The notes under the pieces: model-generated
Database searches by the model: none
Told to the model about the DNA's origin: nothing
The model's input: only the letters and a program-made list of their open reading frames with translations
DNA from: Hydrogenophaga intermedia
GTDB taxonomy: Bacteria; Pseudomonadota; Gammaproteobacteria; Burkholderiales; Burkholderiaceae_C
Assembly (NCBI GenBank): GCA_943372305.1
Contig: CALRYD010000017.1
Span: forward strand, 11,321-75,320
DNA length: 64,000 nucleotides
Direction of reading: 5' to 3'
Position numbers and translations under genes: made by a program
Shown: positions 1 through 64,000 of the stretch, piece after piece
How positions within the stretch are numbered: position 1 is the stretch's first letter
How the letters are laid out: each line of letters begins with the position of its first letter

Positions 1-1084
1 GGAACCTCCGCAGGGCCAGACCGGTGGAGGTCAGGTACGACGGCGCCTCACGGGCCATCTTGCGGGCGTGCACATTGCCCGACATTTCCATACCGTCGAA
101 CGGGTTGATCACCATGCAGGCAAACGAGGTCTGGTGCGTGACCGCCTCGGTCAGGCCGGGCAAGGCGGCACTGCCACCGGCCAGAAGAATGTGGTCGACC
201 CGGTTGTAGGGCGTACTGGTGAAGAAGAATTGCAAAGCCCGCCCCACTTCTTGCGCCATGCTCTCGATGAACGGATCCAGCACCACCGATTTGTAGTCGT
301 CAGGCAGGTCGCCAGACCGCTTCTTGGCCTCGGCCTCGTCGGCCGAAAAGCCGTACTGCCGCACAATCAGTTGGGTCAGCTGGGCACCGCCGAACGCCTG
401 ATCGCGTTCGTAAAGCACGTCGTCGTTGCGGATGACCTGCATGCTGGTCGTCAGCGCGCCGACTTCAAACAGGGCTACCAGGGAGTCCAGCCCTTGATTG
501 GGCAGAGTTTCGATGACGCGGCCGGCGGCCATGCGCGAAGCGTAAGACTCCACGTCCATCACCACCGCCTTGAGACCGGCGGCCTCCGCCAGGCCCTGCC
601 GGTCCGACACCTTTTCCTTGCGGGACGCCGCGATCAGCACCTCGGCATCCCCCACCGATGTCGCGCTGGGGCCGATCACACAGAAGTCGAGGCTCACTTC
701 ATCTAGCGAAAACGGGATGTACTGGTTGGCCTCGGATTCGACCTGGGCTTCGAGCTCTTTGTCGGAAAGGCCCCCGGGCAGGATGATCTTTTTCGTGATC
801 ACCGCCGACGCCGGCAGCGCCAGCGCGACGTTCTTGGTCTTGCTGCCGCTCTTGCGCACGACGCGGCGCACGGCCTCGGCGACCTCATCGAACTTTTCGA
901 TGTTGCCGTCGGTGATCCAGCCCCGCTCCAGGGGCTCGATGGCACAGCGCTCCAGCACCAGATCACCGGCACGGTTGCGTCCGAGTTCCACCAGTTTCAC
1001 GCTGGATGAGCTGACGTCGATGCCCAACAGCGGCGCCGGTTCCCGGCTGAATAACGACCCCAATGAGATCAAGGTGGCCCCCAA
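1..1084 (-). CDS. pilM: type IV pilus assembly ATPase-like protein PilM (3' end outside window)
   Basis: The reverse frame is open to the window edge, so it is absent from the ORF track. My translation reads ...PLLGIDVSSSSVKLVEL...ALFEVGALTTSMQVI...ILLAGGSAALPGLTEAV...INPFDGMEM..LALRRF, the PilM actin-like pattern. It is divergent from mrcA, as in many proteobacteria. The TTG start at 1084 (alternative 1072) is inferred. Confidence 0.85.
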   Translation of the reverse strand, partial: MGATLISLGSLFSREPAPLLGIDVSSSSVKLVELGRNRAGDLVLERCAIEPLERGWITDGNIEKFDEVAEAVRRVVRKSGSKTKNVALALPASAVITKKIILPGGLSDKELEAQVESEANQYIPFSLDEVSLDFCVIGPSATSVGDAEVLIAASRKEKVSDRQGLAEAAGLKAVVMDVESYASRMAAGRVIETLPNQGLDSLVALFEVGALTTSMQVIRNDDVLYERDQAFGGAQLTQLIVRQYGFSADEAEAKKRSGDLPDDYKSVVLDPFIESMAQEVGRALQFFFTSTPYNRVDHILLAGGSAALPGLTEAVTHQTSFACMVINPFDGMEMSGNVHARKMAREAPSYLTSTGLALRRF

Positions 1085-1340
1085 AAATGGTGACGCGGAT
1101 ACGCGCCAGACTTAAGAAATCACTTCAATGCTAGCAGTAAGCCCCTTGTGCAGCAAAGATTTTTTGTCTTTGCAACAAATGGGAACGTTGTCAAAAGCAT
1201 ACGCAAAATCGACGTCTTTCTCTTCGCTGCATCGGTCGCCAACGCCCGAAGTGAACAACATCTCACAATAGGCAGGCCGGCCAAGGCGCCTGTGCAACCA
1301 CCCCGATTTTTATAATCTGCAATTTTCGCTCGCACCACGC

Positions 1341-3776
1341 ATGTCTTCAGACGATCAACCTGCCGCCCGTCCAGCTGAAAGAACCGGCAGTCCGGGCGGT
1401 GGCGCCCTGCAGTGGTTGGCGCGGGCAGTGACCACCCTGGCGGGCCTGATCGTGGCCGGTTTTGTGGCCCTGTTCATGGGCATCGGCATCGCCCTGGCGG
1501 TGGCCTACCCCAACCTGCCCGATGTGGCCGATCTGGCCGACTACCGCCCCAAGCTGCCCCTGCGCGTGTTCACGGCCGACGGTCAGCTGATCGGGGAATT
1601 TGGGGAAGAACGGCGTAACCTGCTGACCATCAACGAGATTCCCGATGTGATGAAGAACGCCGTGCTGGCGATCGAAGACGCGCGGTTCTTCGAACACAGC
1701 GGCGTGGACTACAAGGGCATGATGCGCGCCGCGCTGGCCAACCTGGGCCAGGCCAAAAGTCAGGGCGCTTCCACCATCACCATGCAGGTGGCGCGCAACG
1801 TGTACCTCTCGGCCGACAAAACGTACACCCGCAAGATTTACGAGGTGCTGCTGACCTTCAAACTGGAACACCTGCTGACCAAGGAGCAGATCCTGGAGAT
1901 CTACATGAACCAGATCTTCCTGGGCCAGCGGGCTTACGGTTTCTCGACCGCGGCGCAGACCTACTTTGGCAAGCAACTCAAGGACGTGACGATCGCCGAA
2001 GCCGCCATGCTGGCCGGCCTGCCCAAGGCGCCCTCAGCCTACAACCCGGTCAGCAACCCCAAGCGCGCCCGGGCGCGGCAGCTGCACATCATCGACCGGA
2101 TGCTCGAAAACGGCTTCATCACCGCCGCCGAAGCCGAGGCCGCCAAGACCGAAGAACTGAAGCTGCGGCCGAACAATTCGCAGCAACGGGTGCACGCCGA
2201 GTACGTGGCTGAGATGGTCCGCCAGTCGATGGTGGCGCAGTACGGCGACGAGGCTTACACCCGCGGTCTGAATGTGACCACCAGCCTGCGCGCCAACGAG
2301 CAGCAGGCCGCCTACCGGGCCGTACGCAAAGGCGTGCTGGACTTCGAGCGCCGGCAGATTTACCGCGGCCCTGAACTGTTCATCAACCTGCCGCCCGCCG
2401 GCCCGGCGCGAGACGAAGCGGTGGACGAGGCGCTCAACGAACACCCGGACAGCGATGATCTGCTGTCGGCCGTGGTGCTGGAGGCCACCTCCCGCAGAGT
2501 CGTGGCGGTGCGCCAAGACGGGGAGCCGTTCGAGATCACGGGCGAAGGCCTGCGCCCGGCCACCTCGGGTCTGTCGGACAAGGCCGGACCCAACATCAAG
2601 ATTCGCCCTGGCGCTGTGATCCGTGTGGTCAAGCTGGGCGACAAAAGCTGGCGCATCAGCCAGATGCCCGAAGTCGAGTCGGCCTTCGTGGCGATAGACC
2701 CTCGAAACGGTGCCATCCGGGCGCTGGTCGGCGGGTTCGACTTCCAGACCAGCAAGTTCAACCATGTCACCCAGGCCTGGCGGCAGCCGGGCTCCAGCTT
2801 CAAACCCTTCATTTACTCCGCTGCGCTGGAAAAGGGTGTGACGCCGGTGACGGTGGTCAATGACGCGCCACTCTTCTACAGCGCTGGCGAAACTGGGGGC
2901 AAGCCCTGGGAGCCCAAGAACTACGACGGTCAGTTCGAGGGGCCGATGTCGGTGCGGCGTGCACTGGCGAAGTCCAAGAACATGGTGTCCATTCGCGTGC
3001 TGCAGCTGGTCGGCACCCAGAGCGCGCAGGAGTGGGTCACGCGCTTCGGGTTCGACGCCGACAAGCACCCGCCCTACCTGACCATGGCCTTGGGAGCGGG
3101 CACGGTGACACCGATGCAGATGGCCATGGGTTACGCGGTGTTTGCCAACGGCGGTTACCGCGTCGCGCCGGAGCTCATCACCAAAGTGGCCGAGAGCCGG
3201 GGCAAGGTGCTGTACGAGGCGCCTGCGGTCACGCTGGACGAGTCGCAGCGCGCGATCGACGAGCGTAACGCGTTCCTGATGAGCAGCCTGTTGCAGGAAA
3301 TCACCCGCAGCGGCACCGCGGCACGCGCGCAAGCGGTGCTCAAGCGTCCGGACCTGTACGGCAAGACCGGCACCACCAATGATTCGATGGATGCCTGGTT
3401 TGTGGGCTACCAGCCCACCGTCGCGGCCGCGGCCTGGGTCGGGTACGACACACCGCGCAACCTGGGCAGCCGCGAAACCGGTGGCGGCCTGAGCCTGCCG
3501 ATCTGGATCGATTACATGGCCGAAGCCCTCAAAGGGGTTCCAGTGAACGACTACACCCCGCCAGCGGGCGTGATCAACGTCGGGGGCGAGTGGTACTTTG
3601 AAGAGTACGGCCCTGGGCGCGGCGTGCGCGGCCTGGGTCTGCGCGATCCCTGGCCTGGCGCTGCGGCCAACAATGCAGAACCGGCAGGCGGCGAGGCCAC
3701 AGGAGAAGGCGAGTCGGGCGCGCCTGCGATGGACAACGCCGATCGCCGCAGCATCCTTGATCTCTTCAAGAACTGA
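1341..3776 (+). CDS. mrcA: penicillin-binding protein 1A (bifunctional glycosyltransferase/transpeptidase)
   Basis: 811-aa ORF with glycosyltransferase motifs ([24 protein letters not shown]) and transpeptidase motifs ([15 protein letters not shown]). Confidence 0.96.
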
Positions 3777-4095
3777 AGATCAACGGCTGTCCGGCCTGCT
3801 CGCTGGCGTAGCGGGTGAGGTTGGCAAAAAACTCGCCCTGCCCCTTGGTGTCCACCCAGGCCTGCCCATCGTGCCGGTAGTGAAAACCGCCGGCCCGTGC
3901 AGCGAGCCAGACCTCCTGCAACGGCTTTTGCAGGTTGATGATGATCTGGCTGCGGTTGGCAAACGTTAGCGTGATCATGCCGCCCACGCGCTGGTTGTCG
4001 ATGTCGGCATCGGACTCGTCGTTGATGCGATCGCAAGCGAGTTCCACCGCGCGCAGCAGCGCTTCGGCGCGGTCCAGGTAATCGGTGTCGGTCAT
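3766..4095 (-). CDS. cyaY: frataxin-like iron-sulfur cluster assembly protein CyaY
   Basis: Internal ATG at 4095 gives 109 aa ([14 protein letters not shown]...[16 protein letters not shown]), typical CyaY length and motifs. The 36-aa upstream extension in the ORF track is probably not translated. Confidence 0.85.
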
Positions 4096-4108
4096 TAGAA
4101 TCGGGCGA

Positions 4109-4336
4109 ATGATGGAAACCCGATCGATTCTAGGCGGCAGCACCGCCAGCGCCTTGGCCACTGCTTGCCGCAGGGGCATTGCCACGCTGTGTGTGGGCTG
4201 CATGCTGCTGGTGGGTTGTGGTCAGAAGGGGCCGCTGTTCCTCCGGCCAGCAACGGCCTCTACAGGCAGCACCGTGCCCAAAGCGGCGGTGGACCCGGCC
4301 GCTGCAGCGCCCGGCCAGTCCAGCCCTGCCCGCTGA
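4109..4336 (+). CDS. lptM: small lipoprotein, LptM (YifL)-like
   Basis: Lipobox followed by the conserved [10 protein letters not shown] motif, then a low-complexity Ala/Pro tail. It is divergent from cyaY, the usual context. Start choice is uncertain (4085-4112). Confidence 0.65.
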
Positions 4337-4960
4337 TCACCCCGCCGAGACGCGTGGCGTGGGGCGGTGGCGCGCCCAGCGGCGCCAAGCCCGCCAGCCC
4401 AGCAAGGCACCCAGCAAAGCGGCGTACAACGCCACTTCGGCGAAGTCCTGCTTGCCGGCGCGCATCCAGAAAAAGTGCAACACCGCCAGCACGGCCACCG
4501 CGTACACCATGCGGTGCAGCGCCTGCCAGCGTGCCGCCCCCAGGGTGCGGATGGCACGGTTGAACGACGTGGCCGCCAATGCGAGCAGCAGCAACCAGGC
4601 CAGCGTGCCGACCAGGATGAAGGGGCGCTTGGGCACATCGGCCACGATGTCCGCCCAGTCCAGGCCCATGTCGAACCAGGCGTAGGACAGCCAGTGCAGG
4701 CTGGCATAGAAAAACACGAACAAGCCCGCCATGCGGCGAAAGCGCGCCAGCTGTGGCCAGCCCGCCGTCACGCGCAGCGGTGTGATGAGCAGCACCAACA
4801 CCAGTGCACGCAGCGCCCAGTCACCCAGCGACCGAATCAGCGCTTCGGCCGGGTTGGCGCCCAGCTGGTTGGTGGCGGCAGCCCAGAACAGCCAGACTGC
4901 GGGTGACACGCACAACGCGAAGGCCAGGGGCTTGGCGGCCGGATGGCCCAGCGCGCGCAT
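4337..4960 (-). CDS. msrQ: protein-methionine-sulfoxide reductase heme-binding subunit MsrQ (YedZ)
   Basis: This is the last 207 aa of the 514-aa track ORF ([14 protein letters not shown]...). It is a polytopic membrane protein with conserved His residues, and its ATG at 4960 overlaps the msrP stop (TGATG). Confidence 0.88.
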   Translation of the reverse strand: MRALGHPAAKPLAFALCVSPAVWLFWAAATNQLGANPAEALIRSLGDWALRALVLVLLITPLRVTAGWPQLARFRRMAGLFVFFYASLHWLSYAWFDMGLDWADIVADVPKRPFILVGTLAWLLLLALAATSFNRAIRTLGAARWQALHRMVYAVAVLAVLHFFWMRAGKQDFAEVALYAALLGALLGWRAWRRWARHRPTPRVSAG

Positions 4961-5967
4961 CAATAGAACTTTTTGAGATCCATGCCGGCGTACAACGACC
5001 CGACCTGCGCTTCGTAGCCGTTGAAGCGCTCGGTCTTGCGGCGCTTGGCGAACAGGCCGCCTTCGTCGCCCAGCCGGCGTTCGGTGGCCTGGCTCCAGCG
5101 GGGATGCGGCACATCGGGGTTGACGTTGGAATAGAAGCCATATTCCTGCGGTGCAGCGATGTTCCAGGCGGTCTTGGGCTCTTTCTCGACGAAGCGAATC
5201 TTGACCAGCGACTTGCCGCTCTTGAAACCGTACTTCCAGGGCACCACCAGGCGCACAGGGGCTCCGTTCTGGTTGGGCAACACTTCGCCGTACATGCCGA
5301 AAGCCAGCAGCGTCAGCGGGTGGCGGGCCTCGTCCATGCGCAAACCTTCGACATAGGGCCACAACAACACGCTCGACCGAAGGCCCGGCATGGTTTCGCG
5401 GTCGGCCTGGGTCACGAACTCCACGTACTTCGCACTGCCTTGCGGCTCCACCTGGCGGATCAGTTCGGCCATCGAAAAACCCACCCAGGGAATCACCATG
5501 GACCAGCCTTCCACGCACCTGAGCCGGTAGATGCGCTCTTCCATCGGGGCGAGTTTCAACAGGTCGTCGATGCCGTAGGTGCGTGGCTTGTTCACCAGGC
5601 CTTCGACCGACACGGTCCAGGGTCGCGTCTTGAGCGTGTGGGCATTGGCCGCAGGATCCGACTTGTCGGTGCCGAACTCGTAGAAGTTGTTGTAGGTGCT
5701 GGCGTCTGCGTAGCTGGTGGGCTTTTCCATCGTCTGCGCGCCAGGCACGCCAGAACGCACGGAGGGCAAGGCGGCCAGCCGGTTCGGACGTGCGGTGCCA
5801 GCGGCCTGCGCCAACGCGTCGCGCGATGCCCAGCTGGCCAGCGCGGCCCCGCCCGCCCCCAGTGCGAGGCGCTGCATCCACGCGCGCCGGTCGAGGTAGG
5901 CGCTGTGAGGCGTGATCTCGCTGGCCACGGGGTGCTGGAAGCCGTGGTCGGTGGACCGGATGATCAT
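4960..5967 (-). CDS. msrP: protein-methionine-sulfoxide reductase catalytic subunit MsrP (YedY), Tat-exported molybdoenzyme
   Basis: 335 aa with a twin-arginine signal ([19 protein letters not shown]) and a sulfite-oxidase-family core. Translationally coupled to msrQ. Confidence 0.92.
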
Positions 5968-6040
5968 GGTGCGCTCCTGTTGTTGACTGTCGGTCGTACG
6001 AGGCCGCAGTGTCTTACAAAGTTTCCCCGCACCGGGGGCG

Positions 6041-6072
6041 CCGCAAACAAAACACCCCGCCTAGGCGGGGTG
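6041..6072 (-). terminator. Rho-independent terminator after ccsB
   Basis: Hairpin CACCCCGCC-TAG-GCGGGGTG (6053-6072), followed on the minus strand by TTTTGTTTG. Confidence 0.7.
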
Positions 6073-6095
6073 TCGTGAACGGGCGGTGAAAGCGA

Positions 6096-7460
6096 TCAGA
6101 GCTCGCCGTAGCTGTGCAGACCCGAGAGGAACATGTTCACGCCCAGGAAGGCAAAGGTCGTCACGGCCAGGCCCACCAGGGCCCACCAGGCGGCCACGGT
6201 GCCGCGCAGGCCCTTCATGAGGCGCATGTGCAGCCAGGCGGCGTAGTTCAGCCAGACGATCAGGGCCCAGGTTTCCTTCGGGTCCCAGCTCCAGTAGCCG
6301 CCCCAGGCTTCGGCCGCCCAGAAGGCACCCAGCACAGTGGCGATGGTGAAGAATGCAAAGCCGATGGCGATCGCCTTGTACATCACGTCGTCCAGCACCT
6401 CGTAACTGGGCAACTTGGCGGCGATGCGACCGCGCGCGGCCAGGATGCCGCCAACGATCAGAGCAGACACCCCGAAGTAGATAAACCAGTAGCTGCCGCC
6501 CTTCTCGAGCGCGGACTGACGGAACACGATCGGCTCCAGGCACAGCACGATGCCCAGCAGAAACAGCGGCGCCAGCTTGTACCAGCGGGTTTCAGACGCA
6601 CTCTGCTTGACCAGATAGGCGAACGCCAGCATGGCAGCGATGGCGAAAGTGCCATAGCCGACAAAGTTGGCCGGCACGTGCAGCTTCATCCACCAGCTCT
6701 GCAACGCCGGCACCAGCGGCTGGATCTGATTGGCCTCGCGCACCACCGAATACCAGACCAGGAAGCCCACCGCGGCACTGACCACCAGCATCACGAACGC
6801 CCCCATGGAGCGGGTCTTGTACTGGTCTTCGTAGTACAGATAGAAGGCCGCCGTCATCCAGCAGAACAGCACGAACACCTCGTACAGATTGCTGACCGGA
6901 ATGTGACCGATGCCCGGACCGATCTGGTGGCTTTCGTACCAGCGCACCATGGTGCCCACCAGCGCCAGCGTCACGGCTACCCAGACCAGTCGCGAACCCA
7001 GGCTGTCAAAGGTTGCACCATCGCGGCTGAGCATGCCCACCCAGTAGAACAGCGTGCTCATGAAGAACAGCACGCTCATCCAGAGGATGGCCGATTGGCT
7101 GGACAAGAAATACTTGAGCAGGAAGACCTGGTCGGCGCGCGCCAGGTCGGCCGTGCCGGCCGGCGTCTGGTACAGCGAGATGGCCAGCAGCGACAAGCTG
7201 GTCACCACGACCATCAGCGTGCGCAGTGGACGCCAGAACCAGCCCAGCCAGATCAGCGAGGGGGTGGTGCCGGCGAGAATCCATTTCTCGTACACGTCCA
7301 TGGCGGAGCCATAGCGCATGAAGGCCCATGCGGTACCGGCCAGCAAGAGAGCGGCAAACAGCCAGTCCCACACATTGCGGCGAGCGAAGTAACCGGGTTG
7401 CAGGCTCGCGCCATCCGCCTGTCCGCGTTTGAGTTCGATGGTCTGTGTGGCGGTGTTCAT
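6096..7460 (-). CDS. ccsB: cytochrome c biogenesis protein CcsB/ResC (system II heme handling)
   Basis: 454-aa polytopic protein carrying the WWD heme-handling motif (WGGYWSWDPKETWAL). Confidence 0.92.
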   Translation of the reverse strand: MNTATQTIELKRGQADGASLQPGYFARRNVWDWLFAALLLAGTAWAFMRYGSAMDVYEKWILAGTTPSLIWLGWFWRPLRTLMVVVTSLSLLAISLYQTPAGTADLARADQVFLLKYFLSSQSAILWMSVLFFMSTLFYWVGMLSRDGATFDSLGSRLVWVAVTLALVGTMVRWYESHQIGPGIGHIPVSNLYEVFVLFCWMTAAFYLYYEDQYKTRSMGAFVMLVVSAAVGFLVWYSVVREANQIQPLVPALQSWWMKLHVPANFVGYGTFAIAAMLAFAYLVKQSASETRWYKLAPLFLLGIVLCLEPIVFRQSALEKGGSYWFIYFGVSALIVGGILAARGRIAAKLPSYEVLDDVMYKAIAIGFAFFTIATVLGAFWAAEAWGGYWSWDPKETWALIVWLNYAAWLHMRLMKGLRGTVAAWWALVGLAVTTFAFLGVNMFLSGLHSYGEL

Positions 7461-9586
7461 GGGGTCACCTTCAGCAACTGGGTTTTCAGGGTTTCAAACT
7501 CTTGATCGGCTTCCATCGTCTTGCGGTTGGACGACAGGGCCATGGACGCCTGGGCATGGCCGTCACCGGCCGGCGCCAGCCACACCCACACGCGGCGTTC
7601 GCGCACGTAGAGCATGACAAAAACGCCAACGATCAGCAAGAAGCAGCCCAGATAGACGATGGTCTGGCCGGGCGCGCGCGCGACCTGGAACACGCTGGCC
7701 TGCACGTGCTGGAAATCCTTGAGCTGGAACGTCATGGGCGCGGGGTAATAAAACGAGTCGCTCAGACCCATGACCGCTGCGCGCATGAAGCTCGCCGCTT
7801 TGTCGTCGTTGGGCAGCGGTGGCAGACCGGCCCGTTCTCGGCCCACCTGCAGCAGTTCGAACAGCGTGCCGTTGAGAATCTGCACCAGCACATCGCTGGC
7901 GCGTTCGCGTTCGACTTCGGGCACATTGGTTTCCAGGAAGGCGGCCACCGCCGGCAATCCCCCTTTGATGGGTGGATCACCCGGCTTCGCGGCGATGGTC
8001 TCCGCACCGGCGAACAGACCAAGCGCACGGTTGGCTGACTGCTGCAGGGCCTCGGCCAGTTCAGGCTTGCCCCCTTCCACGGCGTTGACCGCGTACCGGC
8101 GGATGGCCTGCTCGCGTTGCACAGGGTCGATCAGGGCCGAGCGCAGTCGCACGAACTCGTCCAGGCTGTCCTGATCGTCGGCCGGCACGCGCAAGTAGCG
8201 GAACGGCTCGGACGGGGTCTCGCGCATGCCAAAGAGGTACATGCGCGTGCCGTCGATGTCCACCGGCAGCATGTAGTTGTTGTACTCCACCGCTTGGCCT
8301 GCCGCGTCGCGCAGCTTGTAGCTGAAGCTAGGGCCCACGTTGTGCAACTTCTTTTCGGTTTTGGTCTTGTGGCCGGCGCCCAGCTGGCCTTCGATGGAAC
8401 TGCGCAGGTCCACCGCGCGCACGTCGGTCCCACCGGTGCTGGGAGCACCACCCATGTTCTCGACGTTGATCACGCGCAGACCGGTGTACTCCAACGTCAA
8501 TTTCTGGTCGCCATTGGTCAGCGAGGTGGAGCCGCCGACGGTGCCGGAAATCTCGAACGGCTTGGTCGGGCCGTTGATGGGCACGGCCTGGAGGTTCAGA
8601 CGCGAGCCCCCGTCGTCAAAGCTGGACTGGTAGATGTTGATGCCGCGGTGGCTGGCCGGGTGGTTGACCTCGACGCGGGCTTCCTTCTTCTCGCCGGTCT
8701 CGTGGTCGTGGATCACGATGTCGCTGGCGAACAGCCTGGGCATGCCGGTATCGTAGTACTCGACGATGAACTTCTTGAGCTCGACCGAGAACGGCAGGTC
8801 CTGCAACAGCACTCCATCCGACTGGCTCAGGATCGCCGTGCCGGCGGTGGTGCCCTCGGTCACCAGCAGGTTGCCGCGGAACGTGGGGTTCTGCGGCGAG
8901 AGTCGGTGCTCGGGCTTTACGTCGGCGATCAGACCGCCGCCGCTGTAGGACGTCTTGCCGTTGAACCACATCTGTGCGCGCACGATGAGGTCACCATCGA
9001 GCAGGCCACCGATGCACACCAGCACGATGGCGCTGTGCGCTGCCAGGTAGCCCACCTTGTTGGCCGCCCCGGCCTTGGCCGCCACCATCCAGCCCGTGCC
9101 GGCATCGCTCTCGCGCGACTGCAGCTTGACCTTCCAGCCCGCACCCAGCAGCGTCTGACCGATGCGGTGGGCTGCGGCCTCGGGGCCTTCGGCCAGCTGG
9201 CCTTCCGCGCGGTGCGGAAACGCCTTGAGGCTCTGCTCGCGGATGTTTTCCTTGTAGGCCTTGAAGTCGGTCAGGATTTTGGGCGTGTTGCGGGCGATGC
9301 ACAGGCTGGTGCTGGTGACCAGAAAGGCCAGGATCAGCAAAAACCACCAGGCGCTGTAGACGGTGTAGATCTGGGCATTGCCGAACACGTCGGACCAGAA
9401 CGGGCCGAACTGGTTGACGTAGTTGTTCAGCGGCTCGTGCTGCTTGACCACGGTACCGATCACCGAGGCGATGCAGATCACGGTCAGCAGCGCGATGGCG
9501 AACCGCATGGAAGACACCAGCTCCACCAGCTCGCCGAGGATGCGGGAGCCGGATCGAACTTGCAGGCCTTGGGTGGAGACAGTCAT
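7457..9586 (-). CDS. resB: cytochrome c biogenesis protein ResB/Ccs1
   Basis: About 709 aa from the ATG at 9586 (MTVSTQGLQ...MRFAIALL). N-terminal TM segments and a large periplasmic domain. 4-nt overlap with ccsB. Confidence 0.88.
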   Translation of the reverse strand: MTVSTQGLQVRSGSRILGELVELVSSMRFAIALLTVICIASVIGTVVKQHEPLNNYVNQFGPFWSDVFGNAQIYTVYSAWWFLLILAFLVTSTSLCIARNTPKILTDFKAYKENIREQSLKAFPHRAEGQLAEGPEAAAHRIGQTLLGAGWKVKLQSRESDAGTGWMVAAKAGAANKVGYLAAHSAIVLVCIGGLLDGDLIVRAQMWFNGKTSYSGGGLIADVKPEHRLSPQNPTFRGNLLVTEGTTAGTAILSQSDGVLLQDLPFSVELKKFIVEYYDTGMPRLFASDIVIHDHETGEKKEARVEVNHPASHRGINIYQSSFDDGGSRLNLQAVPINGPTKPFEISGTVGGSTSLTNGDQKLTLEYTGLRVINVENMGGAPSTGGTDVRAVDLRSSIEGQLGAGHKTKTEKKLHNVGPSFSYKLRDAAGQAVEYNNYMLPVDIDGTRMYLFGMRETPSEPFRYLRVPADDQDSLDEFVRLRSALIDPVQREQAIRRYAVNAVEGGKPELAEALQQSANRALGLFAGAETIAAKPGDPPIKGGLPAVAAFLETNVPEVERERASDVLVQILNGTLFELLQVGRERAGLPPLPNDDKAASFMRAAVMGLSDSFYYPAPMTFQLKDFQHVQASVFQVARAPGQTIVYLGCFLLIVGVFVMLYVRERRVWVWLAPAGDGHAQASMALSSNRKTMEADQEFETLKTQLLKVTP

Positions 9587-9758
9587 GAATGCGCCGGAAA
9601 AAACAAACAGGGCGGGTCTGGAAGCCAGAACACGCCCTGTTGTGATGCTTGAAAAGCCTGACGGTTCAATGCAAAGCGGTGTCGAAAACCCGCATTGTGG
9701 CGTCAAATATTATTGGCCGCTTATATCCCTGGAAAACCCGGGGACAAAGGCCGTGCGA

Positions 9759-10373
9759 TCAACGAAGACCGGCGATGTAGTCCGCCACGGCCTTGATTTC
9801 GCGGTCGTTCATCTTGGCGGCCACGCCCGTCATCTGGGCGTTGTTGTGGCGAACGCCGTCGCGGAAAGCCTTGAGCTGGGCTTCGGTGTAGCCAGCGTGC
9901 TGGCCGGCCAGTCGGGGATACTGGGCCGGGATGCCGGCGCCGTTGGGGCTGTGGCAACCGGCGCACGCTGCGATCTGGCGGTCAGCGATGCCGCCGCGGT
10001 AGATGCGCTCGCCCAGACGGATGGTGTCCTTGTTCTGCGCGAAGCCGGGGGTCGCTTTCTGGCTGGCCAGCCAGAAGCCAATGTTGCGCATGTCTTCGTC
10101 GGACAAAGCCGCGGCAAAGCCCTTCATGACAGCGTTGTCGCGCTTGCCAGACTTGAACTCCTGCAGCTGCTTGACGAGGTACTCCGGGTGCTGCTGGGCG
10201 AGCTTGGGGTTCTCGGCGATGGTCGAGTTGCCATCGGCAGCGTGGCAGGCGATACAGACCTGGCCATAGACCGCAGCCCCTTTGGCCAGATCGGGTTTGG
10301 CCGCTTGAGCGTGGGTGTTGAACGACAACACAGCGGCGCTGGCCGCGAGAAGCAGAGAGACGGGCAGTTTCAT
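9759..10373 (-). CDS. diheme cytochrome c4
   Basis: Signal peptide MKLPVSLLLAASAAVLS and two CxxCH sites (CIACH, CAGCH), each followed by a distal Met region. Confidence 0.9.
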   Translation of the reverse strand: MKLPVSLLLAASAAVLSFNTHAQAAKPDLAKGAAVYGQVCIACHAADGNSTIAENPKLAQQHPEYLVKQLQEFKSGKRDNAVMKGFAAALSDEDMRNIGFWLASQKATPGFAQNKDTIRLGERIYRGGIADRQIAACAGCHSPNGAGIPAQYPRLAGQHAGYTEAQLKAFRDGVRHNNAQMTGVAAKMNDREIKAVADYIAGLR

Positions 10374-10473
10374 GTCGGGGCGGCGTCGTGGGCGACGCAT
10401 CGGTTTGAAGATGTGTGCGGGTTTCTGAGCTGGAACCGATCGATTTTACAATGCCCCACTGGACCCACCCCAA

Positions 10474-11217
10474 ATGACCCAACACCACAAGCCCGCCTCA
10501 GCCGCCTCCCAACGCCCTTCCCGCCCCTCTGCCGCGGACAACGCCCATGCGCAGGAGCTCAAGCGCCTGCACGGGTGGCTGCACACGGCACGCTTCCTGA
10601 CCACGGCGCCACAACTGGAACACCTGCCCGCGCTGGATGTGCCGGAAATCGCTTTTGTGGGCCGATCCAATGCGGGCAAGTCCACCTCCATCAACACGCT
10701 GACCCAGCAAAAGCGGCTGGCCTTTGCCTCCAAAACACCGGGGCGCACCCAGAGCATCAACCTCTTTTCCCTGGGCAAACAGGGCGAAACCGACGCGGTG
10801 CTGGCCGACCTGCCGGGTTACGGCTACGCCGCCGTGCCACAGGAAGCCAAACTCCGCTGGCAACGGGTGATGGCCAACTACCTGATCACGCGTGAAAACC
10901 TCAAGGGCGTGGTGCTGCTCTGCGACCCGCGTCTGGGGTTGACGGAACTGGACGAGACCTTGCTGGACGTGATCCGCCCCCGGGTGCAGGAAGGCCTGAA
11001 GTTCCTGATTTTGCTGACCAAGGCCGACAAACTCACCCACGCCGAAGCACAGAAGGCCTTGTCCATCGCCCGGCTGCAGTGTGGCGGCGGCGAGGCCCGC
11101 CTGTTCTCGGCCCTGAAAAAGCAGGGGCTGGACGAAGTGGCGCAGCTGCTGTGGCAGTGGACACACGAGGCCCCCGGCACCGCGGCCGAGGCAGCCGAGC
11201 CGGAAGCGCTCGACTGA
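10474..11217 (+). CDS. engB: ribosome biogenesis GTP-binding protein YihA/EngB
   Basis: G1 motif GRSNAGKSTSIN, G3 motif DLPGYG, NKxD-like TKADK. Divergent from cytochrome c4, a common arrangement. Confidence 0.9.
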   Translation: MTQHHKPASAASQRPSRPSAADNAHAQELKRLHGWLHTARFLTTAPQLEHLPALDVPEIAFVGRSNAGKSTSINTLTQQKRLAFASKTPGRTQSINLFSLGKQGETDAVLADLPGYGYAAVPQEAKLRWQRVMANYLITRENLKGVVLLCDPRLGLTELDETLLDVIRPRVQEGLKFLILLTKADKLTHAEAQKALSIARLQCGGGEARLFSALKKQGLDEVAQLLWQWTHEAPGTAAEAAEPEALD

Positions 11218-11219
11218 TT

Positions 11220-12146
11220 TCATTCGGCGCCGTAGAGCGTGGCCTGGCCAGGTGGCCGGGTCTTGAACCGCTTGTGCACCCAGAAGTACTGTTCGGGCAT
11301 GGTCGCGATCATGTCCTGCAGCAGCGCGTTCATGCGTGCGGTATCGGCCACCGGGTCGTCGGTCGGGAATCCCTCCCAGCGCGGCAGCACCGTGACGTCG
11401 TACCCCTGTGGCGTGAGCCGGCTGATGACCGGCACGACCTGCGCGCGCGCCAGCCGCGCAAAGCGTGAAAGTGAGGTGATGGTGGCCGCCGGCACGCCGT
11501 AAAACGGCACAAACACCGAGTCGTGGGCGCCATAGTCCATGTCGGGCAACAGGTACAGCGGTTCGCCCGCGCGCAGGGCCGCCACCAGCGGCTTGAGGCC
11601 TTGGCGGCGCGGCACGATGTGGGCCTGACCAAAGCGCTGCCGGCCGTCCAGGATCCAGCGGTCCACCGCCTTGTTGACCTGTTCGGCGTAGATGGTGCAA
11701 AAGCGCCGCTCCAGCTGCGAGGTCAGCGCGGTCCAGCCGGCGTCCAGCCCGACAAAATGCGGCGCAAAGATCACCGTCGGGGCGTCACCCGCCAGAGCCG
11801 CGACCTCGCCATTGAGTCGCAGGCGGCGATTCACCGTCTCCGGGTGGCCGTGCCAGAGCCAGCTGCGGTCCAGCCAGGCCTGCGCGAAATGCACGAAGTG
11901 CCGGCGCACCGCAGCGTGGCGCTGCGCCTCGGGCAGCTCGGGAAAACACAGCGCCCAGTTGGTTCGCGCGATGCGGCGACGCCGCCCGGCCAACGCGTGC
12001 AGCGTGCGGCCGAACACCCAGCCCAGCGCGCGCACCAGCGGCAGGGGGGTACGGGCGAGCACGCGCATCAGCGCCAGGCCCAGGACATTGCCCCACCGGT
12101 CGGCGATGGGTTTGCACAGCGATTTCAGGCGGTCGGACAGGCTCAT
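11220..12146 (-). CDS. lipid A biosynthesis late acyltransferase (LpxL/LpxM family)
   Basis: About 308 aa from the ATG at 12146 (MSLSDRLKSL...). Family signature regions present (NWALCFPE, FAPHFVGLD, YLLPDMDYG). Start overlaps the stop of the upstream paralog. Confidence 0.85.
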   Translation of the reverse strand: MSLSDRLKSLCKPIADRWGNVLGLALMRVLARTPLPLVRALGWVFGRTLHALAGRRRRIARTNWALCFPELPEAQRHAAVRRHFVHFAQAWLDRSWLWHGHPETVNRRLRLNGEVAALAGDAPTVIFAPHFVGLDAGWTALTSQLERRFCTIYAEQVNKAVDRWILDGRQRFGQAHIVPRRQGLKPLVAALRAGEPLYLLPDMDYGAHDSVFVPFYGVPAATITSLSRFARLARAQVVPVISRLTPQGYDVTVLPRWEGFPTDDPVADTARMNALLQDMIATMPEQYFWVHKRFKTRPPGQATLYGAE

Positions 12147-13027
12147 GGGCTGGGCGGAGCGGCGGGTTCGGACGGACCTCGCTGCACGGCAGGTGTCTTG
12201 TAGCGGTCGTAAGACCAGAGGTATTGGCGCGGGCACTCGCGCACCAGTTGTTCCATCGCCTGGTTGATCTGCTGGGCAGCGGTGGCAGCGTCGGTGGACA
12301 AAGGCCCCCAGGCCGAGGCGTCGTAGGGGCGCACATGGACGAGGAATCCGCGGCCCCAGCGCAGACGCTCGCCCCAGGCCAACAGCACCTGGGCATCGGC
12401 GGCGTGGGCCAGGCGGGCCGAAAGCGTCATGGTGTACGCGTCACGCCCGAAGAACGGCGCCCAGACACCCTGACCGGCGGGCGGCACCTGGTCGGGCAGC
12501 AGCCCCACCACCTGGCCCGCCTTGAGCGCCTTGATCAGTTGTTTGACGCCGGCCAGCGTGGTGGGTGCGGTCTGCAGGCCCGGGCGCTGGCGCGCACCGG
12601 CCACGAGGTCACGCAGCCAGGGCTGGCGGGCCGGGCGGAACAGCACCGTCATGGGCTGACGGGCACCAAAGCGTTGCGCGTACGCCTGGGCGGCGATCTC
12701 GAAACAGCCCAAATGCGGGGTGAGGAACAGCACGCCGCGGCCATGGGCCTGCGCGGCTTCGATGTGGGCGGCCCCTTCCCAGCCCATGCGCACGGACCGG
12801 CCCAGCCACAGACGCGGCAGCTCGGCCACCAGTTTGCCGGCCTCGCCCACCGAGGCCAGCGCAGCCGTCACCGGCACACCCGCCAGCTTCGCGTGGGCCA
12901 GCAGACGGCGCCGGTAGCGCGGGGAGAGCACAAAGCTCAGCCAGCCCAACCCCCAACCCAGCGCGTGCAACAACGGCAGCGGCAGGACCGAGAAGGTGCG
13001 AAAGAGGAGGTGAACGAAAAACGTCAC
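12143..13027 (-). CDS. lipid A biosynthesis late acyltransferase paralog (LpxL/LpxM family)
   Basis: Same family as the neighbour (FLTPHLGCFE, GLLPDQVP). GTG start at 13027 is inferred; the track ORF extends to 13150. Confidence 0.8.
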   Translation of the reverse strand: MTFFVHLLFRTFSVLPLPLLHALGWGLGWLSFVLSPRYRRRLLAHAKLAGVPVTAALASVGEAGKLVAELPRLWLGRSVRMGWEGAAHIEAAQAHGRGVLFLTPHLGCFEIAAQAYAQRFGARQPMTVLFRPARQPWLRDLVAGARQRPGLQTAPTTLAGVKQLIKALKAGQVVGLLPDQVPPAGQGVWAPFFGRDAYTMTLSARLAHAADAQVLLAWGERLRWGRGFLVHVRPYDASAWGPLSTDAATAAQQINQAMEQLVRECPRQYLWSYDRYKTPAVQRGPSEPAAPPSP

Positions 13028-13221
13028 GGAACGGGGATCACAAGGCGATCTGCGGGAGGAAAACAGGGTTTTTCGGCTCGATCCAATCCGTGCGACTGGT
13101 CTAAAATCCGCCCATCGCCGAGTTATTGAACTAATTGCGGGGCGATTCACAAATTCCGCTAAAGCGTTCGCCGAACTCCAGAGACCGGCAACGCCGATCC
13201 ACCAACTTGGAGTTTATCTAC

Positions 13222-14403
13222 ATGGCGAACGACTTCCTCTTCACGTCCGAATCCGTCTCCGAAGGCCACCCCGACAAGGTCGCCGACCAGATCTCGGACG
13301 CCATCCTCGACGCGATCTTTGCGCAGGACCCGCGCAGCCGCGTGGCCGCTGAAACCCTGACCAACACCGGTCTGGTGGTGCTGGCCGGTGAAATCACGAC
13401 GCAGGCCAACGTGGACTACATCCAGGTGGCGCGCGACACGATCAAACGCATCGGCTACGACAACACCGAATATGGCATCGACTACAAAGGCTGCGCCGTG
13501 CTGGTGGCCTACGACAAGCAGTCCAACGACATCGCGCAGGGCGTGGACCACGCGTCCGACGACCACCTGAACACCGGCGCCGGTGACCAGGGCCTGATGT
13601 TCGGCTACGCCTGCGACGAAACGCCCGAGCTGATGCCCGCGCCCATCCACTACGCACACCGCCTGGTCGAGCGCCAGGCCCAGCTGCGCAAGGACGGCCG
13701 CCTGCCGTTCCTGCGCCCGGACGCCAAGAGCCAGGTGACCATGCGCTACGTGGACGGCAAGCCGCACAGCATCGACACCGTGGTGCTGTCCACCCAGCAC
13801 AGCCCGGATCAGAGCGAGACCTCCACCAAGATGAAGGACAGCTTCATCGAAGCGGTGATCGAAGAAATCATCAAGCCGGTGCTGCCCAAGGAGTGGCTGC
13901 AGAACACGCGCTACCTGGTCAACCCGACCGGCCGATTCGTCATTGGCGGCCCGCAGGGTGACTGTGGTCTTACGGGCCGCAAGATCATCGTCGACACCTA
14001 CGGCGGCGCCTGCCCGCACGGCGGTGGCGCGTTCTCGGGCAAGGACCCTTCCAAGGTGGACCGTTCGGCCGCCTACGCCGCGCGTTACGTGGCCAAGAAC
14101 GTGGTCGCCGCCGGTCTGGCGCGCCAGTGCCAGGTGCAGGTGGCTTACGCCATCGGTGTGGCCAAGCCGATGAACATCACGGTCTACACCGAAGGCACCG
14201 GCGTGATCCCCGACAGCGAGATCGCCAAGCTGGTGGAGGCCCACTTCGACCTGCGCCCCAAGGGCATCATCCAGATGCTGGACCTGCTGCGCCCGATCTA
14301 CAGCAAGACCGCCGCCTACGGCCACTTCGGCCGCGAAGAGCCCGAGTTCACCTGGGAAAAGACGGACAAAGCGGCTGTGCTGCGTGCAGCCGCCGGGCTG
14401 TAA
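13222..14403 (+). CDS. metK: S-adenosylmethionine synthetase
   Basis: 393 aa from the ATG at 13222 ([26 protein letters not shown]...[19 protein letters not shown]). Confidence 0.97.
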
Positions 14404-14515
14404 GCCCGCTGGGCATCAGCGAGCTTTCTGGCGTTCGGCGCAGCCAACGCACCGATCGCGTCAAGGCCTTGCGCGAGGCGGCAGGCTTCAAGTAAGCGAG
14501 CGCCAACATACCCAA

Positions 14516-14546
14516 AGCCCCTGAGCGAGAGCCAGGGGCTTTTTTG
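14516..14546 (+). terminator. Rho-independent terminator downstream of metK
   Basis: AGCCCCTG-loop-CAGGGGCT followed by TTTTTT. Confidence 0.65.
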
Positions 14547-14665
14547 TGCCTTTTCTCCGTTTTCACCGGGCCACATCGCCCTGAATTTTTGCGGCCGGCG
14601 GCCGATAGCTACAGCACGGAGTATTTCTGCCACACCCGGCAGCTCACGATCTGGAGCTCTACCCC

Positions 14666-16744
14666 ATGGACCACACCCTCAGCCTGGAGCCGGCCGCCGC
14701 CGCCCCCGACCTGGAAGCCCTGGTGGCCCAGCGCACGCACGAGTTGCAACAGGCCCTGGACCGCGCGCAGGCGCTGTACGACCACGCGCCCTGTGGCTAC
14801 CTGTCGCTGGACGCGGACCTGCGCTTCGTCAACATCAACCAGACCCTGCTGAACTGGCTGGGCTACACGCGAGAAGAACTGGTCGCGCACCGGGACCTGT
14901 TCGATCTGATCGACCCGGCGCTGCGCGAAACCATGTCCCGGCGCATGCAGTCGCTGCTGCTCGGCGGGCAGACCGAAGGCCTGGAGATCGAAGTGCGCCG
15001 CAAGGACGGCAGCCGTTTCCAGGTGCTGGCCTCATCGACCGCGGTGTGCGACGCAGAGGGCCAGTTCCTGCACAGCAACACCACGGTGGTGGACATCAGC
15101 GAACGCAAGGCGGCCGAGCGGCGACTGAGTGCACACGAAAGCTTCCTGCAAACCATCACCGACCGCATCCCGGTGCACCTGGCCTATTACGACAAGGACC
15201 TGGTGTGCCGCTTCGTCAACCGCGCGCACGCCCACGGCAACGGCAAGCACCCGCACGAAATGATCGGCGAGCCGCTGGCGCTGGTGGTGCCACCGGACCT
15301 GCTGCCCGACATCCTCCCGCACGTGGCCGACGCGCTCAATGGCCAGCCGCAGACGTTTGAAATCGAGCGCCCCGGCCCGGGCGACCAGCGCAGCTATTAC
15401 GAGATCCACTACATCCCCGACCAGCAGGACGGCGTGGTCGAGGGCATCTTCATCGAGCTGCACGACATCACCGAACGCAAGCGCACCGAAGAGTTCGTTC
15501 TCGAAGCAAATCGGGACCTGGAAGAGCGGGTGCGCGAACGCAGCGCCGAACTCTTCCTGAGCGAGCAGCGCTACCGCCTGATGGTGGACGCGGTGCAGGA
15601 CTACTGCGTGTATTTCGTGAACGAAGAAGGCGTCATCACCGAGTGGACCGAGAGCGCCCAGCGCCTGCACGGCCACCGCCGCCAGCAGATCGTGGGCAAG
15701 CCCTACCGGCAGTTGCTCGCCGCCAACAACGCCGGCGAGGACGAGGTCGACCCCGACCAGGTGATGCGCCTGGCCAAGGCCCACGGCCAGTGGGAAACCC
15801 GTGGCTGGCGCCTGCGCGACGACGGCTCGCGCTTCTGGGCCCACACCGTGCTGACCGCGCTGCGCAACGAAACGGGGGAGTTGCAGGGTCTGTCCAGCAT
15901 CACCCGTGACATGACCGCCGCCAAGAGCCTGGAGGACGTGATGAACGACCTCAACAAGGAACTCGAAAAGCGCGTGGCCGAACGCACCCAGCAGCTGGTG
16001 GCCGCCAACAAAGACCTGGACGTGTTTTCGCACATGGTCTCGCACGACCTGCGCGCACCGCTGCGCCACATCGCCAGCTTCCTCACACTGTTGCAGGAGC
16101 AACTGGGCGAGTCCAGCGACAAGCTGGTCAACCAGTACCTGGCCTCCATTTCCAAGGCCAGCAAGCGCATGAGCCTGATGATCGAAGGCCTGCTGGAATA
16201 CGCCCGCCTGGGCCGGGTGTCCATCGAGTCACAGCCGGTGCCGCTGACACCGCTGATCGACGGCGTGATCGGGCACCTCAAGCAGGAACACCCGAACCGC
16301 AACATCACCTGGACGGTGGAAGACGACCTGCCGGTGGTGCGCGGCGACGCCATGCTGCTGGCCGAGGTGTTCACCAACCTGCTGGAGAACTCGGTCAAGT
16401 ACACCCGCACGCACGAGAGCGCGCACATCGAAGTGGGCTGGCGCGTCAACCCGGTGGGCGGGCGCACCTTCTACATCCGCGACGACGGCGTCGGCTTCGA
16501 CCTGGAGAAGGCGCACAACCTGTTTGTCATGTTCCAGCGCCAGCACCATTCGATGGACTTCGAAGGCACCGGCACCGGCCTAGCACTGTCGCAGCGCATC
16601 ATTGAACGGCACGGCGGCCGCATCTGGGCCGAAACCGCGCCTGGTGAAGGCTGCGTTTTCTACTTCACCCTGCCCTTCGACGGACTGGAACCCGAACCCG
16701 AACTCGACTTTCCGCGGTCGGCCATGGCCGAGCTGACGATCTGA
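14666..16744 (+). CDS. multi-PAS sensor histidine kinase
   Basis: 692 aa with three PAS-like segments, a HisKA H-box (FSHMVSHDLRAPL) and HATPase_c N/G boxes (NLLENSVKY, DDGVGFD, GTGTGLAL). No adjacent response regulator. Confidence 0.9.
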   Translation: MDHTLSLEPAAAAPDLEALVAQRTHELQQALDRAQALYDHAPCGYLSLDADLRFVNINQTLLNWLGYTREELVAHRDLFDLIDPALRETMSRRMQSLLLGGQTEGLEIEVRRKDGSRFQVLASSTAVCDAEGQFLHSNTTVVDISERKAAERRLSAHESFLQTITDRIPVHLAYYDKDLVCRFVNRAHAHGNGKHPHEMIGEPLALVVPPDLLPDILPHVADALNGQPQTFEIERPGPGDQRSYYEIHYIPDQQDGVVEGIFIELHDITERKRTEEFVLEANRDLEERVRERSAELFLSEQRYRLMVDAVQDYCVYFVNEEGVITEWTESAQRLHGHRRQQIVGKPYRQLLAANNAGEDEVDPDQVMRLAKAHGQWETRGWRLRDDGSRFWAHTVLTALRNETGELQGLSSITRDMTAAKSLEDVMNDLNKELEKRVAERTQQLVAANKDLDVFSHMVSHDLRAPLRHIASFLTLLQEQLGESSDKLVNQYLASISKASKRMSLMIEGLLEYARLGRVSIESQPVPLTPLIDGVIGHLKQEHPNRNITWTVEDDLPVVRGDAMLLAEVFTNLLENSVKYTRTHESAHIEVGWRVNPVGGRTFYIRDDGVGFDLEKAHNLFVMFQRQHHSMDFEGTGTGLALSQRIIERHGGRIWAETAPGEGCVFYFTLPFDGLEPEPELDFPRSAMAELTI

Positions 16745-16799
16745 TACGTCCGCTCTGCCAGACCCTCGGGGTTCACGTGACCGGCCTATCATCCGGCGC

Positions 16800-17268
<469 letters not shown>

Positions 17269-17294
<26 letters not shown>

Positions 17295-17802
17295 AGCGCC
17301 GCACCGGTCCGGCTTCGGCTTCGATCAGCGGCCGCAGATCCCGCTGAGCACCGGCCGCCATCAGCAGTTCGGCCACCAGGAACATCGGTCCCACGAGCAG
17401 ACCGCGCAGATCGTCGAAAAAGGCAGGCTTGCGACCTTCCCACACATGGCCGACGGTCTGGAACACCCAGCCGACCACGAAGCTGCCCAGACCCCAGGTG
17501 AGCCAGGTTGCGGTGGACGCCTCGCCCAGCGGCTGGGCCAGTGCCACCAGACCGGCCAGCGCCACCATCGTCGGCACGGTGACCGAAGCGCGACCCAGCC
17601 GCAGATACCACACCGCCGTCAGCGCCCAGACCAGCCAGTGGGCCCCGGGCAGCACCGAGCCAGCACCGCCCAGAGGCACCCGCGCCAGCAGGGCCGCGAT
17701 GCCGAACGCGATGAGCGGAATGCCCACGAAGTGGGTGGCGATGTTGCGCGGGTCGCGGTGGTAGCGCGCGTACTCGATCAGTTGCCGGGTGGCGTTGTCC
17801 AT
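17269..17802 (-). CDS. Mpo1-like / DUF962 membrane protein
   Basis: 177 aa from the ATG at 17802 (MDNATRQLIEYARYHRDPRNIATHFVGIP...GHVWEGRKPAF). The 264-aa track ORF has a GC-rich spurious extension. Confidence 0.75.
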
Positions 17803-17927
17803 GGTCGTCTCCTGGTTTTGGGCTCTGTCAGGCGCAAGCATCCGCTGTCGGCCTCGGGGTCGTCTGTCAAAATTTCGACAAACCCCCTGCCCTGCCCGCC
17901 CACCCGAGGGCAAACCCCTATCTCCCC

Positions 17928-18596
17928 ATGCCCGCGTCCCCCCTGGCACCGTCCGGCCTGCACACCGCCCTGACCAGCGACGAATGGTTCGGCGCCTGCG
18001 CGCCGGCGCTGCAGGCCGAACTGCTGCGCCTGGGCCGGCTGCGCGCGCTGGCCCACGGCACATCGCTGTTCGCGCGCGGCGGCGAGGCCGACGGCCTGTG
18101 CTGCGTGCTCGCCGGTGCGCTGCGCATCGGCGCCCTCAACGCCGACGGCGACAGCGCCCTGCTGGCCTATCTGGAGCCCTACCAGTGGTTCGGCGAAATC
18201 TCGCTCATCGACGGCCGCCCGCGCACCCACGACGCCGTGGCCGATGGCCCCACGCAGGTGCTGGTGGTGCCGCGCGAGGCACTGATCGCCTGGCTCGACG
18301 AGCACCCGGCGATGTGGCGCGAACTCGCCCGGCTGGCCTGCCGCAAGCTGCGCGTGCTCTTCGTGGCGGTGGAGGAACTGGCGCAACTGCCGCTGGAAGA
18401 ACGCGTCTGGCGCCGCCTGCAACTGGTAGCCCAGGGCTACGGCAGCCGCGAAGCCCCGCGCCGCCGCATCCGCCTGGCGCAGGAGGTGCTGGCCCAGATG
18501 CTGGGCGTGAGCCGCCAGAGCATCAACAAGGCGCTCAAGGCGCTGGAAGCGGGCGGGCGCGTGCGGCTGCACTATGGCGAAATCGAGCTGCTGTAG
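17928..18596 (+). CDS. Crp/Fnr family transcriptional regulator
   Basis: cNMP-binding beta-roll (FGEISLIDGRPRTHDA) plus a C-terminal HTH (QEVLAQMLGVSRQSINKALKALE). Confidence 0.88.
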   Translation: MPASPLAPSGLHTALTSDEWFGACAPALQAELLRLGRLRALAHGTSLFARGGEADGLCCVLAGALRIGALNADGDSALLAYLEPYQWFGEISLIDGRPRTHDAVADGPTQVLVVPREALIAWLDEHPAMWRELARLACRKLRVLFVAVEELAQLPLEERVWRRLQLVAQGYGSREAPRRRIRLAQEVLAQMLGVSRQSINKALKALEAGGRVRLHYGEIELL

Positions 18597-18668
18597 AAGC
18601 GCCGCAAATAAAGTCGCATTCATTCCCGCAAACATTTGACTTTTCCTTTTCAAGTCATAGACTTGCGC

Positions 18669-19904
18669 ATGGATAAAAAGTCGCAAACATTCCCGCTATA
18701 CGACCATCCGTCCCAGATGGAGCCGCTGCTGCCCGGCGAGCACCGCCTGGGGCCGTTGCTGGAGCAAGCGCACGACCTCATCCGCCAGTCGGACCGGCTC
18801 GCAGGCCTGTGCCAGCCCGGCGCTCTCAGCGGCTTGCGGCGACTGCTGCGGGCCATGAACTCGTACTACTCCAACAAGATCGAGGGCCAGCACACCCTGC
18901 CGCTGGAGATTGAACAGGCCCTGCGCAACGACTATGCGCAAGACGCCGAAAAGGCGCGCCGCCAGCGCCTGGCCCTGGCCCACATGGCCACCGAACAGCA
19001 ACTGGAAACCCTGTGGCCGCAGTGGGACAGCGCTCAGGTGTGGTCACCGCAGACGGTGCAGGACATCCACCAGGACCTGTTTGCCCGCCTGCCCGCCACC
19101 GACCGCTTGCTGCCCCCGTCAGACGGCGCACAGGCCAGCGCGGAACTGAAGCCGGGCGAACTGCGCACACAGGAAGTGAGCGTGGGCCGGCACGCCGCGC
19201 CGGTGGCGGTGCAGTTGCCCGCCTTCCTCGCGCGCTGGTCGCAGGTGTACGGACAGGTTCGACGCGGCGAAATGCAGGTGCTGGCCATGGCCGCCGCCCA
19301 CCACCGGCTGGCGTGGATTCACCCCTTTCGCGATGGCAACGGCCGCGTCGCCCGCCTGCACAGCCACCTGGTACTGGGCCAACTGGGCTTGACCAACGGG
19401 CTGTGGTCCCCGCTGCGCGGCTTTGCCCGCACACAGGACGCGTACTACGCCCAGTTGGCCGCGGCGGACGAACCGCGTGCGGGCGACCTGGACGGTCGCG
19501 GAAACCTGAGCGAGCGAGCCTTGGAGCAGTGGATGGCCTACACCCTGGGCGTTTGCCTGGACCAAGTGGACTTCATGACACGCACGCTGGCCCTGGACGG
19601 GATGAAAGACCGCATGGCCGCCTGCCTGGCCTATGAAGAGCAGGTGGTGAAACAAGGGGTGCGCAGCGAAGCCCTGCGTGCGCTGCACTACCTGTTCGCC
19701 ACCCAGAGCGAGCTCGATCGCGCCGACTTCAAGGCCCTGCTCGGCCTGGGCGAACGCCTGGCCACCGCGCAAGTGAGCGCCCTGCTCAAACGCGGCCTGC
19801 TGGAAAGCGACACGACCTACGGCAAGCTGCGCCTGGGCGTGCCGCAACACGCGCTGCGCTTTTACTTTCCGCGGTTGTGGCCGGAGGCCGAAGCGCAAGC
19901 TTGA
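18669..19904 (+). CDS. Fic family protein (putative AMP-transferase) with N-terminal inhibitory helix motif
   Basis: Canonical Fic motif HPFRDGNGRVAR at 19320-19355. S-x-x-x-E-G motif (SNKIEG) at 18870-18887, N-terminal to the core. ATG at 18669. Confidence 0.9.
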   Translation: MDKKSQTFPLYDHPSQMEPLLPGEHRLGPLLEQAHDLIRQSDRLAGLCQPGALSGLRRLLRAMNSYYSNKIEGQHTLPLEIEQALRNDYAQDAEKARRQRLALAHMATEQQLETLWPQWDSAQVWSPQTVQDIHQDLFARLPATDRLLPPSDGAQASAELKPGELRTQEVSVGRHAAPVAVQLPAFLARWSQVYGQVRRGEMQVLAMAAAHHRLAWIHPFRDGNGRVARLHSHLVLGQLGLTNGLWSPLRGFARTQDAYYAQLAAADEPRAGDLDGRGNLSERALEQWMAYTLGVCLDQVDFMTRTLALDGMKDRMAACLAYEEQVVKQGVRSEALRALHYLFATQSELDRADFKALLGLGERLATAQVSALLKRGLLESDTTYGKLRLGVPQHALRFYFPRLWPEAEAQA

Positions 19905-19919
19905 AGCCTTCCGCCGGGC

Positions 19920-20201
19920 TCAACGGCCCGAACCGCCGGCAAACCGCAACGCCGAACGCTCCCGCGCCTTCTGCGCTTCCACCTCGCGGTTCTTCGGCTC
20001 GGCGTTCGTCACCAGCGACTGGATCAACCGCCGCGCCGAATCTGCCACCTCGGCCACCGCGCGGTCAAACGCTTCTTCGTTCGCCTTGCTCGGCACGCTG
20101 AACCCGCTGAGCTTGCGCACGAACTGCAGCGAAGCATCGCGAATCTCCAGTTCGCTCGCGGGCGGCTCGAAGTTGAACAGGGTCTTAATGTTGCGGCACA
20201 T
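19920..20201 (-). CDS. DUF2277 domain protein
   Basis: 93 aa from the ATG at 20201 (MCRNIKTLFNFEPPASELEIRDASLQFVRKLSGF...), the conserved start of this small protein family. Confidence 0.75.
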   Translation of the reverse strand: MCRNIKTLFNFEPPASELEIRDASLQFVRKLSGFSVPSKANEEAFDRAVAEVADSARRLIQSLVTNAEPKNREVEAQKARERSALRFAGGSGR

Positions 20202-20597
20202 GAGTGGCTCCTGCAGGGGAACAATCGAGGGTTGGGATAGGTTTTGATTCGTTGACATGGCGCGACCCTTAGCAAACTTCCGCTTGGCCGTTATCACACC
20301 CCCTCAGCTGCCAGTCCGACCATAGCGCGGACCCCCGTTTGTGGGTTCGCGGCGCAAAGCTTGAGGCATTGCGGGCTCGCCAATAGGGGTGGTCTCCCGT
20401 GCAGACCGTGGGCTGTTTACTCTGGCCCTGGCATACGCGGAAGGTCACTCTTGTTCACAATGCTCTTGCCTTCTTTTTGGAACAGTTCACGCTTTGCCGC
20501 CTGTTTCAGCGGCGCCATGCGACCTTCGTCGTGCTGGTCAAAGTAGCTGCCACCGTGTTTTTGTAGGCAAGGATCGACAGTTAAAGTTAAAGAACAA

Positions 20598-20641
20598 AAC
20601 AACTTCGTTTTAAAACACTTGCGTTTTAAAACGAAGTTGTT
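20598..20641. promoter_or_regulatory. nested perfect palindrome (candidate operator or hairpin) upstream of the island's first gene
   Basis: AACAACTTCGTTTTAAAAC-ACTTGC-GTTTTAAAACGAAGTTGTT, with 19-bp perfect arms. Each arm contains the self-complementary 10-mer GTTTTAAAAC. It sits in a stretch of about 30% G+C (hand count, 20581-20660), 16 nt upstream of the AGGAGGA Shine-Dalgarno of the 20668 ORF. Confidence 0.6.
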
Positions 20642-20667
20642 TAGATTGACGATCTCTAGGAGGATGC

Positions 20668-21849
20668 ATGATCGACTATACGACCAAGACTTATGGCAGA
20701 AATCAGGAGGTTGAGGCCATCTACAAGATGTTCCTTAACGATCGCGACGTCGCGATGCCTGGACCAAGGCGACTCGGCAAGACCTTTGTACTCGAGAGAA
20801 TCGTTGACCGCGGCGCCGCCAACGGATGGCATGCCGTGAAGGTCGAAATAGCAGGTTGCACAGATGTGCGCTCTGTCTTCAAGCGCCTGTGCGAGACGAT
20901 TGGCAGACGGCAAACCGGTGGCACGAAGGTCATTTCATGGCTGCGCCAGCACCTCGGACAAATCGTGTCGCCTCGTTCTGACCCAAGTGGGCCGTGGTAT
21001 CAGCCTTTGCTGAGCTTGGACTTCGAAACCTGGTTCGAGAGACTCATTCGCGCGATGAACGACGACACATCGCATAGGTGGGCGCTGCTGATCGACGAAT
21101 TGCCGATCTTCCTGAAGGCGCTGCACGATCGCGGACCAGAGGGCGTGGCACAGGCGCTCAGTTTTATGAACCTGATTAGCCGGCTACGCGACGACAACAA
21201 GCGCGTTCGCTGGCTGATCACAGGGTCGATCGGCATCGAGCCGCTCGCCCGAGCGGGCAACTACATGGGCGTTCTCGCAAAGTTCGACACCTTCGAGCTT
21301 GAGCCATTGACGGAAATGGACGCTCGGAACTATGTCCAGGACCAAGCCACCATGGGCCGTCTGCCCGGCCGCAGCGTCATTACCGACACCGAGGCCACCG
21401 CCATCGTGGCCGCCGTTGGTTGGCGAGCGGCCTACTACCTCGACGCGCTGGCGCAAAAGATGACCGGCCAACCCAGCAACGACCCCGCCGAAGCGGCTCA
21501 GCTGGTGGAGCAAGCGGTTGAAACTCTGCTGAAGCCAGTACATGCGGCTTCCTTCGGAACCTGGGAAGAGCACATCCGCAAACATTACCGCGACCCGGAA
21601 CGAGGCCTCGCGTTTTCCGCCCTGGCAGCCCTTGCACCACACCCTCAGGGGCGATCGATAGACACTGTCCTCACCACCATCGGCCGTGCCGATCTGACAC
21701 GAGTGCAGTTACAGGCGGTCCTCACCCGGCTGCACACCGAAGGCTTTGTCACGGTGCAAGATTGGGATGGCCCTGATCCGACAGCCGCTTTCAGAAACCC
21801 GCTGCTGCGCCGCTGGTGGCAGCGCTACACGCCACAGGCGAATGGGTGA
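20668..21849 (+). CDS. AAA ATPase, Arch_ATPase (PF01637)-like, with C-terminal winged-helix-like region
   Basis: Walker A GPRRLGKT (20761-20784), Walker B ALLIDELP, and the family-typical segment FELEPLTEMDARNYV. Strong SD sequence and lower GC than the flanks (about 51% over the first 120 nt by hand count). Confidence 0.8.
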   Translation: MIDYTTKTYGRNQEVEAIYKMFLNDRDVAMPGPRRLGKTFVLERIVDRGAANGWHAVKVEIAGCTDVRSVFKRLCETIGRRQTGGTKVISWLRQHLGQIVSPRSDPSGPWYQPLLSLDFETWFERLIRAMNDDTSHRWALLIDELPIFLKALHDRGPEGVAQALSFMNLISRLRDDNKRVRWLITGSIGIEPLARAGNYMGVLAKFDTFELEPLTEMDARNYVQDQATMGRLPGRSVITDTEATAIVAAVGWRAAYYLDALAQKMTGQPSNDPAEAAQLVEQAVETLLKPVHAASFGTWEEHIRKHYRDPERGLAFSALAALAPHPQGRSIDTVLTTIGRADLTRVQLQAVLTRLHTEGFVTVQDWDGPDPTAAFRNPLLRRWWQRYTPQANG

Positions 21850-21861
21850 GGCAGATCGACG

Positions 21862-24800
21862 ATGGACCTCACCTTCTTCAACCCACGCTCGCAAAGCGAG
21901 GCGGACTTCATTGCAAGCTTCGTTGCCCGAGCCAGCACGCTTGAGTTTTTTTTGCGGCAGTTGCAGCAACTCGGGCCAGATGAGGCAGCGCGTCATCAAC
22001 TCGTCGTTGCGCCGCGCGGGTTTGGCAAGACATCGTTGCTGCGCCGCATTGCGATTGCTGTGCGGGCAGACGACACCATGTGCAAGCGATACGTTCCGCT
22101 CTCATTCAGGGAAGAGCAGCACAACGTCATCAGTCTGGACGTGTTCTGGCGCAATTGCCTGCAATCGCTGCTGGAAGCACGCGAGGAAGAACAAGCCAGC
22201 CAAGAGGAGCTTGATGCCATCGATATGGCGTGGGTGCGGTTGGCTCCACGCCAATCTTTGACGCGCGAGGCCCAGGATGGTGAACCCGCCTGGCAGGAGT
22301 TCAGCCAACGATGCATGGAGATGGATCGTCGCCCCATCCTGTTGATCGACAACCTGGACACGCTGCTGGCGGGGCTTGGAAAAGACCACCTGTGGTCGTT
22401 GCGCCAAACGCTGCAAAGGTCCGACGGACCCGTGGTGATCGCTGCCGCTTCGCGCTACCCTGAATCGACGCACGACCCGGAAGCGGCTTTCTACGACTTT
22501 TTCCGAATCCACACCCTGGATCGGCTGGAGGACAACGAAGTTCTGTTGTGTCTTCGAACGCTGGCCCGCCACCGCGGCGAGGCAGGCAGGCCAGTGTTGG
22601 CATTGCTGGACAGCGACCCGGGTCGCGTGGCCGCGCTCAATACACTGGCCGGCGGCAACCCGCGAACCTTGGGTGTGCTGTATGGCGTGCTTGAGTCGCA
22701 CATGAGCACCGACGTGCTGTCGCAACTCAGCGCCATGCTCGACACCTTCACCGGCTGGTACCAGGCCCGTACCGAAGAACTGCCGATGCAGGCACGCGCG
22801 GTGTTCGATGCGCTGGCGCTGAATTGGGATCCGATGACGGCAGCTGCCGTTGCCCAAACCACGGGACTGGAGACCGCAGCCGTCAGCAGCCAGTTGTCGC
22901 GTCTTGAAAAGCTGGGCTATGTTGAGCCCGTGGCGCTTAGCCGTCGCGGCAAAGGCCGCAGCGGCTTCCAGGTCGTTGAGCGCTTTTTCAATATCTGGTA
23001 CCTCATGCGCAACGGACCCCGGCGCACGCGCCAGAGCATCAAGTTCTTGACCGTCTTTCTTCAGTCCTGTTTCAGTGCGCCTGAACGGCGATCACTGGGC
23101 CGCCAGGTGCTCGGTGTTGAACGCGTCGACCCAGGTTACGCGCTGGCACTGGCATCGACTTTCCGAGACGGGCCCATTCGGGAGCAGCTGCTGCAGAGAG
23201 CCGAGGCAGCGTCTTCACAATCGACAGGGGCAGACGAATACCAAAAACTGATTCGATCCTTACAGCCACAGCCGAATCGAGGGGGGATGGACAGTTCTGC
23301 CCCGGATTCGGGCGACGAAGCCGCGACCCTTGGGGAATCGCAAGTCGACACCAATCTCAATGCGAGTTTGCAGAAGGACCCTCATCAGCCCGAAGAGCAT
23401 GCCGAACTGGCTGCCGCGTTGCAGCATGGGCGGAATCTGCGGAAGCAAGGTCTGGGTGTTGAAGCACTGGCGGTTTTTGACAGCGCCTTAAGTCAGTGGG
23501 GTCAATCGACCGACGTGGCTTTGCACGAGCAGGTTGCACGAGCCATGGTCAACAAGGGCTTCACCCTCGGCCAGTTGGGCCGACGCGAAGAAGCGCTTGT
23601 GGTCTACGACAGCGTGGTGAGCCGGTTCGGTGAGGCCCCTGAACCGGCCTTGCGCGAATGGGTTGCACAAGCCCTGTTCTATAAGGGCGTCACCCTCGGC
23701 GAGTTGGGCCGAAGCGAAGAAGCGCTTGTGGTCTACGACAGCGTGGTGAGCCGGTTTGGTGAGGCCCCTGAACCGGCTTTGCGCGAAGAGGTTGCACGCG
23801 TCCTGTTCAACAAGGGCTTCACCCTCGGCCAGCTGGGCCGGCGTGAAGAAGCGCTTGCGGTCTACGACAGCGTGGTGAGCCGGTTTGGTGAGGCCCCTGA
23901 ACCGGCTTTGCGCGAACAGGTTGCACGCGCCCTGGTCAACAAGGGCGTCACCCTCGGCGAGTTGGGCCGACGCGAAGAAGCGCTTGTGGTCTACGACAGC
24001 GTGGTGAGCCGGTTTGGTGAGTCCCCTGACCCGGCTTTGCGCGAACAGGTTGCACGCGTCCTGTTCAACAAGGGCGTCACCCTCGGCCAGCTGGGCCGGC
24101 GCGAAGAAGAGCTTGCGGTCTACGACAGCGTGGTAAGCCGGCTTGGTGAGGCCCCTGAACCGGCCTTGCGCGAATGGGTTGCACAAGCCCTGCTCTATAA
24201 GGGCTTCATCCTCGGCCAGTTGGGCCGAAGCGAAGAAGCGCTTGTGGTCTACGACAGCGTGGTGAACCGTTTTGGTGAGGCCCTTGAACCGGCTTTGCGC
24301 GAACAGGTTGCACGCGCCCTGTTCTATAAGGGCTTCACCCTCGCCCAACTGGGCCAACGCGAAGAAGCGCTTGCCGTCTACGACAGCGTGGTGAACCGTT
24401 TTGGGGAGGCCCCTGAACCGGCTTTGCGCGAACTGGTTGCACGCGTCCTGGTCAACAAGGGCGTCACCCTCGGCGAATTGGGCCGAAGCGAAGAAGCGCT
24501 TGGGGTTTGCGACAGCGTGGTGAACCGGTTTGGTGAGGCCCCTGAACCGGCTTTGCGCGAACTGGTCGTTCTTGCGGAAAAGTGCAAGGCCAACACCCTG
24601 GTTGAGGCTGGGCAGATCGATGAAGCCGAGGCGGTACTGCGCAGCGGCATTGGGCGCCGGCCAGAGAATGCGGGCCTGTGGAACAGCCTGGGCAACCTGT
24701 TGCTGGATGCGAAAGGCGATTCCGCAGCAGCCGAAATGGCCTATCTGCAAGGGCTATCGGCTGCAAATGCTGACGACAGCTCGGCCGTCCTGCACGCCAA

Positions 24801-25302
24801 CTGCGCGTATGTGATGGCTCTTCACACTAACAATCACCCCATGGCGCTGGAACACATGCAGCAGGCGCTGGCCCACGAAGAGAGGGGCTTAAGCACTGCT
24901 GGACGACACCTGCTGTCCGCCTTACCAAATTCAAGCAATACAGACGCGGTGCAATGGGCAAGCATGTTCGATGGCATCGGTCGCGCGGTCGAATGTGGTG
25001 ACCCTTCGCTCTGGACAAACTACTTTGACGACCTGCAAAGGCTGTTGTGGTTCGCGATCGCGCACAAACAAGGGGATCGCTTGCGCGAATGGATGATTGC
25101 CCAAGACTACCCCCTGCGCCAGGCGCCGCTGTACCACGCCGTTGTGGCGGCCATTGAAGGAGAAGACCATCTGCTTCAAATAAACCCGGAAACACGCACG
25201 CCTGCAAGGCGCATCTTTCAAGGACTGGCCCGCCGGTTGCAGCTCTATGCCACGGAACCCAAGAAGCAGCCTCGCCGCCGAACTGGCCCGCCCGTTCAAT
25301 GA
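21862..25302 (+). CDS. STAND-like P-loop NTPase with wHTH and a 43-aa TPR-like repeat array
   Basis: 1146 aa. Walker A APRGFGKT (22009-22032), Walker B ILLIDNLD, and a MarR-like wHTH (VAQTTGLETAAVSSQLSRLEKLGYVEP). Then 8 near-identical 43-aa repeats plus degenerate TPR-like units and a helical C-terminal region of unknown function. Starts 12 nt after the upstream ATPase gene. Confidence 0.85.
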   Translation: MDLTFFNPRSQSEADFIASFVARASTLEFFLRQLQQLGPDEAARHQLVVAPRGFGKTSLLRRIAIAVRADDTMCKRYVPLSFREEQHNVISLDVFWRNCLQSLLEAREEEQASQEELDAIDMAWVRLAPRQSLTREAQDGEPAWQEFSQRCMEMDRRPILLIDNLDTLLAGLGKDHLWSLRQTLQRSDGPVVIAAASRYPESTHDPEAAFYDFFRIHTLDRLEDNEVLLCLRTLARHRGEAGRPVLALLDSDPGRVAALNTLAGGNPRTLGVLYGVLESHMSTDVLSQLSAMLDTFTGWYQARTEELPMQARAVFDALALNWDPMTAAAVAQTTGLETAAVSSQLSRLEKLGYVEPVALSRRGKGRSGFQVVERFFNIWYLMRNGPRRTRQSIKFLTVFLQSCFSAPERRSLGRQVLGVERVDPGYALALASTFRDGPIREQLLQRAEAASSQSTGADEYQKLIRSLQPQPNRGGMDSSAPDSGDEAATLGESQVDTNLNASLQKDPHQPEEHAELAAALQHGRNLRKQGLGVEALAVFDSALSQWGQSTDVALHEQVARAMVNKGFTLGQLGRREEALVVYDSVVSRFGEAPEPALREWVAQALFYKGVTLGELGRSEEALVVYDSVVSRFGEAPEPALREEVARVLFNKGFTLGQLGRREEALAVYDSVVSRFGEAPEPALREQVARALVNKGVTLGELGRREEALVVYDSVVSRFGESPDPALREQVARVLFNKGVTLGQLGRREEELAVYDSVVSRLGEAPEPALREWVAQALLYKGFILGQLGRSEEALVVYDSVVNRFGEALEPALREQVARALFYKGFTLAQLGQREEALAVYDSVVNRFGEAPEPALRELVARVLVNKGVTLGELGRSEEALGVCDSVVNRFGEAPEPALRELVVLAEKCKANTLVEAGQIDEAEAVLRSGIGRRPENAGLWNSLGNLLLDAKGDSAAAEMAYLQGLSAANADDSSAVLHANCAYVMALHTNNHPMALEHMQQALAHEERGLSTAGRHLLSALPNSSNTDAVQWASMFDGIGRAVECGDPSLWTNYFDDLQRLLWFAIAHKQGDRLREWMIAQDYPLRQAPLYHAVVAAIEGEDHLLQINPETRTPARRIFQGLARRLQLYATEPKKQPRRRTGPPVQ
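23518..24600 (+). repeat. 129-bp in-frame tandem repeat array (8 full units plus degenerate flanks) inside the 1146-aa gene
   Basis: Unit starts read directly at 23518, 23647, 23776, 23905, 24034, 24163, 24292, 24421 and 24550 (GCYTTGCGCGAA...). Protein consensus is ALREQVARALVNKGVTLGELGRREEALVVYDSVVSRFGEAPEP. Confidence 0.9.
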
Positions 25303-28300
25303 AAGTCCCGGCTCTCCGGCGCCAGCCGGCCCAGCAGCGAGTTGAGGTTTTCCAGGCGGCCGGCGATCAGGTTGCAGACGGCGCCGTCGCGTTGCCAGAC
25401 GCCGTGCACGCCAAGCAGGCGTGAGCCGGTCAGTTCGCTGCGCTGGCGTTCGCGCAGCGCGCGCCAGACGATGACCTGCACGGTGCCGGTTTCGTCTTCC
25501 AGCGTCACGAAGACCACGCCCTTGGACGTGCCGGGCTGCTGGCGGCAGGTGACGATGCCGCAGGCGCGCACCAGGCGGCCGTCGGGCGCGTCTTTCAGTT
25601 GCTCGGCGGTCATGAAGCGGCGCGCGGCCAGCCGCTCGCGCAGCAGGGCCAGCGGGTGGCGGCGCAGGGTCAGGCCGGTGCTCGTGTAGTCCCAGACGAT
25701 GGCTTCGCCTTCGGGGGCTTCGTCGAGTTGCAGCGCGGTTTCGTTGACCGGTGCGCGGCGCAGCATGGCGGGCGCGGCCTGCAGGGCAGACGCGTCCCAC
25801 ACCTGCTGGCGGCGGTGGCCAGCCAGGCTGTGCAGGGCGTCACCGGCGGCCAGTTGCTGCAGGGTCTGGCGGTCGAGCTGCGCGCGCAGGGCCAGATCCT
25901 CCGTGCTGGCAAATGGACCACTGGCGCGCGCCGCGCTGATGCGTTGCGCCTCTTCTTTCGACAGGCCGCTGACCAGCCGCAGCCCCAGCCGCACCGCCGG
26001 GTGACCCGGCATGTCCGGTGTGGGCATGTCTTCGAGCGTGCAGTCCCAGTCGCTGTGACCCACATCGGTCGGCCGCACCACCACGCCGTGGCGCTGCGCG
26101 TCCTGCACCAGCTGGCTGGGCGAGTAGAAGCCCAGCGGCTGGCTGTTGAGCATGGCGGCCAGGAATTCGGCCGGGTGGTGGTGCTTGATCCAGCAGCTGT
26201 CGTAGACCAGCAGCGCGAAGCTGACCGCGTGGCTTTCGGGGAAGCCGTAGCTGGAGAAGCCCTTGACCTGTTCGACCACGCGCTGCGCGAATTCGAGCGG
26301 GTAGCCGCGCGTGGTCATGCCGTCGATGAGCCGGAGCTCGTAGGCGCCCAGGCCGCCGTTGCGGCGCCAGGCGCCCATGGCGCGGCGCAGGCCGTCGGCC
26401 TCGCCGGGGGTGAAGCCGGCCGCGATCATGGCGATCTGCATGCACTGCTCCTGGAACACCGGCACGCCCAGCGTGCGCTCCAGCGCGGCTTCCAGGCCCT
26501 TGGGGTAGTCGACCGCTTCCAGGCCCTGGCGGCGCCGCAGGTAGGGGTGCACCGCGCCGCCCTGGATGGGGCCGGGCCGCACCAGCGCGACCTCGACCAC
26601 CAGGTCGTAAAACGTGCGCGGCCGCAGGCGCGGCAGCATGGCCATCTGCGCGCGGCTCTCGATCTGGAACACGCCCACGGTGTCGGCGGCGCAGATCATG
26701 TCGAAGGTGGCTGGGTCCTTGTCGGGAATCTGGTGCAGCGCCATGGACCGGCCGCGCCGCTGGCCGATGAAGTCCAGCGACTTGCGGATGGCCGTCAGCA
26801 TGCCCAGCGCCAGCACATCGACCTTGAGCAGACCCATGGCGTCGAGGTCGTCCTTGTCCCACTGGATGACGGTGCGGTCGGGCATGGACGCGTTCTCGAT
26901 CGGCACCAGCCGCGCCAGCGGGCCGCTGGTGAGCACGAAGCCGCCAGTGTGCTGCGAGAGGTGGCGCGGGAAGCCCAGCAGCTGCTTCACGAGCGTGACG
27001 AACTGGCGCGCCGCCAGACTGTCCGGGTCCAGACCGGCTTCGCGCAGGCGCTCGTGTGCCAGGCCGTCTTCGCTCCACCAGCGGTGGTCTTTTGCCAGCC
27101 GCTCCAGCAGGGCGTCGTCAAAGCCCAGGGCCTTGCCCACGTCGCGCACGGTGCTGCGCGGGCGGTAGCGGATGACGGTGGCGGTGAGCGCGGCGCGGTC
27201 GCGCCCGTACTTGCGGTAGAGGTACTGAATCACCTCTTCGCGCCGCTCGTGTTCGAAGTCCACGTCGATGTCGGGCGGCTCGTTGCGTTCGCGCGAGATG
27301 AAGCGTTCGAACAGCAGCGAAGAGCGTGCTGGGTCCACCGCGGTGATGCCCAGGCAGTAGCAGACCGCGCTGTTGGCGGCCGAGCCACGGCCCTGGCAGA
27401 GGATGCCCTGCGAGCGCGCAAAAGCCACGATGTCGTGCACGGTGAGGAAGTAGTGCTCGTAGCCCAGCTCGGTGATGAGGGCAAGCTCGTGTTCGATCTG
27501 GTCGCGCACTTTGGGCGGCACGCCATCGGGCCAGTGCGCGGCGGCGCCGGCTTCGGTGAGCGCGCGCAGGTGCTGCGCCGGCGTGCGGCCGGGCGGCACC
27601 ACCTCGGCCGGGTACTGGTAGCGCAGTTCGTCCAGCGTCCAGCCGGTGCAGCGCTGCGCGACCACCAGGGTCTGCGCCAGCAGCTCGGGCGGGAAGCACT
27701 GGGCCAGCCGCACGCGGGTGCGCAGGTGCTGTTCGGCGTTGGGGGTGAGGGCGAAGCCGCAGTCGGTCAGCGGCCGGCCGACGCGGGTGGCGGTCAGCAC
27801 GTCCTGCAGGGCCTTGCGCGAGCGCACGTGCATGTGCACGTCACCCACCGCCACCAGTGGCACGGCGGTGTGGGCGCTGGCCTCGCGCAGGCGGTGCAGG
27901 TGGATGGCGTCGTCCAGCCGGCGCAGCTGCGTCACGCCCAGCCAGCAGCGGCCCAGAAAGGCGCCGAGCAGCCAGCGCGCAGTGGCGTCGCACTGCGCCT
28001 GGCTGGCGCTGCGCAGCGGCACGGCGATGGCCACGCAGTCGCCCAGCGCAGCGGGGTCCACACCGGCCAGCGCCAGGTGGTACGTGCCCTTGTCGGCCGC
28101 GCGCCGCAGCCGCGTGATGAACTCGCACAGGTGGCCGTAGCCGTGCAGGCTGGTGGCCAGCAGCACCAGGGTGAAGTCGCCGGTGGGCGCCGCCCCGCCC
28201 TGCACGCGGAACTGGCTGCCCACGATGAGCGGCAACGCGTGTTTTTTGGCCGCCACATGGGCCTGCGCGATGCCGGCCATGGAACATTCGTCGGTGATGG

Positions 28301-28418
28301 CCAGCGCGGTGTAGCCCATGGCCTTGGCGCGCGGGACCAGCTCGTCCGGGTGGCTGGCGCCGCGCAGAAAGGTGAAGCTGGAGCAGCACAGCAGCTCGGC
28401 GTGGTCGGGCAGGGACAT
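25296..28418 (-). CDS. dnaE2: error-prone DNA polymerase DnaE2 (ImuC)
   Basis: 1040 aa with an N-terminal PHP domain (HAELLCCSSFTFLRGASHPDELV) and a pol III alpha core. Downstream of imuA-imuB. Confidence 0.95.
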   Translation of the reverse strand: MSLPDHAELLCCSSFTFLRGASHPDELVPRAKAMGYTALAITDECSMAGIAQAHVAAKKHALPLIVGSQFRVQGGAAPTGDFTLVLLATSLHGYGHLCEFITRLRRAADKGTYHLALAGVDPAALGDCVAIAVPLRSASQAQCDATARWLLGAFLGRCWLGVTQLRRLDDAIHLHRLREASAHTAVPLVAVGDVHMHVRSRKALQDVLTATRVGRPLTDCGFALTPNAEQHLRTRVRLAQCFPPELLAQTLVVAQRCTGWTLDELRYQYPAEVVPPGRTPAQHLRALTEAGAAAHWPDGVPPKVRDQIEHELALITELGYEHYFLTVHDIVAFARSQGILCQGRGSAANSAVCYCLGITAVDPARSSLLFERFISRERNEPPDIDVDFEHERREEVIQYLYRKYGRDRAALTATVIRYRPRSTVRDVGKALGFDDALLERLAKDHRWWSEDGLAHERLREAGLDPDSLAARQFVTLVKQLLGFPRHLSQHTGGFVLTSGPLARLVPIENASMPDRTVIQWDKDDLDAMGLLKVDVLALGMLTAIRKSLDFIGQRRGRSMALHQIPDKDPATFDMICAADTVGVFQIESRAQMAMLPRLRPRTFYDLVVEVALVRPGPIQGGAVHPYLRRRQGLEAVDYPKGLEAALERTLGVPVFQEQCMQIAMIAAGFTPGEADGLRRAMGAWRRNGGLGAYELRLIDGMTTRGYPLEFAQRVVEQVKGFSSYGFPESHAVSFALLVYDSCWIKHHHPAEFLAAMLNSQPLGFYSPSQLVQDAQRHGVVVRPTDVGHSDWDCTLEDMPTPDMPGHPAVRLGLRLVSGLSKEEAQRISAARASGPFASTEDLALRAQLDRQTLQQLAAGDALHSLAGHRRQQVWDASALQAAPAMLRRAPVNETALQLDEAPEGEAIVWDYTSTGLTLRRHPLALLRERLAARRFMTAEQLKDAPDGRLVRACGIVTCRQQPGTSKGVVFVTLEDETGTVQVIVWRALRERQRSELTGSRLLGVHGVWQRDGAVCNLIAGRLENLNSLLGRLAPESRDFH

Positions 28419-28427
28419 CGCAACACG

Positions 28428-29825
28428 TCAGGAAAAAAAGCCATGCAGAAACCAGGCCGGTTCTTCGGCCAGCCGGGTCTGGAACACCCACAGCAGCCCG
28501 GCCTGCGCGGACGCGGCCACCCAGTAGTCCCGCACCGCGTGGCGGGTGTGGCCCAGGGCCTCGTCGCGGTCCCACCAGCCGCCTTCCACGCGCTGCGGGC
28601 CCAGCAGCAATTGCAGTTCGCCCTGGTAGAGCGGGCGGTGCTGGCGCACCAGCAGCTTCAGCGGTTGCGGCAGCACAAAGGCCGGTTGCGGCAGGCCGGG
28701 GCCGAACGCGATCTCGGCGTCGTGACCGTCCAAAGCGGACGGGCGCCGGGGCAGGGCCTGGCCGGCGGCCTGCCAGCGGCACATGTGTTCGGGCCGGTGG
28801 TCGTCCACCAGCACCGGGCGTTGCACACGGTCCGGCCCCAGGCGCACGGCGATGCGCTCCAGCGCGTTGGACAGGCTCTCGCCCTCGGCCTGCGCGTCGT
28901 CGGGCAGCCAGGACGCGCTGCACGGGGCCAGCGGGCGCACCTCGTCGGCCACCAGGCGCAGGTCGCCCACCGGCGCGGCCAGGGTGATACGGGCCAGGTG
29001 CTCGGCCAGCAGGCGGCCGAGGTGGTCCACATCGCGCGTGGGGTCGGCGGTGCGCACGGTGAGCTGCCCGCCCTCGCCCGCGCCGCGCGAGCGCATCGCG
29101 TCGTGCGCCCAGTGCAGGGTGAAGGCGGTCACGCCGGCCTGCCGCGCGGCCAGCCAGCCGGCCAGTTGCAGCAGCAGGCGGCGCGCGCCGACCACCAGCG
29201 CGGCGGCGTCGTCCACCCGGTGCGGCAGTTCCAGCCGGGCGTCAAACACCGCCGGCGTCTGCACCCAGGTGTGGGTCTGCGGTGCGTGGCCATAGAGCTG
29301 GTCCAGCGCGTGCAGCAGCGCGGCGTCGAAGCGGCGCGCCAGGCCGGCGCGCGGCAGGCGGCGCAGCTGGCCCAGGCTGCGGCAGCCGATGTGGGCCAGC
29401 GTCTGGCGGTGCGGCGCGGTGGCGCTGAGCACGGCCAGCGGCAGCGGGTCCAGCTGCGCCGCCAGCGGCAACGGATCGGCCGGCTCCGCCATGCCGGCCA
29501 GACCGGCGCGGGCCAGCGCCAGCGCGGCCAGGCTGTTGGGCGCCCAGGCGATGCGCGCGGCGCCCAGTTCGGTGGCTTCGGCCCGCACCCGCTCGCGCAG
29601 GGCGGCAGCACCGCCGAACAGGCGCAGGCTGGCCGCCACCTCCAGCACCACGGCCTCGTCCAGCCGGGCCACGCGCGGCGTGAAGCGCAGCGCCCACAGG
29701 GCCAGCGCCTGCGCGGTCGCGTCGGCCCGGCCGGCCGCCTGGGCACAGGCGTCGGCACGGGCCTGGGCGCCGGCGGCGGCGTCAATGCCAGGCGGCGGGG
29801 GCGGCAGCAGGGCGGACCACCACAT
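28428..29825 (-). CDS. imuB: Y-family polymerase-like protein ImuB
   Basis: 465 aa, positioned between imuA and dnaE2. N-terminal region resembles Y-family polymerases (LALWALRFTPRVA...LEVAASLRLFGG). Confidence 0.85.
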   Translation of the reverse strand: MWWSALLPPPPPGIDAAAGAQARADACAQAAGRADATAQALALWALRFTPRVARLDEAVVLEVAASLRLFGGAAALRERVRAEATELGAARIAWAPNSLAALALARAGLAGMAEPADPLPLAAQLDPLPLAVLSATAPHRQTLAHIGCRSLGQLRRLPRAGLARRFDAALLHALDQLYGHAPQTHTWVQTPAVFDARLELPHRVDDAAALVVGARRLLLQLAGWLAARQAGVTAFTLHWAHDAMRSRGAGEGGQLTVRTADPTRDVDHLGRLLAEHLARITLAAPVGDLRLVADEVRPLAPCSASWLPDDAQAEGESLSNALERIAVRLGPDRVQRPVLVDDHRPEHMCRWQAAGQALPRRPSALDGHDAEIAFGPGLPQPAFVLPQPLKLLVRQHRPLYQGELQLLLGPQRVEGGWWDRDEALGHTRHAVRDYWVAASAQAGLLWVFQTRLAEEPAWFLHGFFS

Positions 29826-30666
29826 GGGCGTCTTCCTCGCGGGGGTGTGCCGGGGCCGGGGGCACAGGGGCCGGGCGCCACCGCGGCGGCAGCAGTGCGG
29901 CCAGGCCGCCGGGCACCGACGGCAGGCTCAGCGTGCGCGCCAGCGGCGGGCCGGGGCGTTTGAGCACATCGACCTGCAGCGACCAGGGGCCGTCGTCCGC
30001 CCCCGCCGCCCCCACCCGCACCAGCAGGCGCAGCGGTGCGGCCGAGGCTTCACGCGCCGCGGCTTGCGGTCGGCACACGAACACCGGGCCCTGCGCCGCG
30101 CCGGCAAGCACCTGCAGGCGGCGCAGCTGCTCGGGCCGGGCCTGCGGCAGCCAGGCCACCAGCACGCCCGGCGCGCGGGCCTTGAGCAGCTGCTCGGTGG
30201 TCCACAGGCGTTCGGCCGTGGTGTCGGCCTGCAGCCAGACCAGACCGCGTTCGCTGATGCCGTCGGCCCGCAGGCCGGGCGGGTGCGGGCGGTGCGGCGG
30301 CCCGACCAGCAGCACCGGGCTGGCGGCGGCCAGGCGGGCCGCGCCACCGGCGGAGCACAGGGTGCGCAGCAGCGGCGCGAGCAGGCGCCATTCCAGCGTG
30401 CCGGGCTGGGGGCACAGCAGCTCGGTCAGGCCCTGGCAGGGCCAGCCGCCGCCGGGCAAGGCAGCGTCGAGCACGTCAAAGCCGCTGGACCGGGTGGGCA
30501 GGGCCGCACGGCCCAGCTGGTCGCCGCGCCAGACGGCGGCGGCCACGGCCGGCGGCAGGGCGGCCACAGTCGACAAGGCCGCCTCAAGGGCGGCCGTGGC
30601 GGGGGGTGGGTGGGCCAGCGGCGGGGCGGCCGCTGGCGGCGGGACAAGGGGCAACATGGTGCCCAC
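29782..30666 (-). CDS. imuA: translesion DNA synthesis-associated protein ImuA (RecA/SulA-like)
   Basis: 294 aa with the ...SGFDVLDAALPGGGWPCQGLTELL... motif typical of ImuA. It is the first gene after the LexA box. Start is GTG at 30666 or ATG at 30657. Confidence 0.82.
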   Translation of the reverse strand: MGTMLPLVPPPAAAPPLAHPPPATAALEAALSTVAALPPAVAAAVWRGDQLGRAALPTRSSGFDVLDAALPGGGWPCQGLTELLCPQPGTLEWRLLAPLLRTLCSAGGAARLAAASPVLLVGPPHRPHPPGLRADGISERGLVWLQADTTAERLWTTEQLLKARAPGVLVAWLPQARPEQLRRLQVLAGAAQGPVFVCRPQAAAREASAAPLRLLVRVGAAGADDGPWSLQVDVLKRPGPPLARTLSLPSVPGGLAALLPPRWRPAPVPPAPAHPREEDAHVVVRPAAAPAAWH

Positions 30667-30681
30667 ATGATAGACCTGTAA

Positions 30682-30697
30682 CTGTATTTTTGTACAG
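30682..30697. promoter_or_regulatory. LexA (SOS) box upstream of imuA
   Basis: CTGTATTTTTGTACAG matches the CTGT-N8-ACAG consensus of beta/gammaproteobacteria, about 16 nt upstream of the imuA start. Confidence 0.85.
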
Positions 30698-30729
30698 TAT
30701 TTTGATGGGCAACCCTGTGCCCGCCCGGC

Positions 30730-32928
30730 TCAGCGGCGGGATGGTGCGCCGGGGCTGCGCCAGGCCCCAGGGGTGGTCAGGCGGTCTTCCAGCGTGTTGA
30801 CCCAGCCCGGCGCGCGCGGGTCGTGGCCCCAGCCGGCCACCGTGTCGGCCATGGGCTGGAGCACCCGCTCGGGCAAGGCCAGCGGGCGGGTCTGGTCCAT
30901 CAGGAAACGGGTGAGCAGGTGGTACCCCAGCACCCGGGTGAACAGGCGCGAAAGCGAGAAGCCCGGCACGACGAGACGCACCAGACCATCGACCAGCCCG
31001 ATCAGCAGGCGGCCGGCAGTGAACAGCAGCCGGGTCGCCCACGGCACCCGGCCGTCCACCCCGATGGCCGCGGCCACGTCCGGGCCGATCAGCCAGCGGG
31101 TCAGCGGCACCGGCAGGCCGCGCACCACCGGCAGGGCGATGCTGCGCGCCATGGTCTGCATGAGGGCGCGGCCCAGCGCGGGCCGCGCGTCCACCGGACC
31201 GACCTGCTGCGGCGCGAGCGACTGGATGCGCGCAAACAGCGCGGCCGCTTCTTCCATGGTGTCGGCCATCAGTTCGCGCCGCACCCCCAGCACATGGCCC
31301 ACCACGTTCCAGGCGTGCAGGTAGGCCTGCTCGTCGGCCGGCGGCAGGCGCAGCCCCAGCGTGCGCAGGCCCTGGAGGAAGCTGTAGCCGAAGGTCAGCA
31401 GGGTGTAGGCCAGTTCGACCTGGTTGCACGGCAGGCCCTGGCGTTGCACGTCCCAGCCGTGGGCCGTGAGCGCGGCGTGCATGCTGCCAGCGCCGGCGCT
31501 GGCGGGCCCGGGCTCGACCCGGCCGCGCACCTGGGCCGGGTCGCCGTGCAGGATCAGATGGCGGATGGTGGCGTGGATCAGGCGCACCTTGAGCACCTGG
31601 GCCACGCCGGCGCCGTCGGGGCTCATGAGGCCGCCCTTCATCATCACCGGGAAGACCATGGCCGCGGTCTGGCGGATGCGGTGCTCGGTGTGCCGCTCCA
31701 GCTGCCCGGCGATGTGCAGCACCTCGGACAGGTGGGGCAGCACGTAACACTCGGGCAGGCTGGCGCAAAAGAGCAAGGTGCACGAGAGCGGCCCGTGTTC
31801 CATGAAGAGCGCCTCGGCCCGCTCGACCTTGGCCGCGTCGGCCCAGGGTGGCAGCTGCCGCCCTTCGTGCGCATAGTGGGTCAGGGTGGCGACCACCAGC
31901 GGGTCGTCGGCCGGCGTGGCGCCCGGAACTCCGTCGACAAGCGCGCCGTTGTGGCTCCAGCCGGCCATGAGCCGGGTGGCCGCCGCCAGGCGGGCGGCGC
32001 CAGGGCCCTCAGCCGCACCGCCCTCGCTCCAGGGGCCGATGAGCTGGGCCACCGCCTGATCGGCGAACGGGTCGGCCTGCAGGGCCATGGCGTCCAGCGA
32101 CACGGCGGACCGTTCAGGCGCTGCCGGGGCCACGGCGGCGGGGTGCGACCACTGCCACCACGCCACCAGCGCCAGCAGCGTGGGCAGGCCCATGGCAAAG
32201 AAGGCGATGGCGCGCACCTCGACCGGATGGCCCCAGCACAGCTGGAACACCAGGCCACTGGCGTAGATGCCGATGGGCAGCAGCGCGGCGTGGCGCACCG
32301 TGCGCAGCGCCGGCACGGGCACCCGCCGGGGATCGGCCAGCGCCTGGAAGGCCGCCACGATCAGCAGCCCCACCACCATCCAGCCGGCAAAGCCCTGCAG
32401 GGTTTCGCCGAACCAGCCCCCGTCGGTCTTGTGCATGACCCAGGCCTTGAGCACGAAGACGAAATACGGATCGGCGCCGAGGTCGAAAGCGGTCACGATC
32501 ATCGCGGCCAGCCAGGCCGTCAGCAGGCCGCTGCGGAACGTGGGCGAGGCGTGCACCGGCGTGCGCCAGAGCAGCAGGCTGGCCATGACGTAGCCCACCA
32601 GGCACAGGGCGAACCACATCAGGGGGATCGCCAGCGGCACATCGCCCAGGCGCGGGCCCAGCACCTCGGTGTAGGTGTAGCGGCCAAAGAACCAGCCTCG
32701 GGACGAACCCATCTGCTCGGCGAACCAGCCCAGCCCCAGGCCCAGCACGGCCAGCGTGCGGGCAGCGCGGACGCCCAGCAGCCGGTGCGCGCTCCAGAAG
32801 GCTGCCCAGAACAGCGCCACACAGGCCACCACCAGCGCCAGGGTGAGCGGGGGATACCGCCAGCCGGTGAACAGCACCAGCGCCACCGACAACCCCGCCA
32901 CCAGGGCCACAGACCATCCCGATTTCAT
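30730..32928 (-). CDS. fusion protein: N-terminal DUF422 (carotenoid-biosynthesis-protein-like) membrane domain plus C-terminal DUF2236/MpaB-like oxygenase domain
   Basis: About 732 aa from the ATG at 32928. The N-terminal roughly 300 aa are polytopic (FGRYTYTEVLGPRLGDVPLAIPLMWF). The C-terminal half has the DUF2236-like pattern (HRIRQTAAMVF...KVRLIHATIRH). Domain calls come from motif memory, not a search. Confidence 0.6.
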   Translation of the reverse strand: MKSGWSVALVAGLSVALVLFTGWRYPPLTLALVVACVALFWAAFWSAHRLLGVRAARTLAVLGLGLGWFAEQMGSSRGWFFGRYTYTEVLGPRLGDVPLAIPLMWFALCLVGYVMASLLLWRTPVHASPTFRSGLLTAWLAAMIVTAFDLGADPYFVFVLKAWVMHKTDGGWFGETLQGFAGWMVVGLLIVAAFQALADPRRVPVPALRTVRHAALLPIGIYASGLVFQLCWGHPVEVRAIAFFAMGLPTLLALVAWWQWSHPAAVAPAAPERSAVSLDAMALQADPFADQAVAQLIGPWSEGGAAEGPGAARLAAATRLMAGWSHNGALVDGVPGATPADDPLVVATLTHYAHEGRQLPPWADAAKVERAEALFMEHGPLSCTLLFCASLPECYVLPHLSEVLHIAGQLERHTEHRIRQTAAMVFPVMMKGGLMSPDGAGVAQVLKVRLIHATIRHLILHGDPAQVRGRVEPGPASAGAGSMHAALTAHGWDVQRQGLPCNQVELAYTLLTFGYSFLQGLRTLGLRLPPADEQAYLHAWNVVGHVLGVRRELMADTMEEAAALFARIQSLAPQQVGPVDARPALGRALMQTMARSIALPVVRGLPVPLTRWLIGPDVAAAIGVDGRVPWATRLLFTAGRLLIGLVDGLVRLVVPGFSLSRLFTRVLGYHLLTRFLMDQTRPLALPERVLQPMADTVAGWGHDPRAPGWVNTLEDRLTTPGAWRSPGAPSRR

Positions 32929-33216
32929 CGAACCCGTCACAGAGCCTCGCACAGAAAAAACGCATCGGCTCCCTGCCGCACCGGTCACCGGACGGACGCC
33001 GGTGCCTCGCTGTTTTGCTCGCTGCCCTGCTACCGCCCACGCAGAGGGCGCCCATTATGGGCGCGAGGTGCGCGGCGCCACCAGCACTGATGCCCAGAGC
33101 CGTGGCCTGCCCTGCGACGGGGCTGTCATCGCTGGTGATGTTCCACCGGGGAGGGTCGTCGGGCCGGGCAAAGCCACTTTCAGCAACAAAAAGTGCACCC
33201 GATCCGCCGCCCCGGT

Positions 33217-33246
33217 CTTGAAAAGGCCTGGGGTCGCCCTTATCAT
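33217..33246 (+). promoter_or_regulatory. sigma-32-like heat-shock promoter of groESL
   Basis: CTTGAAA-N13-CCCTTATCAT resembles the CTTGAAA-N13/14-CCCCATNT consensus. Confidence 0.55.
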
Positions 33247-33272
33247 TAGCACTCGCTGGAGTTGAGTGCTAA
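33246..33272 (+). promoter_or_regulatory. CIRCE element (HrcA operator)
   Basis: TTAGCACTC-N9-GAGTGCTAA, a perfect match to the CIRCE consensus, 77 nt upstream of groES. Confidence 0.9.
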
Positions 33273-33348
33273 CACTGCTCCAAGTGACCGACGGGTCCAA
33301 CCCGACCCGTCCCTCCCTTTTCCCTTTCGTTCTATTTCAGGAGATGCA

Positions 33349-33639
33349 ATGAACCTTCGTCCTCTCGCCGATCGCGTGATCGTCAAGCGCATTGACAGCG
33401 AAACCAAGACCGCCTCGGGCATCGTCATCCCCGACGCCGCCGCCGAGAAGCCCGACCAGGGCGAGATCCTGGCCGTCGGTCCCGGCAAGAAAAACGACAA
33501 AGGCGAACTCTCGGCCATGAACGTCAAGGTCGGTGACCGCGTTCTGTTCGGCAAGTACAGCGGCCAGACCGTCAAAGTCGACGGCAACGAACTGCTGGTC
33601 ATGAAGGAAGACGACCTGTTCGCGGTCGTCGAGAAGTAA
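33349..33639 (+). CDS. groES: co-chaperonin GroES
   Basis: 96 aa from the ATG at 33349 ([14 protein letters not shown]...GIVIPD...[11 protein letters not shown]). Confidence 0.97.
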
Positions 33640-33671
33640 TTCTTCTTCCCTCATCCATCCCCATTTACTGA

Positions 33672-35333
<1,662 letters not shown>

Positions 35334-35477
35334 TGCCTCTCCTTGCCTGAGGGCGCATGGCGGCGTTGCAGCCGCTTGCCGTGGCGATGCCACTGTCAGC
35401 GCGTCTGCGCCTTGCCCTGCACCCTCATGCTGCGTCGGATCACATCACTGTGGGCCGACAAACCCCCAAAGAAAAAA

Positions 35478-35506
35478 CCCCGCGAATCGCTTCGCGGGGT
35501 TTTTTC
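35478..35506. terminator. Rho-independent (bidirectional-looking) terminator between groEL and tal
   Basis: CCCCGCGAA-TCGC-TTCGCGGGG, flanked by an A-run on the 5' side and TTTTTT on the 3' side. Confidence 0.75.
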
Positions 35507-35672
35507 ATTGTGGAACCGTTTCCGAACGCAAACAGCGTGAGCGTTCGGGTTGGACAGGCGGCGATTTGCTGGCGCGCAGCGACTGATGAGCCGCCTGGCC
35601 AGCCCGGGCGCTCACGCGCCGCAGGCCAAAGAACCCGCTGGCAAGCCAAGAGGCAAGCCACCGAAGAAAAGA

Positions 35673-36614
35673 TCAGCGCATCATGCCTTCCAGCTTGATC
35701 GTGTCCACCACAAACGCGCGGATGCCCTCGGCCAGCTTCTCGGTGGCCATCGCGTCTTCGTTCAGCGCAAAGCGGAACGCCGCTTCGTCGTACTGAACAA
35801 ACGGAATGTCCATCGTCTTGGCCTCCCCGGCGTCCAGCGCCTGGGTCAATGGCGCTTCGCTGGCCGCCAGCTGGGCCAGCAGATCCGGGCTGATGGTCAG
35901 CAGGTCGCAACCGGCCAGCGCGGTGATCTGGCCCACGTTGCGGAAGCTCGCGCCCATCACCTCGGTGGCGATGCCGTGCTTCTTGTAGAAGTTGTAGATG
36001 TTGCGCACCGACTGCACGCCCGGGTCGTTGGCGCCGGCCATGGCGGCTTCGTCCCAGCCGGCGCCGGCCTGCTTCTTGTACCAGTCGTAGATGCGGCCGA
36101 CAAACGGCGAAATCAGTTGCACCTTGGCCTGACCGCACGCCACCGCCTGGCAGAACGAGAACAGCAGCGTCAGGTTGGTGTGGATGCCATCGCGCTCCAG
36201 GCGCGCGGCGGCCTGGATGCCCTCCCACGTCGACGCGATCTTGATCAGCACGCGGTCCACGTGCACGCCCTCGCCCTGGTACAGGTCGATGATGCGGCGC
36301 GCGCGCGTCACGGTAGCTTCGGTGTCGAAGCTCAGGCGCGCATCCACTTCGGTGGAGACGCGGCCGGGGATGTGCTGGAGGATCTCGCAGCCAAACGCCA
36401 CCAGCAGGCGGTTCATCACCTCGTCCTTGCCCTGTGCGCTGTACTTCGCCACCGCGTCCTGCAGCAGGTGGGCGTACTCGGGCTTCTGCACCGCCTTGAG
36501 GATGAGCGAGGGGTTGGTGGTGGCATCGCGCGGGGTGAACGCGGCGATCTGCTTGAAATCGCCGGTGTCGGCAACGACGGTGGTGAACTGTTTGAGGGCT
36601 TCGAGCTGGTTCAT
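35673..36614 (-). CDS. tal: transaldolase B
   Basis: 313 aa ([20 protein letters not shown]...[11 protein letters not shown]...). Confidence 0.95.
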
Positions 36615-36674
36615 GGTCAGATCTCAGGGTTGACGAGGTTTCACGAAAACATGTAACTGGGTTACCATTTTCGC

Positions 36675-37523
36675 ATGTTAGACCGCATCAAAGCCTCATT
36701 GCCCTCACTGGCCCCTGCCGAACAGCGCGTGGGCAAGCTCGTGCTGCTCGACCCGCGCACCTTCGCCAGCCTGCCGGTAGCCGAACTGGCCGACCGCGCC
36801 CACGTGAGCAAACCGACCGTGGTGCGCTTTTGCCGCAGCATGGGCTACGACGGCCTGTCGGACTTCAAGCTCAAGCTCGCCGGCACCGTGAGCGAGGGCG
36901 TGCCCTTCATCCACCGCAGCGTGGACGTGGACGACAAGGTGGGCGACGTGCTGGTCAAGGTGATCGACAACACCGTGGCCGCCTTCCTCAAGTACCGCAA
37001 CGACGCGTCCACCCATTCCATCGAGAAAGCGGTGGACGCCCTGCTGGCGACGTACAAGAACAAGGGCCGTATCGAGTTCTACGGCGCCGGCAACTCCGGC
37101 ATCGTGGCGCAGGACGCACAGCACAAGTTTTTCCGCCTGGGCATCAACGCCATCGCCTACAGCGACGGCCACATGCAGGTGATGAGCGCCTCGCTGCTGG
37201 GCCCCGGCGACTGCCTGGTGATCGTGTCCAACTCGGGCCGCACGCGCGACCTGATGGACGCAGCCGATATCGCACGCAAGCATGGCGCCACGGTGATCGT
37301 GGTCACCGCCAGCGGCTCGCCGCTGGCCACGGCTGGCCACATCCACCTCGCCGCCGATCACCCCGAGGGCTACGACCGCTACAGCCCCATGACCTCGCGC
37401 CTGATGCACCTGATGGTGATCGACGTGGTGGCCACCTGCCTGGCGCTGCGCATCGGGGGCAGCAAGCTGCAGCCGCTGCTCAAGGAAATGAAGAACAACC
37501 TGAGGAGTAAGCGCTACGCCTGA
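36675..37523 (+). CDS. hexR: RpiR/HexR family transcriptional regulator (HTH plus SIS domain)
   Basis: 282 aa with an N-terminal HTH_6 (VAELADRAHVSKPTVVRFCRSMGYDG) and a SIS domain (FYGAGNSGIVAQDA). Divergent from tal. Confidence 0.85.
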   Translation: MLDRIKASLPSLAPAEQRVGKLVLLDPRTFASLPVAELADRAHVSKPTVVRFCRSMGYDGLSDFKLKLAGTVSEGVPFIHRSVDVDDKVGDVLVKVIDNTVAAFLKYRNDASTHSIEKAVDALLATYKNKGRIEFYGAGNSGIVAQDAQHKFFRLGINAIAYSDGHMQVMSASLLGPGDCLVIVSNSGRTRDLMDAADIARKHGATVIVVTASGSPLATAGHIHLAADHPEGYDRYSPMTSRLMHLMVIDVVATCLALRIGGSKLQPLLKEMKNNLRSKRYA

Positions 37524-37550
37524 CCGTGCGCGCTGCGCACAGGTCCAGCG

Positions 37551-37633
37551 CCCCCCTGCGCCGCTGACGCGGCTTCCCCCCTGAGGGGGGACGATGCCTG
37601 CGGCTCGGCTGAGCCGAAGCCACGGCATCCTGG
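37551..37633 (+). repeat. GC-rich REP-like palindromic element (family copy A)
   Basis: CCCCCCTGCGCCGCTGACGCGGCTTCCCCCCTGAGGGGGGACG...GGCATCCTGG. It shares its 5' block and its ...CCTGG end with copies at 57005, 58231, 59062 and (inverted) 40826. A degenerate inverted partial copy follows at about 37679-37745. Confidence 0.75.
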
Positions 37634-37795
37634 ACTGAACTCACCCCGCACCGGGCACGACTCAGGACGATGGGTGCTTCCCGCAGCGAAATAAAGGGGG
37701 AGGCCCGCGCAGCGGGCCGGAGGACATTCGCGGAGGGGAGCGCCCATCGTCCGCTTCAACGCCCAGACGTTTGAGCGCCCTGCTCCGCCTGAGCG

Positions 37796-38875
37796 TCAAA
37801 TCCGCCCTTCCTTCACCGCGTGACAGGCGATGCGCACGCCGCCGATGGTCTGCAACGTGGGCCGCTCGTTGCGGCAACGGTCGTTCACATGCGGGCAGCG
37901 CGGGTTGAAAGCGCAACCGCTGGGTGGGTTCAGCGGGTTGGGCACTTCGCCCTGCACCGGCGTGCGCGCCCGGCCGGTGTCGTGCATCTTCGGAATCGCG
38001 TCCAGCAGCATGCGCGTGTAGGGGTGGCGCGGGCTGTCGAACAGGGTGTGCTTGGGTGCCAGTTCCACCAGACGGCCGAGGTACATCACGCCCACCTGGT
38101 CGCTCACGTGCCGCACCACCGCCAAGTTGTGGCTGATGAACAGATACGTCAGGCCTTGCTGGCGCTGCAGGTCTTTCATGATGTTGAGCACCTGCGCCTG
38201 CACGCTCACGTCCAGCGCGCTGGTGGGCTCGTCGCACACCAGAAACTCCGGCTGCGTGGCCAGCGCGCGCGCGATGGAGATGCGCTGGCGCTGACCGCCG
38301 CTGAACTGGTGCGGGTACTTCACCCGGTCGGCCGCGGCCAGCCCGACGGACTGCAACAGCTCTTCCACCCGCGCGCGCAGGGCATCCGCGTCGCTGAGCA
38401 GGCCGTGTTCGATCAAGGGCTCGGCGATAATGTCCTCCACCCGCCAGCGCGGGTTCAGGCTCGCGTACGGGTCCTGGAAAATCATCTGGATGCGCCGACG
38501 CAGCTGCCGGCCCTGCGGCGTCTTGAAGGCGGCGTGTGCGTCCTGCCCGTCGAACTCGAAGCCACCGCGCGTGGGTTCGTACAAGCCCACGAGCAGACGG
38601 GCCACGGTGCTCTTACCGCAACCCGACTCGCCCACCAGCGCCAGCGTCTGGCCTTTGGGAATGTCGAAGCTCACACCGTCGACCGCACGCAGCAACTGCC
38701 GCGGCTGGCGTTCCAGCACGCGGTTGAGCCAGGGCGCGGACACGTCGAAGGTCTTGGCCAGGTCGGTGGCGCGCACCAGCGGGGCGGGTGTGGGAACCGG
38801 CTGGACAGGGGAGGACTCTGGGGGGGCCGCGTGGGCGGCGTGGGCTTGCAGCACGGCTTTCTCGATCAGGCTCAT
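37796..38875 (-). CDS. peptide ABC transporter ATP-binding protein (DppF/OppF-like)
   Basis: About 359 aa from the ATG at 38875. Walker [10 protein letters not shown], signature FSGGQRQR, Walker [13 protein letters not shown] and a C-terminal oligopeptide-type extension. ATGA overlap with the upstream ATPase gene. Confidence 0.9.
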
Positions 38876-39867
38876 GCAGCCTCTCCAACGGTTTGCACAC
38901 TGGACGCGTCGTGCAGCCAGCAGGCCGCCCGCGTCGCGCCGGCGGACATCAGCTCGGGGCGCTGTTCGTGGCAACGGTCAAAGCCCCGGTCGCAGCGCGG
39001 GTTGTAGGCGCAGCCCCGCGGGATGGCGTTCAGGCGCGGCATGGCGCCGTCGATCTGGTGCAGGCGTTCGCGGTCCACGCTCATGTCGGGAATGCAGGCC
39101 ATCAGGCCCTTGGTGTACGGATGGGCCGGGTGGTTGATGACCTCGTGCACCGGGCCGATCTCGGCGATGCGGCCGGCGTACATCACAGCCACGCGGTCGC
39201 AGGTTTCGGCGATCACACCCATGTCGTGAGTGATCAGCATGACCGCGGCGCCCCGCTCTTTGCAGATGGTCTTGAGCAGGGTGATGATCTGCGCCTGGAT
39301 CGACACGTCCAGCGCGGTGGTGGGCTCGTCGGCCACGATCAGGCGCGGTTCGGCCGCCAGCGCCAGGGCGATCACCACGCGCTGGCGCATGCCACCACTG
39401 AACTGGTGCGGGTAGTGGTCGATGCGCTGCTCGGCCGCGGGAATGCCGGTGTCGCGCAGCAGCTGGATGGCGCGCTCGCGCGCCTCGGCCTGGCTCACCG
39501 GTAAATGCGTGGTGATGGTCTCCATGAGCTGGCGACCCACCGAGTACAGCGGGTTCAGCGAGGTCAGCGGGTCCTGGAAGATGGCGCCGATCTGGCGGCC
39601 GCGCACCTGGCGCATCTGCTCGGGCGGGAGGTTGTCGATGCGCCGGCCTTCCAGCACGATCTCACCGCTGGCCACGCGGCCGGGTGGCTCCAGCAGGCCG
39701 ATGATGGAGGCGCCGGTGAGAGACTTGCCGGCACCCGACTCGCCCACCACACCCAGGATCTCGCCGGGCGCGATGTCGAAGGAAATGTCGTCCAGCGCGC
39801 GCAGCGTGCCGCGGCGGTTCGGAAACTCGACCACCAGGTTTTTGACTTGAAGAAGGCTCATGCTCAT
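38872..39867 (-). CDS. peptide ABC transporter ATP-binding protein (DppD/OppD-like)
   Basis: 331 aa from the ATG at 39867 ([11 protein letters not shown]...). Motifs [16 protein letters not shown] and [11 protein letters not shown]. Confidence 0.9.
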
Positions 39868-40775
39868 CGCAGTCTCGGGTTCAATGCATCGCGCAGCCAG
39901 TCGCCCAGCAGGTTCACCGACAGGGCGATCACCACCAGCACGGCACCGGGGAAGATGGTGATCCACCACTCGCCCGAGAACAGGTAATCGTTGCCGACGC
40001 GGATCAGCGTGCCCAGCGAGGGCGACGTGGGCGGTGCGCCCACGCCCAGGAAGGACAGCGTGGCCTCGGTGAGGATCGCCGTGGCCACCTGGATCGTGGC
40101 CAGCACCAGCACCGGGCCCATCACGTTGGGCAGCACATGCCGGCGCATGATGCGCAGCGGCGCCACACCGGTCACGCGCGCGGCCTGCACATATTCTTTG
40201 TTGCGCTCCACCAGTGTGGAGCCGCGCACCGTGCGCGCGTACTGCACCCAGCCGGTGAGTGTGATGGAGAGGATGAGCACACCGAAGGCCAGGGTATCGT
40301 GCGCGTTGGGGAACAGCGCTCGCCCCACGCCGGCGATCAGCAGGGCGACCAGGATGGCGGGGAAAGACAGCATCACGTCGCACACGCGCATGAGCAGGCT
40401 GTCCACCCAGCCACCCAGAAAACCGGCCAGCAGCCCCAGGGTCACGCCGATCACCACCGACAGGATCACCGAAGCCAGTCCCACCGCCAGCGAGATGCGC
40501 GCGCCATACATCAGCGCCGAGAGGATGTCGCGCCCCTGGTCATCGGTGCCCAGGGCAAAGGCAGGGTTGCCCCCCTCGCTCCACGAGGGCGGCAGGCGCG
40601 CGTTGGACAACTCCAGCGAAGCCAGATCGAACGGGTTGTGGGGTGCGATCCACGGCGCGAACACGGCACAGACCACGCAGACCAACGCGATCGACGCCGC
40701 CACGATGGCCGTGGGCGAGGTGCGGAAACTGTGGCCAACATCGCTGTCGAGCCAGCGGCGAAGTAAGGCAATCAA
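39864..40775 (-). CDS. peptide ABC transporter permease (DppC-like)
   Basis: 303 aa with six predicted TM segments and the binding-protein-dependent transport EAA region (EYVQAARVTGVAPLRIMRRHVLPN). Confidence 0.9.
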   Translation of the reverse strand: MIALLRRWLDSDVGHSFRTSPTAIVAASIALVCVVCAVFAPWIAPHNPFDLASLELSNARLPPSWSEGGNPAFALGTDDQGRDILSALMYGARISLAVGLASVILSVVIGVTLGLLAGFLGGWVDSLLMRVCDVMLSFPAILVALLIAGVGRALFPNAHDTLAFGVLILSITLTGWVQYARTVRGSTLVERNKEYVQAARVTGVAPLRIMRRHVLPNVMGPVLVLATIQVATAILTEATLSFLGVGAPPTSPSLGTLIRVGNDYLFSGEWWITIFPGAVLVVIALSVNLLGDWLRDALNPRLR

Positions 40776-40825
40776 GGGAACACTTTCGAGAGAACGGATA
40801 TCCGCAAGAAGAGGGGGTGTCGGTT

Positions 40826-40896
40826 CCAGGGCCAGCGCGGAACCGGCTCCGCCGGGCCGCTGCTGGCGTCCCCCTGGGGGGGAAGCCGCGCAGCGG
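40826..40896 (-). repeat. GC-rich REP-like element (family copy, inverted orientation)
   Basis: The reverse complement reads CCCCCCTGTGCCGCTGCGCGGCTTCCCCCCAGGGGGACG...GGCCCTGG. It lies intergenic between the binding-protein gene and the dppC-like gene. Confidence 0.7.
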
Positions 40897-40929
40897 CACA
40901 GGGGGGTTGCCGATCCCGCGCGGGGGTGT

Positions 40930-42507
40930 TTACTTCACACTCATGTAACGGAACGGCATGACGTTGTCGGCCAGCTGCACGAGGCTGACGTTGTTGGCCA
41001 CGCCCCAGGCCAGGGCCTGCTGATGCAGTGGGATGTGAGCAAAGTCTTCGTCGTGCAGCTTGAAGGCTTCCTTGATCAGGGCGTTGCGCTTGGCCTGGTC
41101 GGTTTCGGACTGGATCTTGAGCGTCAGTTCATCGAGCTTGGGGTTGCAGTACGCGCCCAGGTTGAACTGGCCCGCGCCCTTGTCGTCCACGCAGCGGGTC
41201 AGCGCGTTCAGTGCGTTGTGTGCGTCATAGGTGCTCGGCGTCCAGCCCAGCAGGTAGAAGCTGGTGTCGCGCTTGAGCACTTTGGGGAAGTAGGTGCCCT
41301 TGGTTTCGGCCTGCAGGCGCACCTTCACACCCACCTTGGCCAGGCTGGCGCTGACGGCCTGGCAGATCTCGCCGTCGTTCACATAGCGGTCGTTCGGGCA
41401 GTTCATGCTGACCTCGAAGCCGTTGGGGTAACCCGCGTCGGCCAGCAGCTTTTTGGCCGCGTCCAGGTCGTAGGCCGGGCGTTTGTCCATGCCAGCGTCG
41501 TAGCCGTTGATGCCCGGTCCGACCATCAGGGCAGACGGCCGCGAGGCGCCGCGCATCACGCTTTTCTGGATGCCCACGATGTCGATGGCCTGGTAGAAGG
41601 CCTGGCGCACGCGCTTGTCCTTGAACGGGTTCTTGCCCTTGACGCTGGAATACAGCAGCTCGTCGCGCTTCTGGTCCATGCCCAGGAAGATGGTGCGCAG
41701 CTCAGGGCCCTGCAACACCTTGGTCTTGCCGCTGGCGTTGATACGCGCCACGTCCTGCACCGGCACCGGCTCGATCACGTCCACCTGGCCCGAGAGCAGC
41801 GCCGCCACGCGGGTGGCGTCGTTGCCGATCGGCGTGTACTCCACGTTGACCACGTTGCCTTCGATCTTGCCCCAGTAGGCGCCGTTGCGCACAAAGGTGG
41901 TCTTGACGTTGGGCTGGCGCTCGCGCAGCCGGTACGGGCCCGTGCCATTGGCGCGGAACGACGCCGCGTTCTCGATGCCCTTGCGGCGGTCCACCGGCTT
42001 GGTGGCCTGGTTCTCTTCGCTCCACGACTTGCTCATGATGTAGAAGAAGGTCAGCACGTCCGGCAGGATGGGGAACGGCGCCTTGGTCTCGATGTCGACG
42101 GCGTGGTCGTTGACCTTGCGGACTTCCTTGATGTCGTTGGTGTAGCTGCGCATGTCCGAGCCATCGCCCGCGCCGCGCGCCAGGCTGAACAGCACATCGT
42201 CGGCGGTGAAGGGTTTGCCGTCGTGGAATTTCACGCCCTTGCGCAGTTCGAAGCGCCACACGTTGGGCGAGATCTGCTTCCAGCTGCTGGCCAGACGGGG
42301 CACGAGCTTGAGGTTCTCGTCCCGTCCCACCAGCGGTTCGTACACGTTGCCCACGACACTCAGCTGCGTGGTCTCGTTGAGGGAGTGCGGGTCCATCGAC
42401 AAGGCGTCGCCCTGGTTGCCGATGCGCACCGTCTGGGCGGATGCGGCCGAAGCGGCGGCGAGCGCGGCGGTGACCAGGCTGGCCATCAGGGTGGGGGTGA
42501 ACTTCAT
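40930..42507 (-). CDS. ABC transporter substrate-binding protein, family 5 (peptide/nickel)
   Basis: 525 aa with a signal peptide (MKFTPTLMASLVTAALAAASAASA) and SBP_bac_5-type sequence. Confidence 0.88.
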   Translation of the reverse strand: MKFTPTLMASLVTAALAAASAASAQTVRIGNQGDALSMDPHSLNETTQLSVVGNVYEPLVGRDENLKLVPRLASSWKQISPNVWRFELRKGVKFHDGKPFTADDVLFSLARGAGDGSDMRSYTNDIKEVRKVNDHAVDIETKAPFPILPDVLTFFYIMSKSWSEENQATKPVDRRKGIENAASFRANGTGPYRLRERQPNVKTTFVRNGAYWGKIEGNVVNVEYTPIGNDATRVAALLSGQVDVIEPVPVQDVARINASGKTKVLQGPELRTIFLGMDQKRDELLYSSVKGKNPFKDKRVRQAFYQAIDIVGIQKSVMRGASRPSALMVGPGINGYDAGMDKRPAYDLDAAKKLLADAGYPNGFEVSMNCPNDRYVNDGEICQAVSASLAKVGVKVRLQAETKGTYFPKVLKRDTSFYLLGWTPSTYDAHNALNALTRCVDDKGAGQFNLGAYCNPKLDELTLKIQSETDQAKRNALIKEAFKLHDEDFAHIPLHQQALAWGVANNVSLVQLADNVMPFRYMSVK

Positions 42508-42553
42508 GAATCGCTCCTCTGGATGGGTGAACGTGGGGAAAGAAAAACGGAAG

Positions 42554-43783
42554 TCAGGTGGCTGACGATGCCAGCGGCATGCCCTGCTCGATCAGGCCCG
42601 CGTGCAAAGCGGCTCCGAGCGGCAGCACGTCGTCGTTGAAATCGTAGCGGCTGTTGTGCAGGAAGCAGCTGCCCACGCCGTGCTCGGTGCCCTGCCCCAG
42701 GCGCAGATAGGCACCCGGCTTGACCTGCAGCATGAACGCAAAGTCTTCGGCCCCCATGCTGGGTTCGAGCTCGCGGTCCACATGCTCGTGGCCCAGCAGG
42801 CGCTGCGCCACGTCGGCCGCAAAACGGGCCTCGTCGCGGGAGTTGATGGTGGCCGGGTAGACCCGTTCATAGCGAACATGGGCCGTGGCACCCAGGCCCA
42901 TGGCCACGCCGGTGCACACTTCCTGCAGGCGCCGCTCCAGCAGGGCCTGCACCTCGGCGCTGAAGCTGCGCACCGTGCCGACCAGCGTGGCTTTGCCGGG
43001 CACCACGCTGAAAGCGCCCGGGTCGCCCGCGTGCATCGAACACAGGCTGATCACCGCCTGGTCCAGCGCACGCACGTTGCGCGAGACGATGCTCTGCACC
43101 GCGGTGATGATGTGCGCCGCCACCAGCACCGGGTCCACCGTCTGGTACGGATGGGCGCCGTGGCCACCCTTGCCGCTGACCTCGATGGTGATGCGGTCGG
43201 CCGCGGCCATCATGGGCCCCGTGTTGATGCCCACCGTGCCCGGCTTCATCTGCGGCCAGTTGTGCATGGCATAGACCGACTGCACCGGAAAGCGCTCGAA
43301 CAGGCCGTCCTCGATCATGGCCTTGGCGCCGGCGAAGCCTTCCTCGCCAGGTTGGAAGATCAGCACCGCAGAGCCGTCGAACTGGCGCGTCTCGGCCAGG
43401 TAGCGGGCCGCGCCGATCAGCATGGCGGTGTGGCCGTCGTGCCCGCAACCGTGCATCAGTCCGGGCCGTGCCGAGCGCCAGGCGAAATCGTTGTCCTCCT
43501 GCATTGGCAGCGCGTCCATGTCGGCGCGCAGCCCCATCATGCGGCCGCTGCCGCGCTCGCGGCCATGGATCACCGCCACCACACCAGTCTTGCCGATGCC
43601 GGTGTGGATCTCGTCCACCCCGCAGACCTTGAGCGACTCGATCACGCGGCGCGCGGTGTAGTGCTCCTCGAAGCCCAGCTCCGGGTGTGCATGCAGTTCG
43701 CGGCGCAGCGCCGTCAGTTCGGGGTGGAAAGCCGCGATGTGCGCAAACGCGCGCCCGTGGGCTTTGATGCGGGCAGCCTGCAC
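42554..43783 (-). CDS. M20 family amidohydrolase (hippurate hydrolase / N-acyl-L-amino acid amidohydrolase type)
   Basis: 409 aa from a GTG start, with RRELHAHPELGFEE and CGHDGHT metal-binding motifs. Embedded in the ABC operon. Confidence 0.88.
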   Translation of the reverse strand: MQAARIKAHGRAFAHIAAFHPELTALRRELHAHPELGFEEHYTARRVIESLKVCGVDEIHTGIGKTGVVAVIHGRERGSGRMMGLRADMDALPMQEDNDFAWRSARPGLMHGCGHDGHTAMLIGAARYLAETRQFDGSAVLIFQPGEEGFAGAKAMIEDGLFERFPVQSVYAMHNWPQMKPGTVGINTGPMMAAADRITIEVSGKGGHGAHPYQTVDPVLVAAHIITAVQSIVSRNVRALDQAVISLCSMHAGDPGAFSVVPGKATLVGTVRSFSAEVQALLERRLQEVCTGVAMGLGATAHVRYERVYPATINSRDEARFAADVAQRLLGHEHVDRELEPSMGAEDFAFMLQVKPGAYLRLGQGTEHGVGSCFLHNSRYDFNDDVLPLGAALHAGLIEQGMPLASSAT

Positions 43784-43784
43784 G

Positions 43785-44765
43785 TCAATGACCTCCCGAC
43801 TTTTCGACGCGCAAGCGCGGATCGACCGCGAAGTACAGCAGGTCCACCACCAGGTTGATCACCACGAAGATCAGCGCGATCAGGCACAGGTAGGCCGCCA
43901 TCACCGGGATGTCGGCAAACGTCACCGCCTGGATGAACAGCAGGCCCATGCCGGGCCACTGGAACACCGTCTCGGTGATGATGGCAAAGGCGATCAGGCC
44001 ACCCAGCTGCAGGCCGGTGATGGTCATGACCGGCACCAGGGTGTTCTTGAGTGCGTGACCGAAGTGCACCGCGCGCTGCGTCAGGCCGCGGGCGCGGGCA
44101 AACTTGATGTAGTCGGTGCGCAGCACTTCCAGCATCTCGGCCCGCACCAGCCGCATGATGAGCGTGAGCTGGAAGATCGCCAGTGTCACCGCCGGCAGCA
44201 CGATGTGGTGCCAGCCCTTGGCCGTGAGCAGGCCACTGCTCCACCAGCCCATCTGCACCACCTCACCCCGGCCGAAGCTGGGGAACCAGCCCAGCTGCAC
44301 CGCGAACACCAGGATCAGCAGGATGCCGATCAGGAAGGTGGGCAGCGAAACGCCCAGCAGCGAGATCGTCATGAACAGCTGGCTGATGAACGTGCCGCGC
44401 TTGAGCGCTGCATAGACCCCCATGGGAATGCCCACCACCAGCGCCAGCACCGCCGCCACCAGCGCGAGTTCGAGTGTGGCCGGGAACCGCTCGGCGATCA
44501 GGCGCGAGACCTTGGCCCCCTGGCGCAGGCTCAGGCCGAACTCGCCTTGCACCGCATTGGCCAGGAAATGCCAGAACTGCACAAAAAAGGGCTGGTCCAG
44601 CCCCAGGTCGGCGCGCAACTCGCGGATCTGCTCGGGCGTGGCGTCCTGCCCCAGCAAAAAGACCACCGGGTCGCCCACATACTGGAACAGCATGAAGGCG
44701 ATCAGCGCCACGCTGACCATGACCACCACCGCCTGCGCCAGGCGCCTGAGAATGAAAGCAAACAT
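43785..44765 (-). CDS. peptide ABC transporter permease (DppB-like)
   Basis: 326 aa (MFAFILRRLAQAVVVM...) with the EAA loop (DYIKFARARGLTQRAVHFGHALKN). Confidence 0.9.
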   Translation of the reverse strand: MFAFILRRLAQAVVVMVSVALIAFMLFQYVGDPVVFLLGQDATPEQIRELRADLGLDQPFFVQFWHFLANAVQGEFGLSLRQGAKVSRLIAERFPATLELALVAAVLALVVGIPMGVYAALKRGTFISQLFMTISLLGVSLPTFLIGILLILVFAVQLGWFPSFGRGEVVQMGWWSSGLLTAKGWHHIVLPAVTLAIFQLTLIMRLVRAEMLEVLRTDYIKFARARGLTQRAVHFGHALKNTLVPVMTITGLQLGGLIAFAIITETVFQWPGMGLLFIQAVTFADIPVMAAYLCLIALIFVVINLVVDLLYFAVDPRLRVEKSGGH

Positions 44766-44826
44766 CGTGTGAAAACAAAGAGAGGGTCGCCACCACGGTG
44801 CGCGACCCTCAGTGGTCAGATCAGAT

Positions 44827-46398
44827 TCAGTTTACCTTGATCAAACGCCAGTCCAGACGGTTGTCGGCACGGTGCACCACGTCGATGTTCTTCTTCATCG
44901 CCCATGGAATCACCTGGTTGTGCAGGGGGATGTGGGCCACATCTTCGTTCTGCAGCGCCAGCGCCTTGGTCAGCAGTTCGGTGCGGCGCTTGAGGTCGGT
45001 TTCCTTCTTGGTCCGCTCCACCAGGGCGTCCATCTGCGGGTTGCTGTAGCGGCCCACGTTGTAGTTGCCGTCACCGCCCGCGCCCACCGAGCGCACCAGA
45101 GACTGCAGGCTGTACAGCGCGTCAAAGGTGGGCACGCCCCAGCCCAGCATGTAGATGCTGGCTTCGTAGCGCTGGATCATGGGGAAATACGTCACCAGCG
45201 GCTGGGTGCGCAGCTTGGCTTTCACGCCGATCTTGGCCCACATGGCGGCCACGGCCTGGCAGATCTGCTCGTCGTTGATATAGCGATTGTTCGGGCAGGC
45301 AAAGTCCACCTCGAAGCCGTCGGCGTAGCCCGCATCGGCCAGCAGCTTCTGCGCCGCCTTGATGTCGTACGGATAACGCGCATGCACCTCTTTGGTCCAT
45401 CCATTGACCTGCGGCGCCACCAGCGCGCCCGTGGCCTGGCCCAGGCCGCGCAGCGTCACGCGGGTGATGGTGTCGATGTCGATGGCCTGGTACAGCGCCT
45501 TGCGCACGCGCTGGTCCTTCAGCGGGTTCTTGCCCTTGATGTTGCTACCCGGCAGTTCGTTGCGGAACTGGTCCATGCCGAAGAAGATGGTGCGGTTCTC
45601 GATGCCGTCCACCACCTTGAGGTTGCCGTCCTGGCGCAGGCGCGGCAGATCCTGCGGGCTGGGGTCGAGGACGAAGTCCACCTCACCCGACAGCAGCGCC
45701 GCCATGCGCGTGGCAGTGGCCTTGACCGGGGTGTAGACCACTTCCGTCACGTTGCCCTCGGGCTTGCCCCACCAGGCGGCGTTCCGGGCCAGCACCAGCT
45801 TCTGGTCGGGCTGCCATTCCTTGAGCACGAAAGGCCCAGTGCCGTTCGCGTTGCGGTGCGCGAAGTTCTCGTCCTTGGTCTTGATGTCCTTGGGCTCAAC
45901 CGACTTGTTCTTCTCCGCCCAGGCCTTGCTCATCATGCGCAGCTCGGTCATTTGGTTCAGCAGCACCGGGTTGGGGTCCTTGGTGAAGATGTCGATGGTG
46001 TTCTCGTCCACCTTCACCACCTTGTCGATGCCCTGTGCGTAGACGCCGAAGTTCGAGGTTTTGGCCATGGAACGCTGCAGCGAGAACACCGCATCGTCCG
46101 CCGTGAACGCCGAACCGTCGTGGAATTTCACGCCCTTGCGCAGCGTCATGCGCAGCTGCGTCGGCGTCATCTGCTTCCAGGCGGTGGCCAGCACCGGCTC
46201 CACCTTGAAGGTGCGGCTGTTGTAGTACACCAGCGATTCGTAAACCGCCGCGTGGATACCGTTGGCCAGGGCGTTGTTCTGCGAATGGACGTCCCAGGTC
46301 GGGATGTCGCTGGAGCTGGTCCATTTAAAGGTTTTGGCGTGCAGGCCAGCGGAAGCCACCGTCAGAGCAGCGGCCAGCAGGGTGAGGCGAAATTTCAT
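44827..46398 (-). CDS. ABC transporter substrate-binding protein, family 5 (second paralog)
   Basis: About 523 aa from the ATG at 46398 (MKFRLTLLAAALTVASAGLHA). Paralogous to the 40930..42507 product. Confidence 0.88.
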   Translation of the reverse strand: MKFRLTLLAAALTVASAGLHAKTFKWTSSSDIPTWDVHSQNNALANGIHAAVYESLVYYNSRTFKVEPVLATAWKQMTPTQLRMTLRKGVKFHDGSAFTADDAVFSLQRSMAKTSNFGVYAQGIDKVVKVDENTIDIFTKDPNPVLLNQMTELRMMSKAWAEKNKSVEPKDIKTKDENFAHRNANGTGPFVLKEWQPDQKLVLARNAAWWGKPEGNVTEVVYTPVKATATRMAALLSGEVDFVLDPSPQDLPRLRQDGNLKVVDGIENRTIFFGMDQFRNELPGSNIKGKNPLKDQRVRKALYQAIDIDTITRVTLRGLGQATGALVAPQVNGWTKEVHARYPYDIKAAQKLLADAGYADGFEVDFACPNNRYINDEQICQAVAAMWAKIGVKAKLRTQPLVTYFPMIQRYEASIYMLGWGVPTFDALYSLQSLVRSVGAGGDGNYNVGRYSNPQMDALVERTKKETDLKRRTELLTKALALQNEDVAHIPLHNQVIPWAMKKNIDVVHRADNRLDWRLIKVN

Positions 46399-46497
46399 CG
46401 TTGACACCTGAAATGGTTTGACAAGCCCCGCACTATGCAACATCCGTTCCCGGCCGCAGGACGGGTATTACCCGCAGGTGACAGCACACCAGTCCAC

Positions 46498-47280
46498 TTA
46501 CCGGGCTTCAGACAGATCCACCAGCCGCAGCGCTCCATACCAGGCACGCAAGGTCGAGCCCGTGTTGTCGGTATCGGTCATCAGCGCCACGCCCACCAGC
46601 GGCCCGGGCTCCTCGCCAAAGGCCCGGATGAAATCGGCCCGCACGTCGCGCCGGTAGTCGCGCCACTGCCCCAGGTGCTGAGCGCCACTCTCCACCACCA
46701 CCTTGCGGATGCGATCGGTGCGCGGGTTGGACAGCACCGCTTCGACCGGATCGTCCCGGCTCCACACGTAGCTCAGCGTCGCGTACGGCAGAGGTTCACC
46801 GGTCAGCAAGCGGCTGAGCTCGGACAGCCGGTGCGTACGGGCGCTCCAGTTGGCGCGGTCACCTTCAAAGGCCAGGAGGATGCGCACCGGTGCGTCGGTC
46901 GTCTCTGCTTCTTTCAGGTCTGCGCCCACGGGCAGCGCATCCACCTTCCAGGCAAACTCCAGGCTGCCCAGGGCGCTGATGCCCGGGTCAAACTGCCGAC
47001 GCAACACGCTCACCGAACGCTGCGCCCGCACCTGCAAGGCCGGCCGCCCCTGCCGCGAAACCGCCTCGAAAGGCACCGACACCTTGCCCGGCAGGCGAAA
47101 CACCGTCCAATCGCTGCCACCAGCGGGCGTCTGGAACAGATCGGCCGCAGCCAGCTGCAAAGCCGCTTCAGACGTCGGCGCATGGCGCCGCTCTGGCCAG
47201 GCACAGGCCGCCAGCCCCCATATACAGGCCAGCACCACCGTGCCCCGCCATTGCCAGCTTTTGAACATTTCACCGGACAC
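46498..47280 (-). CDS. DUF3047 domain protein
   Basis: 260 aa with a signal-like N-terminus and conserved segments (FAWKVD...APVRILLAF...YVWS). The family call is from memory. Confidence 0.6.
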   Translation of the reverse strand: MSGEMFKSWQWRGTVVLACIWGLAACAWPERRHAPTSEAALQLAAADLFQTPAGGSDWTVFRLPGKVSVPFEAVSRQGRPALQVRAQRSVSVLRRQFDPGISALGSLEFAWKVDALPVGADLKEAETTDAPVRILLAFEGDRANWSARTHRLSELSRLLTGEPLPYATLSYVWSRDDPVEAVLSNPRTDRIRKVVVESGAQHLGQWRDYRRDVRADFIRAFGEEPGPLVGVALMTDTDNTGSTLRAWYGALRLVDLSEAR

Positions 47281-47483
47281 ATCTTGTTGCGATCCGGCCA
47301 GTGTAGCGAGGCCAGCCGACCCAGCGCCCCCAACCCACCTGCGTCAACGTTTCGACGAAGGCATCCCCCGAAATAGGGAAACATCAACCAGCAGGATGCT
47401 CACTTTTGGAAGACGAAGCGCGACATTGAAGCCTGGCTGGCGAACATGGGGTTCGTTGGTCAAACCACCCAAGGAGGACTCCC

Positions 47484-47807
47484 ATGCTCAAAAAAGCCCT
47501 GACCCTGTTGCTGTCACTGGCCACCACCCTCGCCATGGCGGCGGTGGACGTCAACACCGCCAGCGAAGCCGACCTCGACAGCGTCAAAGGCATCGGCCCC
47601 GGCACCTCCAGCAAGATGCTGGAGCAACGCAAAGCCGGCAAATTCAAGGACTGGCCCGACCTCATCGCCCGCGTACCTGGCATTGGCGACAAGCGCGCCG
47701 CCAAACTGTCGGCCGAGGGCCTGACGGTCAACGGTGCCAAGTACCAGCCGGCGGCGGCGGAAGCCCCAGCCCAGAAGGCCAAGGCACCCACTCCGACCAA
47801 GCCCTGA
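47484..47807 (+). CDS. ComEA family helix-hairpin-helix DNA-binding protein (secreted)
   Basis: 107 aa with a signal peptide followed by VDVNTASEADLDSVKGIGPG...VPGIGDKRAAKL. Confidence 0.85.
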   Translation: MLKKALTLLLSLATTLAMAAVDVNTASEADLDSVKGIGPGTSSKMLEQRKAGKFKDWPDLIARVPGIGDKRAAKLSAEGLTVNGAKYQPAAAEAPAQKAKAPTPTKP

Positions 47808-47835
47808 CCGGTCGTCCTGACCATCTCAACAAAAA

Positions 47836-47865
47836 CCCCCGCTGCGTTGCCGCAGCGGGGGTTTT
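47836..47865 (+). terminator. Rho-independent terminator after ComEA-like gene copy 1
   Basis: CCCCCGCTGCG-TTGC-CGCAGCGGGGG followed by TTTT. Confidence 0.8.
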
Positions 47866-47941
47866 GATTTGGAACTGAACAACTCAGGAAACGCTGCACG
47901 CACCCCGACGGCCTCGACATCCCACGGTTGGTTGGAAAAAC

Positions 47942-48259
47942 TCAATAGCCCTGAAACAGAAAGTCCAGCGCAGCCGCGATGTCAGATTGCCGATCTGCCA
48001 GCGTGGCGACCGGCGACCTCAGCACCCGCTGCGGCACCGCAGCCATCTTCGGCGTTTCCAGCAGGAAGTCTTCGCCACCGATCGACAAGACAGGCGTCAG
48101 GCGAGTGGATAGCCGGACGTTCGGAAAGTGCTCAAGACGGCGCAACGGCACCACCACCCTGCTGTCCAACCTGTCGAGCAAATCGCTCTGCACATCCAGC
48201 AGATACGGCGTGGTCGCAGCATGGCTGCCCGGGTTGGCGTAGACATCGAAACGCGCCAT
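47942..48259 (-). CDS. ccdB: CcdB family toxin (gyrase poison)
   Basis: MARFDVYANP...LLDVQSDLLD...VVVPL...MAAVP...DIAAALDFLFQGY aligns along its whole length with F-plasmid CcdB. Its ATG at 48259 overlaps the ccdA stop (TGATG). Confidence 0.88.
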   Translation of the reverse strand: MARFDVYANPGSHAATTPYLLDVQSDLLDRLDSRVVVPLRRLEHFPNVRLSTRLTPVLSIGGEDFLLETPKMAAVPQRVLRSPVATLADRQSDIAAALDFLFQGY

Positions 48260-48522
48260 CAGAAACTTCTCCACTTGTCCAGTGGCAACCCCTCGGCATC
48301 CAGCGTTGCGTTGTAGGCGGCGATGAAATCGGCATGCTCCGCTCGCCAGCGACGCTCTTGCTCATGGCGCACCACTTCTCGCAAGTGCTGATCGCAAACT
48401 TGCGAAATGTTGATGTCCAGGCGCTTGGCCGCGTCCAGCACGCCGCTGCTCAGACTCAGGTTGATCGCACGCTTGCCAGAACCGCTGGTCCGGGCACGCC
48501 GGTCGCTTGAAACTGCGGTCAT
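48259..48522 (-). CDS. ccdA: CcdA family antitoxin
   Basis: 87 aa from the ATG at 48522 (..KRAINLSLSSGVLDAAKRLDINISQVCDQHLREVVRHEQERRWRAEHADFI...), resembling CcdA. Confidence 0.85.
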   Translation of the reverse strand: MTAVSSDRRARTSGSGKRAINLSLSSGVLDAAKRLDINISQVCDQHLREVVRHEQERRWRAEHADFIAAYNATLDAEGLPLDKWRSF

Positions 48523-48908
48523 GATCACCTCCATACGCAAAGATAGTGCGCACACTTTAATGCACATACTTTCCTCAAGCAACCAACACGGATGGCGCCC
48601 GCTGTGGCCCCCTCAGCGGCCGAAGTTCGAAGCGGACATCTGACCCGGAATTCACGAGGAAATTGGAATCTGACCCCGAATTCTTCAGACGCGACGCGAA
48701 CATATCGGCATGTTTAGCAGCCCCCACTACGTTCAACTCACCGGGCAGCGAACGCCCGGCGCATCGTCGTTTTGACGACCGCCTCCCACCGAAGCAGGAC
48801 ATCTCACGCACCGGCTTGCCCGCAATTGAGAGCCAAACAGGGATATTGGACACCGAGCAACGCACATGGGGTCTGTTGCACGCCATGTATTCATTCAGGA
48901 GGACTCCC

Positions 48909-49151
48909 ATGCTCAAACAAGCCCTTACCCTGCTGCTGTCACTGGTCACCACCCTCGCCATGGCGGCGGTGGATGTCAACACCGCCAGTGAAGCCGACCT
49001 CGACAGCGTCAAAGGCATCGGCCCTGGCACCTCCAGCAAGATGCTGGAGCAACGCAAAGCCGGCAAATTCAAGGACTGGCCCGACCTCATCGCCCGCGTA
49101 CCTGGCATTGGCGACAAGCGCGCCGCCAAACTGTCGGCCGAGGGGGCCTGA
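48909..49151 (+). pseudogene. ComEA-like gene copy 2, C-terminally truncated by a 1-nt insertion
   Basis: The 80-aa product is nearly identical to residues 1-79 of copy 1. The frame then shifts, and the remaining copy-1-homologous coding sequence (..TVNGAKYQPAA..) continues in another frame up to about 49235. Confidence 0.7.
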
Positions 49152-49255
49152 CGGTCAACGGTGCCAAGTACCAGCCGGCGGCGACGGAAACCCCAGCCCA
49201 GAAGGCCAAGGCACCCGCTCCGACCAAGACCTGACCGGTCACCGACCAGCCCAAG

Positions 49256-49290
49256 AAAAAACCCCGCTGCGTTGCCGCAGCGGGGTTTTT
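49256..49290. terminator. bidirectional Rho-independent terminator (ComEA copy 2 / porin)
   Basis: AAAAAA-CCCCGCTGCG-TTGC-CGCAGCGGGG-TTTTT. Confidence 0.8.
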
Positions 49291-49328
49291 GACGTTCAGA
49301 ACCTCAGCTGGCTTGCGCCAGCGAAAGA

Positions 49329-50237
49329 TCAGAAGGTGTGCTTGATGCCGAGGCCGAGGCGGCTTTCGATCGTAGCGGGAGCGTCGCCGTTGTCGCCGTA
49401 GTAACCGCCGTACACGGTGGTGCGCTTGGACAGCGAGTAGGCTGCGCCAACGCTGTAGCCGGTCACGCGCTTGAAGCCGTCGGTCTTGCTGGAAGCGATA
49501 CCAGCGGACAGGACCAGATTGGAGGCCAGGGGCATGTCGGCACCGATCGTGTACTGCTTGGTGTCCACGCCAGCGGCGTCAACCATACCGTAACCACCCA
49601 TCAGCTTGAACGCGCCGAAGTCGTAGGCAGCGTTGAAGCGGGTCTGGGTTTCGTCCGCAGCATCGCCTTCGTCTTGGAAAGCCACGCCCAGAGCCAGCGG
49701 GCCGGCTTCGTAGTTGGCAGCCAGCGAAAGCACGTTCTGCGAACCAGGCACTTGCTCCAGGTTGTAGCTGGCAGCAGCGCTGAAACCGCCGAACGACGGG
49801 GAAGCGTAGTAGATACCTTGGGTGTGACGCGACGTGGTGTAGCCGACGAAAACGTTGGTCGGGGACAGCACCGAGTCAAACACCGGGTTGGTGGCGCCAG
49901 CGAAGTCATCAAAGGCAGTCGACATGCGGCCGAAGCGAACTTCACCGAAACCGCCAGCCAGACCCACCGTGGCTTCACGGTTGAAGCCAGTGGAAGCACC
50001 GCTGGTCAGATCAATGCCTTGTTCCAGCTTGAAGGTAGCCTTCAGGCCGCCGCCGAGGTCTTCGGCACCCTTGAAGCCCAGACGGCTGCCGCTCACGCCG
50101 CCGCTGGTCATCTTGGCGGAAACGCCCTTGTCCTTGTGGATCACAGCGTCAGCAACGCCGTAGATAGTGACGGTGGATTGGGCCATGGCGGCGCCGGAAG
50201 CGGCCAGAACGGCCAGAGCGATCAGAGACTTTTTCAT
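49329..50237 (-). CDS. outer-membrane porin (Gram-negative porin family)
   Basis: About 302 aa from the ATG at 50237 (MKKSLIALAVLAASGAAMAQSTVTIYGV...), ending in the beta-barrel signature ..LGIKHTF. Confidence 0.9.
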   Translation of the reverse strand: MKKSLIALAVLAASGAAMAQSTVTIYGVADAVIHKDKGVSAKMTSGGVSGSRLGFKGAEDLGGGLKATFKLEQGIDLTSGASTGFNREATVGLAGGFGEVRFGRMSTAFDDFAGATNPVFDSVLSPTNVFVGYTTSRHTQGIYYASPSFGGFSAAASYNLEQVPGSQNVLSLAANYEAGPLALGVAFQDEGDAADETQTRFNAAYDFGAFKLMGGYGMVDAAGVDTKQYTIGADMPLASNLVLSAGIASSKTDGFKRVTGYSVGAAYSLSKRTTVYGGYYGDNGDAPATIESRLGLGIKHTF

Positions 50238-50446
50238 GAGGTATGTTCCTTTGAAAATTCCAGCCTTCTGATGAAAGCCGGTGTGACTAAAACTCACAGC
50301 CGGAATCCTACATCCGGGTCAACCCTGAGCCCAAGGGTTATCCCGGAAACAGTTGGCACATTCGCCCAAATCGTCGGTTTTTGGCTACACATGACCTGGA
50401 AAAGAGTTCCAAAGCATTCTTTTTCAACGCATGCATACGCAATACA

Positions 50447-50479
50447 AACAAAAAAGCCTGCCGTGGCAACACGGCAGGC
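50447..50479 (-). terminator. Rho-independent terminator after the upstream porin gene
   Basis: GCCTGCCGTG-GCAA-CACGGCAGGC, with TTTTTTGTTTG on the minus strand. Confidence 0.75.
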
Positions 50480-50519
50480 TTTGCTCTGACTTTCTAACTG
50501 GCCGAGGCCAGTGCGGGGA

Positions 50520-51545
50520 TCAGAAGGTGTGGCGGATGCCCAGGTCGTAACCGGTGCGCAGACCATCCTTGGTGAAGAGGCCCTTGTCGTTGCCGTAGGA
50601 GGCGTAGATCTTGGTGCGCTTGCTCAGCATGTAGTCCACGCCCAGGCCCAGCTTCTTGACAACCTTGTCACCCGTAGCGTCGGCCTCGCTCACACCGTAG
50701 CCGCCCTTGATCACGAAAGCACCCATCGGCACAACCGCCATGATGTTCCAGGCCTTGCGATCAAACTCAGCCGGAGAGTCAGCAGCCTTGATGTCGATTT
50801 GCGAGAAACCGCCGCCGACCGTCATGAAGCCCAGGTTGTAGGTGGCCAGGAGGGCCGTGATCTGGTCGTCTTGACGGTTGGATTCCACACCGCCACCGAT
50901 GTACAGAGGACCGGCACCGTAGCTGGCCCACAGGCTGGTGAGGTTCTGGGTGCCAGCTGGCAAAGGCGTAGCGGAGCCAGTGTGCTGCTTGAAACCGTAG
51001 CTGACAGCAGCGGAGAAACCGCCGAATTTCGGCGAGCTGTAGTGGATGGCGTCGGTACGACCCAGACCTGCGGAGCCGGCGTTGTTTTCCTTGTCGGTGG
51101 TGTAACCCGAGGTCAGCACAGCCAAGCTGCCCTGCTGCAGGGTGCCCCACGGGTCGGTCATGTTGACGGGACCTTGGAAAGCGGTCAGTGCACGACCCAG
51201 CTTGACGGCACCGAAGCCACCGGACAGGCCGACGGTCGACTCACCCTGGAAGGTGGGACGGTTGAACGTGGTGCCGTCGTTACCACCCGACTCCGGGCTG
51301 AAGCGCTGGGCCAGCGTGAAGTGGGCCTTCAGGCCACCGCCCAGGTCTTCGGTACCCAGGAAACGGATCTGGTTGGCGCCATTGGTGGCGTCCAGACGCA
51401 TCGGGTTTTCGGTAGCGGAAGACGTGATACCGATGATGGGCTTGACTAGACCCAGGTCGACAGCACCGTCGATGGTCACGGAAGATTGTGCGAAGGCAGC
51501 GCCGGTGGCGGCCACGGCAGCCAGAGCGATCAGGGTCTTTTTCAT
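50520..51545 (-). CDS. outer-membrane porin (paralog)
   Basis: About 341 aa from the ATG at 51545 (MKKTLIALAAVAATGAAFAQSSVTIDG...), ending ..LGIRHTF. Confidence 0.9.
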   Translation of the reverse strand: MKKTLIALAAVAATGAAFAQSSVTIDGAVDLGLVKPIIGITSSATENPMRLDATNGANQIRFLGTEDLGGGLKAHFTLAQRFSPESGGNDGTTFNRPTFQGESTVGLSGGFGAVKLGRALTAFQGPVNMTDPWGTLQQGSLAVLTSGYTTDKENNAGSAGLGRTDAIHYSSPKFGGFSAAVSYGFKQHTGSATPLPAGTQNLTSLWASYGAGPLYIGGGVESNRQDDQITALLATYNLGFMTVGGGFSQIDIKAADSPAEFDRKAWNIMAVVPMGAFVIKGGYGVSEADATGDKVVKKLGLGVDYMLSKRTKIYASYGNDKGLFTKDGLRTGYDLGIRHTF

Positions 51546-51835
51546 TGAGGAGTTCTCCAAGGTTGATAAAGAGGCTGAAGGAAACGACCTTCGATGCCGA
51601 CCTCCGTTTTGTGGAAGCTGAAGTCATTGCACCAGAAGGCGCCCCCGGCCGTCACCGTCAACCCGCACGGTCGCGGGAAAACCCTTGCACATCTTGTTGC
51701 ATCGTGGCGACAAACCACCGTGCCCCATGACTTGGCAACGAGACGCCCACCCACTGATGGGTCCGCACACCCTTTCAGCCACCTGCTTTTCGGTGCTTGA
51801 ACCATACTGTCGGTTTTGATTTGCGGAGCTTCCTC

Positions 51836-52477
51836 ATGACACTGGATCCCGTCCTGACGGCCGCCGACTCGGCGCTGCGCACGCTGTTCGCCGCCCCCCG
51901 GGCCTCCCGCTCTTGCCCCACGCTGCCCGAATCGCCCGAAACGTCGCTGGGCGATGCGGACAGAGCGCTCGCAGGGTCGCTGATGCGCGTGAACCACGTG
52001 GGCGAAGTCTGTGCGCAGGCGCTCTACACCTCACAGGCGCTGGCTGCGCGCTGGCAAGCGGCTGGCAACGAGGCGCTGGCACAGCGACTGGAAGCGGCTG
52101 GCCGCGAAGAAACCGATCACCTGGCCTGGACGAAAGAACGGCTGGATGAACTGGGTGCCCGCCCTTCCCTGCTGAACCCGCTCTGGTACGCCGGCGCCTT
52201 CGGTCTGGGGCTGCTGGCCGGGCGACTCGGGCCGGGGGTCAGCCTGGGTTTTGTGGTGGAAACCGAGCGGCAGGTGGAGGCGCACCTGGCCAGCCACCTG
52301 GACCGGCTGCCTGCCCACGACCACGCATCGCGCGCCATCGTGGCGCAGATGAAAGACGACGAAGCCCGCCACGCTCGGGAGGCACAGCACGCCGGAGCGA
52401 GCGAGTTGCCTGTGCCGGTCAAGGGCCTGATGCGGCTGGCGGCCAGGGTCATGACCACCGTGGCGCACCGCATCTGA
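51836..52477 (+). CDS. coq7: demethoxyubiquinone hydroxylase Coq7 (di-iron)
   Basis: 213 aa from the ATG at 51836 with [14 protein letters not shown] and ExxH di-iron motifs (EETDHL, DEARH). Confidence 0.9.
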
Positions 52478-52485
52478 AGCACAGA

Positions 52486-52935
52486 TCAGACTTCGACGAG
52501 GTCGAAGCCCGTGGTGATGTCGGCGGTTTTGCCCAGCATGATGCTGGCCGAGCAGTATTTGTCGTGGCTCATGGCGATGGCGCGCTCCACCGCCGAGGCG
52601 GGAATGCCTTTGCCGGTGACGGTGAACTGCATGTGGATCTTGGTGAAAACCTTGGGATCTGTCTCAGCGCGCTCGGTGGTGAGCTTGACGCTGCAGCCGC
52701 GCACGTCGTGTCGGCCGCGCTTGAGGATGAGCACCACGTCGTAAGCGGTACAGCCACCGGTGCCGGCCAGCACGGTTTCCATGGGACGCGGCGCCAGGTT
52801 GGCGCCGCCGTTTTCAGGCTTGGCCGCGTCGGGCGCGCCGTCCATCACCAGCACATGGCCGCTGCCGGTTTCGGCGACAAACCCCATGTTCGAGCGGGTG
52901 CCGGTGGCGCCGGTCCAGGTGACGGTGCATTCCAT
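52486..52935 (-). CDS. OsmC family peroxiredoxin-like protein
   Basis: 149 aa with the two conserved Cys regions (GGCTAYD, DKYCSAS). Confidence 0.85.
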   Translation of the reverse strand: MECTVTWTGATGTRSNMGFVAETGSGHVLVMDGAPDAAKPENGGANLAPRPMETVLAGTGGCTAYDVVLILKRGRHDVRGCSVKLTTERAETDPKVFTKIHMQFTVTGKGIPASAVERAIAMSHDKYCSASIMLGKTADITTGFDLVEV

Positions 52936-53092
52936 GGTGGGGTCCAGTTGTGAGATTGGTTACGGTTTTTGGAAGAAGCTCTCTAAAAGATAGCAATTGG
53001 CCGTCTTTGCATGTTGCGTTGCAGCATGGCTTCGATATACTCGCGACATTGTATTGAAGGTTGTCTCCTCTACCCTCCACGGGTGGATTCAA

Positions 53093-53126
53093 ACCCGGAC
53101 CGGCTCAGCCGGCCCGGGTTTTTTTT
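53093..53126 (+). terminator. strong orphan Rho-independent terminator upstream of ilvA
   Basis: ACCCGGACCGGC-TCA-GCCGGCCCGGGT followed by TTTTTTTT. No plus-strand CDS precedes it. Confidence 0.6.
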
Positions 53127-53219
53127 GTCCTGGGCGGGCGCAGCCCACCCGGACCAGCCCGGTCAGGCCGGTTTTTCCGTCCAGACCGGCTGGCTATGAT
53201 GGGCGCCCAAGGAAAAACC

Positions 53220-54818
53220 ATGCCCGCACGCCCGAACAAGTCCCCCGCTGTCGCCGAATCTCCCGTCACCACGCTCGGACCGGCCGACTATCTCAAGAAG
53301 ATCCTGACGGCCCGGGTGTACGACGTGGCGGTGGAGTCGCCGCTGGAGGTGGCCAAGAACCTGAGCCGCCGCCTGCACAACACGGTGCTGCTCAAGCGCG
53401 AGGACCAGCAGCCGGTGTTCAGCTTCAAGCTGCGCGGCGCGTACAACAAGATGGCGCACCTGACGCCCGCACAGCTCAAAAAGGGCGTGATCTGCGCTTC
53501 GGCCGGCAACCACGCCCAGGGCGTGGCGCTGGGCGCCTCGAAACTGGGCACTCGGGCCGTGATCGTGATGCCCACGACCACGCCGCAGGTCAAGATCGAT
53601 GCCGTCAAGGCGCTCGGTGGCGAGGTGCAGTTGCACGGCGACAGCTATTCCGACGCCTACGGCCACGCGGTGACCCTGCAGAAGAAAGAAGGCCTGACCT
53701 TCGTGCACCCTTTCGACGACCCGCTGGTCATCGCCGGCCAAGGAACGATTGCCATGGAAGTGCTGCGCCAGGTGCAAAGCCTGGGCTCCAACCACCTGGA
53801 CGCGGTGTTCGTGGCCATTGGCGGCGGCGGACTGATCTCGGGCGTGGCCAACTACATCAAGGCCGTGCGTCCCGAGGTCAAGGTCATCGGCGTGCAGATG
53901 AACGACTCGGACGCGATGATGCGGTCGGTGCACGCCGGCGAGCGGGTGACGCTGCCCGACGTGGGCCTGTTCTCCGACGGCACGGCGGTCAAGCTGGTCG
54001 GGGAAGAAACCTTCCGGGTGGCCAGCGGCCTGGTCGACGAGTTCATGACGGTGGACACCGACGCGGTGTGCGCAGCCATCAAGGACATCTTTGTGGACAC
54101 GCGCTCCATCGTGGAGCCGGCCGGCGCGCTGGCGGTGGCCGCCATCAAGCAGTACGTCGCGAAAAACAAGACAAAGGGCGAGACCTACGCCGCCATCCTG
54201 TGCGGCGCGAACATGAACTTCGACCGCCTGCGCTTCGTGGCCGAGCGCGCCGAAGTGGGCGAAGAGCGCGAAGCGCTGTTTGCGGTGACCATTCCCGAGG
54301 AGCGCGGCAGCTTCAAGCGCTTTCTGGAGACCATCGGCAACCTACCGGGCGGCCCGCGCAATGTGACCGAGTTCAACTACCGCATCGGCAACGCCGAGAC
54401 CGCACACGTGTTCATGGGGCTGACCACGCACGGCAAAGGCGAGTCCACCAAAATCGCAGCGAACTTCCGTCGACAGGGCTTTGAGGCGCTGGACCTGACA
54501 CACGACGACCTGGCCAAGGAACACGTCCGCCACATGGTTGGGGGCCATTCGCCGCTGGCGCAGGACGAGCGCCTGCTGCGCTTCGTGTTCCCAGAGCGCC
54601 CCGGTGCCTTGCTCAAATTCCTGAGCCTGATGCGCCCGGGCTGGAACATCAGCCTGTTCCACTACCGCAACCAGGGCGCCGACTACGGGCGCATCCTGGT
54701 GGGGCTGCAGGTGCCGCCCAAGGACCACAAGGCGTTCGACAAGTTCTTACACACCTTGGGGTACCCGTTCGTCGAAGAAACCCACAATCCCGTGTACCGT
54801 CTGTTCCTCAAGAGCTGA
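53220..54818 (+). CDS. ilvA: biosynthetic threonine ammonia-lyase (threonine dehydratase)
   Basis: 532 aa from the ATG at 53220. PLP site FSFKLRGAYN, SAGNHAQG, and two C-terminal regulatory ACT-like repeats. Confidence 0.95.
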   Translation: MPARPNKSPAVAESPVTTLGPADYLKKILTARVYDVAVESPLEVAKNLSRRLHNTVLLKREDQQPVFSFKLRGAYNKMAHLTPAQLKKGVICASAGNHAQGVALGASKLGTRAVIVMPTTTPQVKIDAVKALGGEVQLHGDSYSDAYGHAVTLQKKEGLTFVHPFDDPLVIAGQGTIAMEVLRQVQSLGSNHLDAVFVAIGGGGLISGVANYIKAVRPEVKVIGVQMNDSDAMMRSVHAGERVTLPDVGLFSDGTAVKLVGEETFRVASGLVDEFMTVDTDAVCAAIKDIFVDTRSIVEPAGALAVAAIKQYVAKNKTKGETYAAILCGANMNFDRLRFVAERAEVGEEREALFAVTIPEERGSFKRFLETIGNLPGGPRNVTEFNYRIGNAETAHVFMGLTTHGKGESTKIAANFRRQGFEALDLTHDDLAKEHVRHMVGGHSPLAQDERLLRFVFPERPGALLKFLSLMRPGWNISLFHYRNQGADYGRILVGLQVPPKDHKAFDKFLHTLGYPFVEETHNPVYRLFLKS

Positions 54819-54830
54819 CCGCACCCCCAG

Positions 54831-55919
54831 ATGATCATCAAGCCCTTCCCTGCCAGCGACGATGCCCCACAGATCGCGGATAGGCTGGCGGGTTTGCGGC
54901 TGCCGACCATCCAACCCACCGCCGACGCCGTGCTCGACACCGAGCTGCGCAAGCGTTTGCACCGGGGCGAACTGCCCGACCACGCGCTGGGGCGCCTGGA
55001 AACGCTGTTGCTGCAACTGGCGCGCATCCAAAACGCTTCGCCTTTCCCGTTCGATCTGCTGGCTTTTGACTCGCCTCAATTGGTGGTGTTCGCCGCCGAC
55101 CACGGGATTTCCGATGAAGGCGTCTCGCTGTTCCCCCAGTCGGCCACCCGTCAGCGCATCGGACAGTTGCTCAAGGGTGCATCCGCGACCAACACCCTGG
55201 CCGACCTGCACGGGTTCGACCTGACCGTGGTGGACGCTGGTGTGTCCACCCACCTGCAACCGCCAGCCCATCTCAAGGCGGGCGTGTCGCTGCAGTTGCG
55301 CAAGATCGGCTACGCCACCCGCAACATCGTGCTCAGCCCGGCCATGTCGGTGACCCAGGCCGTGTCGGCGCTGCACGCGGGCATGGACGTGGTGCACCAC
55401 CTGCCAGGCAATGTGGTCGCGCTGGGCGACGTGGGTGTGGGCAGCACGTCGTGTGCAGCCTTGCTGCTCTCACGCCTGTGCGGCGTGCCGCTGGCCGATG
55501 CCTGCGGCCGCGGCAGCGGTCTGGACGATGCCCAGTTGCAGCACAAGCTGGAGAAGCTGTTCGCGGCGGCCTCAAGGCACCGCAAGGCCACGGCCCCGCT
55601 GGACGTGCTGGCGGCCATGGGCGGCTTCGAGATCGCGATGATGGCCGGCGCCATGTTGCAGGCCGCGTCGGAGCGGCGCGTGGTGCTGGTGGACGGCTTC
55701 GTGGCCGGCGCCGCGGCGCTGGTGGCGCGCGGTCTGGTACCCGCCGTGACCGACTACCTCGTGTTCACCCACCGTTCCGCCGAACCCGGCCACCGCCTGC
55801 TGCTGATCCACCTGCAGGCACAGCCCCTGCTGGACATGGAACTGCGCGTGGGCCAAGGCATGGGGGCGTTGCTGGCCTGGCCGCTGCTGCAGACTGCGCA
55901 GCGCCTGCTGGAACACTGA
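54831..55919 (+). CDS. cobT: nicotinate-nucleotide--dimethylbenzimidazole phosphoribosyltransferase-like protein
   Basis: 362 aa with CobT-like segments (VVFAADHGISDEGVS, DVGVGSTS, GGFEIAMMAGAML). Confidence 0.75.
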   Translation: MIIKPFPASDDAPQIADRLAGLRLPTIQPTADAVLDTELRKRLHRGELPDHALGRLETLLLQLARIQNASPFPFDLLAFDSPQLVVFAADHGISDEGVSLFPQSATRQRIGQLLKGASATNTLADLHGFDLTVVDAGVSTHLQPPAHLKAGVSLQLRKIGYATRNIVLSPAMSVTQAVSALHAGMDVVHHLPGNVVALGDVGVGSTSCAALLLSRLCGVPLADACGRGSGLDDAQLQHKLEKLFAAASRHRKATAPLDVLAAMGGFEIAMMAGAMLQAASERRVVLVDGFVAGAAALVARGLVPAVTDYLVFTHRSAEPGHRLLLIHLQAQPLLDMELRVGQGMGALLAWPLLQTAQRLLEH

Positions 55920-55942
55920 CGGCTCCACAGCGCGCCGGCGGT

Positions 55943-56431
55943 TCAGTTCTTGGGTGGGAGCGGCAGGCTCAGTTCCACCGTGGCGGGGCCCGTGCTGCTG
56001 GCGCCCAGCTTTACCCCCAGGCGATCCACCGACTGCAGCACCAGCCCGCCTTCCAGCGCCGCGCCCACGGTGTAGGGCCTCGGAGGCTGGCTGTCGATCG
56101 CGATGAGCGCGGCGCCCTGGCGACCGGCCTGATCCACCACGCCGAGCAGGCGGTACCGCGCAGACGCGGCCAATGGCGCTGGCGCTTCAGCGGCGGCCAC
56201 CGGCGCCGCTGCTCCCAGGGCCCGGGCCACCGCGGCCGTGTCACTGCCCACGGGCGCCGCCGATGCCGCCGCCACTGGCGTGACCGGGCTGCGCCCCCAG
56301 GCCAGCAGCACCCAGTAACCGGCACTCAACCCTGCCGCCAGCCACAGCAACCCCGCAGCCAGCGCGGGCACCAGGCCCGGGGCAGACAGAGAGGGCTGCG
56401 CCAGACGGCGCGCACGGATGGCCTTGTTCAT
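55943..56431 (-). CDS. gspC: type II secretion system protein GspC-like (HR domain only)
   Basis: About 162 aa from the ATG at 56431. One TM segment, then YRLLGVV...GAALIAID..PRPYTVGAALEGGLVLQSV, typical of GspC-family HR domains. Divergent from gspG. Confidence 0.55.
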   Translation of the reverse strand: MNKAIRARRLAQPSLSAPGLVPALAAGLLWLAAGLSAGYWVLLAWGRSPVTPVAAASAAPVGSDTAAVARALGAAAPVAAAEAPAPLAASARYRLLGVVDQAGRQGAALIAIDSQPPRPYTVGAALEGGLVLQSVDRLGVKLGASSTGPATVELSLPLPPKN

Positions 56432-56553
56432 GGGCGCATTATGATCGACCGACACAGCGCAATCCCAGGCCAGAAAGAGCCGGTTGCGCGCCTTGCACAG
56501 CACCATCCGCAAGCCCGTCGCCAGGGCATGCCCGACCGAACCCGGAGACCGCT

Positions 56554-57003
56554 TTGACACAACCTCACCCCCTGCGCCACACCGCCCGCCGCGCCCTGGT
56601 GCGCGGCTTCACGCTGATCGAACTGATGGTGGTGCTGGTCATCATTGGTGTGCTGGCCGCGCTGATCGTGCCCAACGTGCTGGACCGCGCCGACGACGCC
56701 CGAGTGACCGCCGCCAAGACCGACGTCAACAACCTGATGCAGGCGCTCAAGCTCTACAAGCTGGACAACCAGCGCTACCCGACCAGCGAACAGGGCCTGA
56801 ACGCCCTGGTGGCCAAGCCGGGTGCCGGCCCCGTTCCACCCAACTGGCGGCCTTACCTGGACAAGTTGCCCGCCGACCCCTGGAGCCGGCCATACCAGTA
56901 CCTGAGCCCGGGCCTGCACGGCGAAGTCGACGTGCTGTCGCTGGGGGCGGACGGACAGGCCGGTGGCGAAGGCAAGGACGCCGACATCGGCAGCTGGCAG
57001 TGA
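56554..57003 (+). CDS. gspG: type II secretion major pseudopilin GspG
   Basis: 149 aa with the prepilin site RGFTLIELMVV and a conserved GspG core (DNQRYPTSEQGLNALV...DPWSRPYQY...LGADGQ.GG). Confidence 0.95.
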   Translation: MTQPHPLRHTARRALVRGFTLIELMVVLVIIGVLAALIVPNVLDRADDARVTAAKTDVNNLMQALKLYKLDNQRYPTSEQGLNALVAKPGAGPVPPNWRPYLDKLPADPWSRPYQYLSPGLHGEVDVLSLGADGQAGGEGKDADIGSWQ

Positions 57004-57004
57004 G

Positions 57005-57096
57005 CCCCCCCCTGCGCCGCTGCGCGGCTTCCCCCCCTGCTGCGCGGGGGGGACGGCCGCTGTGGCCCGGCAAAGCCGGTTCCACGCGGCCCCTGG
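57005..57096 (+). repeat. GC-rich REP-like element (family copy) between gspG and gspH
   Basis: CCCCCCCTGCGCCGCTGCGCGGCTTCCCCCCCTGCTGCGCGGGGGGGACGGCCGC...GCGGCCCCTGG. Confidence 0.75.
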
Positions 57097-57120
57097 ATAG
57101 AAGACACCTCGGCCTCCACC

Positions 57121-57590
57121 ATGTCCTCGCGTCGCGCTGTGCGCAAGGTTTCACGCTGCTAGAACTGATGCTTGTGGTGGCCATCATCGCGCTGGCCACC
57201 GCGGGCGTGAGCTTGGCGCTGCGGGACAGCGACAGCACGCAGCTGGAACGCGAGGCGCTACGCCTGTCGGCGCTGCTCGAATCGGCCCGCGCCCAGTCGC
57301 GTACCAGCGGGGTACCGGTGCTCTGGCGCAGCACCGGCAGTGGCTTCGAATTCATCGGGGTGGCGCCCACGCCCGGCTCGGCAGACGGGCTGTCCAACAC
57401 CCGCAGCTGGCTGAGTGCGGACACACGGGCCCAGATCACGCAGCCCGCCGATGCGGCGGTGCTGGTGCTGGGTCCGGAGCCGCTGATCGCCGCGCAACGG
57501 CTGGTGTTGCTGCAAGGTGACCGGCGCCTGAGTCTGGGCACCGACGGGCTGGCACCGTTCGCGGTGGTGCCCGAGGGCGCCACACCATGA
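57121..57590 (+). CDS. gspH: type II secretion minor pseudopilin GspH (apparent 1-nt frameshift 9 codons after the ATG)
   Basis: The frame containing GFTLLELMLVVAIIALA...(to 57590) has no nearby in-frame start. The ATG at 57121 encodes MSSRRAVRK and then hits TAG. Adding one G after AAG (57147) would give MSSRRAVRKGFTLLELM. Confidence 0.7.
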
Positions 57591-57964
57591 CGAACAGGCG
57601 CCGCAGCCGGGGCTTCACCCTGATCGAGGTGCTGGTCGCGCTGGCGGTGGTGGCCATCACCCTGGCCGCCGGGCTGCAGGCCACTGGTGCCCTGACCCGC
57701 GCCGCCAGCCGCCAAAGCGACCAATGGCTGGCCCAGCTCTGCGCCGAAAACGAGCTCACCCGGCTGCGCCTGGCGCGCCAGCTGCCCGGTGTAGGTGAGT
57801 CCAGCGCCGACTGCACACAGGCCGGCCAGACGCTGGCGGTGCGTCTGGTGGTCGCACCCACGCCCAACCCGAACTTCCGGCGCATCGACGCGGTGGTGGA
57901 GGGCCCGGTCGACGGTGCAACGGTGCGCTTGCTGATGCTGTCCACTGTGATGGGGCGGTATTAG
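57587..57964 (+). CDS. gspI: type II secretion minor pseudopilin GspI
   Basis: 125 aa with the prepilin site SRGFTLIEVLVALAV. ATGA overlap with the gspH stop. Confidence 0.9.
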   Translation: MTNRRRSRGFTLIEVLVALAVVAITLAAGLQATGALTRAASRQSDQWLAQLCAENELTRLRLARQLPGVGESSADCTQAGQTLAVRLVVAPTPNPNFRRIDAVVEGPVDGATVRLLMLSTVMGRY

Positions 57965-57969
57965 ATGGA

Positions 57970-58323
57970 CCCCCACGCTCCACCGCTGCGCGGGTCGCTG
58001 CCCCCCGAGGGGGCTGGGCCTGCCTTAGGGCGGCCCGGCGGCTGGCCCGTTTTGCGCCCCCACGCTCCACTGCTGCGCGGGTCGCTGCCCCTCGAGGGGG
58101 CTGGGCCTGCCTTGGGGCGGCCCGGCGGCTGGCCCGTTTTGCGCCCCCACGCTCCACCGCCGCGCGGGTCGCTGCCCCTCGAGGGGGCTGGGCCCGCCTT
58201 GGGGCGGCCCGGCGGCTGGCCCGTCTTGCGCCCCCACGCTCCACCGCTGCGCGTCTTCCCCCCCTGCTGCGCGGGGAGGACGGCACCTGTGGCCGGGCCA
58301 AGCCCGTTCCACGGCGCCACTGG
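57970..58323 (+). repeat. 87-bp tandem repeat (3 units) plus one REP-family unit in the gspI-gspJ spacer
   Basis: CCCCCACGCTCC units start at 57970, 58057, 58144 and 58231. The fourth switches into the REP-family tail (..CTTCCCCCCTGCTGCGCGGGGAGGACGGC...CACTGG). Confidence 0.88.
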
Positions 58324-58363
58324 ACCGAGACACTCGCTTCCGAGTGACGCTTGGCATCTGCCT

Positions 58364-59056
58364 GTGCGCCGCTCCCGCGGCTTCACCCTCATCGAACTGC
58401 TGGTGGCCATCTCGGTGATGGCACTGCTTGCGGTGCTGAGCTGGCGCTCCATCGACGGCATGACGCGCACGCAGGCGCTGACCCAGCAGCGCGCGGACCA
58501 GCTGCTGCGCCTGCAGGCGGCGCTGGGCCAGTGGGGGGCCGATCTGGATGCGATCACCGACACGCAGGAGGTGGACCCTCTGGACTACAACGGCCGGCTG
58601 CTGCGCCTGACGCGGCGCGACAGCGGCGAGACCGGACTGGACAGCGCCGGCGTGCGCGTGGTGGCGTGGACGCGGCTGGACGGGCAGTGGATGCGCTGGC
58701 AGTCGGGCCCGCTGCAGCACCGCGACGATCTGGCCCGTGCCTGGCAACGCGCAGCGCTGTGGGGCCAAGCGTCGGCGCCCGACGCCGCGCAACGCAGCGA
58801 GGCCGACAGCGCGGTGGCGGTCGCTGCCGTCGACCAGTGGCAAATCTTCTACCACCGCGGTCAAACCTGGGGCAACCCGCTCTCGTCGGTGGGCAACGAG
58901 GCAGAGGGCCCTGGCGCAGGAACAGGAACAGGAACAGGCACCCGAACCAGCCTGCCCAACGGCGTGCGCCTGGTGCTTACTCTGAGCACAGGACAAGCGA
59001 TGCAGGGAACGCTCACCCGCGATTGGGTGCGCCCCACGCTGGAGGCGGGACAGTGA
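58364..59056 (+). CDS. gspJ: type II secretion minor pseudopilin GspJ
   Basis: GTG at 58364 gives VRRSRGFTLIELLVAISVMALL... (230 aa). The upstream part of the 363-aa track ORF is translated repeat DNA. Confidence 0.85.
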   Translation: MRRSRGFTLIELLVAISVMALLAVLSWRSIDGMTRTQALTQQRADQLLRLQAALGQWGADLDAITDTQEVDPLDYNGRLLRLTRRDSGETGLDSAGVRVVAWTRLDGQWMRWQSGPLQHRDDLARAWQRAALWGQASAPDAAQRSEADSAVAVAAVDQWQIFYHRGQTWGNPLSSVGNEAEGPGAGTGTGTGTRTSLPNGVRLVLTLSTGQAMQGTLTRDWVRPTLEAGQ

Positions 59057-59061
59057 TGAAT

Positions 59062-59142
59062 CCCCCCCGCGCCGCTTCGCGTCACCCCCCCGCGGGGGGG
59101 CGGCACTGGCCGTCCGGCCAAGCCGGCCCGGCGGTGCCCTGG
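59062..59142 (+). repeat. GC-rich REP-like element (family copy) at the gspJ-gspK junction
   Basis: CCCCCCCGCGCCGCTTCGCGTCACCCCCCCGCGGGGGGGCGGCACTGGCC...GGTGCCCTGG. Confidence 0.7.
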
Positions 59143-59163
59143 CAAGACGCCTCCTCGCGTCGG

Positions 59164-60150
59164 GTGTCGCCAGCCCTGGGCCAGGGGAGCCGTCAAGGAG
59201 GGGCAGCCCTGCTCCTCGCCATGCTCACCGTCACCCTCGTGGCCACTCTGGCCTCGGCCGCGCTGTGGCAGCAGTGGCGTGCCACCCAGGTGGAAACGGC
59301 CGAGCGCCAGCGGGTGCAGGCGGGCTGGATCCTGACCGGGGCGCTGGACTGGGCCCGACTGATCCTGCGCGAAGACGCGCGCAGCAACCAGAACAGCGGC
59401 AACCCCGACCACCTGGGCGAGCCCTGGGCAATGCCGCTGGAAGAAGCGCGCCTGTCCAGCTTCCTGGCCGCCGATCGCGACAACAGCGCCGACATGGAGC
59501 TGCCCGCCTTCCTCTCGGGGGAGGTGCGCGATCAGCAGTCGCGGCTGAACTTCCTGAACCTCGTCAGCGTGAGCGGCGCCGGGGCGCAGACCAAGGCTGA
59601 ACTGTCGGTGGCCGATTTGCAGGCCTTCACCAAGCTCTACCAACTGCTGGACCTGCCCGCCGCCGAGCTGGACGCCGCTGCCCAGGCGCTGGTGCGCACC
59701 TCGCAACTCGCGGCCAGCGACCCGCAGCCCTCGCACACCGCGCTCATCCCGTCCAAGCTGGCCCACCTGGCCTGGCTGGGTATCGGCCGCGCCAGCCTGG
59801 TGGCGCTCGAACCGCACGTGACGCTGTTGCCCGAGCGCACACCGGTCAACCTCAACACCGCCAGCGCCCAGGTGCTGGCGGCCAGCGTGACCGACCTCAG
59901 CCTGGCCGACGCCCAGCAGCTGGTGACCGAGCGCGAGCGCGATCCCTGGCGCCAGATCGCCGACGCGGCGCGCACCAAGCCGGGCATCGCCAGCCAGCTC
60001 AAAGCCGATCGCCACGATGTGCGCAGCCGCTACTTTGAAGTGCGCGGCCGTCTGCGACTGGACGACACCGTGATCGAAGAGCGCTCGCTGGTGGTGCGCA
60101 ACAACCTGCAGGTGCGCGTGCTCTGGCGCGAACGCATCACCACCCGCTGA
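59164..60150 (+). CDS. gspK: type II secretion minor pseudopilin GspK
   Basis: GTG at 59164 gives ..GQGSRQGGAALLLAMLTVTLVATLA.. (328 aa, typical GspK length). An alternative ATG at 59056 would translate through the REP element. Confidence 0.8.
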   Translation: MSPALGQGSRQGGAALLLAMLTVTLVATLASAALWQQWRATQVETAERQRVQAGWILTGALDWARLILREDARSNQNSGNPDHLGEPWAMPLEEARLSSFLAADRDNSADMELPAFLSGEVRDQQSRLNFLNLVSVSGAGAQTKAELSVADLQAFTKLYQLLDLPAAELDAAAQALVRTSQLAASDPQPSHTALIPSKLAHLAWLGIGRASLVALEPHVTLLPERTPVNLNTASAQVLAASVTDLSLADAQQLVTERERDPWRQIADAARTKPGIASQLKADRHDVRSRYFEVRGRLRLDDTVIEERSLVVRNNLQVRVLWRERITTR

Positions 60151-60212
60151 TGACCGCCCACCGCACGCTGGACGCTCTCTAGAATGGTCACCAACCCACC
60201 TCGCTCCCACCC

Positions 60213-61391
60213 GTGCTGATCCTCACCCCCTCCGACTTCTCGCTCGCCCCCGCCGATGGCCCCTCGGCCCAGCTGTCGTGGGTGCGCTCCGGTGACGGCC
60301 GGCAGGCGCTTGAACACGGCCGTTGCGCCGCCTCATTGCTGCCGGCCGAGACCGAAGTGGTGCTGGCACTGCCGGTGCGGGCCCTGTCCTGGCACCGCTT
60401 GGCCGTGCCCAAGGTGGCCACCTCGCGCTTGCGGGCGGTGCTTGACGGCCTGCTCGAAGAGCGCCTGCTCAGCGACACCACCGAGCTGCACTTCGCCCTG
60501 GAGCCCGGCGCACGCACCGGCCAGAGCCTGTGGGTGGCGGCCTGCGACAAGGCCTGGCTGCGCAGCTGGCTGCAGGCGCTGGAGGCGGCCGCACGCCCGG
60601 TCTCGCGCATCGTGCCCATGCTTTGGCCCACGGCGCAAGCGGTGCACTGGGCACACGACAGCGGCGGCCACGCCTGGCTGGCCAGCGCCAGCGCCGAGGG
60701 TGTGCGATGCCTGCCGCTGGCCGCCAACAGCACCGACCGCATGGCCGCCGATGGCCCCGAAGCGCAATGGCTGGCCGACCCGGCCGTGGCCGCGCAAGCC
60801 GAACAGTCGCTGGACCGGCGCCTGGCGCCCGTGCCGCTGCACGACTGGCTGCTGCGCGTGGCCCAGTCCGACTGGAACCTCGCGCAATTCGACCTCAGCC
60901 TCTCCAGCGGCGCGCGGCGCGGCCAGCGGCTGCGGCAGGGTTTGCGCCAGTTCCGCACCGCGCCCGCCTGGCGCCCGGCCCGCTGGGGCCTGGCCGCCCT
61001 GCTGGTGGCCCAGCTGCTGGGGCTGAACGCGGCCGCCTGGCACGAACGCAGCAGCCTGGACGCCAAGCGCCAGGCAGTACGCCAGACGCTGCAGCAAACC
61101 TTTCCAAACGTGACGCTGGTGCTCGACGCCCCGCTGCAAATGCAGCGCGAGCTGGCCCAGTTGCAGCAGGCCGGCGGCCAGCTCTCGGGCCGCGACCTCG
61201 AAGCCATGCTGTCCGCCCTGGGCAGCACCGGCCCGGGGACCGCCGCCCAGCGCCTGGTCTACAGCCCAGGCGAGCTGCGGCTGCAAGCGCCCGAAGACCA
61301 GTTGCGCGCCCTGGCCCAGGCGCTGGCGGGCGGCGCCTGGAACGCGCAAATCGACGGTCAGGCCCTTCGCCTGCGCCCCAACACCCCATGA
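60213..61391 (+). CDS. gspL: type II secretion system protein GspL
   Basis: 392 aa with a cytoplasmic actin-like domain, one TM segment (WGLAALLVAQLLGLNAAAW) and a periplasmic domain. The call also rests on its position between gspK and gspM. Confidence 0.85.
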   Translation: MLILTPSDFSLAPADGPSAQLSWVRSGDGRQALEHGRCAASLLPAETEVVLALPVRALSWHRLAVPKVATSRLRAVLDGLLEERLLSDTTELHFALEPGARTGQSLWVAACDKAWLRSWLQALEAAARPVSRIVPMLWPTAQAVHWAHDSGGHAWLASASAEGVRCLPLAANSTDRMAADGPEAQWLADPAVAAQAEQSLDRRLAPVPLHDWLLRVAQSDWNLAQFDLSLSSGARRGQRLRQGLRQFRTAPAWRPARWGLAALLVAQLLGLNAAAWHERSSLDAKRQAVRQTLQQTFPNVTLVLDAPLQMQRELAQLQQAGGQLSGRDLEAMLSALGSTGPGTAAQRLVYSPGELRLQAPEDQLRALAQALAGGAWNAQIDGQALRLRPNTP

Positions 61392-61921
61392 CCGACCGCA
61401 CCACCTCCCCCCTGCAGCGCCTGCGACAGACGGTACAGCCCGCCTGGGCACGGCTGGCGCCGCGCGAACGCCTGGCCGTGGGGGCTGCCGCCACCGTGGT
61501 GGGGCTGGCCTTGTTGTGGTGGCTGGGCGTGGCCCCGGCGCTGGCCACCTTGCGCCAGGCGCCCGCGAAACACCAGCAGCTGGACGCGCAGCTGACCCAG
61601 ATGCGCCAGATCGCGGCCACCGCCGACACCCTGCGCAGCCAGAACAAGGCCCAGGCCCTGTCGCCCGCCAGCGCCCGCGAAGCGCTGGAACAGGCCACCG
61701 CCACCGCGCTGGCCGGCACGGCACAGCTGTCGGTGCAAGGCGACCGCGCAACCATCACCCTGCGGGGCACACCGCCCGATGCGCTGGCGCAGTGGCTGGC
61801 GCAGGTGCGCATCAACGCCCGCGTGGTGCCGGTGCAGGCTGATCTGCAGCGCAGCAACGACCCGGCCGGCTGGACCGGTCAGCTGGTGCTGGCTGGTCCC
61901 GGTCTGGGAGCGGGCAACTGA
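61388..61921 (+). CDS. gspM: type II secretion system protein GspM
   Basis: 177 aa from the ATG at 61388 (overlapping the gspL stop) with a single TM segment (LAVGAAATVVGLALLWWL). Confidence 0.85.
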   Translation: MTDRTTSPLQRLRQTVQPAWARLAPRERLAVGAAATVVGLALLWWLGVAPALATLRQAPAKHQQLDAQLTQMRQIAATADTLRSQNKAQALSPASAREALEQATATALAGTAQLSVQGDRATITLRGTPPDALAQWLAQVRINARVVPVQADLQRSNDPAGWTGQLVLAGPGLGAGN

Positions 61922-62712
61922 TGCACACCGCCTGGCCCGCGCGCCTGGCCTGGCTGGGCGCCCTGTCGGGGCTGGCGCTGGCCTTGCTGCTGTTCGCGCC
62001 TGCGCGCTGGCTGGCCCAAGGCATCGGCGCGGCCAGCGAGGGGCGGCTGCAACTGGTCAACGCACGCGGCACGGTCTGGGACGGGCGGGCCGACCTGCTG
62101 CTGACGGGTGGCCAGGGCAGCCGCACCCTGACCGCACTGCCGCAAGGCCTGCGCTGGCAACTGCGCCCCGCCTGGGCGGATGCGCCAGCACTGGAGCTGC
62201 AACTGACCGCCCCCTGCTGCACGCCACAACCGCTGCGGCTGACCGCCCTGCCCGGCTGGCAAGGCGGGCGTCTGCAGGTCGCCGGCTTCCAGAGCCAATG
62301 GCCCACCGAAATGCTCACCGGCCTGGGCACCCCCTGGAACACGCTGCGCCTGGAAGGGCGACTGCAACTGCAGTCCCCCGGGCTGGACCTGCAATGGGCC
62401 GCGGGCCGCAGCCAGGTACAGGGTGCGCTGACCATCGAGGCGCTGGACATGGCCTCGCGCCTGTCCACCTTGCGACCGCTGGGCAGTTACCGGATCGCAC
62501 TGAGCGCCCCGGCGGGCAGCGACAGCGCCACCGTGGCACTTCAGACGCTGCGCGGTGAACTCCAGTTGCAGGGCGACGGTCAATGGGTGGGCGGACGGCT
62601 GCGCTTTCGTGGTGAAGCCATCGCCGCCCCGGGCCGCGAGACCGCGCTGGCCAACCTGCTCAACATCATCGGACGTCGCCAGGGCACGCGTTCGCTGCTG
62701 AACATCGGGTGA
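61921..62712 (+). CDS. gspN: type II secretion system protein GspN
   Basis: 263 aa with an N-terminal TM segment followed by ..LQLVNARGTVWDGRADLLL.., typical of the T2SS N family. Confidence 0.8.
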   Translation: MHTAWPARLAWLGALSGLALALLLFAPARWLAQGIGAASEGRLQLVNARGTVWDGRADLLLTGGQGSRTLTALPQGLRWQLRPAWADAPALELQLTAPCCTPQPLRLTALPGWQGGRLQVAGFQSQWPTEMLTGLGTPWNTLRLEGRLQLQSPGLDLQWAAGRSQVQGALTIEALDMASRLSTLRPLGSYRIALSAPAGSDSATVALQTLRGELQLQGDGQWVGGRLRFRGEAIAAPGRETALANLLNIIGRRQGTRSLLNIG

Positions 62713-62757
62713 CGTTTGCGACGCGGCGCACCACAGACTTCGCGATAGGATCAACTC

Positions 62758-64000
62758 ATGAAACCCAACCCCCTTCGTGTCGCGACGGCCCCGGCCGTGG
62801 CGACGCTCACGACCCTGGCCATGGCCTGTGCGTTGCTGGGTCTGCCGGCAGCCCATGCGCAAAGCCGCGGGCAGGAGCCGGTGGTGCTCAACTTCGTGGG
62901 CGCTGACATCGAAGCCGTGGCGCGCACGCTGTCCACCATCACCGGCCGCAACGTGGTGCTGGACCCGCGCGTCAAAGGCACGGTCAACCTGTCGACCGAC
63001 AAGCCGGTGTCGCCGGCCACCGCGCTCAACCAGTTCGCCGCCGCGCTGCGCCTGCAGGGCTTTGCGCTGGTGGACACGGGCGGGCTCTACAAAATCGTGC
63101 CCGAGGCCGACGCCAAGCTGCAGGGCACCACCGTCAACGCCGGGCCGGTGAGCAAACTGCCGGCGTCCAACCAGATCGTCACGCAGATCTTCCGCCTCAA
63201 CCACGAGAACGCGAACAACCTGGTGCCGGTGCTGCGGCCGCTGATCGGGCCCAACAACACCATCAACGTCAACCCTGGCAACAACTCGCTGGTCATCACC
63301 GACTACGCCGACAACCTTCAGCGCATTGGCCGCATCATCGCGGCGCTGGACGTGGCGGGCGCGACCGACGTGGAGATCATCCCGCTGCAGCACGCCATCG
63401 CCGCCGACCTGGTGCCGCTGGTGACCAAGCTCATCGAATCGGGCGGCACCGGCGGCGGTGCAGCGGCCGGTGCGAGCGACGCGTCCTTCAAGACCACGCT
63501 GGTGGCCGAGCCGCGCAGCAACAGCCTGGTGATGCGCGCGGCCAACCCGGCGCGGCTGGCGCTGGTGCGCGCCCTGGTGACCAAGCTGGACCAGCCCACC
63601 TCGCAGGCCGCGGCCGGTGATATCCACGTCGTCTACCTCAAGAACGCCGACGCGGTGGCCCTGGCCACCACGCTGCGCGCCGCCATGTCGGGCGGGGGCG
63701 GTTCGTCCGCCGGTACCCCGGTGCGCTCCGCCGCGGCGGGCGCTGCGGGCGGCAGCGCCGCCACAGCCCCGGTCTCATCGAGCGCGGCGCCGTCCACCGG
63801 CGGTCAGATCCAGGCCGATCCCGCCACCAACGCACTGATCATCACCGCGCCCGAGCCGCAGTACCGCCAGCTGCGCGCCGTGATCGACCAGCTCGACGCG
63901 CGGCGCGCGCAGGTTTATGTCGAAAGCCTGATCGCCGAGGTCAACGCCGACAAAGCGGCCGAGTTCGGCATCCAGTGGCAGGGGCCCATCGGCAAGGCCG
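62758..64000 (+). CDS. gspD: type II secretion secretin GspD (5' part; continues beyond window)
   Basis: Frame open from the ATG at 62758 to the window end. My translation reads MKPNPLRVATAP...VVLNFVGADIEAVARTLSTITGRNVVLDPRVKGTVNL...IVTQIFRLNHENANNLVPVLRPLI, i.e. secretin N0/N1 domains. Confidence 0.9.
   Translation, partial: MKPNPLRVATAPAVATLTTLAMACALLGLPAAHAQSRGQEPVVLNFVGADIEAVARTLSTITGRNVVLDPRVKGTVNLSTDKPVSPATALNQFAAALRLQGFALVDTGGLYKIVPEADAKLQGTTVNAGPVSKLPASNQIVTQIFRLNHENANNLVPVLRPLIGPNNTINVNPGNNSLVITDYADNLQRIGRIIAALDVAGATDVEIIPLQHAIAADLVPLVTKLIESGGTGGGAAAGASDASFKTTLVAEPRSNSLVMRAANPARLALVRALVTKLDQPTSQAAAGDIHVVYLKNADAVALATTLRAAMSGGGGSSAGTPVRSAAAGAAGGSAATAPVSSSAAPSTGGQIQADPATNALIITAPEPQYRQLRAVIDQLDARRAQVYVESLIAEVNADKAAEFGIQWQGPIGKA

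Follow-up and report, generated by a model that had tools for sequence, protein, structure and literature searches.

Does a pair of ATPase genes beside dnaE2 in Hydrogenophaga intermedia form a sensing or defence module, and if so, what is its output? The DNA analysed here, referred to as the window, comprises 64,000 nt (assembly GCA_943372305.1, contig CALRYD010000017.1, positions 11,321-75,320, forward strand). An earlier note had described two co-oriented ORFs 12 nt apart behind an AGGAGGA Shine-Dalgarno sequence; both ORFs were present at these positions, and all motifs quoted for them were found in the translations (Table 1). The cassette consists of three parts, an operator array, ORF1 and ORF2, and the ORF2 stop codon overlaps the 3' end of the convergent dnaE2 gene by 7 nt. 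The hand-counted GC values proved exact (0.30 at 20581-20660, 0.508 across the first 120 nt of ORF1), but the gene-wide drop is modest (0.60-0.61 in the cassette genes versus 0.665 in the whole window; left flank 0.654, right flank 0.679, dnaE2 0.71). The shift in composition is unambiguous at third codon positions, where the GC3 of the two cassette genes is 0.71 and 0.69 compared with 0.83-0.93 in six flanking genes.

Table 1. Features of the cassette (window coordinates; residues refer to the respective ORF)
Feature	Position	Strand	Residue	Remarks
Operator-like array	20596-20643	.		three abutting 16-bp palindromes AAAAC-N6-GTTTT (20596-20611, 20612-20627, 20628-20643)
Putative core promoter and RBS	20642-20664	+		inferred; TAGATT -10-like element at 20642-20647 overlaps last operator half-site
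SD AGGAGGA	20658-20664	+		precedes ORF1
ORF1	20668-21849	+		393 aa; upstream gene of the pair
ORF1 Walker A GPRRLGKT	20761-20784	+	32	motif search
ORF1 conserved, unmodelled insert		+	83-116	
ORF1 Walker B LLIDELP	21085-21105	+	140	D143, E144; motif search
ORF1 ITGSIG motif		+	from 184	
ORF1 FELEPLTEMDARNYV		+	209	motif search
ORF1 winged helix		+	~311-375	
ORF1 invariant C-terminal motif FRNPLLRRWWQRY	21790-21828	+		
ORF2	21862-25302	+		1146 aa; downstream gene of the pair
ORF2 N-terminal STAND module	21862-23265	+	1-468	
ORF2 Walker A APRGFGKT	22009-22032	+	50	motif search
ORF2 family signature FREEQHNVISLDVFWRNC		+	from 82	
ORF2 Walker B ILLIDNLD	22336-22359	+	159	DN, catalytic Glu missing; motif search
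ORF2 GxP motif GGNPRTL	22651-22671	+	264	motif search
ORF2 MarR-like winged helix		+	~306-370	recognition helix VSSQLSRLEK at 22882-22911
ORF2 signature ERFFNIWYLMRNGPRR		+	from 373	
ORF2 TPR-like repeat array	23517-24566	+		Tandem Repeats Finder: period 129 nt, 8.1 copies, 88% matches
ORF2 conserved C-terminal cap	24562-25302	+	~901-1146	degenerate TPRs and helical core
ORF2 cap, family-specific helical core	24778-25299	+		motif APLYHAxxAAIEGEDHLLxINPETR

The two genes belong together. An ORF2 homolog follows the ORF1 homolog in 28 of the 28 loci with downstream DNA (27 among L001-L039 plus the window, some being duplicate or near-identical copies), which bears out both the co-occurrence of the pair elsewhere and the obligate nature of the second ATPase proposed before. 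Computed gaps measure 5-37 nt; the exceptions, L020 (-4 nt) and L010 (1052 nt), stem from an inexact stop call, and the matches in L010 actually lie about 30 nt apart. Even where ORF1 identity has fallen to 22-30%, the two genes stay paired, with examples from Gallionellaceae, Moraxella and Clostridium plasmids, and no third conserved gene was found in the neighbourhoods of the cassette loci. The divergences of ORF1 and ORF2 are correlated with r = 0.93 over 276 locus pairs, a value reached in none of 2000 Mantel permutations, which shows at the level of sequence divergence that both co-evolve; from this co-inheritance, an interaction between ORF1 and ORF2 is predicted. Some members of the ORF2 family occur solo, so ORF1 is dispensable for part of the superfamily.

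Only 31 cassette loci, scattered over phyla, were detected among 185,579 species representatives, and the neighbourhoods differ even between cassettes of 82-84% identity, as expected for the accessory island that had been postulated instead of a fixed locus. In L040, a 122-nt direct repeat lies on both sides of the cassette, and several copies are pseudogenised. Among the 72,556 plasmids searched, four records had an ORF1-like and nine an ORF2-like match. The cassette was not found in 2.9 million viral contigs, which is neutral as to a defence role. Judged by this distribution and by its low GC3, it is a horizontally mobile accessory insertion, rare and patchy across phyla.

ORF1, for which over 280 homologs of similar length (about 393 aa) were found, is a minimal P-loop ATPase with a helical lid and a winged helix (NBD-HD-WHD). 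The best Foldseek match of its AF2 model (pLDDT 82) was Pyrococcus abyssi PAB2304 (PDB 2qen, TM 0.60/0.66) of the PF01637 family (ATPase_2/'Arch_ATPase'), in line with the Arch_ATPase-like character noticed earlier; Orc1/Cdc6, CED-4 and plant NLR resistosomes were matched as well, all at only 12-15% identity. In the Pfam search, ORF1 of the window gave no PF01637 match at E ≤ 0.1. The distant ORF1-like partners in L044 and L045 reached 26.8 and 32.8 bits, the latter just below the 33.2-bit cut-off. The order ATPase-lid-winged helix is common to ORF1, PAB2304 and archaeal Orc1/Cdc6; unlike these, ORF1 invariably comes with a STAND-TPR partner, and the origin or replication role of archaeal Orc1/Cdc6 is not evidenced for it.

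For ORF2, profile searches and motif conservation agree on the anticipated STAND-type NTPase, in which a winged helix is followed by a TPR sensor array. Its Walker A, DN Walker B, GxP motif and winged helix are invariant across 25 loci. Pfam matches to AAA_16, NACHT, nSTAND5 and ORC-CDC6-like were sub-threshold or at threshold, and the winged helix scored 27.0 bits with MarR_2, at the cut-off; one homolog is annotated as 'MarR family transcriptional regulator'. From about residue 516 onwards, TPR_12 and related families exceed their Pfam cut-offs. The eight near-identical 43-aa units seen before lie in this region and were confirmed by Tandem Repeats Finder. At least 15 of the 43 columns are invariant at the protein level, and the differences between repeats cluster at unit positions 5, 8, 9, 11, 12, 15, 19, 23, 28, and 35, which we take to be the concave helix-A face of the TPR. 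The pN/pS among repeats is 1.0, with non-synonymous changes centred on about 10 of the 43 positions; the same ratio can also result when a few ancestral repeat types are duplicated in blocks, and repeats 2 and 6, likewise 3 and 5, are 95% identical. ORF2 lengths range from 741 to 1391 aa because the length of the array varies among homologs.

The cap behind the repeats is conserved (32-54% identity across loci). The AF2 model of the C-terminus (about 250 aa) is all helical with a pLDDT of 92.7, as had been foreseen, and structural comparison yielded generic TPR matches only (TM ~0.5). The suggestion that the C-terminus of ORF2 is the output was not upheld, since the segment is a conserved TPR-like cap. 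In 1.84 billion proteins, the cap had 144 representatives, always C-terminal, and 60 of the 61 long matches contained an ORF2-type NTPase.

Upstream of ORF1, the earlier note had located the low-GC patch correctly but missed its palindromes. Comparative evidence identifies this 30%-GC patch as a conserved array of palindromic operator sites, newly described here, that moves along with the cassette and diverges in step with the proteins. It includes a perfect 20-nt inverted repeat (20597-20616/20623-20642), and the self-complementary decamer GTTTTAAAAC occurs in it twice (20607-20616 and 20623-20632). All three matches to AAAAC-N6-GTTTT in the 64 kb fall into the array (0.33 expected; three reached in 0 of 100 shuffles). 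With up to one mismatch, the decamer was matched 37 times in 5.3 kb of ORF1-upstream DNA versus five times in 526 kb elsewhere, and it is found upstream of ORF1 in 25 of 36 loci. Homology between near-orthologous cassettes starts at the array, and divergent clades carry different palindromes in the same position. A consensus scan upstream of ORF1 detected no canonical two-hexamer promoter; in many homologous loci, an extended -10-like TGnTAnnnT immediately follows the last half-site. Since the array travels and co-diverges with the proteins, the cassette probably autoregulates, with the ORF2 winged helix as candidate binder. This putative assignment is drawn from conservation patterns only: among loci sharing the operator, the recognition helix of ORF2 is conserved and that of ORF1 is not. 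In canonical STAND proteins, DNA is not bound by the WHD, which packs on the NBD. Given the operator array, the likely output shifts toward DNA binding and transcription and thus nearer to the 'regulatory STAND' formerly held as a fallback.

Searches with Pfam, PADLOC, NCBIfam, and PHROGs, as well as structural comparison of ORF1 and the ORF2 C-terminus, revealed no integrase, transposase, nuclease, TIR, protease, SIR2 or pore domain, and no effector domain was found in any family member. Neither protein matched a catalogued defence family (PADLOC, NCBIfam Avs/NLR models). The pair therefore lacks, as first described, both a recognisable effector and a counterpart among named defence systems. 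Of the proposed sensing or defence module, the STAND-type sensor architecture stands, but genomic context lends little support: a clear defence system lies within 5.5 kb of only one among the 20 chromosomal loci, and the neighbours are mostly housekeeping genes. Some loci have neighbours of the conflict type. A Type IIG R-M system neighbours L030; a Qat remnant, transposases, and a methylase lie near L044, VapBC and PhdYeFM near L001, and a Bil system adjoins the solo homolog in L042. An apparent DpdF/PsyrT neighbour was rejected as a housekeeping RecQ. Association with defence islands is weak, and enrichment was not demonstrated.

The cassette resembles Avs1-21 and bNACHT in the succession of P-loop NTPase, GxP helical domain, winged helix and long TPR-like sensor, in its patchy, HGT-driven distribution, and in its variable sensor repeats. 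Every characterised Avs or bNACHT has an effector, whereas cassette members carry none at either terminus, match no PADLOC or NCBIfam Avs/NLR model, need a separately encoded second ATPase, bring their own operator array, and lack demonstrated enrichment in defence islands. NAIP-NLRC4, plant sensor NLR-NRC pairs and the CED-4/Apaf-1 apoptosome likewise combine two NOD-type ATPases with ligand-sensing repeats in one of them. In fold, ORF1 resembles CED-4 and the NB-ARC modules of plant NLRs, and the DE Walker B in ORF1 versus DN in ORF2 suggests a division of labour. Unlike the helpers of such pairs, ORF1 is devoid of a CARD, a CC or any further death or pore domain; the likeness is an analogy of logic, with demonstrated homology limited to the shared STAND/AAA+ fold.

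A mobile bacterial two-gene operon with a STAND core in both proteins and a predicted hetero-multimer is also known from the prediction of paired nSTAND2 NTPases (Kaur, Iyer, Burroughs, & Aravind, 2021, eLife, PMC8195603). These belong to another NTPase family, nearer CR-ATPases and S29/Dap3, and are fused to effector or GT4 domains, whereas the cassette is effector-free; one nSTAND2 partner has eroded NTP-binding motifs, whereas both Walker A motifs of the cassette are intact. ORF1, by contrast, is PF01637/ORC-like. MalT/LAL and AfsR/SARP-STAND regulators share the AAA_16-type NTPase and TPR-like sensor, and by comparison with them the tandem promoter sites suggest ligand-driven oligomerisation on DNA. 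The cassette differs from these regulators in lacking a LuxR-type or SARP/BTAD domain (its sole HTH is the winged helix of the NOD) and a linked regulon, in having a partner ATPase, and in acting as a mobile cassette.

We tentatively favour, at a probability of about 0.42, a horizontally mobile two-component switch of the STAND (NLR-like) type, self-contained and autoregulated, in which a sensor/helper pair has a DNA-level output. In the resting state, the MarR-like winged helix of ORF2 would sit on the abutting AAAAC-N6-GTTTT sites that overlap its own promoter and keep expression low. Capture of a protein or peptide ligand by the TPR solenoid would open the NTPase module of ORF2, which is probably slow and switch-like because of its DN-type Walker B. 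The opened ORF2 would nucleate a hetero-oligomer with ORF1, whose intact DE Walker B probably makes it the hydrolysing partner; such an assembly would be analogous to NAIP-NLRC4 and plant sensor-NRC pairs. Because the winged helices are the sole output-capable parts, the output would be exerted on DNA, either as derepressed or activated transcription or as ATP-dependent, ORC-like DNA engagement.

An ordinary signal-transducing STAND transcription factor like MalT, LAL or AfsR, without a conflict function, is a rather unlikely explanation, although it ranks next. The ORF2 TPRs would sense a small molecule or cellular protein, ORF1 would serve as a co-regulator or remodelling ATPase, and the targets would be AAAAC-N6-GTTTT promoters of the cassette and of unlinked host genes. 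This agrees with DNA binding as the sole recognisable output, the conserved multi-site operator, the MarR_2 score and annotation mentioned above, and the chiefly housekeeping or regulatory neighbourhoods. Moreover, 391 of 589 prokaryotic STAND clades have been classed as not defence-associated, transcription regulators included (PMC13581612). Yet target genes are not conserved in cis, the operator is unique in the window and nearly absent from the 526 kb of flanks, and a bare cross-phylum cassette at unrelated sites, often pseudogenised, lacks an obvious regulon. Nor does the cassette have a terminal domain dedicated to DNA binding (LuxR or SARP type) as in MalT and AfsR, and near-identical repeats with variable number and focused variation are atypical of metabolite sensors.

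Mobility and the operator could also point to a toxin-antitoxin-like addiction or selfish module, in which one ATPase, if unchecked, inhibits growth, while its partner both neutralises this activity and, through the palindromic operator, represses their common promoter. The cassette would then be maintained by post-segregational or anti-loss effects, not because it senses invaders. Two tightly spaced or overlapping genes (11-nt), the co-diverging palindromes over the promoter, the patchy, HGT-driven spread on chromosomes and plasmids, the TA genes flanking L001, and the pseudogenised copies would fit. We nevertheless consider it improbable: both proteins are far bigger than usual TA components and match no known toxin fold, a variable TPR sensor of 500-900 aa would be superfluous for simple addiction, and plasmid copies are rare. 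A remnant replication or maintenance module, with ORF1 as an ORC/Cdc6-like initiator on iteron-like repeats and ORF2 as an accessory regulator, is highly improbable. Here, the AT-rich tandem 16-bp repeats directly upstream of ORF1 recall archaeal orc1/cdc6-origin arrangements, in which repeats precede the gene itself, ORF1 matches archaeal Orc1/Cdc6-DNA complexes in fold, and the direct repeat around L040 is compatible. However, no replicon, partition, integrase or relaxase genes co-travel with the mainly chromosomal cassette, which is rare on plasmids and was not found in viral contigs; no unwinding element is visible beside the 46-48-bp array, nor are further origin features, the ORF1 recognition helix is not conserved where the repeat sequence is shared, and the obligate TPR partner of 750-1400 aa is left unexplained.

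The cassette is best read as an uncharacterised sensing switch whose sole visible output is DNA binding. With the sensor/helper switch as the preferred reading, its biological role would most likely be a conflict function, plausible but unproven: it may sense proteins of phages or mobile elements, or confer addiction-type behaviour.

Together, ORF1 and ORF2 represent a genuine two-gene family, clearly delimited and hitherto uncharacterised, that carries its own cis operator. The anatomy of the cassette is established with high confidence. The coordinates, co-orientation and 12-nt spacing of the two genes and the AGGAGGA Shine-Dalgarno sequence reported in the earlier note were all confirmed, the motifs quoted there were found at their places, and the hand-counted GC values proved exact (0.30 at 20581-20660 and 0.508 in the first 120 nt of ORF1). 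The bulk GC content of both genes (0.60-0.61) shows a modest drop compared with the window-wide value of 0.665. The difference in GC3 is clear-cut (0.71 for ORF1 and 0.69 for ORF2 versus 0.83-0.93 in six flanking genes) and marks both genes as compositionally foreign. The stop codon of ORF2 overlaps that of the convergent dnaE2 gene by 7 nt. dnaE2 is part of what we take, on reading the translations, to be an imuA-like/imuB/dnaE2 mutagenesis cassette with a GC content of 0.71-0.79 and a GC3 of 0.90-0.93. Just upstream of the cassette lie genes for a Fic/DOC-family protein and a DUF2277 protein, whose GC3 of 0.83 is intermediate compared with 0.89-0.91 farther out; the two genes may belong to an older patch of accessory DNA.

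Coordinates of the cassette, its surroundings and related features at other loci
Feature	Locus	Position	Strand	Remarks
EVE/PUA-like (ASCH-type) domain protein	window	16800-17294	+	164 aa; presumed identity, by look of the sequence
Fic/DOC-family protein	window	18636-19904	+	422 aa; Pfam Fic 60.7 bits
DUF2277 protein	window	19920-20201	−	121 bits
Leader ORF	window	20417-20602	−	61 aa
Leader patch	window	20478-20560		counterpart at about 4190-4270 in L047
Operator	window	20596-20643		three abutting 16-bp AAAAC-N6-GTTTT sites
ORF1	window	20668-21849	+	393 aa
ORF2	window	21862-25302	+	1146 aa
Repeat array of ORF2	window	23517-24566		period 129 nt, 8.1 copies, 88% matches
Mutagenesis cassette	window	25296-30666	−	presumed identity
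dnaE2	window	25296-28418	−	presumed identity; downstream of ORF2
ImuB-like ORF	window	28428-29825	−	presumed identity
ImuA-like ORF	window	29782-30666	−	presumed identity
mutS	L040	8385-10985		downstream of ORF2
radA/sms-like gene	L041	8430-9800		downstream of ORF2
recQ	L024	14667-16463		downstream of ORF2
Direct repeat	L040	4637-4758 and 8397-8518		122 nt, 89% identical
Possible two-gene ATPase module	L001	2542-6011		364-aa and 807-aa products
Solo ORF2-family gene	L042	3099-5856		
Three-site array of phage contig	L043	1343-1392		AAAAC-N6-GTTTT AAAAC-N6-GTTTT AAAAC-N6-GTTAT
Operator	alphaproteobacterial loci			GAATATATTC-type
Operator	Moraxella			AACTATA-N4-TATAGTT, two copies
Operator	Clostridium			palindrome overlapping TTGACA box

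The 30%-GC patch upstream of ORF1, whose composition had been read correctly and whose nature as an operator had been missed, is a perfect 20-nt inverted repeat with three abutting palindromic sites. These are the only matches to the pattern in the 64-kb window (0.33 expected), and three or more were obtained in none of 100 shuffles. With up to one mismatch, the self-complementary decamer GTTTTAAAAC embedded in the operator has 37 occurrences within 150 nt upstream of the ORF1 homologues and five in the other 526 kb of the loci, an approximately 730-fold enrichment. It was found in 25 of 36 loci, relaxed GTTGT/ACAAC forms being present in most others, and divergent clades carry other palindromes at the same position. 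We regard the operator call itself as highly confident. Conservation across phyla and co-divergence with the proteins indicate that the reader of the operator is encoded within the cassette. The predicted recognition helix of ORF2 is conserved (VSSQLSRLE, VNAQLARLE) among loci sharing GTTTTAAAAC and altered in the clade with an altered operator, whereas that of ORF1 varies freely among loci sharing the array. Because only the ORF2 helix tracks the operator, operator reading is assigned to the winged helix of ORF2, which on these sequence patterns is the probable binding domain. In many loci, an extended −10-like element (TGnTAnnnT) directly follows the last half-site, an arrangement that suggests autorepression of the cassette through promoter occlusion. 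A consensus scan of the window revealed no canonical two-hexamer sigma-70 promoter, and the Rfam search over the palindrome returned noise only.

Two further observations concern the operator sequence and its surroundings. The leader patch upstream of the operator shows about 65% DNA similarity to the near-orthologous locus L047 and is missing in a further locus, L046; it may be the remains of a gene or, alternatively, a leader element under conservation. The minus-strand leader ORF covering this patch in the window was dismissed as a third gene because no intact counterpart is present in L047. The only viral match to the double-decamer motif, about what chance predicts for 20 specified bases, is located on an AT-rich phage contig (L043, IMG/VR contig IMGVR_UViG_3300010429_001620). 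Its array has the same abutting layout as the operator, a similarity that extends curiously far, and is situated in an intergenic region between ORFs that by eye resemble DNA methyltransferase and phosphoribosyltransferase genes; it could be a decoy site or the site of a related regulator.

ORF1 has more than 280 homologues, which form a tight family without a name; nearly all are 390-393 aa long, and the best 120 show 56-88% identity. Invariant or nearly invariant are Walker A (GPRRLGKTF), Walker B (LLIDELP, D143 and E144), ITGSIG and the C-terminal FRNPLLRRWW. Sequence searches for relatives of solved structure, including a profile search, yielded none, and a sequence-level match to ORC/Cdc6 initiators was likewise not obtained. 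The best Foldseek match of the AlphaFold2 model (pLDDT 82; the conserved insert at residues 83-116 is unmodelled) was the Pyrococcus Walker-type ATPase PAB2304 (2qen; E=2e-10, TM 0.60/0.66 over 394 columns). Archaeal Orc1/Cdc6 proteins (2qby, 1w5t, 2v1u, 1fnn; TM 0.42-0.53 with high rmsd), CED-4 and the NB-ARC modules of plant NLR resistosomes were among the other best matches. According to these matches, ORF1 is a bare ATPase-lid-winged-helix module with nothing attached. The modelled fold follows the PF01637/PAB2304 order of P-loop ATPase, helical lid and C-terminal winged helix. The window protein has no PF01637 match at E<=0.1 (Pfam cut-off 33.2 bits), two distant ORF1-like partners reach 26.8 and 32.8 bits, and a few close homologues carry precomputed matches. 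By structure, the model places ORF1 in the PF01637/PAB2304-like group, but its sequence score stays under the Pfam threshold.

The FVAR/Walker A region of ORF2 begins after a stretch of no more than about 18 residues. STAND hallmarks in the N-terminal 470 residues are invariant across 25 loci, namely Walker A (APRGFGKT, residue 50), Walker B (ILLIDNLD, residue 159), the GxP motif (GGNPRTL, residue 264; invariant or almost invariant) and a MarR-like winged helix. Both proteins have an intact Walker A without variation among the loci, and Walker B of ORF2 is of the DN type, in which the second acidic residue, the catalytic Glu, is missing. Further conserved family-specific signatures are FREEQHNVISLDVFWRNC and ERFFNIWYLMRNGPRR. 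A recent paralogy of ORF1 and the ORF2 N-terminus was discarded, as BLASTP gave nothing significant beyond Walker A. The winged helix (residues 306-370 approximately) scores 27.0 bits for MarR_2 at a cut-off of 27, and a profile search matched MarR structures; other than such winged helices, no sequence relatives of solved structure were found for ORF2. AAA_16 reaches 28.6 bits in the window protein (cut-off 32.6) and 34.5-41.9 bits, above the cut-off, in homologues, for which NACHT matches (27.5 and 30.2 bits versus 26.7) were also obtained; nSTAND5 remains at about 24 bits (cut-off 34). The TPRs start at about residue 516 (TPR_12 97 bits, with many other TPR families over the cut-off). By its motifs, domain order and repeat sensor, the protein is best classed as a putative member of the STAND superfamily. 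The last 250 residues or so, the cap, are 32-54% identical across the family. Its non-TPR core is rare (144 representatives in 1.84 billion proteins), is C-terminal in every case and is accompanied by an ORF2-type NTPase in 60 of 61 long matches. The earlier note had considered this C-terminus as a possible output. It was modelled confidently as an all-helical solenoid (pLDDT 92.7) with generic TPR proteins as the only structural matches, and the idea of a hidden effector was rejected on this basis. The idea of the cap as a dock for ORF1, present only beside it, was abandoned because the profile also matches solo homologues such as Variovorax terrae P0225.

The repeat array of ORF2 described in the earlier note was recovered by Tandem Repeats Finder. 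The eight 43-aa units are 84-95% identical in DNA, with a pN/pS of 1.0 over all unit pairs. The protein sequence does not vary in at least 15 columns, several of which (positions 1, 4, 20, 29, 34 and 36) show differences of the synonymous kind alone. Positions 5, 8, 9, 11, 12, 15, 19, 23, 28 and 35 account for about three quarters of the non-synonymous differences. Mapped onto the canonical register of TPRs by subtracting 6, unit positions 8, 11, 12, 15 and 19 would fall on TPR positions 2, 5, 6, 9 and 13, which we take to form the concave ligand-binding face of helix A. Units 2/6 and 3/5 are 95% identical, so that part of the variation pattern stems from duplicated blocks of a few repeat types. 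The array length is highly variable, and ORF2 homologues range from 741 to 1391 aa. Many metagenomic contigs with the cassette (L046, L047, L005, L006, L009, L010 and L014) end inside ORF2 or just past its start, consistent with assembly breaks in near-identical 129-nt repeats, so that database counts and lengths of ORF2 homologues are biased towards short-array or fragmentary versions.

A pattern scan of 185,579 species-representative genomes identified 31 ORF1 loci in Burkholderiales, Acidobacteriota, Verrucomicrobiota, Gemmatimonadota, Chromatiales, Methylococcales, Desulfobacterota and Alphaproteobacteria. The co-occurrence check proposed in the earlier note was clearly positive. An ORF2 homologue follows ORF1 in all 28 loci with downstream DNA (the window and 27 of the loci L001-L039, some of which are duplicate or near-identical copies). 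The computed gap is 5-37 nt, with two exceptions owed to an inexact stop call. Distant pairs missed by the scan are found in a Gallionellaceae MAG and another MAG, with 9-nt gaps, and, with an 11-nt overlap of the two genes, on plasmids from Moraxella osloensis and from Clostridium tagluense. The pairwise identities of ORF1 and of the ORF2 N-terminus are correlated (r=0.93, a value reached in none of 2000 Mantel permutations). Our confidence in the obligate pairing of ORF1 with ORF2 is high; a few ORF2-family members occur solo. An all-vs-all comparison of the flanking ORFs revealed no conserved third gene. The neighbourhoods are unlike in essentially every locus, including the closest relatives (82-84% ORF1 identity), in which homology to the window starts at the operator, and several copies are frameshifted or truncated. 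In the Gallionellaceae MAG (L040), a direct repeat duplicating the 3' end of mutS brackets the cassette and looks like a site-specific-integration scar; no integrase gene is located between the repeats. We are highly confident that the cassette is mobile. A phage-borne cassette was searched for in 2.9 million viral contigs, and none was found.

As regards the defence module proposed in the earlier note, housekeeping genes prevailed among 136 neighbours from 20 chromosomal loci, scanned with PADLOC HMMs and Pfam, which speaks against a defence-island setting in this sample; conflict-type neighbours are present at some loci. The only clear defence system was a Type IIG restriction-modification system in L030, besides one partial mad3 match, while neighbour matches to DpdF, PsyrT and BrxHI all collapsed to one housekeeping RecQ. 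A 2026 survey of prokaryotic STAND proteins, which classes 391 of 589 clades as not defence-associated, set its null for the presence of a defence system no more than 5 kb from a gene at 0.0153 (PMC13581612); against this value, one locus in 20 is not significant in the present small sample. On the Moraxella plasmid, the cassette is accompanied by a Qat remnant, transposases and a methylase. In L001 (Ca. Aalborgicola/Rhodoferax MAG) its neighbours include VapBC and Phd. About 4 kb upstream of the cassette in this MAG, a ParA/CbiA-like protein gene is followed by a gene for an AAA_16 protein, with VapBC, HTH_3/DUF6941 and Lipase_3 in between; the region resembles a small island of accessory or conflict genes. 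In Ramlibacter ginsenosidimutans (L042), a solo ORF2-family gene is divergently oriented beside a BilA/BilB-like/BilD ubiquitin-like anti-phage set, and two patatin-like phospholipase genes are located nearby. A convergent DNA repair or recombination gene lies directly downstream of ORF2 in four of about 20 loci; the downstream neighbours elsewhere are unrelated (gamma-glutamyl transpeptidase, Pat acetyltransferase, a HDOD-GGDEF protein). In our judgement this exceeds chance expectation, but the category was chosen post hoc; it could reflect an insertion-site preference or nothing. The pattern did not extend past four loci.

The mismatch to named systems anticipated in the earlier note was borne out: neither protein matched PADLOC or NCBIfam defence models, and an effector (nuclease, protease, TIR, SIR2, pore or other) was detectable neither in the window proteins nor in any relative examined, in agreement with its reading. 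Avs/AVAST proteins require a fused effector, whereas ORF2, with its short N-terminus and TPR-like C-terminus, carries none, and the same applies to its homologues. The Avs, NLR and bNACHT models of PADLOC v2 and NCBIfam, in a set without the Avs7-21 models of 2026, gave no hits; the best matches were wHTH or P-loop ones at noise level. Lacking both an effector and a model match, the cassette falls outside Avs/bNACHT. Among published systems, the nearest precedent for a mobile operon that encodes two STAND NTPases is the predicted nSTAND2 system (Kaur et al., 2021; PMC8195603), which the cassette resembles in the broad sense of a mobile two-gene operon with two STAND-core products. In contrast to the cassette, that system has fused effector/GT4 domains and eroded NTP-binding motifs in one partner. 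It probably also differs in NTPase lineage (nSTAND2/CR-ATPase/S29-Dap3), the ORF1 fold matching PF01637/ORC/CED-4 and not S29; the Pfam hits, from a library that may lack an nSTAND2 model, included none to nSTAND2. An origin-binding role as in ORC/Cdc6 initiators would be compatible with the upstream repeat array, but the recognition helix of ORF1 is not conserved among the loci sharing it. The logic of the cassette appears similar to that of sensor/helper NLR pairs.

Our preferred reading, to which we assign a probability of about 0.4, is that of an autoregulated sensor/helper STAND switch with DNA-level output, in which ORF2 would bind the operator and hetero-oligomerise with ORF1. One main rival, an ordinary STAND transcription factor, has the predicted operator-reading winged helix on its side. 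MalT/LAL regulators possess a C-terminal LuxR-type (or N-terminal SARP) DNA-binding domain; ORF2 has no GerE, LuxR or Trans_reg_C match, and its BTAD match (34.5 bits, residues 812-863) is confined to the TPR region. The cassette is therefore not a MalT/LAL regulator, as it has neither a LuxR nor a SARP domain. The other main rival is a selfish module resembling toxin-antitoxin systems. Type II systems are two-gene operons autoregulated through a palindromic operator; the cassette has two genes and a palindromic operator and may be autoregulated. The folds are ATPase/WH and TPR, and with no match to a toxin or antitoxin family the cassette is not a known system of this type. A role in conflict may be argued from a mobile, patchy, often pseudogenised and autonomous cassette, from the NLR-like variation of the ORF2 sensor and from the conflict-type neighbours at some loci; the missing effector, the lack of PADLOC/NCBIfam defence matches and the mostly housekeeping neighbours count against it. 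An effector-less immune or conflict receptor pair, which we consider improbable, would work as follows. Capture of a ligand by the hypervariable TPR array would cause ORF2 to leave its own operator, and the freed protein would act as a template on which the ORC/Cdc6-like ORF1 assembles onto DNA with the use of ATP. Instead of a nuclease, NADase, protease or pore, an AAA+/STAND oligomer bound to DNA would then serve as output and block replication or transcription of the invader or the cell. If this held, the cassette would be a bacterial NLR in which a DNA-loading ATPase of initiator-like type takes the place of the 'effector'.

In the bacterial NLR-like/STAND systems that have been characterised, to our knowledge, the sensor is coupled with a fused effector that acts as an enzyme or forms pores. 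The family departs consistently from this rule, with two NOD-type ATPases, no effector throughout and a cis operator that moves across phyla with the genes. Being small and well defined, it is experimentally tractable. If the cassette is a conflict system, it would represent a new output logic, in which a sensor/helper ATPase pair drives DNA engagement or a transcriptional switch, and a compact bacterial model of helper-NLR biology. If it is a regulator, it would be an unusual transcription factor spreading as a selfish, self-regulating cassette. At least four operator specificities are visible (AAAAC-N6-GTTTT, the GAATATATTC type, AACTATA-N4-TATAGTT and the Clostridium palindrome), and under either reading, pairs of operator and protein could be put to use as transcriptional parts that are orthogonal and ligand-gated.
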